DNA from: Obrimoposthia wandeli
Taxonomy: Eukaryota
DNA length: 64,000 bases
Direction: 5' to 3'
NCBI GenBank assembly: GCA_977020255.1
Contig: CDROCS010005705.1
Coordinates: forward strand, 62,001-126,000
Shown here: positions 1-64,000 of the stretch, piece by piece
Layout of the letters: every line of letters starts with the position of its first letter
Position numbering within the stretch: position 1 is the stretch's first letter
Translations under genes and position numbers: made by a program
The notes under the pieces: generated by a model
Database searches by the model: none
What the model was told of the DNA's origin: nothing
What the model saw: the letters and a program-made list of their open reading frames with translations, nothing else

Positions 1-204
1 TTGTTGATGGCAATGGGCTATGATTTTTTGTCGATGAATGCTAATAACTTGCCCAAAATAAAATCAGTGATTCGCCAAAGTCAATTTGCTGAAGTCATGG
101 AAATGCTCAAAAGTGTGATGCGTTTGAACGATTCAGAACAGATAAAGCAGCAAATCCAAGATTCTCTAAGCGCAATGGGGTTGTTAGAGCCTAACAGTAA
201 ATAA
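1..204 (+). CDS. ptsP: C-terminal fragment of PEP-protein phosphotransferase EI-Ntr (5' part outside window)
   Basis: LMAMGYDFLSMN..LPKIK resembles the PtsP C-terminus; ptsP-NRDE-lgt-thyA order is typical. Confidence 0.75.
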   Translation: MLMAMGYDFLSMNANNLPKIKSVIRQSQFAEVMEMLKSVMRLNDSEQIKQQIQDSLSAMGLLEPNSK

Positions 205-273
205 TTGTCTGCAGTGTGTAATAAACAGCGGATTAATTGGTGATAACTCTAATGCCTGTTTGTTAGGGGTGTT

Positions 274-1077
274 TTACCTGTTAGCATCACAGCCAAAAAC
301 AGGTAGCTGCATTTCGAAATCTAGCTTTTTCAGCTTTCCCTGCTGGTTAAAGCTGGTTTCACTGATAAGTGTTTTCCCATGTTTGTCTTGTAAAATAATA
401 GTTTTTGCACGTGTTCCGTAATTTTCAAGATTTATAAACTGCGAAGAAAGTGCTTGTTCGAATTCTTTTGCAATACCGGTATCCGGTAGTAGGTCTAAGT
501 TAAAGGGGCGTGGATCATTCAACAAAGACTGCAAACTATCCATCGAGATATCATCTTTGAGCAGTAGTTGTGCAAGTTGCTGTTTGGCGCTTAACAGCTT
601 TGGCCATGGAGTATCTAAAGAAGCGTTACAAAGCCCATATAAGCCTGCTGTTAAAGCACGACCGTAACAATCTTCATGCATAGGGTCTTGGTTACTGCTG
701 AAATATAAACCACTACTATCAGCCGCTAATAAATTATATAAACCGTATTCACTCACACTCTTTTGCGCGCGGTGCAAATAAGGGCCTGCATTTGTGCTGC
801 TCAACAAAAAATCGGTGATCAGCTGGCCTCTTGATAGCGGTTGGGGTTGTGTTTTTTTAGTGACACGTCGAAAGTTGGTCACTGCGCTAAATCGGCCAGA
901 GCGATGTAATCCAAGCCAAGTGCCCTGTAGCTTTAAATCTTGTCCCGCTAATATATCAGTATCATTCGGCCAGTAGTGCATGGCTTCGCTTGGACGTTCG
1001 AAAAACTCATCTCTATTGGCAACTAAAATGAAAGGGTATCGATCGTGTTGTCGATAGGAAAAGGTTATTAGGCACAT
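274..1077 (-). CDS. NRDE/TANGO2 family protein
   Basis: N-terminal MCL, ANRDEFFERP (NRDE) motif, YGTR near the C-terminus. Confidence 0.92.
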   Translation of the reverse strand: MCLITFSYRQHDRYPFILVANRDEFFERPSEAMHYWPNDTDILAGQDLKLQGTWLGLHRSGRFSAVTNFRRVTKKTQPQPLSRGQLITDFLLSSTNAGPYLHRAQKSVSEYGLYNLLAADSSGLYFSSNQDPMHEDCYGRALTAGLYGLCNASLDTPWPKLLSAKQQLAQLLLKDDISMDSLQSLLNDPRPFNLDLLPDTGIAKEFEQALSSQFINLENYGTRAKTIILQDKHGKTLISETSFNQQGKLKKLDFEMQLPVFGCDANR

Positions 1078-1150
1078 GTTGTAAACTCATAAACATAAAT
1101 TGAACTTTAATAGCGATGAATTAGGCGTAGCCTAAATCATCAAGGGTAAA

Positions 1151-1219
1151 TTCCCCGCCTCTTGAGGCGTGAACTTATTAGCACCAAAAGTCACTAGAAA
1201 TACCCCGCTTCACGAAGTG
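1151..1219. repeat. Two related GC-rich hairpins 50 bp apart (REP- or IS200/IS605-end-like)
   Basis: TTCCCCGCCTC-TT-GAGGCG at 1151-1169 and TACCCCGCTTC-AC-GAAGTG at 1201-1219. Confidence 0.45.
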
Positions 1220-1474
1220 AAGTCGAGTGTAGCGAGAGGGCCTGTCCTGGGGATCTTTATTTTTATCAAGGTAGATAAGCTGTCATGCAAAATATATTTA
1301 GCGCTAAACAATTAGATTAATAGCGATTACTTTGCTGTAATATGATGCCAGAAAATTCACTTGCTTGTTGCTGTTGTGATGCAGATTAGAAAATAAAACA
1401 GCGAATGAACGCAAGTTATATTTGAGATTTCAATTATGATGGAATAACAGTGTTTCATTTTTTAAAAGGATTAT

Positions 1475-2281
1475 TTGTATATGTGGGTTCATGACATTAA
1501 CCCTGTCGCGTTAGATTTAGGCTTTATTCAAGTGCATTGGTATGGATTGATGTACCTGATAGGTTTTGCTGCTGCTCTGTTGTTAGGCAATTATAGAGCA
1601 GATAAAGCTAATTCTGGTTGGAATCGTGAGCAGGTCTCAGATTTTATTTTTTGGGGTGCTGTGGGTGTGGTGCTTGGAGGGCGCTTTGGTTATGTGCTCT
1701 TTTATAATTTTGATCGCTTTTTAGATTCTCCCTTATGGCTGTTTAAAGTTTGGGAGGGTGGAATGTCTTTTCATGGTGGGTTACTAGGTGTCATCGTAGC
1801 GCTGTGGTTCTTCGGAAAAAACACTAAAAAAACACTCGCTCAAATGGCTGATTTTGTTGCTCCTTTAGTGGCAATTGGGCTGGGAGCAGGGCGTATAGGT
1901 AATTTCATTGGTGGCGAATTATGGGGGCGTCCTACGGATGTTTCTTGGGCGGTAATCTTTCCTAAGATAGATGAATTACCACGTCATCCATCACAGTTGT
2001 ATGAAGCGTTTTTAGAAGGGGTTGTGATGTTTATAATCCTCTGGGTTTATTCTGCGAAGCCAAGGCCAGCCTTTGCCGTCTCCGGGTTGTTTCTGATTCT
2101 TTACGGGTGCTTTAGAAGTTTTGTTGAGCTTTTCCGTGAACCGGATGGGCATATAGGGTTTATAGCATTTGGCTGGTTAACTAAAGGACAGCTATTATCG
2201 CTGCCTATGATATTGATCGGTATTGCTTTCATGGCATACGGCTATTTGTACAAACAGCAAAAATCACAATCAGGAGTGTAA
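1475..2281 (+). CDS. lgt: Prolipoprotein diacylglyceryl transferase
   Basis: [31 protein letters not shown] motifs; start is TTG 1475 or ATG 1481. Confidence 0.97.
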
Positions 2282-2282
2282 A

Positions 2283-3125
2283 GTGCAACAGTATTTAGAT
2301 TTACTGCAAGAAATCGCCTTTGATGGCACCGATAAAGGCGATCGCACCGGTACTGGCACGCGTTCAGTTTTTGGTCGTCAGTTACGTTTTGATTTAGCTG
2401 AAGGTTTTCCGTTACTAACCACAAAAAAAGTACATATCAAATCGATAATTTATGAGCTTCTATGGTTTCTAAATGGTGATATCAATAATAATTGGCTAGC
2501 TAATCACGGTGTGAAGATTTGGAATGAATGGGCTTTAGAAGACGGAGATTTAGGGCCGATATACGGCAAACAATGGCGTTCTTGGGCTTGTCCAGATGGG
2601 ACCAGCATCGATCAAATGGCGCAGTTAGTGGAGATGATTAAAACTAACCCTAATTCGCGGCGCTTAATAGTGAGTGGCTGGAACCCGGCTGATCTACCTG
2701 ATGAAAGCTTGAGTATTTCACAGAACATTAAAAATGGTAAAGCGGCTCTGCCACCTTGTCATACGTTGTTTCAATTCTATGTGGCTAATGGCAAGCTGAG
2801 CTGTCAGCTGTATCAGCGAAGTGCTGATTATTTCCTTGGTGTGCCTTTTAATATCGCATCTTACGCGCTTTTAACGCATATGGTGGCACAGCAGTGTGAT
2901 CTAGAAGTGGGTGATTTTGTGCACACCTTTGGTGATACGCACCTTTATCAGAATCATTTGAATGACCCAGAAATAGTAGCTGAACAGCTAACTCGCGTTC
3001 CAGCGGCGCTCCCTAAATTGGTAATTAAGCGCAAAGCAGCTAGTTTGTTTGATTATGAGTACGATGATTTTGCCATAGAGGGTTACGCTCCTGCTGCAGT
3101 TATTCGTGCACCAATTTCTGTTTAG
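2283..3125 (+). CDS. thyA: Thymidylate synthase
   Basis: DRTGTGT, LPPCH catalytic Cys, YQRSAD, PFNIASY; GTG start at 2283 right after the lgt stop (ORF track overextends to 2223). Confidence 0.97.
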
Positions 3126-3186
3126 CTAATTATATAAGTAGAAATAGAAGTTTAGAAGTTAGAAAATCAAGGTTAAAGGTACATAT

Positions 3187-3711
3187 ATGAAACTGGCTAT
3201 CATCGTTGCTCAATCAAATAATCGTGTTATAGGTAAAGATAATGATTTGCCATGGCGCTTGCCCAAGGATCTGCAATACTTTAAACAAGTTACCTTAGGC
3301 AAGCCTATTATCATGGGGCGTAAGACTTATGAATCTATAGGTAAACCTTTACCCGGAAGAGTTAATATTGTGATTACCAGTAATAAAGATTTTATTGCTG
3401 AGGGAACTGAAGTTGTTAATAGCTTGCCAGCAGCAGTTAAACTGGCGGAAAATATTTGTAAAGATGCCGAGCAGCCAGAAGCGATGTTAATCGGAGGAGC
3501 ACAGATCTACCAACAGGCTATCTCGCTTGCCGATACACTATATATTACAGAAGTGGATGCGGTAATTGAAGGGGATGCTTTCTTCCCTGAGTACGATCGC
3601 GCGAATTATATAGAGCAGAAAAGAGACAAGCACTTAGCGGATATTAAAAACCCGTATGACTATAGTTTCGTGGTTTATCAAAAGATTAACAAAAGATTAG
3701 CAGATGATTGA
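3187..3711 (+). CDS. folA: Dihydrofolate reductase
   Basis: VIGKDNDLPW, IMGRKTYESIG.PLPGR.N, IGGAQIY, GDAFFP. Confidence 0.97.
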   Translation: MKLAIIVAQSNNRVIGKDNDLPWRLPKDLQYFKQVTLGKPIIMGRKTYESIGKPLPGRVNIVITSNKDFIAEGTEVVNSLPAAVKLAENICKDAEQPEAMLIGGAQIYQQAISLADTLYITEVDAVIEGDAFFPEYDRANYIEQKRDKHLADIKNPYDYSFVVYQKINKRLADD

Positions 3712-4678
3712 TTTAGCCTTACTGAAAATACTGGCAGATGCTAAATTTCATTCAGGGACAGCACTGGGTGAAGCATTAAATATCAGTCGCAGTGCTGTAT
3801 GGAAGCAAATGAAAGATTTGCAAGAGCATGGTGTAGAGGTATATAGCGTGCGCGGCAGGGGTTATCGCTTACCAGAAGGTTTGGATTTGTTAGATGTTGA
3901 GCGATTTAAGCACTTTTCTAGTGTGCAATGCATAGAGTCGCTAGAGCACATTGAGCTTAATACGTTCACTGACTCTACTAATTTGATGGCTTTGCGCAAG
4001 GCTAATGAATACAGGCATGGCGCGCTATATCTGACTGAGTATCAGCATGCAGGCAGAGGTCGCCGTGGGAGGACTTGGGTAGGCTCATTAGCAACTAATA
4101 TTTATTTCTCGCTGATGTGGCGTTTTACAGGTGGTGCAGTTGCATTAGAAGGGTTGAGCTTAGTCGTGGGTTTATCAATTGTGCAAAGCATAGCGCAGTT
4201 AGGTATTAAAGGTATAGAGTTGAAATGGCCAAACGATTTGTTGTATCAGGGCAGAAAACTGGCGGGGATATTGATAGAAATGCAAGGGGATGCATCGGGT
4301 GATATCTCGGTTGTAATCGGAGTGGGTGTTAATGTGAAAATGGATAAAGCATCTGCACAAGCAGCAGCTATTGATCAGCCTTGGATTGATTTAACGCGAA
4401 TTAGTGACAGAGCGATTGATAGAAACAAGTTGCTCGCAGTAATGATAAGCAAGCTTGTAGAAAACTTATGTTTGTTTGAGAAAGAAGGGTTTAAGGCATT
4501 TATAGAAGCCTGGCATCGGTGTCATGTCTACCAAGATAGCGACGTAAAGCTATTGCTAGGCGATAAAACGATTGAGGGGATTTGTCGTGGCGTGAATAAG
4601 CAAGGTGCATTACTGTTAGAGCGCTATGGGGAGGTAGAAGCGTTCCATGGCGGAGAGGTTAGTGTAAGAAAGGCATAA
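3704..4678 (+). CDS. birA: Bifunctional biotin ligase/repressor
   Basis: N-terminal HTH (HSG..LG..L.ISRSAVWK), GRGRRGRTW, KWPND, KLAGILIE. Confidence 0.96.
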   Translation: MIDLALLKILADAKFHSGTALGEALNISRSAVWKQMKDLQEHGVEVYSVRGRGYRLPEGLDLLDVERFKHFSSVQCIESLEHIELNTFTDSTNLMALRKANEYRHGALYLTEYQHAGRGRRGRTWVGSLATNIYFSLMWRFTGGAVALEGLSLVVGLSIVQSIAQLGIKGIELKWPNDLLYQGRKLAGILIEMQGDASGDISVVIGVGVNVKMDKASAQAAAIDQPWIDLTRISDRAIDRNKLLAVMISKLVENLCLFEKEGFKAFIEAWHRCHVYQDSDVKLLLGDKTIEGICRGVNKQGALLLERYGEVEAFHGGEVSVRKA

Positions 4679-4744
4679 GGGCGTAGTGTAAGGAAGGGCG
4701 TACAGTAAAACACTTAATAGTAAGTAAATGAGTGCACTATAAAA

Positions 4745-5569
4745 ATGTCGGAAAATAGATTAGAGATTGATGTAGGTAATACATTTTGCAAGTGGCGTGT
4801 AACGCAATCAGATTTTATTGTTGCCCACGGTAAGTTGCTTACCAGTGAATTGGTTGGTACACAGTTAGCAACTATCAAGTTAGAAGAGTATAGCAACAAG
4901 TCCGAAATTCCGCTTTGTTATAAATTTATTCATATTGTAAGCCGCTACCAAAATTCCAGTCATGCTACTTTTTTAGCAGATATACCAATCCATCAAGCAG
5001 TAGTCTGTTCCGTAGCAAGCACTGAATCTAATGATCATCTTGAAAGTGAAATAAAAACAATTTGGGGTTTGCATGCAAAGTTTTTCAAGACCCAAGCAGA
5101 AACAGCAGGCTTAATTAATAGTTATCAAGATCCTTGCAAAATGGGCGCTGATAGATGGCTGGCTAGCATAGCAGCAAAACACTTATATCCTGGTCAAGCT
5201 CTATGTATTGCTGATTGTGGTAGTGCTATTAATGTTGAGTTCTTGTCGGCGACTGCGGAGCACTTAGGAGGATATATAGTGCCGGGAGTGGGGTTGATGC
5301 AGCAAAGCTTATTGCAAAACACGGCAAGGGTCACGCAAACTAAGCTAGAAGCAGAGTTGGCGCTCGGTAAAAATACTGCATCTTGCGTTGCGAATGGCAG
5401 CTTGTTTACGGCGGTCGCTTTGTTAGAAAAGCTGCAAAGGCAAATGCAGTCTTGTTCGGGCCTGTTAATCATAACAGGTGGCGATGCGCAATCTCTTGCC
5501 GAGCATGTTCAGCAGCCAAATGTGGTTTGTAGAGTAGATTTAGTGTTAGATGGCTTTCAATTTATCTAG
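4745..5569 (+). CDS. coaX: Type III pantothenate kinase
   Basis: DVGNT, GADRW, GGYIVPG, TGGDA, DLVLDG; follows birA. Confidence 0.9.
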   Translation: MSENRLEIDVGNTFCKWRVTQSDFIVAHGKLLTSELVGTQLATIKLEEYSNKSEIPLCYKFIHIVSRYQNSSHATFLADIPIHQAVVCSVASTESNDHLESEIKTIWGLHAKFFKTQAETAGLINSYQDPCKMGADRWLASIAAKHLYPGQALCIADCGSAINVEFLSATAEHLGGYIVPGVGLMQQSLLQNTARVTQTKLEAELALGKNTASCVANGSLFTAVALLEKLQRQMQSCSGLLIITGGDAQSLAEHVQQPNVVCRVDLVLDGFQFI

Positions 5570-5591
5570 AGATTTGGCGTTAGGGGTTGTA

Positions 5592-5831
5592 ATGACATTG
5601 AGATGGCTGTTGGTATATTGCGTACTAATAAATTTTTTGATATTTACTTGGTACGCAGTTAGTTACGATGAAAACGGTAATATGCAACTAAATAATCAGG
5701 GAATTGAGTTGTTAGGTATTAAGGATCATCCTATGTTCTTAAATGAACTTGATAAGCTGTCGTTAAATGCTCCCATTGTAATGACTGACGAAGTGTCAGA
5801 AAGTGAATTGATAAAAATAACGAAGGATTAA
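5592..5831 (+). CDS. Short membrane-anchored hypothetical protein
   Basis: MTLRWLLVYCVLINFLIFTW hydrophobic N-terminus; occupies the position of the conserved gene after coaX but is only ~79 aa. Confidence 0.55.
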   Translation: MTLRWLLVYCVLINFLIFTWYAVSYDENGNMQLNNQGIELLGIKDHPMFLNELDKLSLNAPIVMTDEVSESELIKITKD

Positions 5832-6031
5832 AATAATAAAGGGAGTGAGGGGCAGAATTATTCTTTATAAGGAAATGAATAATTGTACAGACTACAACTT
5901 TCTAGGATCTCAATGTCACTGTAATTCAGCTGTATTTACTTAGATACAGCAGCTATTGATGTTTTTATAATCAGTAAAAGGCTCAAATAAATAAAAGATG
6001 GCAATAAATATAAAAAAAGTGAAATAAGGGG

Positions 6032-6060
6032 TTGCATCGATATAGGCCCGTGAGTATTAT
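6032..6060 (+). promoter_or_regulatory. Sigma70 promoter of the tRNA-tufB operon
   Basis: TTGCAT-17bp-TATTAT, GC-rich discriminator GTGCGCC, upstream A-tracts. Confidence 0.8.
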
Positions 6061-6080
6061 GTGCGCCACTTCAACGCAGT

Positions 6081-6087
6081 GCCGACA

Positions 6088-6128
<41 letters not shown>

Positions 6129-6156
6129 CCGAGTTCGACTCTTGGTGTCGGCACCA
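6081..6156 (+). tRNA. tRNA-Thr(TGT)
   Basis: Cloverleaf; ACTGA-CT-TGT-AA-TCAGT anticodon arm; encoded CCA. Confidence 0.97.
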
Positions 6157-6203
6157 TCTTAAAGGTAACTTTTTGATAAGTGTTGGAGTAAAATTAAATT
6201 GCT

Positions 6204-6287
6204 GGTGGGGTTCCCGAGTGGCCAAAGGGATCAGACTGTAAATCTGACGCGAAAGCTTCGGTGGTTCGAATCCACCTCCCACCACCA
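6204..6287 (+). tRNA. tRNA-Tyr(GTA)
   Basis: TCAGA-CT-GTA-AA-TCTGA arm, long variable arm, CCA. Confidence 0.97.
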
Positions 6288-6302
6288 TTTAATTTAAGAT
6301 AT

Positions 6303-6317
6303 GCGGGTATGGTATAG

Positions 6318-6348
<31 letters not shown>

Positions 6349-6377
6349 GGTGGGTTCGATTCCCACTACCCGCTCCA
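6303..6377 (+). tRNA. tRNA-Gly(TCC)
   Basis: TCAGC-CT-TCC-AA-GCTGA arm, CCA. Confidence 0.97.
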
Positions 6378-6425
6378 ATTTAGGCTTGAGATGAGTAAGA
6401 AGGTCTTGAGTCACGGAGAGATTTC

Positions 6426-6500
6426 GCTCATGTAGCTCAGGGGTAGAGCACACCCTTGGTAAGGGTGAGGTCGGCGGTTCAATTCCGCCCATGAGCTCCA
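6426..6500 (+). tRNA. tRNA-Thr(GGT)
   Basis: CACCC-TT-GGT-AA-GGGTG arm, CCA; completes the Thr-Tyr-Gly-Thr-tuf layout. Confidence 0.97.
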
Positions 6501-6575
6501 TGATTACTAGGGTAGATATAGAGATATGTCTGCCCTTTGTTGTATGTGACACAATCTAACAGTTGAGATAAAGCA

Positions 6576-7799
6576 ATGGCTAAGCAAGCATTTGAACGTA
6601 ACCTGCCTCACATTAACGTTGGTACTATTGGCCACGTTGACCACGGCAAAACAACTTTAACAGCAGCACTTACTCGTGTATGTGCTGAAGTATACGGCGG
6701 CGAAGCCGTTGCTTTTGATGGTATCGATAACGCTCCTGAAGAGCGTGAGCGCGGTATCACAATCTCAACTTCACACGTTGAATATGAATCAACTATTCGT
6801 CACTACGCACACGTAGATTGCCCAGGTCACGCCGATTATGTTAAAAACATGATCACTGGTGCTGCGCAAATGGACGGTGGTATCTTAGTATGTGGCGCAA
6901 CTGATGGTCCTATGCCACAAACACGTGAGCACATCTTGCTTTCGCGTCAGGTTGGTGTTCCTTTCATCGTTGTTTTCCTAAACAAAGCTGATCTTCTTGC
7001 AGAAGATTGCGGCGGCGTTGGTACTGAAGAGTACGACGAGATGCTAGAGCTTGTTGAAATGGAACTTCGTGAGTTGTTAGATCAATACGACTTCCCTGGT
7101 GACGACACTCCAATTATTGCTGGTTCTGCTCTGATGGCGCTTAACGGCGAAGATGAGAATGAGCTTGGTACTACTGCTGTTAGAAAGCTAATCGAAGCGC
7201 TAGATACGTATATTCCTGATCCTGAGCGCGCTATCGATGGTGCATTCTTAATGCCTATCGAAGATGTTTTCTCTATCTCAGGTCGTGGTACTGTTGTTAC
7301 TGGTCGTGTTGAGCGCGGTATCGTTAATACTGGATCTGAAGTTGAAATCGTTGGTGTTCGTGACACGGTTAAGACTACTTGTACTGGTGTTGAAATGTTC
7401 CGTAAGCTGCTTGACGAAGGTCGTGCTGGTGAGAACATTGGTGCACTTCTACGTGGTACTAAGCGTGAAGATGTTGAGCGTGGTCAGGTTCTTGCTGCTC
7501 CAGGTTCAATTACTCCGCACACAGGCTTCGAAGGTGAAGTTTATGTATTGAGTAAAGAAGAGGGTGGTCGTCATACTCCTTTCTTTAAAGGTTATCGTCC
7601 GCAGTTCTTCTTCCGTACGACAGATATTACGGGTGACGTACAGTTGCCTGAAGGCGTTGAAATGGTAATGCCTGGTGATAACGTTAAAATGGTTGTTGAG
7701 CTAATTAACCCAATCGCGATGGAAGAAGGTTTACGCTTCGCTATCCGTGAAGGTGGCCGTACTGTTGGTGCGGGTGTTGTTTCAAAAATTACCAAGTAA
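6576..7799 (+). CDS. tuf: Elongation factor Tu (tRNA-linked copy)
   Basis: [17 protein letters not shown]; 407 aa. Confidence 0.99.
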
Positions 7800-7827
7800 A
7801 TAATATTATAAATATAGTGTTATAAGC

Positions 7828-7856
7828 TTGTTAAATAACTAGGTTGCGAGTATAAT
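7828..7856 (+). promoter_or_regulatory. Promoter for tRNA-Trp-secE-nusG
   Basis: TTGTTA-17bp-TATAAT. Confidence 0.65.
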
Positions 7857-7875
7857 TTGCATCCTAGTTTTTAGT

Positions 7876-7884
7876 AGGTCAGTG

Positions 7885-7924
<40 letters not shown>

Positions 7925-7951
7925 TGGGTTCGAGTCCCTCCTGGCCTGCCA
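7876..7951 (+). tRNA. tRNA-Trp(CCA)
   Basis: GCGGT-CT-CCA-AA-ACCGC arm, CCA end, lies before secE. Confidence 0.96.
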
Positions 7952-8032
7952 TTCTTAATCAAGAATGGCATCTAAAAGAAGATTGAAAATAGTATCCAAA
8001 TATAAACGAACACCATTTTAGAGGCATGCAAC

Positions 8033-8401
8033 GTGAGTTCAAAGATTGAAGCTACTGAGTCTAAACTCGATGGATTAAAATGGTTGGTAGTGGTGGTGCT
8101 TGTTGCCGCTGGTGTTGTGGGTAATTCAATCTACGCTGATCAATCTCTACTTTACCGTGTAATTGCTATGTTAGTCATAGCGGGTGTTGCAGGTTTCGTG
8201 GCGTTTCAAACAGCAAAGGGTGCGGCATTTTTTGCGCACATGAAAGAATCAAAAAACGAAATTCGCAAAGTGGTTTGGCCTACTCGTCAAGAGACAGGGC
8301 AGACGACGATGATGGTTGTGGGTGTTGTAATTATCATTGGCATCTTACTATGGGGTTTAGATACCTTCCTAGGTTGGGTTGTCTCTAGTGTAATCGGTTA
8401 G
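8033..8401 (+). CDS. secE: Preprotein translocase subunit SecE
   Basis: Three TM segments, [13 protein letters not shown] motif. Confidence 0.96.
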
Positions 8402-8411
8402 GGCAAAAGTT

Positions 8412-8948
8412 ATGGCGAAGAATTGGTTTATTATTCATGCTTACTCTAACTATGAAAAGCGTGTAGTAGCATCATTAAAAGATCGTATCGAAAATAATGA
8501 TATGGAAGATTTTTTTGGTGAGATTTTAGTACCTTCGGAAGAAGTGGTTGAGATCAGAGATGGTAAAAAGCGCAGATCAGAGCGCAAGTTCTATCCAGGT
8601 TATGTGTTCATTGAAATGGAAATGAACGATGATACTTGGCAGTTAGTTAAGCATACCGACCGTGTATTAGGTTTTATAGGTGGTAAGCGAGACCAGCCAG
8701 CACCAATTACTCAGCGCGAAGCAGATGAGATGTTGTCTAGAGTAAGAAGTGGTAGTGAAGATTTGCCGCGTCCTAAGACAGTATTTGAACCTGGTGAGAT
8801 TGTACGCGTTACTGATGGTCCATTTGCAGATTTCGATGGCACGGTAGAAGAAGTTGATTACGAAAAGAATAAGATGAAGGTGGCGGTCTTGATATTTGGA
8901 AGATCAACCCCTGTTGAGCTTGAGTTTGGTCAAGTTTCAAAAATATAA
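8412..8948 (+). CDS. nusG: Transcription factor NusG
   Basis: NGN domain ([10 protein letters not shown]) plus KOW domain ([11 protein letters not shown]). Confidence 0.98.
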
Positions 8949-9011
8949 AAGTATTTGTTTTACTAAGATCCCTGCCTTTTCTGAAGGTGGGGATTCTTTG
9001 TCTATAGAGAA

Positions 9012-9045
9012 TGGGAAGCTGCAAGGCGTTTGACCCAATTAGGAG
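9012..9045 (+). promoter_or_regulatory. Probable L1-binding leader of rplK-rplA
   Basis: GGGAAGCTGCAAGGCGTTTGACCC stem with internal loop directly before the rplK SD, resembling the enterobacterial L1 operator. Confidence 0.55.
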
Positions 9046-9051
9046 TTAGAA

Positions 9052-9486
9052 ATGGCTAAGAAAATCACGGCTTATATTAAGCTACAAGTAAAAGCAGGAC
9101 AGGCAAATCCTAGTCCACCAGTTGGACCAGCGCTTGGTCAGCATGGTGTTAATATCATGGAATTCTGTAAGGCGTTTAACGCTGCTACACAATCTAATGA
9201 GCCTGGAATGCCAATTCCTGTTGTTATTACTGTTCATTCAGATCGTAGTTTTACATTTGTTACTAAGACTCCACCAGCCTCTATTCTTTTAAAGAAAGCT
9301 GCAGGTCTTAAGAGTGGTTCTGCACGTCCTAACACTGAGAAGGTGGGTACTGTTACTCGCGCTCAGTTAGAAGAAATTGCTACGGTTAAAATGGCTGATT
9401 TAACAGCATCAGATATGGATGCAGCGGTTCGTACTATCTCAGGTTCTGCTCGCAGCATGGGCTTAATGGTTGAGGGTGAAGAATAA
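9052..9486 (+). CDS. rplK: 50S ribosomal protein L11
   Basis: [15 protein letters not shown]. Confidence 0.99.
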
Positions 9487-10181
9487 TGGCTAAGCTAACT
9501 AAACGTTTTAAAGCGATTAATGAAAAGCTAGTAGCTGGTAAGGCTTATGCTATCGATGATGCGGTTGCTCTTCTTGCTGATGTCTCTGCAGTTAAATTTA
9601 AAGAATCTATCGAAATTGCAGTTAACTTGGGTGTAGACCCACGTAAATCTGACCAGGTTGTTCGTGGATCAACTGTAATGCCTTCAGGTACTGGTAAAGA
9701 TGTACGTGTTGCTGTTTTCGCTCAAGGCGAAAATGCTGAAAAAGCTAAAGCAGCTGGCGCAGATATCGTAGGTTTTGAAGACCTAGGTGAAGCAATTAAA
9801 GGCGGCGAAATGAACTTCGACGTAGTTATTGCAACTCCAGATGCAATGCGTGTTGTAGGTCAGTTAGGTCAGATATTAGGCCCACGTGGTTTAATGCCTA
9901 ACCCTAAAGTTGGTACAGTTACACCTGATGTTGTTACTGCTATCAAGAACGCTAAAGCTGGTCAAGTACGTTTTCGTACTGACAAAAATGGCATCATCCA
10001 TGCAGGTATCGGTAAAGTCGATTTCACAGCAGATGCTATTAAGACAAACATTGAAGCATTGGTTGCTGAAGTTAAGAAACTTAAACCTGCTTCTGCTAAG
10101 GGTGTTTACCTTAAGAAAATTATCTTGTCCTCTACAATGGGTCCAGGTCTTTTGATTGATCAAACGTCTTTAGATATTTAA
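9486..10181 (+). CDS. rplA: 50S ribosomal protein L1
   Basis: [29 protein letters not shown]. Confidence 0.99.
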
Positions 10182-10261
10182 TAAACAAAGCTAATTTAGC
10201 TTAGTTTAAAAAGGTTTTTTGAGGGTCTTCACCCTCTGCTAGACAGAGACGAAGACCGTTA

Positions 10262-10329
10262 AAGACCGCAGGTGATTTTAGTACTTATGTATTGATTTCT
10301 TAATGACGCAAGTCGGCCTGCGCAAACGG
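10262..10329 (+). promoter_or_regulatory. L10 leader (autogenous control of rplJL)
   Basis: AAGACCGCAGG...TTAA...GGCCTGCGCAAACGG matches the L10-leader pattern. Confidence 0.75.
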
Positions 10330-10402
10330 TGAGTACCACCGTACTCGTTAACAAACCAAGTTGGTTTGTACAAATGACCGAAAGGTTTTTTAGGAGTTTA
10401 TT

Positions 10403-10897
10403 GTGGCATTAGGACTAGAAGATAAAAAAGCGATCGTTGCTGAAGTCCAAGAAGCTGCTCAAAGCGCCTTATCTGCTGTTATTGCTGACTCCCGAGGCGT
10501 AAGCGTTGGGAGTATGACTGCACTACGTAAAGAAGCCCGTGAAAACGGTGTTTGGTTACGTGTTGTTCGTAATACATTAGCTAAGCGTGCATTGCAAGGA
10601 ACTGATTACGAATGCCTTTCAGGTGATCTAGTTGGTCCTTCTATCATTGCATTTTCGAACGAGCATCCAGGTGCTGGTGCGCGAATCCTTAAGGATTTTG
10701 CGAAAGGTAATGATAAATTTGAGCTAAAATCTGCAGCCTTTGAAGGCGCGCAGGTGGACATCGCTATGTTGGCAAGCTTGCCTACATACGACGAAGCAAT
10801 TGCGAAACTTATGATGGTAATGAAAGAAGCTTCCGCTGGGAAACTTGTTCGTACTATCGCTGCTATTCGCGATCAAAAAGAAGAGCAAGCTGCTTAA
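10403..10897 (+). CDS. rplJ: 50S ribosomal protein L10
   Basis: [12 protein letters not shown]; GTG start with SD. Confidence 0.98.
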
Positions 10898-10957
10898 CTT
10901 TTTACGCTAAATTAAAGTTTAAACGAGCACTTTGCTCAATTAATAGGAATATAAGTC

Positions 10958-11323
10958 ATGTCTCTGACTAAAGAAGATATCATCAATGCTGTAGCTGAAA
11001 TGTCTGTAATGGATGTTGCTGAATTAGTATCTGCTATGGAAGAAAAATTCGGCGTATCAGCTGCTGCTGTTGCAGCACCAGCTGCTGGCGGCGAAGCTGC
11101 TGCTGAAGAACAAACTGAATTCGACGTAGTGCTAACAGGCGCTGGTGAGAAGAAAGTTAATGCTATTAAAGCAGTTCGCGCAGCGACTGGTTTAGGTCTT
11201 AAAGATGCTAAAGCATTAGTAGACGGCGTACCTTCTACAGTTAAGGAAGGCGCAAGCAAAGAAGAAGCTGAAGCACTTAAAGCTGATCTAGAAGCTGCTG
11301 GTGCAACTGTAGAGCTTAAGTAA
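10958..11323 (+). CDS. rplL: 50S ribosomal protein L7/L12
   Basis: [22 protein letters not shown]. Confidence 0.99.
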
Positions 11324-11371
11324 TTATACTTTTGCTTAAATCAGCAGATTTATCTGACTGATTGTTAAAAT

Positions 11372-11399
11372 GGCTGGTGCCAATGGCACCGGCCTTTTT
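11372..11399 (+). terminator. Intrinsic terminator/attenuator between rplL and rpoB
   Basis: GGCTGGTGCC-AAT-GGCACCGGCC followed by TTTTT. Confidence 0.8.
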
Positions 11400-11526
11400 C
11401 CGTTATTTAGTAAAGATATGTTTTAGCTTTACTGGATACATCTCTTTTCTAAATAACGGTTTGACAATCTAGAGGTCCCCCCTTTAGATTGCGGATCAAC
11501 TTGGTGCACACGCTGGGGAATAATTG

Positions 11527-14500
11527 ATGGCATATACATTCACTGAGAAGAAGCGCATCCGTAAAGATTTCAGCAAATTGCTGCAAGTCATGGATGTACC
11601 TTACCTGTTGGCGATACAGTTAGACTCGTACCGCCGTTTCCTGCAGGAAGGTGTTAACGCGGGCGACAGACAAGAAGAAGGTCTACACGCGGCATTTAAA
11701 TCTGTATTTCCAATTGTTTCATACTCGGGCAACGCTGCTCTAGAGTATGTGGGCTACCGCCTTGGGAAACCGATTTTTGACGTTAAAGAATGCCAACAAC
11801 GTGGTATTACTTACGCTGCGCCTTTACGAGTTAAAGCGCGTTTAGTTATCTACGATCGCGAATCTTCAAACAAAGCGATTAAAGATATCAAAGAACAAGA
11901 AGTCTACATGGGCGAAATGCCTTTGATGACCGATAATGGAACATTTGTAGTTAACGGTACTGAGCGCGTCATAGTATCGCAGTTGCACAGGTCTCCAGGT
12001 GTGTTCTTTGATCACGATAAAGGTAAAACTCACTCCTCTGGTAAGTTACTCTATTCAGCGCGAATAATTCCCTACCGTGGCTCTTGGTTGGACTTGGAAT
12101 TTGATCCTAAAGATAATTTATTTGTTCGTATCGATAGACGCCGTAAATTACCGGTAACTATCTTATTGCGTGCAATTGGTTACTCTACTCAAGATATCGT
12201 TGATACCTTCTTTGATAAAACGAAGTGGGAAATCAGTGATGCTGTGATTCAAATGGAATTGTCTCCAGAGCGCTTGCGCGGTGAGACAATGGCTTTTGAG
12301 ATCAAAGATCCAAAAGGCGAAGTGATTGTAGAAGCGGGTCGTCGTATTACGCCACGTCTTATCAAGAAGATGTCAGAATCTGGCATGAAGTTTCTTGAAG
12401 TGCCACGTGAATACCTAGTTTCAAAAGCACTAGCAACAGATGTGATTGATGAGGCAACTGGTGAATTAGTTGCTGCCTGTAATGATGAAATTACAGAAGA
12501 AGTGTTAACTGCGTTGTTAGCTGCAGGCGTTTCAAAAATTGAAACGTTGTACAGTAATGAATTGGACAATGGTCCATTCATGTCAACAACACTTCGCATA
12601 GATCCGACACGCAGTGCGCTTGAAGCATTGGTAGAAATCTACCGTATGATGCGCCCAGGCGAGCCGCCAACTAAAGAATCAGCTGAAACTTTATTCCATA
12701 ACCTGTTTTTCTCAGACGAGCGTTACGATATGTCTGCAGTAGGTAGAATGAAGTTCAATCGCCGTTTAGGTCGTGAGTCTGAGAAAGGTTCTGCTGTATT
12801 AGATAACAATGATATTTTAGATGTAATTAAGACCTTAATCGATATTCGTAACGGTAAAGGCATTGTTGATGATATTGATCACTTAGGTAACAGACGTATT
12901 CGTTCTGTTGGTGAGATGGCAGAAAACCAATTCCGCGTTGGTCTAGTGCGTGTAGAACGTGCTGTACGTGAGCGTTTAAGTATGGCTGAAGCCGATAACT
13001 TGATGCCACAAGATTTGATCAACGCTAAGCCTGTAGCAGCTGCTGTTAAAGAATTCTTTGGCTCAAGCCAGTTGTCACAGTTCATGGATCAGAACAACCC
13101 GCTTTCAGAAGTGACGCATAAGCGTCGTGTCTCTGCATTAGGCCCAGGTGGTTTGACTCGTGAGCGCGCAGGTTTTGAGGTGCGAGATGTACACGCAACT
13201 CACTATGGACGTGTATGTCCAATCGAGACGCCAGAGGGGCCAAACATCGGTTTGATCAACTCTTTGGCAACCTATGCACGTACTAACCATTATGGCTTTA
13301 TCGAAACACCGTATCGTAAAGTTGTAGATGGTAAAGTAACAGATGATGTTCAATACCTTTCTGCTATCGAAGAAGGTCAGTATGTCATTGCGCAAGCAAC
13401 TGCGCCATTGAATGCGGCTAAGCAGTTTGTAGAAGAAATGGTTACTGTGCGCCACCAAGGTGAAACGACAGTAACACCTGCTGAAAATGTCACCTACATG
13501 GATGTTTCTCCACGTCAGGTTGTATCTATTGCAGCAGCGCTAATTCCTTTCCTTGAGCATGATGATGCAAACAGAGCCTTGATGGGTTCAAACATGCAGC
13601 GTCAAGCAGTACCAACACTACGTGCTGATAAGCCAGTAGTCGGTACCGGTATGGAGCGTTACGTAGCACGTGATTCAGGTGTATGTATTCGTGCAGATCG
13701 TGGCGGTATCGTCGAAACTGTAGATGCTGCGCGTATTGTGATTCGTGCAAATGAAGATGAAATAACCGCAAGTGATGCGGGTGTTGATATCTATAATTTG
13801 ACCAAATACACCCGTTCTAACCAAAATACATGTATTAACCAAAAGCCAATTGTTAGACCAGGGGATGTAGTGTTCCGTGGTGATATTATGGCTGATGGTC
13901 CTTCTATAGATATGGGTGAATTGGCACTTGGCCAAAACATGCGCATTGCCTTCATGCCTTGGAATGGTTACAACTTTGAAGACTCGATCTTAATTTCAGA
14001 GCGTGTATTAGAAGAAGATAGATTTACCACTATCCACATATCTGAGCTGACTTGTGTTGCTCGTGATACAAAACTGGGTACAGAAGAAGTGACTTCTGAT
14101 ATTCCAAACGTTGGTGAATCTGCGTTAGCGAAGCTCGATGAGTCTGGCATTGTTCACATTGGGGCAGAAGTTGGGCCTGGTGATATCTTAGTTGGTAAAG
14201 TTACACCAAAAGGTGAAACCCAACTGACTCCGGAAGAAAAGCTCCTGCGAGCTATCTTTGGTGAGAAAGCTTCAGACGTTAAGGATACTTCTTTACGTGT
14301 GAAGGGCGGAACTAAAGGTAAAGTCATCGATGTGCAGGTGTTTACACGTGATGGCGTAAATAAAGACGAACGTGCACTCGCTATTGAGAAATCAGAGTTA
14401 GATGCGATTCGCAAAGATATTCTACAAGAAACACGCATTGTCGAAAGTGCTACCTACGAACGCTTGCGTTCAGTATTGCTAGGTGCAACGGTTGAAGGTG

Positions 14501-15630
14501 GTGTTGGTCTGTCTAAAGGTGATGTCTTAACAGACGAGCGTTTGGATGGTATCCACAAGGCAGATTGGTTCAAGCTGCGTTGCAGTGACGAAACAGTTAG
14601 TGCTCAACTTGAATTAGCGGAAACACAGCTTGAAGAAAGCCGTGAGATGCTTGATAAAAAGTTTGAGAACAAAAAAACTAAGTTACAAACAGGTGACGAT
14701 TTAGCGCCAGGTGTGCTGAAAATCATCAAGGTCTATGTTGCTACTAAGCGCTGCTTGCAGCCTGGTGACAAGATGGCTGGACGTCATGGTAACAAAGGTG
14801 TTGTTTCAGTTATCATGCCTGTTGAAGACATGCCTTATGATGAAAATGGCGACACAGTTGACATCGTACTAAACCCACTAGGTGTACCGTCACGTATGAA
14901 CGTCGGTCAGATCCTAGAGACGCATATGGGTGCAGCAGCTAAAGGCCTTGGTCGTAAGATCGAAGCAATGCTTGAAGTTGAGCGCGAGAAAGCTGAAACA
15001 GTATTAGAAGTACGTGGTTTCTTGGAAGAAGTATACAACTCAGATTTAGATGGCTGGAAAACGTCAACTAATGAAGATTTAGATTCATTTAACGATGATG
15101 AGCTTCTTGAGCTTGCTAGAAACTTACGCGGCGGTGTTCCATTGGCTACACCTGCATTCGATGGCGCTAAAGAAGTTGAAGTTAAAGCGCTTCTTCGCTT
15201 AGCAGACATGGATGACAGTGGACAAGTAACATTGTTCAACGGCCGTACTGGTGACAAATTTGATCGCCAAGTAACTGTTGGTTACATGTACATGCTGAAG
15301 TTGAACCACTTGGTTGATGACAAGATGCATGCACGTTCAACAGGATCGTACAGCCTTGTTACACAGCAACCGCTAGGTGGTAAAGCACAGTTCGGTGGCC
15401 AGCGTTTCGGAGAGATGGAAGTTTGGGCACTAGAAGCTTATGGCGCCGCTTACACCTTGCAAGAAATGCTTACGGTCAAATCCGATGATGTGAATGGACG
15501 TACTAAGATGTATAAGAACATCGTAGACGGCGATCACAAAATGGAGCCGGGTATGCCAGAATCGTTCAATGTATTGGTTAAAGAGGTTCGCTCTCTTGGT
15601 ATCGATATTGAACTAGAGTCTGATAGATAG
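11527..15630 (+). CDS. rpoB: RNA polymerase beta subunit
   Basis: [36 protein letters not shown]. Confidence 0.99.
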
Positions 15631-15697
15631 TACAGCGCAAACCCGAATCAATAGGCGAGGTAACACTCGCCGCGAACTCCCCGCGGAGCTATAGATA

Positions 15698-18600
15698 ATG
15701 AAAGATTTATTAAATCTATTAAAATCGCAAGGTCAGTCAGACGAATTTGACTCGATCAAGATTACATTAGCATCACCAGAATTGATCCGCTCTTGGTCAT
15801 TTGGTGAAGTTAAGAAGCCTGAGACGATTAACTACAGAACTTTCAAGCCTGAGCGCGAAGGTCTGTTTTGTGCAAAGATCTTCGGCCCGGTAAAAGACTA
15901 CGAATGTTTGTGTGGTAAGTATAAACGCATGAAGCATCGTGGTGTTATCTGTGAGAAATGTGGCGTAGAAGTTACATTGAGTAAGGTGCGACGTGACCGT
16001 ATGGGTCATATCGATCTCGCTTCTCCAGTTGCTCATATTTGGTTCTTAAAATCATTACCGTCACGTATCGGTTTAATGATGGATATCACGTTGCGTGATA
16101 TCGAACGTGTTCTATATTTTGAATCGTTCATTGTTATCGATCCAGGTATGACAACACTAGAGCGTTGCCAGCTATTAAACGATGAGCAATATTACGAAGC
16201 ACTGGAAGAATTCGGTGACGACTTTGATGCCCGTATGGGTGCTGAAGCTGTTCAGATGTTACTGGCAGATTTAGATCTTAAAGAAGAGATTACTAGATTA
16301 CGTGAAGAGATTCCGGCTACTAACTCTGAAACTAAGATCAAGAAACTTTCCAAGCGCTTAAAGCTCATGGAATCTTTCTACAAATCAGGTAACAAGCCTG
16401 AGTGGATGGTCTTCACAGTATTGCCAGTACTACCACCAGATTTACGTCCATTGGTTCCGTTGGACGGAGGTCGTTTTGCGACATCTGATCTTAACGATCT
16501 ATATCGTCGTGTTATCAACCGTAACAACCGCCTTAAGCGTCTATTAGACCTTAATGCTCCAGACATCATCGTGCGTAATGAAAAGCGTATGTTGCAAGAA
16601 TCTGTTGATGCATTAATGGATAACGGTCGTCGTGGTCGCGCAATTACGGGTTCTAACAAACGTCCACTTAAATCTCTTGCCGATATGATCAAAGGTAAGC
16701 AAGGTCGTTTCCGTCAGAACTTACTTGGTAAGCGTGTTGATTACTCTGGACGTTCAGTTATCGTAGTTGGACCATCACTTCGCTTGCAGCAGTGTGGTCT
16801 TCCTAAGAAAATGGCACTTGAGTTGTTCAAGCCTTTCATCTTCTCTAAGCTAGAGCTACGTGGTCACGCGACGACGATTAAAGCAGCTAAGAAAATGGTT
16901 GAGCGTGAAGAAGGTCTTGTTTGGGATATCTTAGATGAAGTTATCCGTGAACACCCGATCCTTTTAAACCGTGCACCAACACTACATAGATTGGGCATTC
17001 AAGCATTTGAGCCTGTTCTAATTGAAGGTAAAGCGATTCAGTTACACCCATTAGTATGTGCGGCATTTAACGCCGACTTCGATGGTGACCAAATGGCTGT
17101 TCACGTACCTTTGACAATTGAAGCGCAGCTAGAAGCTCGTGCCTTGATGATGTCTACAAACAATATCTTGTCGCCTGCAAACGGAGAACCTATCATCGTA
17201 CCTTCTCAGGACGTTGTACTAGGTCTTTACTTCATGACGCGCTCGCGTATTAACGCCAAAGGCGAAGGTACAGTTTTTGCTGATATCGAAGAAGTAGAAC
17301 GTGCTTATGGCTGTGGTGAAGTAGACCTACAAGCGATTGTTAAAGTGCGTTTACACGAATTGATTCGTGATATTGAAGGTAACGAAACAGAAAACACTGC
17401 TATTCGTGAAACAACGGTTGGTCGTGCTATGTTATTTGGTATTGTGCCTAAAGGCCTTCCTTTTGATATCGTAAACACTGCAATGAAGAAGAAAGCAATT
17501 TCTAACTTGTTGAACGAGACATATCGTCGTTGTGGACTAAAAGATACAGTTATGTTTGCGGATAATTTGATGTATTTAGGATTCCGTCAAGGTACAGAAT
17601 CTGGTACATCTATCGGGATTAACGATTTCGTTATTCCCGATGAAAAGAAAACTATCATCGGTGATTCAGAAAGAGAAGTTAAAGATATTGAGAAGCAGTT
17701 TGCCGATGGCCTTGTAACTCAAGGTGAGAAGTACAACAAAGTTATCGATATTTGGTCACGTGCTAACGATACACTCGCCAAGCGTATGATGGATAACTTG
17801 AAAACTGATATGGTCGTTGACGCTAAAGGCAATGAAGTAGAGCAGGAGTCGTTTAACTCTATCTATATGATGGCTGACTCAGGGGCTCGTGGTAGCGCCG
17901 CTCAGATTCGCCAATTAGCCGGCATGCGTGGTTTGATGGCTAAGCCGGATGGATCAATCATCGAAACACCTATTACTGCAAACTTCCGTGAAGGTTTGAA
18001 CGTACAGCAGTACTTCATCTCTACTCACGGTGCACGTAAAGGTTTGGCTGATACGGCGCTTAAAACGGCTAACTCTGGTTACTTAACTAGACGTTTAGTT
18101 GATGTTGCGCAAGATTTAGTGATTACAGAAGATGATTGTGGCACCGTAAATGGCTTGACGATTCAGCCAATGATTGAAGGTGGCGATGTTGTTGTACCTT
18201 TATCAGAGCGTTTACTAGGTCGTGTTGTTGGAGCAGATGTATTAGCCCCTCACACCGGTGATATGTTGATTCCTGCAGGTACAATGATTGATGAAACATG
18301 GGTTAATCGTCTAGAAAATGACGATAATTACTCTTCAATCGATGAAGTGCTAGTTAGATCAGCCATTACTTGTCAAACACGTTTTGGTATTTGTGCTAGC
18401 TGTTATGGACGTGATTTAGGTCGTGGTCATAAGGTAGACCCAGGTGAAGCTGTGGGTGTTATCGCTGCACAGTCAATTGGTGAGCCAGGTACACAGTTGA
18501 CCATGCGTACATTCCACATCGGTGGTGCTGCATCAAGAGCGGCAGCAGATGATAGCGTACAAGTAAAAGCTGGCGGTGTTGTAAGATTACACAACATGAA

Positions 18601-19921
18601 GGCGGTTACTCGTCCAGACGGTAATTTAGTTGCTACTTCACGTTCAAGTGTTCTAGGTGTGACCGATGAGCATGGTCGTGAGCGAGAGCGCTATAGACTA
18701 CCTTACGGTACAGTATTGAAAGTGCATGACGGCGACAAAGTTGAAGCCGGTGATGTTCTAGCTAACTGGGATCCGCATACTCACCCTATCGTTACTGAAA
18801 TGGAAGGTCAGGTGCAGTTCGTTGGTTTAGAAGATGGTATTACGGTTAAGCGTCAAACTGACGATATTACAGGCCTTACTACCATTGAAATCATTGATGC
18901 TAAAGATCGCCCATTAGCGGGTAAGGATATTCGTCCGTTAATCAAGCTTGTTGACGAAACTGGCGCGGATGTATTGCACTCCAACGGCGATTCAGCAGTA
19001 CAATATATGCTGCCTGGTAAAGCGATTGTTAACTTAACAGATGGCGCAAAAGTTAAAATTGGTGATGTGTTAGCGCGTATTCCTCAAGAGGGATCGGTTA
19101 ACAAGGATATCACTGGTGGTCTGCCACGTGTTGCTGATTTATTCGAAGCACGTAAGCCTAAAGAATCTTCTATCCTTGCTGAAATTGACGGTGCTGTTAG
19201 CTTTGGTAAAGAAACCAAAGGTAAGAAGCGTTTAGTTATTACACCAAATGAAGCTGATCCTTTTGAATTGATGATTCAGAAATGGCGTAACTTGAACATC
19301 TTCGAAGGTGAATTTGTTCAAAAAGGCGAGGTTGTTTCAGATGGACCAACCAACCCGCACGATATTTTACGTATCTTAGGTGTTGAGCCGCTAGCTGAAT
19401 TCATCGTCAACGAAATTCAAGAAGTATACCGTTTACAAGGCGTTGTAATTAACGATAAGCATATTGAAGTTATCGTGCGCCAAATGTTACGCAAAGTTGA
19501 AATTGTTTCTGGCGGTGACTCTATGTTCATCCCTGGTGAGCAAGTAGAACACGCACGAGTTGTTGAGCGTAATGCAGAGCTAGAAGCAGAAGGCAAGGTT
19601 GGCGCAAGCTTTAATCGTGTACTGCTAGGTATTACTAAAGCATCACTAGCCACAGATTCATTCATCTCAGCAGCTTCTTTCCAAGAAACGACGCGAGTAT
19701 TGACTGAAGGTGCGGTTACAGGCAAGCAAGATTTCTTGCGCGGCTTGAAAGAAAACGTAGTGGTAGGTCGCTTGATCCCAGCGGGAACAGGTTTGGCTTA
19801 TCATGCTGAACGCAAGCGCAAACGTGCACTTGCAGACGGAACTGACACAGTAAGTGCTGAAGAGGTGCAAGCAGCACTGACTGCAGCGCTTAATGCGTCA
19901 ATGTCAGGTAATGAATCTTAG
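15698..19921 (+). CDS. rpoC: RNA polymerase beta' subunit
   Basis: Zn-finger CLCGKYK...[13 protein letters not shown] catalytic motif. Confidence 0.99.
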
Positions 19922-19958
19922 TCATTGTTATTTATATTGAACAATAACTAGTCATTGT

Positions 19959-19988
19959 TTGACCTTGGGCGGTTTTCTCTAGTAGAAT
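19959..19988 (+). promoter_or_regulatory. str operon promoter
   Basis: TTGACC-18bp-TAGAAT, discriminator ACGCGCCC. Confidence 0.7.
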
Positions 19989-20146
19989 ACGCGCCCAGAT
20001 TAAAGTTGGCGGTCTCTTTAAATGATTAAGAGGTCGGAGCTTTTCAAACTTGAAGATCGCCATTTTTATACATAAGTATAAGGTACCGATCTTTTGGTCT
20101 TTCTATAACGTGAAAAATATTAACGTGAAAAGTGGAGTTTGCTTAA

Positions 20147-20521
20147 ATGGCAACAATTAACCAATTGGTTCGTAAGCCACGTAAACGCAAAGTACAAAAA
20201 AGTGACGTTCCAGCCCTTCAGGCTTGTCCACAACGTCGCGGTGTTTGTACTCGTGTTTACACAACTACCCCGAAGAAGCCTAACTCGGCACTTCGTAAAG
20301 TTTGTCGTGTTCGTTTAACGAACGGTTTTGAAGTGACATCTTACATCGGTGGTGAAGGTCATAACCTTCAAGAGCATAGTGTTGTACTAATTCGTGGTGG
20401 TCGTGTTAAAGATTTACCAGGTGTTCGTTACCACACAGTACGTGGCGCATTAGATTGTGCTGGCGTAAGTGATCGTAGACAGGGCCGTTCTAAGTACGGT
20501 GCAAAACGTCCTAAGTCTTAA
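20147..20521 (+). CDS. rpsL: 30S ribosomal protein S12
   Basis: [20 protein letters not shown]. Confidence 0.99.
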
Positions 20522-20700
20522 GATTAGTTTAAAGAGTGATTTTTAAACAATATTTCTTAAACTGTACTTTGGAATTGTCTTAAACTGTTTTTCGGATAAT
20601 GTCAGCAAGATTTACATTATTCGCACTCGGTAAGAGTAAGGTCAGGTAGAATATCTGCCTGAAGTTCCTGAAGACCTTTAACAATAAATGAGGGCTTATC

Positions 20701-21171
20701 ATGCCTAGAAGACGCGTCGCTGCAAAGCGCATTATATTACCAGATCCTAAATTCGGAAATATGATACTAGCTAAATTCATCAACCACGTAATGGTTAGCG
20801 GCAAGAAATCTGTTGCTGAACGTATCGTATACGGAGCTTTAGCAACAGTTGCTGAACGTTCAAGTAAAGATCCTCTAGAGCTTTTCGAAAAAGCACTAGA
20901 AGGTATCCAGCCTTCGGTAGAGGTTAAATCTCGCCGTGTTGGTGGTGCAACTTATCAGGTTCCTGTTGAAGTTCGCCCATCACGTCGTAACGCTCTAGCA
21001 ATGAGATGGTTAGTTGACTACTCACGTAAGCGTGGCGAAAAGTCAATGGCTCTACGTTTAGCTGGCGAAATCTTAGATGCTGCTGAAGGTCGTGGTGCTG
21101 CTGTTAAGAAACGTGAAGACGTGCATCGCATGGCTGAAGCAAACAAGGCGTTTGCTCACTACCGTTTCTAA
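20701..21171 (+). CDS. rpsG: 30S ribosomal protein S7
   Basis: [25 protein letters not shown]. Confidence 0.99.
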
Positions 21172-21247
21172 GCACTGACTTAGCAAATATCTAAAAGCTT
21201 ATACGAAACTTCGCATAAGCTTTACCGTACTGAAAGAGGATTAAGTC

Positions 21248-23341
21248 GTGGCTCGTAATACACCTATTGCACAATATCGAAATATTGGTATTTGTGCACA
21301 CGTGGATGCCGGAAAAACAACCACAACAGAACGTGTTTTGTTTTATACCGGTATGTCACATAAAATTGGTGAGGTTCACGACGGTGCCGCTACCATGGAC
21401 TGGATGGAGCAGGAGCAGGAGCGTGGTATAACCATTACTTCTGCTGCTACCACTTGTTTCTGGAGTGGCATGGATAAGCAGAATCTTCAACATCGCATTA
21501 ATATAATTGATACGCCAGGTCACGTTGACTTCACGATTGAAGTTGAACGTTCTCTGCGAGTATTAGATGGTGCGGTTGTTGTGTTGTGTGCATCCTCTGG
21601 CGTACAGCCTCAAACTGAGACTGTGTGGCGTCAAGCTAATCGCTATGAAGTACCACGCATGGTTTTCGTCAATAAGATGGACCGTGCCGGTGCTGATTTC
21701 TTTATGGTTGCAGATCAGCTAAAACAACGTCTTGCTGCAAAAGTTGTCCCATTGAACATTCCAATCGGTGCAGAGGAAGATTTCTCTGGTATCGTCGATT
21801 TAATTACTATGAAAGCAATTAAATGGAATGAAGAAGATCAAGGGATGAGTTATGAGCTGGAAGAAATTCCAGCTAATATGCAACAGCAAGCAGAAGATCT
21901 TCGCGAAGAATTAGTAGAAACTGCTGCAGAAGCAAATGAAGAATTAATGGATAAATACCTTGAAGAAGGTGAGTTATCGATTGAAGAAATCAAATTAGCT
22001 CTGCGCACGTTAACATTGTCTAACGAAATTGTTTTGATGCAATGTGGTTCCGCCTTTAAAAATAAAGGTGTTCAAGCCATGCTCGATGCTGTTATTGACT
22101 ACATGCCATCCCCAGAGGATGTCAAAGCCATTGAAGGTGTTGTTGAGAATGAAGGTGATACACCTCAAACTCGCCCCGCCAGTGATGATGCGCCATTTGC
22201 AGCACTAGCATTTAAAATTGCAACAGATCCATTTGTAGGAACATTGACTTTTGTCCGTGTTTATTCCGGTACTCTGGAAAGCGGCACAGCAGTGATGAAC
22301 TCTGTGAAGCAAAAACGCGAGCGTGTTGGCCGTATGGTCCAAATGCACGCTAATGATCGTGAAGAAATAAAAGAAGTACGCGCTGGGGACATAGCAGCTC
22401 TTATCGGCTTAAAAGATATCACTACAGGGGATACCTTGTGTGACATGAAAAAGCAGATAGTGTTAGAGCGTATGGAGTTTCCCGAGCCGGTTATTTCTGT
22501 CGCGGTTGAGCCAAAATCACAAGCCGATCAAGATAAGATGGGTATTGCGTTAGGTAAACTTGCGCAAGAAGATCCTTCTTTTCGCGTCGAGACAGACCCT
22601 GAAACAGGACAGACGATTATCTCAGGTATGGGTGAACTTCACCTTGATATCCTAGTGGAGCGTATGCGCCGTGAGTTCAGTGTGTCAGCAAATATTGGTA
22701 AGCCGCAAGTCTCTTACCGTGAAAAGATCAGAAAATCTGTTGTCGCTAACCATAAGTTTATTCGACAATCAGGTGGTCGCGGTCAATACGGTCATGTCGT
22801 GATAGAATTTAGCCCTTCAGCTGATGAAGGTCTTGAATTTATCAACGAAATTACCGGTGGTGCTATTCCTAAGGAATACATCCCTGCTATTGAAAAAGGC
22901 ATTGAAGAGCAAATGCGTAACGGTGTTATAGCAGGTTACCCATTAATGGGCCTGAGAGCGCGCCTTTATGATGGATCTTTTCATGACGTCGATTCTAACG
23001 AAATGGCGTTTAAAATTGCGGCTTCACAAGCTTTAAAAATGTTCGCAGAAGAAGCGGATGCATGTTTGCTTGAACCGATGATGAAAGTTGAAGTGGTGAC
23101 ACCTGAAGATTATATGGGTGATGTCATGGGTGATTTAAATCGTCGTCGTGGTTTAGTGCAAGGCATGGAAGATGTAACTTCAGGTAAAGTCATCAATGCG
23201 ATGGTGCCACTTGGAGAAATGTTCGGTTATGCCACTGATCTTAGATCAGCCAGTCAAGGCCGAGCAACGTATACTATGGAATTCGACGATTACGCCGAAG
23301 CTCCATCGAAAATCGCTGATGCGGTTATGAAATATTATTAA
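21248..23341 (+). CDS. fusA: Elongation factor G
   Basis: [23 protein letters not shown]; position in the str operon. Confidence 0.99.
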
Positions 23342-23465
23342 TTATCCTCGCGCTTTAACTGTATAAAGTAAAGCGCTGTTCACACTGTGAATTGAGGAAG
23401 TTAACCATGATGATTTAGGCGAATCTAATTCATCTTTATTAAATTTAATTTAGAGGACGACGCTC

Positions 23466-24689
23466 GTGGCTAAGCAAGCATTTGAACGTAATCTGCCTCA
23501 CGTAAACGTTGGTACTATTGGCCACGTTGACCACGGCAAAACAACTTTAACAGCAGCACTTACTCGTGTATGTGCTGAAGTATACGGCGGCGAAGCCGTT
23601 GCTTTTGATGGTATCGATAACGCTCCTGAAGAGCGTGAGCGCGGTATCACAATTTCAACTTCTCACGTTGAATATGAATCAAAAATCCGTCACTACGCAC
23701 ACGTAGATTGCCCAGGTCACGCCGATTATGTTAAAAACATGATCACAGGTGCTGCGCAAATGGACGGTGGTATCTTAGTATGTGGCGCAACTGATGGCCC
23801 TATGCCACAGACGCGTGAGCACATCTTGCTTTCACGTCAAGTTGGTGTTCCATACATCGTTGTTTTCCTAAACAAAGCTGATCTTCTTGCAGAAGATTGC
23901 GGCGGCGTTGGTACTGAAGAGTACGACGAAATGCTAGAGCTTGTTGAAATGGAGCTTCGTGAGTTATTAGATGCTTACGATTTCCCTGGAGATGACACTC
24001 CAATCATCGCTGGTTCTGCTTTAATGGCATTGAACGGCGAAGATGAGAACGAATTAGGTACAACTGCTGTAAGAAAGCTAATCGAAGCTCTAGATACTTA
24101 TATCCCAGAGCCAGAGCGTGCAATCGATGGTAAGTTCCTTATGCCTATCGAAGATGTGTTCTCAATTTCAGGCCGTGGTACTGTTGTAACAGGTCGTGTT
24201 GAGCGTGGAATCGTAAACACAGGATCTGAAGTTGAGATCGTTGGTGTTCGTGACACGGTTAAGACAACTTGTACAGGTGTTGAAATGTTCCGTAAGTTGC
24301 TTGACGAAGGTCGTGCTGGCGAGAACATCGGTGCACTTTTACGTGGTACTAAGCGTGAAGATGTAGAGCGTGGTCAAGTACTAGCGGCTCCAGGATCAAT
24401 TACTCCACACACAGGCTTCGAAGGTGAAGTTTATGTATTGAGTAAAGATGAAGGTGGTCGTCATACTCCTTTCTTTAAAGGATACCGTCCACAGTTCTTC
24501 TTCCGTACAACTGATATCACAGGTGACGTACAGTTACCGGAAGGCGTTGAAATGGTAATGCCTGGTGATAACGTTAAGATGGTAGTAGAGCTAATCAACC
24601 CAATCGCGATGGAAGAAGGTTTACGCTTCGCTATCCGTGAAGGTGGCCGTACTGTTGGTGCTGGTGTTGTATCTAAGATTACTAAGTAA
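23466..24689 (+). CDS. tuf: Elongation factor Tu (str operon copy)
   Basis: Paralog of 6576..7799; GTG start. Confidence 0.99.
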
Positions 24690-24702
24690 TTAGTAACTCT
24701 TT

Positions 24703-24731
24703 AAAAAAAGCCCTCTTTTGAGGGCTTTTTT
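24703..24731. terminator. Bidirectional intrinsic terminator closing the str operon and the convergent MocR gene
   Basis: AAAAAAAGCCCTC-TTTT-GAGGGCTTTTTT. Confidence 0.9.
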
Positions 24732-24776
24732 GTGCCTGTAAGATATTTCTGATATAAAGAAAATGACGCCCCTTCG

Positions 24777-26273
24777 TTAGCACTCTATAAATGTGTCCAG
24801 TTGATGAGCAATCAATTTTATTCCAGCACTTATTGATCGTGTCTCTATAGCTGAAAAGCCTAATTTGATGCAATTAGCAGCTTCAGATTCATCTAGATAA
24901 TATTGCTTGCCGATGTGAATCAATACTCCACAATCTAGGCATTTTTGTTGTAATTGTACAGCATCAACATGCTTTGGTAATTCACACCAAATAGATGATC
25001 CCTCACTTAGCTCGAATTTCAAAGATGGTAGCAACTTTTGAATATTATGATGAATTATGTCTCTGCGTTCTTTAAATGTTCTAGAGAGCCTTCGCAGTAA
25101 AGAATCATGATAGCCTTGGGCTAAAAACAAGGCGACGGCACGTTGATTATTTAGCGGTGGATGTTTTACCATCAGCTGACGTAATTTTTTTGCTTGCTCG
25201 ATAAGTTTAGATGGGCCCACCATAAAGCCAATTCTTAATCCAGGCGCTAGCGTTTTAGAAAGGCTTCCAATATAGATTACCCTATCGAGTATATCTAAAC
25301 TTTTCAAAGCCGGAATAGGCGTCGAAGCGTAGTTTATTTCCATTTCATAATCATCTTCAATGATTATAAAATCACTGGAATCAGCTTTACTAAGTAGGGC
25401 TTCTCGTCGGACTAAGGGCATTGTTGCCGTGGTAGGGCATTGATAGCTAGGGGTAGTATAGACTAGGTCACAATTATCAAGCTGTTCATTGATGCATAGA
25501 CCTTGTTTATCAATTTTTAAAGATAGCACTTTTGCTTTGAATAATTGAGCTGTATGTGCGGCACTTGTATATCCAGGCTGCTCTATACCAAAATTGCTGG
25601 TTTCATCTATAAGTAACTGCGCCAATATATAAATAGCTTGCTGTGACCCAATGGTAACTAATATTTGGTCTGAACTTACGTGTATACCTCGGTTAGGTAA
25701 AATCTTTTTTTGAATTTGATCGATAAGTAGTGGATCATCATTATCAAAATTATCTGAACTCCAGTGCTTTATAGCTTTGATGCTCGCAGCGTCACGCCAG
25801 CATTTACGCCAGTTCTCCCTAGGAAATAATTTTGAATCTAATTGCGCATAAACAAAAGGGTAAGGATATTTTTGCCAATCATTGAATAAATTATGCTTAG
25901 TTGAAAATATTTCAGATATTTTGAGCTTGCTTGGCCAGTAAATTTTTTTAGAAATTTCATCAGGGCAGTGTTCATCTGCTTTGCTTAAAGCTAATTTTCT
26001 TTGAGCTGTTATCTGTAATGCATTAAATTTTGGGTCTACAAAATAACCACACCGTTGCTTGGTTATTAAGTACCCATCGGCGGCAAGTTCTTCATACACT
26101 AGTACTATGGTATTTCTAGCAACCTTCAAAGATCTCGCAAGGCTTCTACTTGAAGGTAGAGCCTTATTTTCAGGAAAGTAATGGTCCAAAATTGCTTCCA
26201 CCAATTGCGCTCTAATCTGTTGCTGCAGTGTTGTGGTTTTAAGTTCTCTATTTAGATGAAATAGTGTCGACAT
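24777..26273 (-). CDS. MocR/GabR-family PLP-dependent regulator (TauR-like)
   Basis: GntR wHTH (LPSSRSLARSLKVARNT) plus aminotransferase-like domain with GSLSKTLAPGLR PLP lysine. Confidence 0.92.
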   Translation of the reverse strand: MSTLFHLNRELKTTTLQQQIRAQLVEAILDHYFPENKALPSSRSLARSLKVARNTIVLVYEELAADGYLITKQRCGYFVDPKFNALQITAQRKLALSKADEHCPDEISKKIYWPSKLKISEIFSTKHNLFNDWQKYPYPFVYAQLDSKLFPRENWRKCWRDAASIKAIKHWSSDNFDNDDPLLIDQIQKKILPNRGIHVSSDQILVTIGSQQAIYILAQLLIDETSNFGIEQPGYTSAAHTAQLFKAKVLSLKIDKQGLCINEQLDNCDLVYTTPSYQCPTTATMPLVRREALLSKADSSDFIIIEDDYEMEINYASTPIPALKSLDILDRVIYIGSLSKTLAPGLRIGFMVGPSKLIEQAKKLRQLMVKHPPLNNQRAVALFLAQGYHDSLLRRLSRTFKERRDIIHHNIQKLLPSLKFELSEGSSIWCELPKHVDAVQLQQKCLDCGVLIHIGKQYYLDESEAANCIKLGFSAIETRSISAGIKLIAHQLDTFIEC

Positions 26274-26339
26274 GTAATGACCTTAATTAGAAATTCTGTC
26301 AATGAAAATTATAAAACATTAACTTCATTTATATCATAA

Positions 26340-26358
26340 ATGAGACTAAAAGTTTCGT
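26340..26358. promoter_or_regulatory. Candidate IclR operator upstream of the GMC gene
   Basis: ATGAGAC-TAAAA-GTTTCGT; same 7-5-7 motif as at 29062 and 29296. Confidence 0.55.
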
Positions 26359-26580
26359 TAAAGCCTAATTAAGTTGTAATTATGTTTAAAAAATACAATA
26401 CTATCGATATTGGAATATTTGTTTCTGATAAATGACGTGACAGTAGTTGATAGTTTTTTGGTCAATTTACTTTTTGGCCTAAATAGCTGAAGTTTGCTAT
26501 TGATGAGAATTATCTTTTTAGTTTTCGATAGATTATTTATTTCTCAATTGAAGTAAGTTATCAAAGCAGCTGGTATTAAA

Positions 26581-28197
26581 ATGTCTCTTGAACAAACATA
26601 TGATTATATAGTAGTAGGTGGAGGGTCAGCAGGTTGTGTTATGGCCAATCGACTTTCAGAAAACCCAGAACACAACGTGCTTCTTTTAGAGGCAGGAAAT
26701 AGAGATTGGAATCCGTGGATCCATATCCCTATCGGCTATTTTAAAATCATGCATAATCCCAAAACGGATTGGTGTTACGTTACCGAAAAAGATGCAGGGA
26801 TTAATAATCGTCAAATAGAGTGGCCAAGGGGGAAAGTGTTGGGCGGTTCGAGCTCTCTCAATGGGTTGTTATACGTTCGCGGCCAGCGCGAAGATTACAA
26901 TGATTGGGCAGCTTTAGGTAACAGAGGTTGGTCTTATGAGGATGTATTGCCGTATTTTAAAAAATCTGAAAATCAAGAGCGTGGTGCCAGTAAGTATCAT
27001 GGTGTAGGGGGGCCTCTTGCGGTTTCAAATATTAAAATTCATCGTGAGTTGTGTGATAAATTTATAGATGCAGCGCAACAAGTCGGTATTCCTCGTAATG
27101 ATGATAGTAATGGTGAATCTCAAGAAGGGGTAGGCTATTTCCAGCTAACTCTAAATCAAAATGGCACTCGTTGTAGCACAGCCGTTGGTTTTTTGAAACC
27201 GGCAAGAAAGCGCAAAAACTTAACGGTTAAAACCAATGCTTTAGTGCAGCGAGTTGAGTTTGAAGTGAGAAAAGCAGTTGCGGTGATTGTTCAGATAAAA
27301 GGTACTGAACAGCGAATTGCCTGTTCAGGTGAGATAGTGTTAAGTGCAGGTGCTATAAACTCTCCACAAACCTTAATGTTATCGGGCATCGGTGATGCGA
27401 AGGAGTTGGCAGAGCATAATATTGCCTGTATTAGGAATTTACCAGGTGTTGGGAAAAACTTACAAGATCACTTACAAATTCGCACTATTTATAAAGTAAA
27501 TAAACCCATTACTTTAAACGATGAAGTTAATAATCCAATACGCAAGATCGGAATGGGTTTGGAATATGCAATGTTTCGTACAGGTCCTCTGACTATGGCG
27601 GCAAGCCAGGTATGCATATTTACTAAAACAGATCAAAAAATGACGCGCCCTGATATACAGTTTCATTTACAACCGCTTAGTGCTGATAAGCCTGCCGATG
27701 GTACGCATAAGTTTTCCGCCTTCACGGCGTCGGTGTGTCAGTTAAGACCAACAAGTACTGGTCATATAGCACTTAAAAGCAGTAACCCTAGTGAGCATCC
27801 TAGTATTTATCCAAACTATTTAGCCACGCTAGAAGATCAATTAACCGCAATTGAAGCGATTAAAATAACTAGAGATATTATGGATGCGCCGGCGCTTAAG
27901 CCCTTAATTGCAAAAGAACATGAGCCAGGCATTGAGCATCAAACTGATGAGGCCTTATTAGAGTATGCGCGTAATCGCGCGACCACTATTTATCACCCTA
28001 CTGGTACTTGTAAGATGGGCAATGATGAAATGGCAGTGGTTGACGATCGTTTACGTGTTATTGGTATATCTGGATTGAGGGTTGTTGACGCTTCAATCAT
28101 GCCCATTATCGTATCGGGTAATACTAATGCCCCAACCATTATGATTGCGGAAAAGGCTGCTGATATGATTAAAGAAGATGCTAAGGCTAATAAATAG
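26581..28197 (+). CDS. GMC-family FAD oxidoreductase (choline dehydrogenase-like; possibly isethionate dehydrogenase IseJ-type)
   Basis: GGGSAG, PRGKVLGGSSSLNG, YHPTGTCKMG, GNTNAPTIMIAEK. Confidence 0.9.
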   Translation: MSLEQTYDYIVVGGGSAGCVMANRLSENPEHNVLLLEAGNRDWNPWIHIPIGYFKIMHNPKTDWCYVTEKDAGINNRQIEWPRGKVLGGSSSLNGLLYVRGQREDYNDWAALGNRGWSYEDVLPYFKKSENQERGASKYHGVGGPLAVSNIKIHRELCDKFIDAAQQVGIPRNDDSNGESQEGVGYFQLTLNQNGTRCSTAVGFLKPARKRKNLTVKTNALVQRVEFEVRKAVAVIVQIKGTEQRIACSGEIVLSAGAINSPQTLMLSGIGDAKELAEHNIACIRNLPGVGKNLQDHLQIRTIYKVNKPITLNDEVNNPIRKIGMGLEYAMFRTGPLTMAASQVCIFTKTDQKMTRPDIQFHLQPLSADKPADGTHKFSAFTASVCQLRPTSTGHIALKSSNPSEHPSIYPNYLATLEDQLTAIEAIKITRDIMDAPALKPLIAKEHEPGIEHQTDEALLEYARNRATTIYHPTGTCKMGNDEMAVVDDRLRVIGISGLRVVDASIMPIIVSGNTNAPTIMIAEKAADMIKEDAKANK

Positions 28198-28211
28198 CTA
28201 GAAGGTTCTAC

Positions 28212-28239
28212 GCTCTGTATTTTCGCTACAGAGCTTTTT
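28212..28239 (+). terminator. Intrinsic terminator after the GMC gene
   Basis: GCTCTGTA-TTTTCGC-TACAGAGC-TTTTT. Confidence 0.75.
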
Positions 28240-28249
28240 AATATATAAG

Positions 28250-29026
28250 TTATAGTTCTTCCATTAAATCTGCTAAATCCTGGGCAGCTTCGCGCATTAA
28301 GGGGATGTTTAATAGAGCTTGGTCTAACGTGACACGTGCGGTTGGTGCATGCATTGCCAGTACGGCAAATAAACGTTGTTGCCTATCTCTAATAGGCACT
28401 GATACCGCAATCATGCCTTTAAAAAACTCTTCGTCATCTATGCCTATTTGTTGTTTTCGTGTTTTTGATAATTCTGGTTTCAAGGATTGCACGCTAGTAA
28501 GCGTATTTTCAGTATATTCAGTCAAAGGTAATCGTTGTAATAAGCGGGATCTTTGTACGCTACTAAGTTCACTTAAAAATAATTTACCACTGGCGGTACA
28601 GTGTAATGGAACTTTGTCATTAACTTGTAACTGCACCCTTAATGGCCAGTGAGTTTCTACGCGATCAAAGTAAATGCTTTGATCACCATCCAGCACTGCA
28701 ATGTTACACGTTTCGCCTAACTTGCCAGATAAATTCTCCAAAACTCGGTGGCGCTGTGCTCTTTGGAAATCATTGTTACTTAAAACGCTTAAGGCAATGC
28801 TGTTGAGTTTTTTCCCACAAACAAAACCGCGCCCATCTAACCTAGCTTGTAGGAATCCATCATCAACTAATTGCGCACATAGCCGGTGAATCGTAGGCTT
28901 TGGCAATTTTAAATGGCGGTTAATTTCCGTTGCAGTAATTGCTTGGCTGGCTGCAGCGACGATCTCGAGAATTTGTAAAACTCGTTGTATAGATGAGTTT
29001 GAGGTTTTGCTTGGTTCATTTAACAT
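28250..29026 (-). CDS. IclR-family regulator
   Basis: HTH SSIQRVLQILE...LPKPTIHRL, PLHCTASGK; start probably ATG at 29026 rather than 29080. Confidence 0.92.
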   Translation of the reverse strand: MLNEPSKTSNSSIQRVLQILEIVAAASQAITATEINRHLKLPKPTIHRLCAQLVDDGFLQARLDGRGFVCGKKLNSIALSVLSNNDFQRAQRHRVLENLSGKLGETCNIAVLDGDQSIYFDRVETHWPLRVQLQVNDKVPLHCTASGKLFLSELSSVQRSRLLQRLPLTEYTENTLTSVQSLKPELSKTRKQQIGIDDEEFFKGMIAVSVPIRDRQQRLFAVLAMHAPTARVTLDQALLNIPLMREAAQDLADLMEEL

Positions 29027-29061
29027 CAGGTTTGTGAGCTCGTAAGATTTAATAGCATGGT

Positions 29062-29080
29062 ACGATATAAAAAGTCTCAT
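29062..29080. promoter_or_regulatory. Candidate IclR operator near the IclR start
   Basis: ACGATAT-AAAAA-GTCTCAT. Confidence 0.55.
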
Positions 29081-29295
29081 TTATATAAATATATGTAATG
29101 TTTTAAAAAGGATTAGAAAAAACATTTAATTAGTAAAAAAAAATTATTAGATCGCTTTGAGAGTGGTAAATCAATAATGACAGCTATAGAGGTGAGAGAC
29201 GGTAAGGCTTGTGGGAAATTGAGTGATATTTTGAAAAAAAAATAAATTATGATTATTCTTTTATTATTTGAAATAAAGTTTCATAATTTCTCTTA

Positions 29296-29314
29296 ATGAG
29301 ACTTTTATTATCAA
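29296..29314. promoter_or_regulatory. Candidate IclR operator upstream of the TRAP operon
   Basis: ATGAGAC-TTTTA-TTATCAA, preceded by an extra half-site GTTTCAT (29278-29284). Confidence 0.5.
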
Positions 29315-29403
29315 TAAATGCTTGATTTAGCTTTTTCAGTATGGTTTTATTAAGAGAAGGTAAACTCCCAAATTGGGTCCAATAAAAATAAAAGGATATA
29401 AAA

Positions 29404-30651
29404 ATGGAGAAGAAAATAATAACTTCAAGTTCAGATGATATTGGAGTTTCGCGACGCGATTTCTTTCGAGTCGCTTCTGTTTTTGGTATGAGTTCCACTA
29501 TCATGGCCGCGACAGCATTAGGAACATTTACATTACCTCAGTTGGCGCAAGCTTCAGAAGCGAAGGCTAAAAAACGTTTTAAAAAACCAGCGAAACACAC
29601 CCTTACTTTTGGTGCTTCCGGCTTTAATGAAAATAACTTGCTAATTGAACGTGCTGGATGCCTCGATTTTCTTAAAGATATCGAAGATCGAAGTGATGGC
29701 GAAATTCGTGTGGAGTTTATCGGTGATAATCAAATCTGTGGCCAGCTCAATTGTGTTAAAAAAACTCAGCAAGGCATCATTCAAATGTTCACGGCCTCAA
29801 CGCAGAACTCTGCAGGTGGTGCACCATATTTGAATGTTTTAGATTACGCATATATGTTCCCTACGCGTGCATCGCAATATCATTTCTTATATCACCCAGA
29901 TAGCCAAAAATTATTACGCGAACCACTGCGTAAGCGTCATGGCTTAGAGTTCTTGTTTTCACACTGCGAATTACGTGGATTGCAAATGGGATTAGGCTGG
30001 AAAGATAAGCCATTGATCACCAGTATAGATGAGTTAAAAGGCACTAAAAATCGGGTTACCGGTACTCAGCTAGGCCGCATTGCCATGCAGTTACTGGAAT
30101 TGAATCCTGTACCGATTGCCTGGTCAGAAACGTTGGATGGTTTAAAACAAGGGCTCATTGATGGCGCTGAGACCTGGGCTGGTGCCGTTGCTTATGCAAA
30201 CATGTCGCCAGTAGTCTCTCAATCTGTTGATTTACGTTTCTTCTGTGGCACAGAAGCAACCATGATGGATGCAAGACAGTTCGACAGTTTTAGCGGTGAA
30301 TTACAAGATGCGGTTCTTGAATCTGCATATTTCACACAAGTAAAGATTCAAGCTGCGCAAGAAGCGGCATTAGTTAATACTGTAGGTGCAACTAATCCAT
30401 CGTTACCAGGGACTTTGTTTGCTAAACACGGTGTTAGAGTGGCTAGTTTATCAGATGCTGAACGTGCTAAAGCTGAAAGAATATGTGCGCCTGAGTTTAA
30501 TCCTGAGCCTTGGGAAAAATGGCGCGGGCGTATAGATAAATGGTCAGGTGGCCTAGATACGTATGGTTCTATCCACAAAATAGCGCGTGAGATCCCACTA
30601 GATACTTTAGCTGAAAATGTTGAAACTAGACGTTGGTGGAAAGACGCTTAA
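29404..30651 (+). CDS. TRAP transporter solute-binding protein (DctP family) with Tat signal
   Basis: SRRDFF twin-arginine motif; NPVPIAWSETLDGLKQGLIDG. Confidence 0.9.
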   Translation: MEKKIITSSSDDIGVSRRDFFRVASVFGMSSTIMAATALGTFTLPQLAQASEAKAKKRFKKPAKHTLTFGASGFNENNLLIERAGCLDFLKDIEDRSDGEIRVEFIGDNQICGQLNCVKKTQQGIIQMFTASTQNSAGGAPYLNVLDYAYMFPTRASQYHFLYHPDSQKLLREPLRKRHGLEFLFSHCELRGLQMGLGWKDKPLITSIDELKGTKNRVTGTQLGRIAMQLLELNPVPIAWSETLDGLKQGLIDGAETWAGAVAYANMSPVVSQSVDLRFFCGTEATMMDARQFDSFSGELQDAVLESAYFTQVKIQAAQEAALVNTVGATNPSLPGTLFAKHGVRVASLSDAERAKAERICAPEFNPEPWEKWRGRIDKWSGGLDTYGSIHKIAREIPLDTLAENVETRRWWKDA

Positions 30652-30798
30652 CTATAAGTCTAAACAAGTAGGAGGCTCTATTAAGTGCTGGATTGCTCAG
30701 TATTGATATTTTGCTATATCAGTTACTTAATTTACGCTTATGGGGAAGTTCGCTTCCCCTTTGTTTTTTTAAAGCTATATTTTTAGGAGGCGCAAGTA

Positions 30799-31323
30799 AT
30801 GACCATTGGTGGTTCACTTCGCTATGCAGAGCGCAATATAGAAAAATTCATCATCCTTATTTCTTATGGGTCGATGGCGGGCATCATATTTGTCGAAGTT
30901 ATACGACGTTTCTTTTTTAATCAGCAAGCACCTTGGAGTACCACCATCCCCATCTACTTATTTTTGTGGCTGACATGGATGGGGGCTTCTTACAATACTA
31001 TGCGACGCTCACATTTAAGGTTTTCAGAGTTTAGAGAGCGCTTTTCTTACAGGGGTAAATTCTACTGTTTGCTGTTAGATGCACTTTGTTGGTTTGCTCT
31101 AGGGATCATCGTTATCTTTTACGCGGTTCAGCAAGTTTATATCTCATACGACAACTTTGCGATAGTACAAGGTACGGATGATGTCATGCAATGGTGGTTT
31201 TATATGGCAACGCCAGTAGCTTGGGGATTATTACTGGTCAGAGTATTACAGAACTTAAAAAAAGATATAACAGATTATCGTGCTGGTCTGCCATTAGTTA
31301 CCCAAGCGGCATTGTTTGATTAA
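30799..31323 (+). CDS. TRAP small permease (DctQ)
   Basis: Four TM segments, EVIRRFFF..APWS, position between DctP and DctM. Confidence 0.9.
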   Translation: MTIGGSLRYAERNIEKFIILISYGSMAGIIFVEVIRRFFFNQQAPWSTTIPIYLFLWLTWMGASYNTMRRSHLRFSEFRERFSYRGKFYCLLLDALCWFALGIIVIFYAVQQVYISYDNFAIVQGTDDVMQWWFYMATPVAWGLLLVRVLQNLKKDITDYRAGLPLVTQAALFD

Positions 31324-31333
31324 GGAGTACCAT

Positions 31334-32608
31334 ATGGACGGTTTTTTAATAAGCTTGATCAGCCTAGCGGTAACGGCACTATTTGTGATTGGTGTACCTA
31401 TTTTTTTAGTCATATCACTTTGGGTGGTAGGCGTAAGTTTAGTGATTGATTTTACTTTAGCGAATGTAGGCGTAACTTTACATGAAGGCTTAAGCTTTTA
31501 CGGGTTATTAGCGTTGCCACTGTTTATCTTAACGGGAGATTTAATCAATGCTGCCGGTATTGCAAAACGATTATCAGATTTTGCCTACAGCTGCTTAAGC
31601 TGGTTGCACGGTGGTTTAGGTATGGCGTCACTAGGTGCATGTGGCATGTTTGCTGCCATTTCAGGATCCAACTCGGCCACTACCGCTACCATTGGCGGTA
31701 TTATGCACCCTGAAATGGTCAAGGGGAATTACGATAGTAAGTTTGCAGCAGCGACCATCGCAGCCGGTGGCACCGTAGGGATTATTATTCCGCCGAGTAT
31801 CATCTTTATTGTGTATGGTTTCATGATGAATTTGCCTATCGGCGACCTATTCATGGCGGGACTTATTCCTGGTGTGCTTATGGTTATTGCGATGCAATTG
31901 GTTTGTTATTTTATTTGTCGTAAAAATAAATGGGGTATATTACAGCCGTTTAAACTTAAAAAAGCCGCCAAGGCTGGCATGCGTGCTTGGTTGGGTTTTT
32001 TAGCGATAGGCATTGTGCTGTGGGGGATATATTCAGGTGCGTTCTCTCCAACCGAAGCGGCTGGTATTACTACCGGTTTCTGCTTGTTAGCGGGGGTATT
32101 AGTGACTCGGGAGATTAAGATCTCGGCAATTCCTGCAATTATGATGCGCTCAGGTCAAATTACGGGTATGTTAGCGCCGCTGATTGCAATCTCTATTGTA
32201 ATGCAGCAGGTGTTGTCACTATTAGGCGCCAAGGAATTTATTACTGATGTGATAAATATGCTCGGTGGTTATTATCCGATATTGTTTGCCTGCCTATTAT
32301 TAGTTTTAATTGCGGGCACTGTCTTAGAAAGCTTGCCGAATACTATTATTTTAGCGCCTATTTTAGCGCCTATTGCAGCAAGCATTGGAGTTGATCCTAT
32401 TCATTTTGCGGTATTGTTCTTGATAGGGGATGCGATTGGTTTTATCACTCCGCCTTACGGACTTAATCTCTATGTCGCAAGTAGTATGACAGGGATTCCC
32501 TATTTGCAATTAGTTCGCTCAACCCTTCCTTATCTATATGCGCTATTGGCAACTTGGATGTTAGTTGCTTATTTCCCTGCACTGAGTTTATGGATGCTAT
32601 CTTTTTAA
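31334..32608 (+). CDS. TRAP large permease (DctM)
   Basis: AISGSNSAT, IIPPSI, ITPPYGLNLYV; SD AAGGAG before ATG 31334. Confidence 0.93.
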   Translation: MDGFLISLISLAVTALFVIGVPIFLVISLWVVGVSLVIDFTLANVGVTLHEGLSFYGLLALPLFILTGDLINAAGIAKRLSDFAYSCLSWLHGGLGMASLGACGMFAAISGSNSATTATIGGIMHPEMVKGNYDSKFAAATIAAGGTVGIIIPPSIIFIVYGFMMNLPIGDLFMAGLIPGVLMVIAMQLVCYFICRKNKWGILQPFKLKKAAKAGMRAWLGFLAIGIVLWGIYSGAFSPTEAAGITTGFCLLAGVLVTREIKISAIPAIMMRSGQITGMLAPLIAISIVMQQVLSLLGAKEFITDVINMLGGYYPILFACLLLVLIAGTVLESLPNTIILAPILAPIAASIGVDPIHFAVLFLIGDAIGFITPPYGLNLYVASSMTGIPYLQLVRSTLPYLYALLATWMLVAYFPALSLWMLSF

Positions 32609-33192
32609 ATACGCAAACTAGCCTTTCATATGAGAGGCTTTTAAGCTTATATAATTTAAATGTTATTGAAAAATACGATTTTTCTATCAACGTATAACCT
32701 TAATTCGCTATTTACCAAAAGTACTGATGTATGCGGCTGACTCATTTTTCAAGATCTATTGAAAATAGTTAGTTGCATTGTTAACCAGCGGTTATGTATT
32801 ACTAGCTTTGAGCAATTGTTAGCATTGTGTTAATAACTACTTTGCACCTACTGTGAAATAGATTCTTTTACTTGTAATTACTTATGTAACTTAAACAGCC
32901 AATTATTAATCATTGCAGCTGAGCCAGTCATGCTGATATTGAGTGAATATGCGGGTATATCTTATGGTTCGATCAATATTGCATAGGCTATAACAGTGCG
33001 TAGCGTATGACTAAATAACACTTAAGAAACTATTAAATTGCAGGTTTTTAACAATGTTGCTAGAACAGAGCATTACGCATGCATTAATTTGGCGAAGTAT
33101 AAGTTCTGTAATCGCCCATTGGAAAAGCCTGATCGCTATAAATGACGACTATAGTAGCAAGTAAGTTTTAAGCCGTTAGGTTAAGAAAATTT

Positions 33193-33318
33193 AAAAAAAG
33201 GGGCTACCCAAGATGGGTAGCCAAAAATGACAAGAACCGTGTACTCATATTAACCAGAATGTAGTTAATAAGAGAGGTGAAGATAACTTAATGATAGAAA
33301 TTGAGTTATCTTGCGAGC
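33193..33318 (-). ncRNA. Candidate Fur-regulated PrrF/RyhB-like small RNA (~125 nt)
   Basis: Minus-strand promoter with embedded Fur box, 5' hairpin, CU-rich anti-SD seed, terminator GGCTACCCA-TCT-TGGGTAGCC plus T7; no ORF. Confidence 0.6.
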
Positions 33319-33324
33319 TAAATA

Positions 33325-33353
33325 ATAGTAATGCAATTGAGAATGATTAGCAA
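33325..33353 (-). promoter_or_regulatory. Sigma70 promoter overlapping a Fur box
   Basis: TTGCTA-17bp-TACTAT on the minus strand; plus strand reads GCAATTGAGAATGATTAGCAAT. Confidence 0.65.
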
Positions 33354-34077
33354 TAGTATTTGATTGTAAATTCTGAATGTTGTTATCCCATTTTAGCTAT
33401 ATGCCATTGAGCCTGCTAGGCATCGTTTATCAACCATAGAGATACTGGTTGCTGCTTCCTATTCGCTAGGTAGACTTATTGGATAGCTAATCAGGATTGG
33501 TGGAATGACTTAAATTCTAGCCTTATCTAGTGTTGTGATGAAATCAGTGATGAGTGATTAATGCTAAATTTTTAAAGACTATTAAGCATGGAGTGCACAG
33601 GAAAAATGAATATCTGCGTTATTTACTTCGCGGATTTAAACTCAAAACCCATCACTGTTTAAACCACTAGCGCAGCACTAAGTTCAGGCACTCAATCATC
33701 TGGCAGTCTAAAAGACCTAGTTTTCAGGTCAAGTATTCAACCTTTTCCCGTATCGCTGCACCGTTATTTGTATTGTCAGGTGTGCCAACTAGCTGCTGGC
33801 TGGGTGTTTTGCCAACAATTGAATCGCTAGCGTTGCTGTTGTTGTTTTTGGCTTTGCCAATTGCACTACTAGTGTTGAGCAGCAAGAATGCAGCTAGGCA
33901 ATCTATTGCTTAATACCAAAAGTATGTAAGTGATTATGAATGACTTTATAGGGCGTTGATATCGTTGGTGCGTGTAATGAGTTTGGTGATTAATTAGCTT
34001 ATGAATTGTAACTGATTGTTCTTTAAGATTAGCAGGTCTAAAATGAATGGCTTCAGCGTAGCCTAAGTGAATAATTT

Positions 34078-34791
34078 ATGTCAGTGACTCAGCCTGTTTA
34101 CCTGCAATTACGTCGTCAATTGCTGTTGTGGATTAACGAAAAGAAATTAGCTAGCCAAGAGAAGCTCCCTGCCGAACGCGAGTTAGCGACACTGTTTAGT
34201 ACAACGCGTGTCACATTGCGACAGGCATTATCCCAATTGGAAGCAGAAGGCGTTATCTATCGATCAAATCGGCGTGGTTGGTTTGTTACTCCCAGTCGCC
34301 TAGAGTATGACCCAAGTCGTGATGTTGGATTTAATATTTACGTAAAATCCCAAGGCTTTGTGCCGCGTACAGAAACTATCATCAAATCTTTGATTGAGAC
34401 TCCTGCTTGGTTAGCTAAAAAGTGTAGCTTAGTAGAAGGCGATCCAATTTATCATTTTGTTAGGCGTCGCTATGTGGATGAGCGCGCTCTGCTTATTGAG
34501 CACAACTTTATAAATGCAGCTAGCTGTACTGACTTACTCGCTAAAGATACAGATGATTCGCTGTGGAAATTACTTGACAGTGAATATCAACTACGGCCGA
34601 CAAAACGCAAGATCGAAATATATCCACAGGCAATAATTGCTGATGAAGCACAGTGGTTAAATGTAAATACAGGCAGTGCAGGGCTTTATCTTGAGCGTAT
34701 TAGTTATGCGCAGCAGGGCCAGTTTCTAGAATTTGATCAAGAGTACTGGTTGCATGATGCTTTAAAATTGGTAGTTAATGTTAAAGATTAA
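34078..34791 (+). CDS. GntR/HutC (UTRA) regulator, PhnR-like
   Basis: KLPAERELA..F.TTRVTLRQAL...RRGWFV HTH plus UTRA domain; sits next to phnX. Confidence 0.88.
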   Translation: MSVTQPVYLQLRRQLLLWINEKKLASQEKLPAERELATLFSTTRVTLRQALSQLEAEGVIYRSNRRGWFVTPSRLEYDPSRDVGFNIYVKSQGFVPRTETIIKSLIETPAWLAKKCSLVEGDPIYHFVRRRYVDERALLIEHNFINAASCTDLLAKDTDDSLWKLLDSEYQLRPTKRKIEIYPQAIIADEAQWLNVNTGSAGLYLERISYAQQGQFLEFDQEYWLHDALKLVVNVKD

Positions 34792-34806
34792 ATAATATTT
34801 TTAAAT

Positions 34807-34818
34807 TGGTATATACCA
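34807..34818. promoter_or_regulatory. PhnR/PhnF-type operator
   Basis: Perfect palindrome TGGTATATACCA upstream of HAD-phnX. Confidence 0.7.
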
Positions 34819-45144: not shown

Positions 45145-46005
45145 TTACCCCATAGCTTGCTGGTCAAAAAACGATGCTGTGCTTGGTATTTCAGGTAGGT
45201 CTATTGCATAGGCAATAGAGCGCACAGTGTTTGTCTTCTTGCCTCGCACTACTAACCCTTCATACTTTGAAGGCATGGGGTTGCTTGAATAAGGAATAGC
45301 ATCTTCTGCAGAATATACCGTGATAAACAATGTTCTTGGATCTTTACCGATATTGGGTTTAGATCCATGCAATAGTCTTGTGTGCATCAAACAAACAGAG
45401 CCAGCAGAGCCTGTACAAGTCGTAGCTTTGTGTTGGCAGTCTTTGGTTAATTCATCTGTAACTGATCCCGTAAAAGTGCCATTTTGCCATAACCCGTGAA
45501 TATCCCCTTTATGTGAGCCGGCAACTACCTCAAGAGGCCCATTCTCTAGAGTTACCTCATCGACCATCAATAACGCCGTTACTAAATCATCATTAGAGTG
45601 AGGAGTGAATGGAAAATCTTGATGCCATTTAACTTGGGTCTTTCCACCTGGTAGTTTGGAATTTATTTTGCTGTGATGCAGTTTGACGTTGGGGCCGATT
45701 AAATCAGCAACGCAATCCGTCATTTTGCTTGAAGCCATTGCATTGTAATATGCCTCTGATATCTCCACGGGGGCATTAATGCGGCGTAGCTCAGGTTTTT
45801 CCGAAGTATGGCCAATGGCCAAATCAAAGCGTGGTCTGTTATCTATTGTTTCACCATAAGGCTGGTTATGATGGCGGCTGTCTTGCGTCCATTTTGCAAA
45901 ATCATCTTTCAATGTTTGCAGCAAATTACTATCAACAGCATTTTCGACTACAAGATATCCCTGCGCCCAAAATTGTTCTTTTTGTTCTGCAGATAATGCT
46001 TTCAT
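45145..46005 (-). CDS. Fe(II)/2-oxoglutarate dioxygenase, PhyH family
   Basis: QFWAQGYLVV N-terminus, WHQD (HxD), LLHGS distal His, PR 2OG-binding Arg. Confidence 0.9.
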   Translation of the reverse strand: MKALSAEQKEQFWAQGYLVVENAVDSNLLQTLKDDFAKWTQDSRHHNQPYGETIDNRPRFDLAIGHTSEKPELRRINAPVEISEAYYNAMASSKMTDCVADLIGPNVKLHHSKINSKLPGGKTQVKWHQDFPFTPHSNDDLVTALLMVDEVTLENGPLEVVAGSHKGDIHGLWQNGTFTGSVTDELTKDCQHKATTCTGSAGSVCLMHTRLLHGSKPNIGKDPRTLFITVYSAEDAIPYSSNPMPSKYEGLVVRGKKTNTVRSIAYAIDLPEIPSTASFFDQQAMG

Positions 46006-46103
46006 ATGGTTATCCCTCTACTAATTGTCAGATTTATAGGCATACTAGCAGCTCTGTAAGAATGGTAAAAATTGGTTTAACTTATCTTTAAGGAATATTT
46101 AAT

Positions 46104-47006
46104 ATGGTTAAATTGACAATAAAACAATGTACATATTTTGTCGCAGTAGCAGAGCAAGGTGGAATAGCGCAAGCTTCAAGAGTGCTTAATATTTCTCAGC
46201 CTGCAGTTGCGCAGGCTATTGATAAACTCGAGCATTTATTTAAATTTCGGCTATTTGAAAGGCATCATGCTCGAGGCACTGAGTTAACACCACAAGGACG
46301 TGCATTTCTTGGTTCGGCACGAAGCTTTTTATTGCAAGCTGAGCGGACTCAGCAAGATGCACAAGCTATCGCAGCTGATATGGCAGGCGTTATCCGTTTA
46401 GGTTGTTTTCATACAATGGCTCCCTATTACCTGCCACAGATAGTAAGTGCTTATAAAAAAGAGTTACCAAATGTGGAAATTACTCCTTCAGAACTACGAC
46501 AAGATGAGATTATCTACAGCTTAGCAGCAGGGGAAATTGATCTGGCATTAACTTATGATATGTCGCTGCAAGATTACCCAGTTGAGCGCCAAGTAGTCAC
46601 TCAATTGAAACCGTTTATCTTGCTGGATAAGGATCATCACCTTGCTCAGCAAGCTTTAATATCGCTTGAAGAAATGGCACAAGAGCCTTTTGTAATGTTT
46701 GAAGGGCATTCAAGTCGTGAGTATTTCGAAAACATTTTCGCATCTTGTGGGGTTACTCCTAAGGTAGTTTACCGTTCAAAGTCAATGGAATCAGTGCGAA
46801 GTGCTGTCGCAAATGGCCTTGGATTCTCTCTGGCGGTTATGCAGCCGCAGAATGGAAAAAACTGCGACGGTAATGCTGTAGTTCGCGTGGAAATTACTGA
46901 TGATATAGAGCCTCTACAAATCGTATTAGCTCACAAGCAAGGTGTGCCTTTGTCGGGACAAGTAGAAAAGCTGGCATCTTTTTGCGAAATTTATTTTCAA
47001 CAATAA
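46104..47006 (+). CDS. LysR-family regulator, divergent from the dioxygenase
   Basis: YFVAVAEQGGIAQASRVLNISQPAV HTH. Confidence 0.95.
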   Translation: MVKLTIKQCTYFVAVAEQGGIAQASRVLNISQPAVAQAIDKLEHLFKFRLFERHHARGTELTPQGRAFLGSARSFLLQAERTQQDAQAIAADMAGVIRLGCFHTMAPYYLPQIVSAYKKELPNVEITPSELRQDEIIYSLAAGEIDLALTYDMSLQDYPVERQVVTQLKPFILLDKDHHLAQQALISLEEMAQEPFVMFEGHSSREYFENIFASCGVTPKVVYRSKSMESVRSAVANGLGFSLAVMQPQNGKNCDGNAVVRVEITDDIEPLQIVLAHKQGVPLSGQVEKLASFCEIYFQQ

Positions 47007-47087
47007 CAGTAATTTTATTTACTACCCTTATACAGGGCTTAGTACATGAGCCCACTTACTTCGTAAAATTTATATTGTTAAAAGCCG

Positions 47088-47143
47088 CTGTCATTATTTT
47101 GTAATGTTTGTGTCACGTATTTGTCATATTCATTGCGCATAAT
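47088..47143 (+). promoter_or_regulatory. Tandem Pho boxes plus -10 for the ABC operon
   Basis: CTGTCAT/TTGTAAT/GTGTCAC/TTGTCAT at exact 11-bp period (47088, 47099, 47110, 47121); CATAAT 10 bp after the last repeat. Confidence 0.8.
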
Positions 47144-47146
47144 CCG

Positions 47147-47158
47147 TGGTGTAGACCA
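47147..47158. promoter_or_regulatory. PhnR/PhnF-type operator over the predicted start site
   Basis: TGGTGTAGACCA (TGGT-NTAN-ACCA). Confidence 0.7.
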
Positions 47159-47313
47159 AACAAATAATCATTTAATATCTTAATTAACTATTAGATCAGC
47201 TAACTTGCTTTATTAATTTATTAGCTTCAAGGGGAGTTAATGAAAGATAGAGCTATGGATGCACAGCACTCAAAACTGATAGTTAAATCAATATAAATTA
47301 TCAAGGGATAAGC

Positions 47314-48342
47314 ATGACATTAATTCGTAAAGCCAGTGTTGCTGCACTCGCATTAACTAGCTCTGTAGCTGCACTTGAGATCCAAGCTAAAACTGATCTA
47401 ACTGTTTATACCGCGCTTGAAGCGGATCAGTTAAAAACTTATGCAAATGCTTTTGAAAAAAGCAATTCGGATGTAAAAATCAACTGGGTACGTGATTCAA
47501 CCGGCATTATCACCGCAAGATTGCTTGCTGAGAAAGCTAATCCACAGGCTGATGTTGTACTAGGGTTAGCGGCTACTAGCTTGTTGGTTCTTAAAGACCA
47601 AAAAATGTTACAAAGCTATAAGCCAGAAGGCGTTGAGAAGCTAAGTAAAAAATTTGTTGATGCAGATAAAACCCCTTCATGGATAGGTATGGATGCTTGG
47701 GTTGCTTCGATCTGTTTCAACACTGTTGAAGCTAAAAAGAACAATTTGCCGATGCCAACAAGCTGGCAAGATCTAACTAAGCCAATTTATAAAGGGCATG
47801 TGATTATGCCTAACCCAAATTCATCGGGTACAGGCTTTTTAGACGTATCAAGCTGGTTGCAAAGCTTTGGAGAAGATAAAGGCTGGGCGTTTATGGATGA
47901 GCTACACAACAACATCTCTCGCTATACACATTCAGGTTCTAAGCCATGTAAATTAGCAGCATCTGGTGAAACAACAGTAGGCGTTTCTTTTGCTTATCGC
48001 GGTGCTAAGTTAATGGCAAAGGGCGCGCCTATTGAAGTTATCTTTCCTACAGAAGGCTTAGGTTGGGATATGGAAGCCGCTGCAATTGTTAAAGGGACTG
48101 ATAAATTAGCCGCTGCGCAAACGTTGATGAACTGGGCAACAACTCGCGCTGCGAATGAATTATATAGCCAAAGCTACGCTGTTGTCGCTATGCCAGGCGT
48201 TGCTAAGCCGATTAAAAACTATCCTGCTGATATTGAAAACCGCATGATCGATAATAACTTTCAATGGTCAGCAGTTAATCGCTCGCGCATCTTAAAAGAA
48301 TGGCAAAAGCGTTATAACTCAAAGAGTGAGCCAAAGAAGTAA
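47314..48342 (+). CDS. Putative 2-aminoethylphosphonate ABC transporter, periplasmic binding protein
   Basis: Signal peptide; LTVYTALEADQL, WVRDSTGIITARLLAEK, RYTHSGSKPC match the PhnS2/AepS-type family. Confidence 0.88.
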   Translation: MTLIRKASVAALALTSSVAALEIQAKTDLTVYTALEADQLKTYANAFEKSNSDVKINWVRDSTGIITARLLAEKANPQADVVLGLAATSLLVLKDQKMLQSYKPEGVEKLSKKFVDADKTPSWIGMDAWVASICFNTVEAKKNNLPMPTSWQDLTKPIYKGHVIMPNPNSSGTGFLDVSSWLQSFGEDKGWAFMDELHNNISRYTHSGSKPCKLAASGETTVGVSFAYRGAKLMAKGAPIEVIFPTEGLGWDMEAAAIVKGTDKLAAAQTLMNWATTRAANELYSQSYAVVAMPGVAKPIKNYPADIENRMIDNNFQWSAVNRSRILKEWQKRYNSKSEPKK

Positions 48343-48396
48343 CAGCACTTTAAGCGCTTACAGGCATTGTTAACAATATAACGATGGCTCGCTATC

Positions 48397-48427
48397 ACGG
48401 CACTTTAAAGAAGTGCCGTATTTTTTT
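48397..48427 (+). terminator. Stem-loop/terminator after the binding-protein gene
   Basis: ACGGCACTT-TAAAG-AAGTGCCGT-A-T7. Confidence 0.7.
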
Positions 48428-48594
48428 AAAAAGAGCAAATACTGCTCTTAATCACAATTTGAATTTTTAGAAATTTTTGCTCATCTACCGTGAAAAATAA
48501 TACAGCAGTTAAAAACTGCCAATATGCACCTTTACACCCGTAAACTGCGCTAGTTGACGATTTGTTCATTGTTATATTATTCGCTGGTTAGGTT

Positions 48595-49752
48595 ATGCAG
48601 ATCTTTCCTATGGAGAGCAGCGTGCATCCTACCTACTTAAATATTTTCCAGCTTGAAAAACGATTTGCAGATTTTGTCGCATTACAAAATATATCACTAT
48701 CGGTAAAGGAGGGAGAGTTTGTTTGTTTTCTAGGGCCGTCTGGATGTGGCAAGACAACATTATTACGCACTATTGCTGGATTAGAGCTTTGTAATAAAGG
48801 GCGTATAGAGCAAGGGGGTGTTGATATTACGAATGCACCTGCGCAGTTACGAGATTTTGGTATTGTGTTTCAGTCTTATGCATTGTTTCCCAATTTAAAT
48901 GTGGCCGAAAACATTAGCTATGGTTTAGTAAATAAGAAGCTATCTGCAAAAATAATAAAAAATAGAGTTAAAGAATTATTACTGCAGGTAGATATGCCAG
49001 GTATTGAAGAAAAGTACCCCAATCAGTTATCAGGCGGTCAACAGCAGCGAGTAGCGCTAGCAAGAGCGTTAGCGATGGAGCCGGGGCTATTGTTGCTTGA
49101 TGAGCCACTATCTGCATTAGATGCTCAAGTTCGTTTACATTTACGCCAAGAGATATGCAAGTTGCAACGCGGCTTAGGTATAACCACTATTATGGTGACG
49201 CACGATCAAGAAGAAGCTCTGACTATGGCAGATAGAATTGTTGTGATGAATAAAGGGAAAGTAGAGCAAATTGGTACACCAGAAGAGATTTACAGTCACC
49301 CAAGTAATGCTTTTGTTGCAGGATTTATAGGTAAAATGAATTTGATAAAGGTACCAGTACAAGCATGCGGGCGCATATTAATTGGCGACAGGCCTTATAG
49401 ATTACGACGAAATTTAGCTGCGAATATTAAGAGTGGGTTATTGGGTTTTCGTCCAGAGGCAGTCAGTATTAGAGACAGTGGTGAGGATTTATCTAAAATA
49501 GGTCAAGAAGGTGAAGGGGGTATAATACTAGAGGCGAAAGTCAACGAAGTTACTTTTATGGGAGCTTTTTGTCGCTTCCAGTTGAGTCTAGAGTTGGACG
49601 ATGTAACAATTGAGCTGGATATCAGTAGCCAGCATCCACTTTTGGATAATGAGCACCGTTGCATTACCGACAAGGGAACAGCAGTATACCTGCAAGTGGA
49701 GAGCAAGAATCTACATTTTTATCCTCATGAAGATGCAGAGGTTGCAGCGTGA
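48595..49752 (+). CDS. Putative 2-AEP ABC transporter ATP-binding protein
   Basis: GPSGCGKT, LSGGQQQR, LLLDEP, VTHDQEEA. Confidence 0.92.
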   Translation: MQIFPMESSVHPTYLNIFQLEKRFADFVALQNISLSVKEGEFVCFLGPSGCGKTTLLRTIAGLELCNKGRIEQGGVDITNAPAQLRDFGIVFQSYALFPNLNVAENISYGLVNKKLSAKIIKNRVKELLLQVDMPGIEEKYPNQLSGGQQQRVALARALAMEPGLLLLDEPLSALDAQVRLHLRQEICKLQRGLGITTIMVTHDQEEALTMADRIVVMNKGKVEQIGTPEEIYSHPSNAFVAGFIGKMNLIKVPVQACGRILIGDRPYRLRRNLAANIKSGLLGFRPEAVSIRDSGEDLSKIGQEGEGGIILEAKVNEVTFMGAFCRFQLSLELDDVTIELDISSQHPLLDNEHRCITDKGTAVYLQVESKNLHFYPHEDAEVAA

Positions 49753-51461
49753 TGAGTGCCGCTCATAAGAGCATTACACCAAGACAGGGAATCTCAGGAT
49801 TAGGGCTTGAACTTAGCATTCAACGGCTATTGCTTATTATAGCGGTGGCTTTTTTAGTGGTAGTGTTATTACTACCACTATCGACAATGTTATTGAAAAG
49901 CTTTCAAAATGCTGAGGGCGAATTTGTCGCAATGGCAAATTTTGTTGAATATTTTAGCAATCCGGCGCTATTTAACTCTATCTATAATTCATTGACTATC
50001 GCCATCATAACCACCTGCATTGTGGTCAGTAGTGCGTTCATAGTAGCTTATGCGCTAGCACGAAGCTGTATGCCCGCTAAGAAAATTGTAAAAGTCATTG
50101 CCAGTTTGCCATTGTTCGCACCTTCACTGCTACCCGCTCTTAGCCTTATCTATTTATTTGGCAATCAAGGTGTATTCAAAGGTATTTTGTTAGGCGAGTC
50201 AATTTACGGGTCAATCGGAATCGTCGTCGGCTTAAGTTTTTGGCTGTTCCCACATGCTTTGATGATTTTAACGACTGCATTTGCCAACAGTGATGGGCGT
50301 TTATATGAAGCGGCAGCAGCATTAAAAACACCAGCTTGGAGGGTGTTTCTAACGATTACGTTACCGGGAATACGCTACGGCTTAGTCAATACAGTGTTTG
50401 TTTGCTTTACCTTGGCAATAACTGATTTTGGTGTAGCTAAAATTATAGGAGGACAATACAACGTATTAGCAACAGATATCTACAAGCAAGTGATAGGTCA
50501 GCAAAATTTTCAAATGGGTGCAGTCGTTAGTGTCGTATTATTAATGCCAGCCATTCTTTCATTTTGGGTTGAAAGGCGGGTGCAGCGTAAACAAGCTTCT
50601 CAATTAAGTGCCAGGGCTGCAGTGTATCAACCACAAGTTAATACACTGCGTGACAGCCTCCTGTTAATAATTTGCGGGGTGATATGCGGCTTTTTGCTGT
50701 TAGTAATAGGGATGGCTATCTATGGATCGCTGGTTACTTTTTGGCCTTACAATTTAAGCTTATCGCTTGATAACTATCAGTTTGATCAGATGGATGGGGG
50801 AGGTTGGGCTTCGTATAGTCATTCATTAGAAATGGCTTCATGGGTGGCTGTAATTGGCACTGTTATTATTTTCTGTGTCGCTTATTTAAATGAAAAAATA
50901 ACTACTTTTGGGCTGTTAAGGCAGTTGCTGCATTTCTTGGCCATGCTACCTATGGCAGTTCCAGGATTAGTACTAGGCTTAGCCTATATATTCTTTTTTA
51001 ACGCACCTAACAACCCTCTTAATTTTATATACGCTACTATGGGTATTTTGGTAATCAACACTGTAGTGCACTTTTACACCGTTTGTCACTTAACTGCGAT
51101 TACCAGCTTAAAACAGATAGATAGCGAGTTTGAATCGGTAACTGCATCATTAAAGGTGCCATTTTATATCACTTTTCGAAAAGTTACTTTGCCTTTATGT
51201 CTGCCGGCTGTGCTTAATATTTCAATGTATTTATTTATAAATGCGCTCACTACTGTATCAGCAGTAGTATTTTTATACTCAGCAGATACCACACTTGCTT
51301 CTGTTGCGATAATGAATATGGATGAAGCTGGAGATACAGCACCAGCTGCGGCAATGGCTGTCTTGTTAATGGGCACGGCGTTAGCTGTAAAAGGACTCCA
51401 CTGGTCGCTAAGTTGCAAGCTATTAAATAAAACTCAAGCTTGGCGAAATACTAAAAAGTAA
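49749..51461 (+). CDS. Putative 2-AEP ABC transporter permease (fused duplex)
   Basis: Two EAA loops (LYEAAAAL; FESVTASL); FAPSLLP motif. Confidence 0.9.
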   Translation: MMSAAHKSITPRQGISGLGLELSIQRLLLIIAVAFLVVVLLLPLSTMLLKSFQNAEGEFVAMANFVEYFSNPALFNSIYNSLTIAIITTCIVVSSAFIVAYALARSCMPAKKIVKVIASLPLFAPSLLPALSLIYLFGNQGVFKGILLGESIYGSIGIVVGLSFWLFPHALMILTTAFANSDGRLYEAAAALKTPAWRVFLTITLPGIRYGLVNTVFVCFTLAITDFGVAKIIGGQYNVLATDIYKQVIGQQNFQMGAVVSVVLLMPAILSFWVERRVQRKQASQLSARAAVYQPQVNTLRDSLLLIICGVICGFLLLVIGMAIYGSLVTFWPYNLSLSLDNYQFDQMDGGGWASYSHSLEMASWVAVIGTVIIFCVAYLNEKITTFGLLRQLLHFLAMLPMAVPGLVLGLAYIFFFNAPNNPLNFIYATMGILVINTVVHFYTVCHLTAITSLKQIDSEFESVTASLKVPFYITFRKVTLPLCLPAVLNISMYLFINALTTVSAVVFLYSADTTLASVAIMNMDEAGDTAPAAAMAVLLMGTALAVKGLHWSLSCKLLNKTQAWRNTKK

Positions 51462-52209
51462 GAAATTCAGAATTTGAATTTGAATTTTATGCAGTTAAGG
51501 GTAATGCGCTTTGACTGCTAGAAGCACTATAAGTATACGATTTTTAGAAAGAGAAGCTTAAAAAATATTTACAAAACAGTTTTAATGAGCGTTAAGGCAG
51601 TTAAGGTTTATTTATAATCTGCATACCCATACTATTTTGTGTTGCACTGAAAAAGGTTCTCCATTGGAAGTTTCCAGATTTTTTATTATAAGTGCTGATT
51701 GGCTCATTCTAGAGCCATTGTGTAGCCCAATCAACACCCGTTTTCGAAAATATGCTGTTTTTATTTACGGCTTTTATGTTTGGGCTATTGACATGTATAA
51801 GCCCAAAACCAAGAGTTCAAGGTATTACTAGGATGAGCTATAAGACTTGTACCATCCATTATAGGTACATGCAAATTTGGCTTTAAGTCGCTATGTAGTA
51901 AAAGCATATGAATCAACATAACCTGATGTAAGTTACTATAGGCACTCGAAAAAATAAGGCGAATAATCGGGTATTATATACAGCTAGAATGTTTATATTG
52001 CATAGATTAAAGAAAAAAGATTGTCTATATTAGGGAGCCTGCAATCAAGTCCCTAACGCCTCTGGCGTGCAGGATATTTCGTGATTAAAGCAATACTTAC
52101 AGGGAGCTGGTTGCCTGGCAAAAAGCATCAACGAAGAGCGCTGGGTTTTCTGTACATCTCGTAGATTGAATGTCTAAGGAGTTGCCTCCGTTGTGAACCC
52201 CTTGAAAAG

Positions 52210-52875
52210 GACTCGCCATTTACTTCGTGTTTTTCGCGGATCTATCCCTCCCTTAGTTCTTCCTTTGTCTATCCAAATTGGTAGAGAAGATGCTGATTTT
52301 TCACATGGCTAGACGTTATTTTATTGGTATGGTGGATTTCTTTCGCTCCTTTTGTTGGGATGTATATGGCTAGAGTATCAAAGGGAGGAACGGTTAGAGA
52401 GCTCGTTCTATGATCATAATTGTGCCGACGATGTTAGGTAAGATATGTATGGGTGTTTTCTTGGAGGCAGCTATTATCCAGGTAATAAACGATTCAGCTG
52501 CTCCGGAGGCAAGTGTTGGTCTTAAATTGAAATTATTTGTAATCATTTAAGAATTTTCGTTAGCGAATATTCTATCAATAATCTGCATCGTGCTGGTATT
52601 AGTCTTCTTCATAACTTCATCGGACCCTGGGTCTTTAGTGATTGATTCCATAACAGTCGAGGGGAAAGCAAGACGCTCCCGTAGTACAATAGATCTTTTG
52701 GTGCTCTTTTTAGGGATTAGTTGCTATCGTATTATTATTTGCAGACGGTTTAGAGGCGTTAGCAGCGTTACAGTCTATGGCGGTGTCTACCGGTTTACCC
52801 TTTACATGAGTTTTGCTGGCTATGTGTTTAAGCTTGTATTTAGGGCTTAAAGAAGCAGGCAAGCCTGATGAGTAA
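52210..52875 (+). pseudogene. Decayed BCCT (betaine/choline/carnitine) transporter, C-terminal half
   Basis: Frames join to HG*TLFYW / [23 protein letters not shown] / FFITSSDPGSLVIDSIT / ALQSMAVSTGLPF, with several stops and frameshifts. Confidence 0.85.
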
Positions 52876-53418
52876 AGTTATTAAGTATGTCACTTTAAAT
52901 TAGATTAAATGTTAAACTATTGGCTGAATTTAGCCGATAAAGTAAATGCTACGTTACCCAATAAAGGGCTAACTCACGGTAGTGTTGTAGTATGAAGTTA
53001 TTATAAAAAACAATGCTAATTTGAAAACAGCCTTGAGTGGATGTTGAGCGGACTTGATATAGATCAGGAAGAAATCAGTTAGAATAGCATTTTGCTTGGT
53101 CATAAATTATTGTGTAAGACTTTGATTCGCTCTAAAAGTCGGCTGTTATTATATTACAGGTTTATCAGTGAAGCGTATTATCGATCTGGTATTTGTCTGT
53201 ATCTATCGGTCAAAAATGTTGCCTTTATTTAGCTTAAATTGTAATAAAAAATAGCAATTAATAGACACTTTTGGCTAATAAAGATTGATAGATAATATTA
53301 TTTATAAAATAAATAGCATATAGATTACTATTTATCCGATGAATCCTATAGAATGGTGCGCATTTTTAAGATGCGTATTTGCGTGTTAACCCAATAGTAA
53401 ATTAGGAATTTTGATTCA

Positions 53419-53628
53419 ATGAGTAATAAATCCTTTGTTCGTCAGCGTATCTGTATCTATGCAGGACAAGAAGTAGATCCAGATAACGATGAGCAAGTTG
53501 GTAATATCCTTAGGTTCAAGCTTGGTATTAAGCTCCCTCAGCGTACTTCTATGGATGATTCTTTGTCCTCTTCTACCAGCGATCATGAAATTATTACGCT
53601 GATTAAAAAATATAGAGCCATGCGTTAG
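53419..53628 (+). CDS. 69-aa protein resembling the DNA polymerase I thumb subdomain
   Basis: AGQE....EQVGNIL..KLGIK...DHEIITLIKKYR pattern; SD AGGA upstream. Confidence 0.65.
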   Translation: MSNKSFVRQRICIYAGQEVDPDNDEQVGNILRFKLGIKLPQRTSMDDSLSSSTSDHEIITLIKKYRAMR

Positions 53629-53786
53629 TGTGACCTGGTGATAATCGTTAAAAAATCCTGATGTTTTGTCATCAATAGTGATCAGGCAAGCAAGTGGAGT
53701 TGTATTGAGCTGCTTGTGGTCTGATTTATCATTGCATGTAGTATTGCTGTGATCTAATTGTTGGCTAAGGAATAGAGGTTATCTAG

Positions 53787-54347
53787 ATGAGGCTGCTGTG
53801 TTTGGCAATACTTGTTCTAGCGGTTTTGTATGCAAAAAGTACGTATGCAAAAACAGATTCGCAGGCAAAGTCACGTGTTAACGACATTGACTCTATCATT
53901 ATACATTCAGTGGGTGGTCCTTATTGTAAAGATGGGCGGGTGCTTTTTAGTTCTGCCAGAAGTGGGCTATTATTTTGGCAGGGATTTTTCGCAAAACAGC
54001 CTGTCATTGGTATACATTACTTAATCGCGCGTGACGGCTCTATTGCAAGCAGTATTTCTGAGGCTAAGGTGGCCAATCATACCTTGGGCTGGAATTTACG
54101 GTCAATTGGCATTGAGTTGCTTAATGCGGGCGATGGTGTGGAGCCTTATTCGGATCTACAGATATCGTCCTTGATTGTGTTGGCTAAAAACATCATGGCA
54201 AGAAACCCGCAAATAACTGCAAAAAAGGTGTTAAGGCATTCTGACGTCGATAGCCGTTTTTTTGGCTGTGATGGCTTGCAAGTTAAGCGCAAGCAGGATC
54301 CAGGTGCTATGTTTGATTATCAAGCGTTCATAAAAGCTATCTCTTAG
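53787..54347 (+). CDS. Secreted N-acetylmuramoyl-L-alanine amidase (Amidase_2)
   Basis: Signal peptide; IIIH, HYLI..DG, SIGIEL, RHSD zinc ligands. Confidence 0.88.
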   Translation: MRLLCLAILVLAVLYAKSTYAKTDSQAKSRVNDIDSIIIHSVGGPYCKDGRVLFSSARSGLLFWQGFFAKQPVIGIHYLIARDGSIASSISEAKVANHTLGWNLRSIGIELLNAGDGVEPYSDLQISSLIVLAKNIMARNPQITAKKVLRHSDVDSRFFGCDGLQVKRKQDPGAMFDYQAFIKAIS

Positions 54348-54638
54348 TTTTTATCATTCCTCGTATTACTGCTGTCCTTGGCGTTTGAGTCGCTAGAAAA
54401 CACTAGTTAAATTTTCTCTGTAGCAAGCTGGCTACTTGTGAGTAATCACCAATTGTAATTTCATTAGCATCAGTTCATGTAAAAGCGGTGTGATACCTAA
54501 AGTGCGTTAGTTTTAGTTTTTGGTAGGTGCTGTGATATGAATGAGCAGTTAAAATGCATACAAATAGACTAAAGTTCACTCTCAAAAACCGCTTTAAAAT
54601 TAAATAGATCGCCATGGTTAAAAAACATACCAATTAGG

Positions 54639-54667
54639 TTGACTCTAGCAATGGATGCAAGTAGAAT
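54639..54667 (+). promoter_or_regulatory. S10 operon promoter
   Basis: TTGACT-17bp-TAGAAT plus discriminator TTGCGTCCC. Confidence 0.85.
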
Positions 54668-54735
54668 TTGCGTCCCTTTCTAAGAGAGGGAGGCAGTTCG
54701 CTGTCTTACTTAAACTTAAATTAAGTGTGATCAGA

Positions 54736-55047
54736 ATGCAAAACCAGAAAATCAGAATACGTCTGAAAGCGTTTGATCATCGCCTGATCGACACCTCAGC
54801 GCAAGAAATCGTAGATACTGCGAAGCGTACAGGTGCCCAGGTGCGTGGTCCGATCCCTCTTCCTACTCGCAAAGAGCGCGTAACAATATTGACTTCACCG
54901 CATGTAAACAAAGATGCACGTGATCAATACGAAATACGTACTCATAAGCGCGTTCTAGACATTGTTGAGCCAACTGAAAAAACGGTTGATGCCCTAATGA
55001 AACTAGATCTTGCTGCAGGTGTGGAAGTTCAGATTAGCTTAGGTTAA
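54736..55047 (+). CDS. rpsJ: 30S ribosomal protein S10
   Basis: [15 protein letters not shown]; true start 54736. Confidence 0.99.
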
Positions 55048-55082
55048 TCAACGCGCTCAGAATATTCATAATGAAGCGCTAT

Positions 55083-55136
55083 TTGTGGAAGGCTCCTGAA
55101 ATGGGTCACCGTAGTGGGTTACAGTCCCGTACACAA
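55083..55136 (+). promoter_or_regulatory. Candidate cis-regulatory RNA mimicking 23S rRNA helices 18-20
   Basis: 23/26 identity to 41685..41710 plus a conserved three-way-junction layout; directly before the rplC SD. Confidence 0.75.
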
Positions 55137-55155
55137 CTGGCAAGAGGTATATAAA

Positions 55156-55794
55156 ATGTCTGTAGGTTTAATCGGACGAAAAGCGGGTATGACTCGCGTC
55201 TTCACTGAAGATGGCGTATCCGTGCCAGTCACGGTCATCGAGGTGGATCCGAACCGTGTTACACAGGTTAAAACAGCTGAAAACGATGGTTATCAAGCTA
55301 TTCAAGTGACTACTGGTACAGTAAAGGCGAATCGCCTTACTAAGCCAAAAGCTGGTCACTATGCTAAAGCTAACGTTGAAGCGGGCCGCGGTTTATGGGA
55401 GTTCCGCCTGTCGGGTGATGAAAGTATCAACGTTGGTGATTCACTAACAGTTGAGCGCTTTGAGGTTGGTCAGAAAGTTGATGTTACTGGAACGTCTAAA
55501 GGTAAAGGCTTCCAAGGTGGTGTTAAGCGTTGGAATTTCCAAATGCAAGACGCTACACACGGTAACTCACTATCTCACCGTGCCCCAGGTTCTATCGGCC
55601 AATGCCAAACACCAGGTCGTGTTTGGAAAGGCAAGAAAATGGCAGGTCAAATGGGTAATGTGCAAAGTACTGTGCAGACTCTAGAAGTTGTGCGTGTAGA
55701 CGCAGAACGCGGCTTGTTATTGATCAAAGGTGCTGTACCAGGTTCGACTGGCGGTGACGTAATCGTTAAACCAGCTGTTAAAGTTGGCGCCTAA
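55156..55794 (+). CDS. rplC: 50S ribosomal protein L3
   Basis: [21 protein letters not shown]; start 55156 after SD AAGAGGT. Confidence 0.99.
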
Positions 55795-55805
55795 GGAGAC
55801 TTGAA

Positions 55806-56411
55806 ATGAACCTAAATCTAACTGGAACTACAGGATCGGTCGAAGTATCCGATGCTACGTTCGGTAAGGACTTTAACGAGGCGCTTGTTCATCAAGTTGT
55901 TACAGCTTATTTAGCTGGTGCTCGTCAAGGTACTAAAGCACAAAAGACTCGTTCAGACGTTTCTGGTGGTGGTGCTAAGCCATTCCGCCAAAAAGGTACT
56001 GGTCGTGCACGTGCTGGTACGATTCGTTCGCCAATCTGGCGTTCAGGTGGTACTACATTTGCTGCGCGTCCTCGCGATTTTAGCCAGAAAGTAAACAAGA
56101 AAATGTACCGTGCTGCGATGCGTTGTATCTTGTCTGAGCTAATTCGTCAAGAACGTCTTGTAGTAGTAGAAAGCTTCTCAGTAGACGCGCCAAAAACTAA
56201 GCAATTCATCGCTAAGATGGAAGAGTACAGCTTACAAAATGCGCTTCTGATCACCGAAGATGTTGAAATTAACTTGTACCTTGCTGCACGTAATGTGCCG
56301 CATGTTGATGTTCGCGATGCTGCTGGTATTGATCCAGTAAGCTTAGTTGGCTTCGATAAAGTGTTAGTTACGGTCGCTGCTTTGAAGAAAATTGAAGAGG
56401 TGTTGTCATGA
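55806..56411 (+). CDS. rplD: 50S ribosomal protein L4
   Basis: [14 protein letters not shown]. Confidence 0.99.
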
Positions 56412-56701
56412 ATCAGGAACGCCTATACCAAGTACTACTAGGTCCACACATATCAGAAAAGGCAACGATTGTTGCTGACGCAAGTCAGCAGGTTGTTTTT
56501 CGTGTGGCTAAAGACGCTACTAAAGTTGAAATCAAAGAAGCTGTTGAGAAGTTGTTTAACGTATCTGTTAAACGTGTAAACGTTCTTAACGCAAAAGGTA
56601 AGACCAAACGCACTGCACGCGGCTTAGGCAAGCGTAGTGATGTTCGCAAAGCATATGTATGCCTTGCTGATGGCTCTGAAATTGATTTCCTTGGCGAATA
56701 A
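56408..56701 (+). CDS. rplW: 50S ribosomal protein L23
   Basis: [11 protein letters not shown]-like RKAYV. Confidence 0.98.
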
Positions 56702-56713
56702 GGAGTTTAGATA

Positions 56714-57541
56714 ATGGCTATTATTAAGACAAAGCCGACTTCTGCTGGTCGTCGCCATTTAGTTAAAATTGTCAATGCTGAATTGCATAAAGGCAAACCT
56801 TTAGCTTCATTGGTTGAAAAGAAAAGCAAAAGCGGTGGACGTAACAACAACGGTCGCATTACGACTCGTCACATTGGTGGCGGTCATAAGCAGCATTACC
56901 GTATGGTTGATTTTCGTCGCAATAAAGATGGTATTCCAGCGACAGTTGAGCGTCTAGAATACGATCCAAACCGTTCAGCGCATCTTGCATTGCTAGTTTA
57001 TGCAGATGGCGAACGTCGTTACATTATTGCTCCAAAAGGTGTAAGTGCTGGTGCAAAATTGATTTCAGGTGCTAACGCTGAAATCAAAGTTGGCAACAAC
57101 ATGCCAATCCGCAATATGCCTTTAGGTAGTGTGATTCACTGTATCGAGCTTAAGCCAGGTAAGGGTGCGCAAATTGCACGTTCTGCTGGTACTTACGCTC
57201 AGCTAGTTGCTCGTGAAGGTATGTACGCTACACTGCGTCTACGTTCAGGCGAAATGCGCAAAGTACTTGTAGAATGTACTGCGACTTTCGGAGAAGTTGG
57301 TAATGGTGAGCACAGCCTTCGTCGTCTGGGTAAAGCTGGTGCTAAGCGCTGGCGTGGTGTTCGTCCTACCGTTCGCGGTGTGGCAATGAACCCAGTCGAT
57401 CACCCACATGGTGGTGGTGAAGGTCGTACCTCTGGTGGTCGTCATCCTGTTACTCCATGGGGCGTACCTACTAAGGGCTATAAAACACGTAAGAACAAGC
57501 GTACTGACAAGTTAATCGTCCGTCGCCGTTCTGCTAAGTAA
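56714..57541 (+). CDS. rplB: 50S ribosomal protein L2
   Basis: [22 protein letters not shown]. Confidence 0.99.
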
Positions 57542-57559
57542 TTAATTGAGGATATAGCT

Positions 57560-57835
57560 GTGCCACGTTCACTGAAGAAAGGTCCATTTATCGACCTTCA
57601 CCTGTTGAAAAAGGTAGAAGCTGCAATTGAAGCAGGCGAACGCCGTCCAATCAAGACATGGTCGCGTCGCTCTACAATCTTTCCACATTTTGTAGGATTG
57701 ACTATTGCAGTTCACAACGGCCGCCAGCACGTTCCAGTTTTCGTAACTGAAGACATGGTCGGCCATAAATTAGGCGAATTTGCAGGAACACGTACATACC
57801 GTGGTCACTCTGCAGATAAAAAAGCCAAGCGCTAA
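57560..57835 (+). CDS. rpsS: 30S ribosomal protein S19
   Basis: [16 protein letters not shown]. Confidence 0.99.
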
Positions 57836-57843
57836 GGGGATAG

Positions 57844-58176
57844 ATGATGGAAGTCGCTGCAAAGCTAAACGGCGCTCGCATTTCTGCTCAGAAAGTGCGT
57901 TTGGTAGCCGATCAAATTAGAGGCAAGTCAATTGCAGAGGCGCTGGACATTTTAACGTTCAGCCCTAAGAAAGCTGCGGTTATCGTTAAAAAAGTGTTGG
58001 AGTCTGCTATTGCAAACGCTGAACACAATGAAGGCGCTGATATTGACGAACTTCGAGTGTCTACAATCTTCGTTGACGAAGGTGTGACAATGAAGCGTAT
58101 TAGTCCACGTGCTAAAGGTCGTGCTGACCGCATCCTTAAGCGTAACTCTCACATCACCGTTAAGGTGTCTGATTAA
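57844..58176 (+). CDS. rplV: 50S ribosomal protein L22
   Basis: [17 protein letters not shown]. Confidence 0.99.
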
Positions 58177-58193
58177 GCGCTAGGAGACTTATC

Positions 58194-58877
58194 ATGGGTC
58201 AAAAGATACATCCTACGGGTATTCGTCTTGGTATTGTCAAGGATCATACTTCTGTATGGTACGCTGACAAAGGCGAGTACGCTGTAAAGTTATTAAGCGA
58301 TCTTAAAGTACGTAAGTACTTAGAAGAGAAGCTAGTTAATGCATCTGTAAGTCGCATCGAAATCGAGCGTCCTGCACAAAATGCAAAAATCACCATTTTT
58401 ACTGCACGTCCTGGGATTGTGATCGGTAAGAAAGGTGAAGATGTAGAGAAGCTACGTAATGCTTGCTCTAAGATGATGGGTGTTCCTGCTCACATCAACA
58501 TCGAAGAGATTCGCAAGCCTGAGCTTGATGCTAAATTGGTTGCACAGTCTGTTGCTAGCCAGTTAGAGCGTCGAGTTATGTTCCGTCGCGCTATGAAGCG
58601 TGCAGTGCAAAACGCTATGCGTTTAGGCGCTAAAGGAATTAAAATTCAGGTTGGCGGTCGTCTAGGTGGTGCTGAAATCGCTCGTTCTGAGTGGTATCGT
58701 GAAGGACGTGTGCCATTGCATACATTCCGTGCAGATATCGATTACTCAGCTTATGAGGCGCACACGCAATACGGTGTGATCGGCATTAAAGTTTGGATCT
58801 TCAAGGGCGAAATTTTAGGGGGCATCGAAGAAGTTCGTGCAACTCGTAAAGCTGCGCCTAAAAAGAAGTCTAAGTGA
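58194..58877 (+). CDS. rpsC: 30S ribosomal protein S3
   Basis: [19 protein letters not shown]. Confidence 0.99.
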
Positions 58878-58888
58878 GGTAGAGATCA

Positions 58889-59302
58889 ATGCTACAACCT
58901 AAACGACTAAAATTCCGCAAAATGATGAAGGGCCGCAACCGCGGTCTTGCACAGCGCGGTTCTAAGATTAGCTTCGGCGAAATTGGACTTAAAGCGACTG
59001 GTCGCGGACGTATTACTGCACGTCAGATCGAAGCTGCTCGTCGTACTATGACACGTCACGTAAAGCGTGGTGGTAAGATCTGGATAAGAATTTTCCCAGA
59101 CAAGCCAATCACCAACAAGCCGCTTGAAGTGCGTATGGGTAAAGGTAAAGGTAATGTTGAATACTGGGTTTGCCAGATTCAGCCTGGCCGTGTACTTTTT
59201 GAAATGAGTGGTGTTCCAGATGAATTGGCAATAGAGGCTTTCAAGCTTGCTGCTGCTAAATTGCCACTGGCAACGACCATCGTCAAACGGACGGTAATGT
59301 AA
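58889..59302 (+). CDS. rplP: 50S ribosomal protein L16
   Basis: MLQPKR.KFRK, RMGKGKG. Confidence 0.99.
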
Positions 59303-59496
59303 TGAAAGCGAACGATTTGCGTGAAAAAAACCCAGAAGAGCTACAGCAGCAGTTGTTAGATCTTTTGAAAGATCAGTTTAATTTGCGTATGCAAAAGTTA
59401 TCTGGTCAACTAACTCAATCTCACCTATTAGGTCAGACTAAGCGTGATATTGCTCGCGTTAGAACGCTACTTAATGAAAAAGCAGGTGGTAAATAA
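59302..59496 (+). CDS. rpmC: 50S ribosomal protein L29
   Basis: [16 protein letters not shown]. Confidence 0.98.
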
Positions 59497-59759
59497 TGAG
59501 CGCTGAAAAACGTACAAAGACTGTAGTCGGTCGTGTTGTCTCTGACAAGATGGATAAGACTATCACTGTCTTGGTTGAACGTACCGAGAAACACCCAGTA
59601 TATGGGAAGTTCATGAAGCGTTCCTCCAAAATGCACGCTCACGATGAGAAAAATGAGTGCCGTGAAGGGGATCTTGTAACGATCGCTGAATCACGTCCTT
59701 ATTCCAAGACTAAAACTTGGATACTCGTAAGCATTGAAGAAAGTGCTGCGAAGGTGTAG
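59496..59759 (+). CDS. rpsQ: 30S ribosomal protein S17
   Basis: [15 protein letters not shown]. Confidence 0.98.
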
Positions 59760-59762
59760 AAT
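59734..59762 (+). promoter_or_regulatory. spc operon promoter embedded in the rpsQ 3' end
   Basis: TTGAAG-17bp-TAGAAT; the TAG is the rpsQ stop; discriminator ACGCCC. Confidence 0.65.
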
Positions 59763-59841
59763 ACGCCCTCGCTCCATTTGATTGGTAGAAAAAATAACTA
59801 AGTTGTTGTTTTTTCTGCTCTTAGAAAATTTGGAGTAAAAC

Positions 59842-60210
59842 ATGATTCAAACAGAATCAATGCTTGATGTTGCTGATAACAGCGGCGCCAAGCGAGTACA
59901 GTGTATTAAAGTCTTAGGTGGATCCCACCGTCGTTACGCTCGTATCGGCGACATTATTAAAATTACTGTAAAGGAAGCAATTCCACGCGGTAAGGTTAAG
60001 AAAGGTCAAGTACTTAACGCTGTTGTAGTGCGTACCCGTAAAGGTGTTCGTCGTCCAGATGGTTCAGTTATCCGTTTTGATGTTAATTCAGCGGTTATAT
60101 TGAATGCTAACAACGACCCATTAGGTACTCGTATTTTTGGTCCAGTGACTCGTGAGCTTCGTACAACGAAGTTTATGAAAATCATTTCCCTGGCGCCTGA
60201 AGTGCTTTAA
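59842..60210 (+). CDS. rplN: 50S ribosomal protein L14
   Basis: [15 protein letters not shown]. Confidence 0.99.
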
Positions 60211-60310
60211 ACCTCAGTTCAAATAACTGAAGTTTTTTTAAAACGCCAATTCCGCAAGGTCTTGGCGTTTTTCGGCATGAGCAGGTAGTAGGAAACGATA
60301 AAGGTGTATT

Positions 60311-60625
60311 ATGCGTAAGATTAAAGGTAGTGACGAAGTAATCGTTATTGCAGGTAGAGACAAAGGAAAGCGCGGTAAAGTTATGCGCATCCTAGAAAAC
60401 GATCTATTGATCGTTTCTGGTATCAACATGGTGAAGAAGCACACTAAGCCTAACCCACAAGCTCAACAGCCGGGTGGAATAGTAGAGAAGGAAGCGACTA
60501 TTGCTCTTTCTAACGTTGCGATCTTCAATCCTGCCACTGGCAAGGGTGACCGTGTTGGCTTCAAGAAACTTGAAGATGGCACTAAAGTTCGCTTCTTCAA
60601 ATCTAACGGCGAAGTCGTCGCTTAA
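60311..60625 (+). CDS. rplX: 50S ribosomal protein L24
   Basis: [14 protein letters not shown] motif. Confidence 0.99.
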
Positions 60626-60640
60626 TAAGGAGCTAATACC

Positions 60641-61180
60641 ATGTCTAGATTAAAAGCGCTTTACGCTAGCGAAGTTAAAAGCAAATTAAAAGAAGAGTTG
60701 AATAGCGCTAACGTTATGGCTATTCCTCGCTTGACTAAAATCACCCTAAATATGGGTGTTGGTGAAGCAATTGCTGACAAGAAGCAAATGGAGCATGCTG
60801 TAAGAGACATGACTCAGATTTCTGGTCAGAAGCCTGTTGTTACTTTGGCACGTAAATCCATTGCTGGATTTAAAGTGCGTGAAGAGTGGCCTATCGGTTG
60901 TAAAGTAACACTGCGCGGACAGCAGATGTGGGAATTTCTTGATCGTTTGATCGATATTTCAATTCCTCGTATCCGCGATTTCCGTGGCTTAAATCCAAAA
61001 TCATTTGATGGTCGTGGAAATTACAGCATGGGTATTAAAGAGCAGATTATCTTCCCGGAAATCGACTTTGATAAAGTTGATAAAATCCGTGGTATGGATA
61101 TTACAATCACAACCACTGCTAAGAATAATGATGAGGGTCGTGCATTGCTGACTGCTCTGAATTTTCCATTCAAGAAGTGA
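60641..61180 (+). CDS. rplE: 50S ribosomal protein L5
   Basis: [16 protein letters not shown]. Confidence 0.99.
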
Positions 61181-61194
61181 TAGGGGTTTAAGAA

Positions 61195-61500
61195 ATGGCT
61201 AAATCATCTATGGTAGCGCGTGAAACAAAGCGTACCAAATGTGTAGAAAAGTTTGCAGTTAAGCGTGATAGCTTGAGAGCAATCGTAAAGAGCATTAATT
61301 CTTCTGATGAAGAACGTTGGGAAGCCACTGTTGCTCTACAAAAATTACCACGTGATTCTAGTAAATCTCGCCAGCGTAACCGCTGCCAGATTACTGGTCG
61401 TCCACATGGTGTTTACCGCAAGTTTGGCTTGAGCCGTATTAAGTTACGCGAAGCTGCAATGCGTGGTGATGTACCAGGTTTAAAGAAAGCTAGCTGGTAA
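61195..61500 (+). CDS. rpsN: 30S ribosomal protein S14 (long, non-zinc form)
   Basis: [19 protein letters not shown]. Confidence 0.99.
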
Positions 61501-61615
61501 TAACTGGTTAGAAAATGATAAGCACGGTGGACAGGGCGCTGTTTATAAAGGCAAGGTAACTTGACCCAATAACAGTAGCTACCGCACTGTGCTGCACTGT
61601 AAGGAAGTAAATAGC

Positions 61616-62008
61616 ATGAGCATGCAAGATACCCTAGCAGATATGATCACTCGTATCCGTAACGGGCACATGGCGACTAAAGTTGCCGTATCTATGCCAT
61701 CTTCCAAGTTGAAGGTTTCTCTAGCAAAATTGCTACAGGACGAAGGTTTTATCACAGGCTACTCAGTAGAAGGTGATGTTAAACCGGTTCTTAGCGTTGA
61801 GCTTAAGTACTTCGAAGGAAGATCGGTAATCGAAGAAATTACGCGCGTTAGCCGTCCAGGTTTACGTATCTACAAAGGTGTATCTGAGTTACCAAAAGTA
61901 TCTGGTGGTTTAGGTGTCGCTGTTGTTTCAACAAGCAAAGGCTTGATGAGCGACCGCGCTGCACGCGCTGCCGGTATCGGCGGTGAAGTCATCTGTACAG
62001 TATTCTAA
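61616..62008 (+). CDS. rpsH: 30S ribosomal protein S8
   Basis: [16 protein letters not shown]; start 61616. Confidence 0.99.
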
Positions 62009-62018
62009 GGGGAATAAT

Positions 62019-62552
62019 ATGTCACGTATTGCAAAAAATCCCGTTACTATACCTGCAGGTGTTGAGCTAACGCTCAAAGGTAATAGCGTTAGTGTGAAAG
62101 GTGCTAAAGGCACTTTATCAATGGATATGCATACATCTGTATCTATTGCACACGAAGATGGTCAAGTTCAAGTAAGTGCACGTGATGGTTCTAAAGCCTC
62201 GCGCGCTATGTCGGGTACTGCTCGTTCGCTAATCAACAACATGGTTGTTGGTGTGCACGAAGGTTTTTCTAAGACTTTGTTATTACAAGGTGTTGGTTAT
62301 CGTGCTGCAGCAAAGGGTAAAGTACTTAGCTTAACTTTAGGTTTTTCTCACCCTGTTGAGCATGACTTACCTGAAGGAATTACAGCTGAGACACCGAATC
62401 AGACTACTATCGTTATCAGTGGTTCTGACAAGCAGAAAGTTGGCCAAGTGGCAGCAGAAGTTCGTGGATATCGTCCTCCAGAGCCTTATAAAGGTAAAGG
62501 TGTACGTTATGCCGATGAGTATGTTCGTCGTAAAGAAGCTAAGAAGAAGTAG
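62019..62552 (+). CDS. rplF: 50S ribosomal protein L6
   Basis: [16 protein letters not shown]; start 62019. Confidence 0.99.
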
Positions 62553-62565
62553 GTAGGACAAGGTT

Positions 62566-62916
62566 ATGAATGCTAAGAAAGTATCTCGCGTCCGTCGCTC
62601 ACTACGTTCACGTATTAAAATGCGTGAACTCGGTGCAATGCGACTGACCGTCAATCGTACACCGCGTCACATCTACGCACAAATTATCTCTGCTGATGGA
62701 AGTCAAGTTCTCGCAACTGCTTCAACGGTAGAAAAAGATATGCGTGCTGAAGCAACTGGAAACGTCGATGCGGCGCAGAAAGTTGGTTCTCTGATTGCTG
62801 AACGTGCTAAAGAAGCAGGTGTCACAAAGGTTGCTTTTGACCGCTCTGGATTTAAATTCCACGGCCGTGTAAAAGCTTTAGCTGATGCAGCCCGTGAAGG
62901 CGGCCTGGAATTCTAA
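62566..62916 (+). CDS. rplR: 50S ribosomal protein L18
   Basis: [12 protein letters not shown]. Confidence 0.99.
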
Positions 62917-62927
62917 AGGGGTCTTAA

Positions 62928-63428
62928 ATGTCCAATCACGAACAAAAAGATGGTGAACTACAGGAAAAATTAGTTCAAGTAAACCGCGTTGCCAAAGTAG
63001 TAAAAGGTGGACGTATTTTCGGTTTTACAGCACTAACTGTAGTTGGCGACGGTAAAGGTCGCGTAGGTTTCGGACGTGGTAAAGCACGTGAAGTTCCAGT
63101 TGCTATTCAAAAAGCAATGGAAGCGGCACGTCGCAACATGATCCGTGTTGAATTAAATGGTGACACGTTACAGTACCCAATCAAAGCACGTCATGGAGCC
63201 TCTAAGGTTTACATGCAGCCTGCTTCTGCTGGTACTGGTGTAATCGCCGGTGGTGCAATGCGTGCAGTTCTAGAAATTGCAGGTGTTCACAACGTACTAG
63301 CTAAGTGTTACGGATCTACGAATCCAGTAAACGTGGTACGTGCAACAGTTAACGGTTTGAAGCAAATGCGCTCACCGGACGACGTTGCTGCCAAGCGCGG
63401 TTTAACTGTTGATGAGATTTTGGGGTAA
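62928..63428 (+). CDS. rpsE: 30S ribosomal protein S5
   Basis: [18 protein letters not shown]. Confidence 0.99.
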
Positions 63429-63434
63429 TAAGAC

Positions 63435-63614
63435 ATGGCTAATACTGTAAAAGTTACGCTAGTTCGTAGCCCAATTGGTACCCTTCCTAAGCACAAGCTT
63501 TGTGTTAAAGGATTGGGATTACGTCGTATGGGTCATACTGTTGAAGTTGAAGATACACCTTCAGTTCGCGGAATGATCAACAAAGTTCACTACTTGCTAA
63601 AAGTAGAAGACTAG
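63435..63614 (+). CDS. rpmD: 50S ribosomal protein L30 (absent from the ORF track, 59 aa)
   Basis: Translated by hand: [15 protein letters not shown]...[26 protein letters not shown]. Confidence 0.97.
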
Positions 63615-63622
63615 GGGTTATT

Positions 63623-64000
63623 ATGCATTTAAATACAATTAGCCCTGCTGCTGGTTCTAATCCAGAGCGTAAGCGCGCAGGTCGCGGTATCGGTTCTGGT
63701 CTAGGCAAAACAGCTGGACGTGGTCACAAGGGTCAAAAAAGTCGCTCAGGCGGTAAAGTAAGACCAGGTTTTGAAGGCGGTCAAATGCCATTGCAACAAC
63801 GTTTGCCAAAATTTGGTTTTACATCGCGTAAAGCACGTTATGTAGCTGAAATTCGTTTGAACGAACTTGCTAAAGTTCAGGCGGACGTTGTCGATTTAGC
63901 AGCGCTTAAAGCAGCTGATTTGATCGGTCACGAAATTAAAGTAGTTCGTATTATTCTCTCTGGTGAGATTAATAAAGCAGTTAGCGTTAAAGGTCTGAAA
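63623..64000 (+). CDS. rplO: 50S ribosomal protein L15, truncated by the window end
   Basis: MHLNTISP...[22 protein letters not shown]...GFEGGQMPL. Confidence 0.97.

What the first reader, a model, noticed from the sequence alone, without database searches (positions are those of the whole stretch)
33193..33353. Unannotated Fur-controlled sRNA of PrrF type
Seen on the minus strand: TTGCTA-17-TACTAT with a Fur-box-like sequence (AATTGAGAATGATTAGCAA on the plus strand) filling the spacer; a 5' hairpin AGATAACTCAAT/ATTAAGTTATCT; an unpaired CU-rich TCTTCACCTCTCTT able to pair with SD sequences; CACGGTTCTTG; then a 9-bp GC stem plus T7. There is no ORF. Recalled knowledge: Pseudomonas PrrF has this architecture, with TTATCTCCTC and CACGGTTTTTG segments. 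Inference: an iron-sparing sRNA, possibly undescribed for this lineage.
Basis: partly seen in the sequence, partly recalled or inferred. Interest (0 to 1): 0.7.

Follow-up and report, generated by a model that had tools for sequence, protein, structure and literature searches.

The report
Fur-box small RNA, PrrF-like
This is a real, conserved 126-base non-coding RNA gene in a marine Nitrincola-like bacterium; its promoter carries a binding site for the iron sensor Fur, so it is very probably this lineage's undescribed counterpart of the Pseudomonas iron-starvation RNA PrrF, and its likeliest target is the succinate dehydrogenase mRNA.

Summary

**Real gene.** A covariance model built here finds 37 copies: the window, three other bacterial contigs of this assembly, and 18 of 121 sampled genomes of the GTDB family that holds Nitrincola. 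Many genomes hold more than one, some in tandem. Compensatory changes occur in 17 of 20 modelled base pairs.

**Fur control.** All 37 promoters keep a Fur-box-like operator at one fixed place between -35 and -10. Its core is the reverse complement of the PrrF promoter box.

**Relation to PrrF.** Rfam's PrrF, RyhB and all other families miss it. It still shares PrrF's layout and short motifs in the same order. I read it as a new variant of the PrrF kind, not a member of RF00444.

- Half of the "unpaired CU-rich tract" is an arm of a conserved middle hairpin.
- The likelier seed is the invariant 18-mer ACACGGTTCTTGTCATTT.
- sodB is not found in five relatives.

**Target.** Against 2,065 start regions of a relative, the seed ranks sdhC third, covering its GUG start. 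With the window's own RNA type the pairing is weaker (about rank 44).

Expression and iron response could not be tested; no RNA runs exist. The scan had already noted two sister loci in this genome.

The parts
33348..33353 (-). -35 hexamer TTGCTA
   Evidence: TTGcnA (TTGAT in the more divergent copies) is conserved at this place across the 37 family promoters.
33331..33357 (-). Fur-box-like operator over the -35 hexamer and the 17-nt spacer (core AATCATTCTCAAT, 33336-33348)
   Evidence: It matches the 19-bp Fur consensus at 14 of 19 (33339-33357). The family range is 12-16 of 19, always at the same place. The family core AATCATTCTCATT is the reverse complement of AATGAGAATGATT in PrrF promoters; the window differs from it at one base. 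The background rate for 14 or more matches is 0.6% of 75-nt windows.
33325..33330 (-). -10 hexamer TACTAT
   Evidence: TAnTAT is conserved in the family, 17 nt after the -35.
33193..33318 (-). sRNA gene, 126 nt, from the predicted start G (33318) to the end of the T-run
   Evidence: Model R1 scores it 124.8 bits, E 1.7e-25. The fold z-score is -5.4. The first nine bases GCTCGCAAG are identical in the 11 sequences the model was built from.
33280..33312 (-). Hairpin 1 (5' stem-loop)
   Evidence: 12 modelled pairs. All 9 pairs of the inner helix show compensatory changes across 37 copies.
33277..33282 (-). CTTCAC: the end of hairpin 1 plus a short conserved linker
   Evidence: CTTCA is nearly invariant in the family. 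Mean unpaired probability is 0.58.
33244..33274 (-). Hairpin 2 (middle stem-loop); its 5' arm is the CU-rich tract
   Evidence: 33 of 37 copies fold a stable hairpin here from unrelated sequences, with z between -2.2 and -6.8. Three of the other four were extracted from the wrong anchor and one folds only weakly.
33225..33242 (-). Invariant single-stranded core ACACGGTTCTTGTCATTT, the proposed seed and Hfq module
   Evidence: It is identical in the 11 seed sequences and nearly so in all 37. Median unpaired probability is 0.75, against a whole-RNA mean of 0.42. It is complementary to the sdhC start region.
33193..33222 (-). Intrinsic terminator: 9-bp stem, 3-nt loop, T7
   Evidence: Found by the terminator scan. 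All 8 modelled pairs show compensatory changes and 99% of cells are paired.

Best explanation
The locus is a stand-alone gene for a trans-acting small RNA of about 126 nt.

Shown by sequence and comparison:
- a sigma-70 promoter with an operator that fits the Fur consensus across the -35 hexamer and the spacer;
- a structure of 5' hairpin, short CUUCAC linker, variable middle hairpin, an invariant accessible 18-mer, and an intrinsic terminator with a U-tail;
- conservation in a clade of Nitrincola-like Gammaproteobacteria, often in several copies per genome.

Inferred:
- With enough iron, Fe-Fur sits on the operator and blocks RNA polymerase.
- Under iron shortage the RNA is made and is bound by Hfq through the U-rich stretch, terminator and U-tail.
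- It then pairs through CACGGUUC(UUGU) with the translation start region of sdhC, covering its GUG start codon. This lowers synthesis of the haem- and Fe-S-rich succinate dehydrogenase.
- Lineage-specific pairing by the linker region may add other respiratory or TCA-cycle mRNAs (nqrA and acnB in one relative).

In function it is the PrrF/RyhB-type iron-sparing regulator of this lineage. It is probably a much-diverged relative of PrrF.
For: **Real RNA gene**
- Six copies in this assembly at 73-100% identity.
- Five more among 185,579 species genomes, all Oceanospirillales/Nitrincola-type MAGs, plus two chance hits.
- Model R1 finds it in 18 of 121 sampled family genomes, with 1-4 copies each, several in tandem.
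- 95% of pair cells are standard pairs, 17 of 20 pairs have compensatory changes, and 0 of 500 shuffles reach this; slid controls fall to 23-54% paired.
- A third, unmodelled hairpin is conserved in structure but not in sequence.

**Independent transcription unit**
- It lies antisense to both flanking operons, a TRAP transporter dctPQM and a GntR regulator with HAD hydrolases.
- No gene follows it on its own strand.
- Family copies sit in at least three unrelated syntenic contexts.

**Fur control**
- The operator sits at a fixed position in all 37 promoters, with 12-16 of 19 matches to the consensus.
- The spacer is conserved, although sigma-70 spacers normally are not.
- Its core equals the PrrF promoter box in reverse orientation.
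- In relative G164 the best consensus Fur site in 2.4 Mb (17 of 19) lies 52 nt before a TonB-dependent receptor gene, so the consensus applies in this lineage.
- fur and hfq are present in four family genomes that carry the RNA.
- RyhB and PrrF genes are likewise directly preceded by a Fur site (PMC7377471).

**PrrF-like organisation**
- R1 run without filters puts its best weak hits (E 0.005-3.4) on the PrrF gene itself in 12 of 14 PrrF loci.
- 8 of 19 PrrF-like bodies, with terminators removed, beat at least 99% of their shuffles; about 0.2 are expected by chance.

**Target**
- In G164 the core ranks sdhC third of 2,065 start regions: -21.9 kcal/mol, site -14 to +3. None of 2,000 shuffled cores reaches this.
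- The sdhC site is present in all 17 sRNA-bearing genomes checked and exactly in G000:C2027.
- sdhC is cited as a confirmed target of RyhB and PrrF (PMC7377471).
Against: - No expression data: no RNA run holds the locus, so the transcript, its ends and its iron response are unobserved.
- The window's own Fur-box score (14 of 19) is only moderate.
- Rfam's PrrF model does not see the RNA even at E up to 10.
- For the window's RNA subtype the sdhC duplex is weaker: 8 + 4 bp, -17.1 kcal/mol, about rank 44 of 2,065 in a surrogate background.
- The sdhC start region is just as conserved in 17 of 20 family genomes where R1 finds no sRNA. There is therefore no co-variation between RNA and site, and the site may be conserved for other reasons.
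- The other top-ranked candidates in G164 look like noise or wrongly called starts.
- Target ranking used home-made gene calls, 67% of one genome, and duplex energies without accessibility.
- It cannot be shown that C2027, which carries sdhC, belongs to the same bacterium as the window contig.
- sodB, the classic target, is not found in relatives.
Confidence: 0.75

Rival explanations
1. It is a real sRNA, but its operator is bound by a different AT-rich-box repressor, such as another Fur-family member (Zur, Mur or Irr-like) or an unrelated regulator. It would then answer to a signal other than iron.
For: The genomes hold 2-3 Fur-family paralogues each. The window's box matches the Fur consensus at only 14 of 19. 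No binding or expression data exist.
Against: The operator core is the same 13-mer, in reverse, as in promoters of bona fide PrrF genes. More divergent family members drift towards the classical Fur consensus, not away from it, for example TTGATAATGATTCTC at 15-16 of 19. The predicted target, sdhC, fits an iron regulon.
Confidence: 0.1
2. It is a Fur-controlled sRNA whose conserved 18-mer serves mainly as a protein-binding or stability module (Hfq, RNase E) or pairs with targets not examined here. The complementarity to sdhC would then be coincidental, and the regulon is not of the classical iron-sparing type.
For: The U-rich stretch just before a terminator is a typical Hfq module (established knowledge). 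The sdhC site is equally conserved where R1 finds no sRNA. Pairing is only moderate for the window's subtype. A search for longer complements of the 18-mer found nothing beyond the control level.
Against: Sequence invariance over 18 nt exceeds what Hfq binding needs. Rank 3 of 2,065, exactly over the start codon of a classic target, is not expected by chance; 0 of 2,000 shuffled cores reach it. PrrF keeps the same CACGGUU motif.
Confidence: 0.12
3. It is not a functional sRNA: a promoter-like sequence and a hairpin arose by chance, or it is a decaying remnant, a cis-acting leader or a small-protein gene.
For: There is no expression evidence. A 14-codon ATG frame overlaps the core in the window copy.
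Against: 37 copies show compensatory changes in three helices. The promoter and operator are conserved. No gene lies downstream on the same strand. The short frame is not conserved.
Confidence: 0.03

Closest known systems
PrrF1/PrrF2 of Pseudomonas (Rfam RF00444), with ArrF-type and other PrrF-like RNAs of the same order
   Same: - A Fur box overlaps a sigma-70 promoter, with the same AATGAGAATGATT core in reverse orientation.
- The 5' end is of G-TCGC-AG type.
- A long 5' hairpin has a 3' arm ending GTTAnCTyC.
- A conserved single-stranded CACGGTTyTT lies before a G+C-rich terminator and U-tail.
- Multiple copies are frequent, often in tandem.
- Both occur in the same GTDB order.
- sdh is a target or predicted target.
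   Different: - RF00444 gives no match, even at E up to 10.
- PrrF's ATCAGGCTAAT stretch is replaced by a variable middle hairpin.
- The conserved core is extended to ACACGGTTCTTGTCATTT.
- The window holds a single copy.
- No sodB is available as a target in relatives.
RyhB of Enterobacteria and Vibrio (RF00057)
   Same: A Fur-repressed, Hfq-type sRNA that spares iron by repressing the sdhCDAB mRNA and other mRNAs for iron proteins (PMC7377471).
   Different: There is no sequence or model similarity: no Rfam hit. Its structure and seed differ.
JA04 (RF02732), an Aggregatibacter sRNA; HrrF of Haemophilus is a known Fur-regulated sRNA in a related group
   Same: JA04 is the best, still weak, Rfam match: 28 bits, E 0.17. 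The match covers GGTTC-TT, the terminator and the U-tail.
   Different: The score is far below the gathering score of 81 bits and is driven by the terminator. I treat it as chance or generic similarity.
BrrF of Burkholderia cenocepacia
   Same: A low-iron sRNA with no similarity to RyhB or PrrF whose regulon includes sdhC, sdhA and acnA. It is a precedent for lineage-specific iron sRNAs (PMC7377471).
   Different: BrrF has no Fur box of its own and is co-expressed with hemP. It is unrelated in sequence.

Membership tests
PrrF (Rfam RF00444) | Matches the family covariance model at or above the gathering score of 90 bits | tested here: not met
   No RF00444 match in the window at gathering, nor at E up to 10 on 32500-34200. 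None at E up to 1 on 14 family loci. In five genomes that carry the RNA, only random hits with E above 1, elsewhere in the genome.
PrrF (Rfam RF00444) | Conserved single-stranded core TTATCTCCTCATCAGGCTAATCACGGTTT between the 5' hairpin and the terminator | tested here: not met
   Only GTTAnCTTCAC and CACGGTTCTT are retained, and a hairpin replaces the middle of the core. The reverse test gives weak positional hits of R1 on PrrF genes, E 0.005-3.4 in 12 of 14 loci.
PrrF (Rfam RF00444) | Fur box overlapping the promoter | tested here: met
   14 of 19 in the window and 12-16 of 19 in all 37 copies, at a fixed position. The core is shared with PrrF promoters.
PrrF (Rfam RF00444) | Two or more copies per genome, tandem in P. 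aeruginosa | tested here: inconclusive
   Tandem pairs occur on C4705 and C4550 and in G239, G202, G241, G262 and G215. The window's intergenic region holds one copy only.
Fur-repressed iron-sparing sRNAs (functional class: RyhB, PrrF, NrrF, FsrA, BrrF) | Transcript induced by iron limitation or loss of Fur | not testable with these tools
   No RNA run holds the locus.
Fur-repressed iron-sparing sRNAs (functional class: RyhB, PrrF, NrrF, FsrA, BrrF) | Base-pairs with and represses mRNAs of non-essential iron proteins such as sdh, acn, sodB and bfr | tested here: inconclusive
   In silico only. In G164, sdhC ranks 3 of 2,065, nqrA ranks 1 and acnB ranks 16 for the linker region. For the window's subtype sdhC is about rank 44. 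sodB is not found in relatives. bfr and fumA lie outside the part of the genome that could be fetched.
Fur-repressed iron-sparing sRNAs (functional class: RyhB, PrrF, NrrF, FsrA, BrrF) | Hfq-type architecture and hfq in the genome | tested here: met
   A U-rich stretch, a G+C-rich terminator and a U-tail of 7. hfq is present in G002, G003, G164 and G229. Binding itself was not tested.

The most novel reading that the evidence does not exclude
The RNA and Pseudomonas PrrF descend from one ancestral Fur-controlled sRNA. Its CACGGUU seed and the (G)AGCC-GUG start region of sdhC would form an ancient, order-wide regulator-target pair. The unusual GUG start and the conserved leader of sdhC would then be held in place by the sRNA. 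In this clade the RNA has been rebuilt around that seed, with a new middle hairpin and a seed extended to 18 nt. It may work together with a Fur-derepressed second sdh-like operon to switch succinate dehydrogenase isoforms when iron is short.
Probability: 0.25. Interest if true: 0.65.

Novelty: new variant of a known kind. Interest (0 to 1): 0.5.

Why it matters
Iron-sparing sRNAs are central to bacterial iron economy. They are described for few lineages, and almost none of those are marine, although iron limits growth in much of the ocean.

- This family gives Nitrincola-like Oceanospirillales a concrete, testable candidate. These bacteria are common in marine blooms and in animal-associated communities.
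- The candidate comes with a defined operator, a seed and a first target.
- It shows that Rfam's PrrF model and gathering score miss both this family and many divergent PrrF-like genes in the same order. Annotation pipelines therefore under-report such regulators.
- A new Rfam seed could be built directly from alignment A4.
- The lack of sodB in relatives means the regulon must differ from the textbook one.

Tried and rejected
- **Rfam.** At gathering and at E up to 10 there is no PrrF, RyhB or NrrF match. The weak JA04, MicF and ncS16 hits are driven by the terminator.
- **Long complements of the 18-mer.** A search with up to 3 mismatches in five genomes found only the sRNA genes themselves plus hits at the control level, none at start codons.
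- **sodB as a target.** No Fe/Mn SOD domain is found in G001-G005.
- **Expression.** The only holder of the locus is a DNA data set kept as contigs.
- **Whole-genome target prediction.** After that no loci could be cut. As a result bfr, fumA and the assembly's own sdhC regions were not read. I only asked whether one known 32-nt site exists in G000.
- **Co-occurrence test.** The sdhC site is as good in genomes without an R1 hit as in those with one (Mann-Whitney p = 0.16). This gives no co-evolution signal. Those genomes hold near-core strings with one mismatch (23 against 10 for the control) that I could not inspect.
- **Second copy in the spacer.** No degenerate second copy lies in the 1.47-kb intergenic region.
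- **Small protein.** The 14-codon frame is not conserved.
- **Fur-like motif at 37748-37760.** It lies inside an ORF and was dismissed.
- **Metagenome scan.** Not run; the family was already well populated.

Full report
**1. What is in the sequence**

On the minus strand of the 1.47-kb spacer between a TRAP-transporter operon (dctPQM, ending at 32608) and a GntR/HAD operon (starting at 34078), both on the plus strand, lie the following elements (coordinates):
- -35 TTGCTA at 33348-33353, a 17-nt spacer, and -10 TACTAT at 33325-33330;
- a predicted start at G 33318;
- hairpin 1 at 33280-33312 and the linker CTTCAC;
- hairpin 2 at 33244-33274;
- the single-stranded stretch ACACGGTTCTTGTCATTT at 33225-33242;
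- a 9-bp terminator stem at 33202-33222 followed by T7 to 33193.

The terminator scan finds the terminator on its own. The RNA folds at -33.4 kcal/mol with z = -5.4. No ORF of 40 aa or more overlaps it, and no gene follows on the same strand. The one exception is that about half of the "unpaired CU-rich" tract forms the 5' arm of hairpin 2.

**2. Where the window comes from**

The window is contig C5705 of a 1.35-Gb assembly with 6,912 contigs. It is therefore a bacterial contig inside a eukaryote's assembly. Its 16S rRNA gene is 97% identical to two complete MAG chromosomes, recorded as "uncultured Nitrincola sp." and "Oceanospirillales bacterium MAG-10". That places it in the GTDB family around Nitrincola, order Pseudomonadales in the GTDB sense.

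**3. It is a conserved RNA gene**

- The same assembly holds five more copies at 73-83% identity on three other contigs. Two of those contigs carry tandem pairs.
- An exact-pattern scan of one genome for each of 185,579 species returned seven loci. Five are true homologues, all Oceanospirillales or Nitrincola-type MAGs. Two are chance matches in Muribaculaceae and Thermotogota, about the number expected for a pattern of this length (my estimate).
- A covariance model (R1) built from 11 sequences found the RNA in 18 of 121 sampled genomes of that family, with 1-4 copies each.
- R1 found it in none of the other 150 genomes sampled across the order.
- On the 37-copy alignment, 95% of pair cells are standard pairs and 17 of 20 pairs show compensatory changes. 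No shuffle of 500 reaches this, and sliding the partners drops pairing to 23-54%. The alignment is fitted to the model, which favours the structure, but the margin is large.
- A middle hairpin that was not in the model is present in 33 of 37 copies, built from unrelated sequences, with z between -2.2 and -6.8.
- The 18-mer core is invariant and mostly unpaired: median unpaired probability 0.75, against a whole-RNA mean of 0.42.
- Copies sit in at least three unrelated syntenic contexts, and the window's flanks match none of them. This fits an autonomous, duplicating sRNA gene.

**4. Fur control**

- All 37 promoters read TTGcnA-17-TAnTAT, with a conserved spacer.
- The best match to the 19-bp Fur consensus falls at the same place in every copy, with 12-16 of 19 matches. 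The window has 14.
- In the window, 14 or more matches occur in 0.6% of random 75-nt windows and at six sites in 64 kb.
- The operator core AATCATTCTCATT is the reverse complement of AATGAGAATGATT in the promoters of bona fide PrrF genes found here.
- More divergent family members carry TTGATAATGATTCTC, which is closer to the classical box.
- As a calibration, the best consensus site in 2.4 Mb of relative G164 (17 of 19) lies 52 nt upstream of a TonB-dependent receptor gene.
- fur and hfq are present in four family genomes that carry the RNA.

Fur binding itself is inferred, not shown.

**5. Relation to PrrF**

- Rfam's PrrF model does not match the window or any family copy.
- In the same order, that model finds three full-score PrrF genomes and 20 more with sub-threshold hits that are plainly PrrF-like. 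One of these (G144) belongs to the Nitrincola family itself.
- Laid side by side, PrrF and the new RNA share, in the same order: the Fur-box promoter, a G-TCGC-AG 5' end, a long 5' hairpin ending GTTAnCTyC, CACGGTTyTT, and a terminator with a U-tail.
- The new RNA has a hairpin where PrrF has ATCAGGCTAAT, and a longer conserved core.
- R1 run without filters places its best weak hits (E 0.005-3.4) exactly on the PrrF gene in 12 of 14 PrrF loci.
- With terminators removed, 8 of 19 PrrF-like bodies beat at least 99% of their own shuffles against an HMM of the new family. The other 11 give no hit.

The similarity is real but short. It fits common descent, which I favour at roughly 60%. It also fits convergence on the same target site. 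I do not file the RNA as a member of RF00444.

**6. Targets**

I then called 2,066 genes with a simple ORF and Shine-Dalgarno heuristic, of which 2,065 start regions were scored, and computed duplex energies of the core and of the linker against positions -80 to +40 of each.

- The core ranks sdhC third of 2,065, at -21.9 kcal/mol. The site runs from -14 to +3 and covers the GUG start. None of 2,000 shuffled cores reaches this energy.
- The two better-scoring hits are a GDT1 cation antiporter and a wrongly called internal start in cysG. Most of the other top hits look like noise.
- The linker of the G164 RNA pairs over 18 bp with the Shine-Dalgarno and AUG of nqrA (rank 1). It ranks the acnB leader 16th. 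The linker sequence is not conserved across the family.
- The sdhC start region (…GTGTGAA…GAGCC-GTG-AA…) is present in all 17 sRNA-bearing genomes checked. It is also present in 17 of 20 family genomes where R1 finds nothing, so it gives no co-variation evidence. Several of those genomes have PrrF-like genes or near-core strings that I could not inspect.
- The same 32-nt site occurs once in this assembly, at the start of the sdhC gene on contig C2027.
- With the window's own RNA the duplex is 8 + 4 bp and -17.1 kcal/mol, about rank 44 of 2,065 in the surrogate background.
- sdhC is cited as a confirmed target of RyhB and PrrF (PMC7377471).

**7. What could not be done**

- No RNA sequencing run holds the locus, so the transcript and its iron response are untested.
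- E-values from R1 are rough by construction.

**8. Prior knowledge and verdict**

- No Rfam family covers the RNA.
- The paper library returned nothing on PrrF-like or Fur-regulated sRNAs in Oceanospirillales, Nitrincolaceae or Nitrincola.
- This scan had already flagged two sister loci in the same genome: a tandem pair and a copy downstream of aroA. I found such copies independently.

The finding is a well-supported new sRNA family of the Fur/PrrF kind. I rate it a new variant of a known kind, of moderate interest. It comes with a concrete operator, seed and first target for experiments.

Noticed in passing
G001-G005 (relatives; no window coordinates): No Fe/Mn superoxide dismutase domain (PF02777) was found in five Nitrincola-family genomes, two of them complete chromosomes, while 12 of 14 control genomes ring. 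These aerobes may rely on another SOD type.
   Followed up: no
L093 and L094 (G002, G003), upstream of a second sdhC-like gene: A paralogous sdhC-like operon has a 15-of-19 Fur-consensus site 66 nt before its ATG; the main sdhC has none. It may be a Fur-derepressed alternative succinate dehydrogenase or fumarate reductase that complements sRNA repression of the main one.
   Followed up: partly
L054-L064 (genomes of the same GTDB order): Rfam PrrF gives clearly genuine PrrF-like genes at 35-84 bits, below its 90-bit cut-off. They have Fur-box promoters, are often in tandem, and keep the ATCTCCTCATCAGGCTAATCACGG core. They occur in 20 of 151 sampled genomes, so standard annotation would miss them.
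   Followed up: partly
L221-L255, L089-L092 (sdhC start regions): The leader and GUG start of sdhC (…GTGTGAAnnnGAGCC-GTG-AAYAAAAAAAGACC) are conserved in 34 of 37 genomes of the family, far more than a typical 5' UTR.
   Followed up: partly
window 32609-33192 and 33354-34077: The rest of the unusually long 1.47-kb spacer has no ORF of 60 aa or more, no second sRNA copy and no Rfam match. It is unexplained.
   Followed up: partly
G000 contigs C5705, C4705, C4550, C2469, C2027: Several Nitrincola-family contigs, with sRNA copies only 73-83% alike, sit in one 1.35-Gb eukaryote-sized assembly. Either several related bacteria or one genome with diverged paralogues accompany the host.
   Followed up: no
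L072 (G005:C4, around 9651-9668, minus strand): A further diverged paralogue reads AGAAGGTTCTTGTCATTT followed by a terminator. It has lost the CACGG part of the core.
   Followed up: no
window 34078-36565: A GntR/UTRA regulator is followed by two HAD-type hydrolases. This is the neighbouring operon that another note of this scan reads as a phosphonatase cluster.
   Followed up: no

What the first reader, a model, noticed from the sequence alone, without database searches (positions are those of the whole stretch)
55083..55148. mRNA mimic of the 23S rRNA L4/L24-binding junction in the rpsJ-rplC spacer
Seen: mRNA GTGGAA-GGCTC-CTGAAAT-GGGTC-ACCGTAGTGGGTTACAGTCCCGTACAC versus this window's own 23S (41662-41710) GTGGAA-CAAGC-TGGGAA-GCTTG-GCCGTAGTGGGTGATAGCCCCGTACAC. 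The last 26 nt are 23/26 identical. The first helix differs in sequence but still pairs, and the outer stem is closed by TTGTG/CACAA. The element ends 5 nt before the rplC SD (AAGAGGT). Established: 23S nt ~295-343 (helices 18-20, E. coli numbering) bind L4 and L24, and r-protein operons are often feedback-controlled by rRNA mimics. Inference: an autogenous operator in which L4 (and/or L24) represses rplC onward while rpsJ (S10/NusE, also needed for antitermination) escapes. I recall a similar spacer in Pseudomonas, so it may be clade-wide; whether it is already described needs checking.
Basis: partly seen in the sequence, partly recalled or inferred. Interest (0 to 1): 0.85.

Follow-up and report, generated by a model that had tools for sequence, protein, structure and literature searches.

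The report
rRNA-mimic operator before rplC
Between the ribosomal-protein genes rpsJ and rplC lies a conserved, folded RNA that copies the 23S rRNA site bound by proteins L4 and L24; it is probably the missing feedback switch for this operon in Pseudomonas and its relatives.

Summary
Window 55083-55136 holds a three-way-junction RNA. It repeats the window's own 23S rRNA 41662-41710, which maps to E. coli nt 295-343 (helices 18-20), and it ends 5 nt before the rplC Shine-Dalgarno sequence.

A covariance model built only from 51 rpsJ-rplC spacers hits two places in the 64 kb: the spacer (65 bits) and the 23S site (61.9 bits).

The element occurs in 106 of 151 sampled genomes of the order, including Pseudomonas-type genomes. 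I found it in no genome outside that group. The H19-like stem covaries at all five pairs. The junction strands are nearly invariant, while the loops that are fixed in rRNA vary freely.

Order members that lack the element mostly carry a long E. coli-type S10 leader with an attenuator upstream of rpsJ.

No Rfam 15 family matches, and I found no description in the searched literature. Reviews still state that no L4 control site is known for Pseudomonas.

Best reading (about 0.6): an internal translational operator. Free uL4, possibly helped by uL24, binds it and blocks rplC initiation, and the block spreads downstream by translational coupling. Binding and repression have not been tested.

The parts
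54639..54667 (+). Promoter-like site of the S10 operon (TTGACT-17-TAGAAT). It leaves a leader of only about 60-70 nt before rpsJ.
   Evidence: No + strand terminator-like site lies between it and rpsJ.
54736..55047 (+). rpsJ (S10/NusE), the gene upstream of the element
   Evidence: Pfam Ribosomal_S10, 2.4e-36
55053..55079 (+). P0: upstream hairpin GCGCUCAG...UGAAGCGC. The sequence varies between taxa but the hairpin is kept.
   Evidence: 43 of 45 relatives have a hairpin of -6 kcal/mol or better that ends a median of 2 nt before P1.
55083..55136 (+). The whole three-way-junction element (P1, P2, P3 and three joining strands), a mimic of 23S H18-H20
55083..55090 (+). P1 5' strand UUGUG (H18 mimic) plus joining strand GAA
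   Evidence: GUG/CAC is paired in 77 of 77 distinct sequences.
55091..55107 (+). P2 hairpin GGCUC-CUGAAAU-GGGUC (H19 mimic)
   Evidence: All 5 pairs show changes on both sides and 97.3% of cells are paired. A close strain has 55093 C>U together with 55105 G>A.
55108..55115 (+). Joining strand ACCGUAGU (family consensus GCCAUAGN), the most conserved single strand
   Evidence: Invariant columns. The same motif occurs in Pseudomonadales 23S.
55116..55127 (+). P3 hairpin GGGU-UACA-GUCC (H20 mimic)
   Evidence: The stem is invariant. The loop varies and tolerates insertions of up to 35 nt.
55128..55136 (+). Joining strand CGUA plus P1 3' strand CACAA
55142..55148 (+). rplC Shine-Dalgarno sequence AAGAGGU, 5 nt after P1
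   Evidence: An SD-like tetramer starts 0-4 nt after CAC in 39 of 51 relatives and 9-11 nt after it in 12 of 51.
55156..55794 (+). rplC (uL3), the first cistron under the proposed control
   Evidence: Pfam Ribosomal_L3
55806..56411 (+). rplD (uL4), the proposed repressor. It lies 11 nt after rplC and overlaps rplW.
   Evidence: Pfam Ribosomal_L4, 2.9e-69. ORF spacing.
60311..60625 (+). rplX (uL24), a possible co-ligand, encoded in the spc cluster
   Evidence: Pfam ribosomal_L24
41662..41710 (+). The original: 23S rRNA H18-H20 junction of the same organism

Best explanation
The rpsJ-rplC spacer encodes an internal autogenous operator. [quoted passage not shown]

Proposed mechanism:
1. While 23S rRNA is being made, newly synthesised uL4 is absorbed by ribosome assembly.
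2. When uL4 is in excess, it binds the mRNA copy of its primary site. uL24 may bind alongside it cooperatively.
3. The junction ends 0-11 nt before the Shine-Dalgarno sequence and 12-24 nt before the AUG. The bound, clamped structure therefore prevents or traps 30S initiation at rplC.
4. Repression spreads to rplD through rpsQ by translational coupling, because the intercistronic gaps range from an overlap to 18 nt. Rho-dependent polarity may add to this.
5. rpsJ lies upstream and is separated by 108 nt, so it is not directly repressed.

Shown here: the mimicry, conservation, covariation, position and distribution of the element. Inferred: binding, repression, and which protein acts.
For: (1) Mimicry. 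A model built from 51 spacers scores the window's 23S site at 61.9 bits (E 3e-17), second only to the spacer itself at 65 bits, with nothing else in 64 kb. It maps to E. coli 23S nt 295-343. Rfam's LSU model also touches the Marinomonas copy at model positions 311-388.

(2) Selection on RNA structure. All five P2 pairs covary. The covariation score is 0.247 against 0.136 in shuffles (0 of 500 reach it), and all slid controls are 0.10 or lower. P2 length varies from 3 bp to insertions of more than 40 nt. A close strain in RNA libraries carries a compensatory C-G to U-A change.

(3) Conservation fits protein binding rather than rRNA function. The junction strands and the stem bases next to them are nearly invariant. 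The H19 and H20 loops are fixed in rRNA (CUGGAAAG, GAUA) but vary freely in the mRNA.

(4) The copy does not follow the genome's own rRNA. Halomonas 23S has GCGAUACAGGGU and GAC/GUC, while its mRNA keeps GCCAUAGCGGGU and GUG/CAC. The likeness is therefore not from recent gene conversion.

(5) Position next to the SD. No terminator follows the element.

(6) Distribution. 106 of 151 sampled genomes of the order have the element. Members without it have a 145-190 nt rpsJ leader with an HD-like hairpin and a hairpin plus U-run 29-49 nt before rpsJ. The HD-like motif occurs in 7 of 26 loci without the element and 0 of 71 loci with it.

(7) Literature. The 281-359 fragment binds only uL4 and uL24. 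Ka is 1.5 per uM for uL4 and 0.06 per uM for uL24, with about 6-fold cooperativity (PMC6426284). uL4 is the known S10-operon repressor, and its E. coli leader site competes with the 23S site (PMC10931766). The E. coli-type site is absent in Pseudomonas (PMC3616713, PMC10931766).

(8) One copy per genome apart from the rRNA copies in five genomes.
Against: - There is no binding or expression experiment.
- The isolated window sequence does not fold better than shuffles (z +0.99), so the junction may need protein or tertiary contacts to form.
- Most family members have U where rRNA has G in the first joining strand (GUGUAA against GUGGAA).
- 22 of 71 element-bearing loci also have a hairpin plus U-run in the short rpsJ leader, so the two devices are not strictly exclusive.
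- The RNA-library evidence consists of assembled contigs only, which cannot show transcript ends or levels.
Confidence: 0.6

Rival explanations
1. uL24 rather than uL4 is the effective ligand, or binding of both is obligatory. The operator would then report whether the 50S assembly initiator has free 23S 5' domain to bind, linking the spc and S10 clusters.
For: The H18-H20 fragment is the primary site of uL24, and uL24 makes more contacts with it than uL4 does. The two proteins bind cooperatively (PMC6426284). All three junction strands are conserved in the mRNA. An unusual 100-nt spacer with two terminator-like hairpins precedes rplX in this window.
Against: uL24 has about 25-fold lower affinity than uL4 for the isolated fragment (PMC6426284). 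uL24 is not encoded directly behind the element and has no known regulatory role. uL4 is the established regulator of this operon. The first joining strand (J1/2, GAA in rRNA) departs from the rRNA sequence in most members, reading UAA. [quoted passage not shown]
Confidence: 0.15
2. The structure binds uL4/uL24 or folds on its own, but it is not a feedback repressor. It could act as an mRNA processing or stabilising element between rpsJ and rplC, as a ribosome standby or enhancer site, or as a device that uncouples rplC translation from rpsJ.
For: The P0 hairpin plus the junction form a compact structured block right after the rpsJ stop. The 108-nt gap uncouples the two cistrons. RNA-library contigs show only that the region is present in RNA preparations.
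Against: A stabiliser or spacer would not need near-identity to the junction strands of one particular rRNA protein site across a whole order. Nor would it have a distribution largely complementary to the E. coli-type L4 leader.
Confidence: 0.12
3. It is a neutral relic of an rDNA fragment inserted into the spacer, or an assembly or annotation artefact.
For: The primary-sequence likeness to rRNA is high enough to suggest descent from an rRNA copy.
Against: The element is at the same place in more than 100 species, with compensatory changes, a fixed distance to the SD and selective conservation of the junction. It does not track each genome's own rRNA. Independent assemblies and RNA-library contigs contain it.
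Confidence: 0.02

Closest known systems
E. coli-type S10 leader (L4-interacting RNA; Zengel and Lindahl; Fu et al. 2013, PMC3616713)
   Same: It belongs to the same operon and probably uses the same effector (uL4). The logic is the same: free uL4 binds mRNA in competition with its 23S site. The two devices seem to replace each other within the order.
   Different: The E. coli leader lies 5' of rpsJ, is about 170 nt with five hairpins, and acts by NusA-dependent attenuation plus translational control. Its secondary structure does not look like the rRNA site. The present element lies 3' of rpsJ, is about 55 nt (about 85 with P0), has no terminator, and copies the rRNA site in both sequence and fold.
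Internal operators of the str and spc operons (S7 between rpsL and rpsG; S8 at rplE; summarised in PMC10931766 and PMC2704228)
   Same: The operator sits inside a polycistronic r-protein mRNA, at the start of a later cistron. It resembles the protein's rRNA site, and repression spreads downstream by translational coupling.
   Different: These involve different proteins and 16S rRNA sites. None is as close to its rRNA model at the sequence level.
23S rRNA H18-H20 three-way junction (E. coli nt 281-359; PMC6426284)
   Same: Same junction topology, same joining-strand sequences, and the same GGGU/GCCC stem.
   Different: In the mRNA the H18 mimic is only 3-5 bp and the H19 and H20 loops are free to vary. 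The element is followed by an SD sequence and a start codon.
L4 r-leader candidate of Archaeoglobi (Eckert and Weinberg 2020, PMC7247131)
   Same: It lies directly upstream of rplC-rplD-rplW-rplB, and L4 is proposed as the ligand.
   Different: It is archaeal, has an unrelated structure, is rated uncertain, and no rRNA mimicry was reported. It does not match this element in Rfam.

Membership tests
Autogenous r-protein operator that mimics rRNA (r-leader class) | Lies in an r-protein mRNA next to the ribosome-binding site of the controlled cistron | tested here: met
   P1 ends 5 nt before the SD in the window and 12-24 nt before the AUG in 51 relatives.
Autogenous r-protein operator that mimics rRNA (r-leader class) | Conserved secondary structure supported by covariation | tested here: met
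   Eight pairs have changes on both sides, and all five P2 pairs do. Both the shuffle and the slide controls are clearly lower.
Autogenous r-protein operator that mimics rRNA (r-leader class) | Resembles the rRNA site of a protein encoded in the controlled operon | tested here: met
   The site is assigned to uL4/uL24 by PMC6426284, and rplD lies 650 nt downstream.
Autogenous r-protein operator that mimics rRNA (r-leader class) | Specific binding of the r-protein and repression when it is in excess | not testable with these tools
   This needs biochemistry and reporter assays.
E. coli-type S10 leader (L4-interacting RNA) | Located in the 5' UTR of rpsJ, with HD/HE hairpins and a Rho-independent attenuator | tested here: not met
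   The element is 3' of rpsJ. The window's rpsJ leader is only about 60-70 nt and has no + strand terminator-like site. The loci I read with the E. coli-type architecture (Vibrio, Photobacterium, Erwinia, Idiomarina and nine Pseudomonadales genomes) all lack the element.
LSU rRNA gene or fragment (Rfam RF02541 / RF02540) | Part of a full rRNA gene, scoring above the family threshold | tested here: not met
   The window spacer gives no Rfam match even at E up to 10. The Marinomonas copy reaches only 35.3 bits against a threshold of 50, over model positions 311-388.
Any Rfam 15 family | Match at or near the gathering score | tested here: not met
   on the window. on Pseudomonas-type, Halomonas, Microbulbifer and Marinomonas loci.

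The most novel reading that the evidence does not exclude
The element is a two-protein sensor. uL4 and uL24 clamp the mRNA junction cooperatively, as they do on nascent 23S rRNA. Translation of rplC through rpsQ would then be tied to the first step of 50S assembly, namely the availability of naked 23S 5' domain. The element arose when a piece of the organism's own rDNA was copied into the operon and put to a new use. That would be a direct example of how rRNA-mimicking operators originate, and it would have displaced, or been displaced by, the E. coli-type leader within one order.
Probability: 0.22. Interest if true: 0.85.

Novelty: new variant of a known kind. Interest (0 to 1): 0.7.

Why it matters
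It has been known since 1999 that Pseudomonas lacks the E. coli-type L4 control site of the S10 operon, and a 2024 review still lists no alternative (PMC10931766). This element is a concrete, testable candidate for that missing control. It is present in most sampled Pseudomonadales, including Pseudomonas-type genomes, Halomonas, Marinomonas and the Cellvibrio-like families.

It is also the closest sequence-level copy of an rRNA protein site that I know of in an mRNA. That makes it a natural minimal substrate for studying uL4/uL24 recognition, and a case study for how such operators arise.

In practical terms, pipelines that mask rRNA-like sequence may have hidden it. It also defines how ten r-protein genes may be tuned separately from S10/NusE.

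Tried and rejected
- **Rfam.** Scans of the window and of five relatives' loci gave no family.
- **Literature.** Full-text searches gave no description. Three older papers (Stelzl 2000, 2001, 2003) are not held.
- **Thermodynamic folding.** Folding of the window spacer alone gives no signal (z +0.99). I therefore rest the structure on covariation, not on energy.
- **Gene conversion with the genome's own rRNA.** Rejected. The mRNA and rRNA copies differ in lineage-specific ways. The variable position N in GCCAUAGN matches the genome's own rRNA in only 8 of 21 genomes, against about 5 expected.
- **Attenuator reading.** Rejected. No U-run or terminator-like site follows the element.
- **Strict mutual exclusion with a leader terminator.** Not upheld. 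22 of 71 element-bearing loci have some hairpin plus U-run in their short leader. Only the HD-like motif and the long leader are exclusive to loci without the element.
- **Relatives search from the window.** The genome search 'relatives' failed because the window's assembly has no relatives in the collection. I used handles of related loci instead.
- **RNA evidence.** The RNA runs are kept only as contigs, so transcript ends and rpsJ:rplC levels could not be read.
- **Complex prediction.** Not used, because it takes no RNA chain.

Full report
**Observation**

The window carries rpsJ (54736-55047), a 108-nt spacer, and then rplC (55156-55794), rplD/uL4 (55806-56411) and the rest of the S10 cluster. 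rplX/uL24 is at 60311-60625.

The spacer reads UUGUG-GAA-GGCUC-CUGAAAU-GGGUC-ACCGUAGU-GGGU-UACA-GUCC-CGUA-CACAA (55083-55136). CUGGC and the Shine-Dalgarno sequence AAGAGGU (55142-55148) follow.

The window's own 23S rRNA (41375-44274) has GUGGAA-CAAGC-UGGGAA-GCUUG-GCCGUAGU-GGGU-GAUA-GCCC-CGUA-CAC at 41662-41710. The last 26 nt agree at 23 of 26 positions. With up to three mismatches this 26-mer occurs only at those two places, against 0.00 expected by chance.

**It is a family, not a coincidence**

Loci encoding relatives of the window's uL3 were fetched from one genome per species. The same element stands before rplC in 63 of 81 rows, the 80 loci plus the window. The families with it, going by the record titles, are:
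- Oceanospirillaceae-type taxa (Amphritea, Marinobacterium, Marinomonas, Thalassolituus)
- Halomonadaceae
- Endozoicomonadaceae
- Pseudohongiellaceae
- Saccharospirillaceae
- Porticoccaceae
- Cellvibrionaceae
- Microbulbiferaceae
- Spongiibacteraceae
- Halieaceae
- Njordibacter

It is missing from Vibrio, Photobacterium, Idiomarina, Aliidiomarina, Erwinia, Thioalkalivibrio and a few unclassified genomes. In those the spacer is mostly 10-52 nt, although Thioalkalivibrio (134 nt) and one unclassified genome (190 nt) have long spacers without the element.

An alignment of 51 distinct copies (A1) has this consensus: GUG(U/G)AA, a variable hairpin, GCC(A/G)UAGN, GGGU-loop-GCCC, CGUA, CAC, and then the SD.

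**Structure**

With the three-helix structure imposed, 90-92% of cells pair. Eight pairs show changes on both sides. The covariation score is 0.243-0.247 against 0.13 in shuffles (0 of 500 reach it). Sliding the 3' partners by 1-3 columns drops it to 0.10 or lower.

- **P2, the H19 mimic,** carries all the covariation: five of five pairs, 97.3% paired. Its length ranges from 3 bp to insertions of more than 40 nt.
- **P3 (GGGU/GCCC)** is invariant, so it says nothing either way about pairing.
- **The GUG/CAC core of P1** is nearly invariant too.
- **Strain-level support.** In contigs from RNA libraries, a strain about 97% identical to the window has 55093 C>U together with 55105 G>A, turning C-G into U-A, plus 55092 G>A, turning G.U into A-U.

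Thermodynamic folding of the window sequence alone is unremarkable (z +0.99).

A further hairpin, P0 (55053-55079 in the window), is present in 43 of 45 relatives. It has unrelated sequences and ends a median of 2 nt before P1. In Pseudomonas-type genomes it includes the rpsJ stop codon and covaries.

**How good is the mimicry?**

A covariance model built only from the spacers (R1) finds two things in the 64-kb window: the spacer (65 bits, E 3e-18) and the 23S site (61.9 bits, E 3e-17).

On an annotated E. coli 23S gene the model aligns GUG...CAC to nt 295-343 at 38.1 bits. That lies inside the 281-359 fragment. Geffroy et al. (PMC6426284) describe this fragment as the H18/H19/H20 three-way junction, the primary site of uL4 and uL24, and say it interacts specifically with those two proteins only. 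Rfam's LSU model also touches the Marinomonas copy at model positions 311-388, below threshold.

I compared mRNA and 23S copies of the same genomes:
- The joining strands and the adjacent base pairs are shared.
- The H19 loop (CUGGAAAG) and the H20 loop (GAUA) are fixed in rRNA but vary freely in the mRNA.
- The rRNA's H18 closing pairs covary (GUG/CAC, GUA/UAC, GCG/CGC, GAC/GUC), while the mRNA keeps GUG/CAC.
- Halomonas 23S has the E. coli-like GCGAUACAGGGU, yet its mRNA keeps GCCAUAGCGGGU.

The mRNA copy is therefore not being homogenised with the rRNA. What it keeps is what a junction-binding protein would see.

**Distribution**

A second model (R2) covers the element plus the first 57 nt of rplC, which separates mRNA hits from rRNA hits.

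| Sample | Genomes | Result |
|---|---|---|
| Order of Halomonas | 151 | 106 full matches of 81-141 bits; then a gap to 66 bits or lower |
| Class | 151 | only the centre genome matches |
| Phylum | 151 | 11 strong matches |

The weaker class of hits in the order sample is rplC without the element, or 23S.

Three of the matching genomes also carry RsmY above Rfam's threshold. From my own knowledge of Rfam, RsmY is a Pseudomonas-family sRNA.

Of the 11 strong matches in the phylum sample, eight were already in the order sample and three carry the Pseudomonas-type element.

On a uL3+uL4 tree the label needs four changes, and a single origin is not excluded. Each of five genomes has one mRNA copy besides its rRNA copies.

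**Complementary leaders**

The window's S10 promoter-like site (54639-54667) leaves a leader of only about 60-70 nt, with no terminator-like site. Other element-bearing genomes have a promoter 55-95 nt before rpsJ.

I fetched ten genomes of the order that lack the element. Nine have a 145-190 nt rpsJ leader with a hairpin whose loop reads GGCAnYGUUC, followed by a second hairpin and a U-run 29-49 nt before the rpsJ start, and then CUGGAGUU...AUG. This is the architecture of the E. coli, Vibrio and Erwinia leaders seen.

| Feature | Loci without the element | Loci with the element |
|---|---|---|
| HD-like motif | 7 of 26 | 0 of 71 |
| Hairpin plus U-run at -90 to -15 | 19 of 26 | 22 of 71 |

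The association is strong but not absolute.

Fu et al. (PMC3616713) reported full-length L4 leaders in Moraxellaceae and none in Pseudomonadaceae, which fits.

**Mechanism**

The junction ends 12-24 nt (median 15) before the AUG. The SD starts 0-4 nt after it in 39 of 51 copies and 9-11 nt after it in 12 of 51. No terminator follows. A protein clamped on the junction would lie inside the 30S binding region. The likely mode is therefore translational repression by exclusion or entrapment. This is an inference by analogy with the S7, S8, S15 and L1 operators.

Downstream gaps, from an overlap to 18 nt from rplC to rpsQ, fit translational coupling.

I favour uL4 for four reasons:
- It is the known regulator of this operon.
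- It is encoded just downstream.
- It binds the isolated fragment about 25 times more tightly than uL24 (Ka 1.5 against 0.06 per uM, PMC6426284).
- The strand between H19 and H20 is the most invariant part of the mRNA. From the paper's text I infer that uL4 contacts this strand and uL24 does not.

uL24 binds the same fragment cooperatively (about 6-fold) and may contribute.

**Known or new?**

No Rfam 15 family matches. The element is absent from the surveys by Fu et al. 2013, Eckert and Weinberg 2020, and Weinberg et al. 2010. The 2024 review says uL4 control was shown for enterobacteria, Haemophilus and Vibrio but not for Pseudomonas.

I rate it a new variant of a known kind. It is a new RNA class at a new position serving a familiar type of feedback.

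**Limits**

- No experiment has been done.
- The library does not hold all journals.
- The RNA evidence is contig-level only. Contigs from four RNA-library runs in three studies bridge rpsJ, the spacer and rplC.

Noticed in passing
window 60211-60310: The rplN-rplX spacer is 100 nt long. It holds two tandem terminator-like hairpins with U-runs (CUCAGUU...AACUGAAG-UUUUUUU and AACGCCAA...UUGGCGUU-UUU) just before the uL24 gene. This may be an attenuator inside the spc cluster.
   Followed up: no
whole window; G000:C5705: The window is a bacterial contig inside a 1.35-Gb, 6912-contig assembly, so it comes from a symbiont or contaminant. Its uL3+uL4 group (100/99 support) with Amphritea, Marinobacterium and 'Pontibacter sp. 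JAM-7'. That last record is labelled Bacteroidota but clearly belongs with these gammaproteobacteria.
   Followed up: partly
L183 (G085:C1:1-700), rpsJ-rplC spacer: This genome has an E. coli-type rpsJ leader. Its spacer keeps only a hairpin, CACUCUGGUUAGAGUGG, which resembles H19/P2, followed by an A/U-rich stretch. It may be a decayed remnant of the element.
   Followed up: partly
L141, L142, L144, L145 (G014, G117, G075, G042): Some members carry large insertions: 37-46 nt in the P2 loop, or 29-35 nt in the P3 loop where the insert forms its own hairpin. Both loops therefore point away from whatever binds the junction.
   Followed up: partly
window 54668-54735 and relatives: The short rpsJ leaders of element-bearing genomes begin with a conserved GCGC/GCGU-CC-UUUU stretch and a small hairpin (window UCCCUUUCUAAGAGAGGGA). 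In the Cellvibrio-like and Halieaceae groups a U-run follows the hairpin. Its function is unknown.
   Followed up: no
window 55135-55143: The linker AACUGGCAA between P1 and the SD is conserved in sequence in the window's subgroup (JAM-7, Amphritea, Marinobacterium, Marinomonas, Njordibacter). It is absent from the other families, where the SD follows P1 directly.
   Followed up: no
window 53787-54347: An Amidase_2 (AmpD-like) gene, not tufA, precedes rpsJ in this organism. The S10 cluster therefore has its own promoter here.
   Followed up: partly
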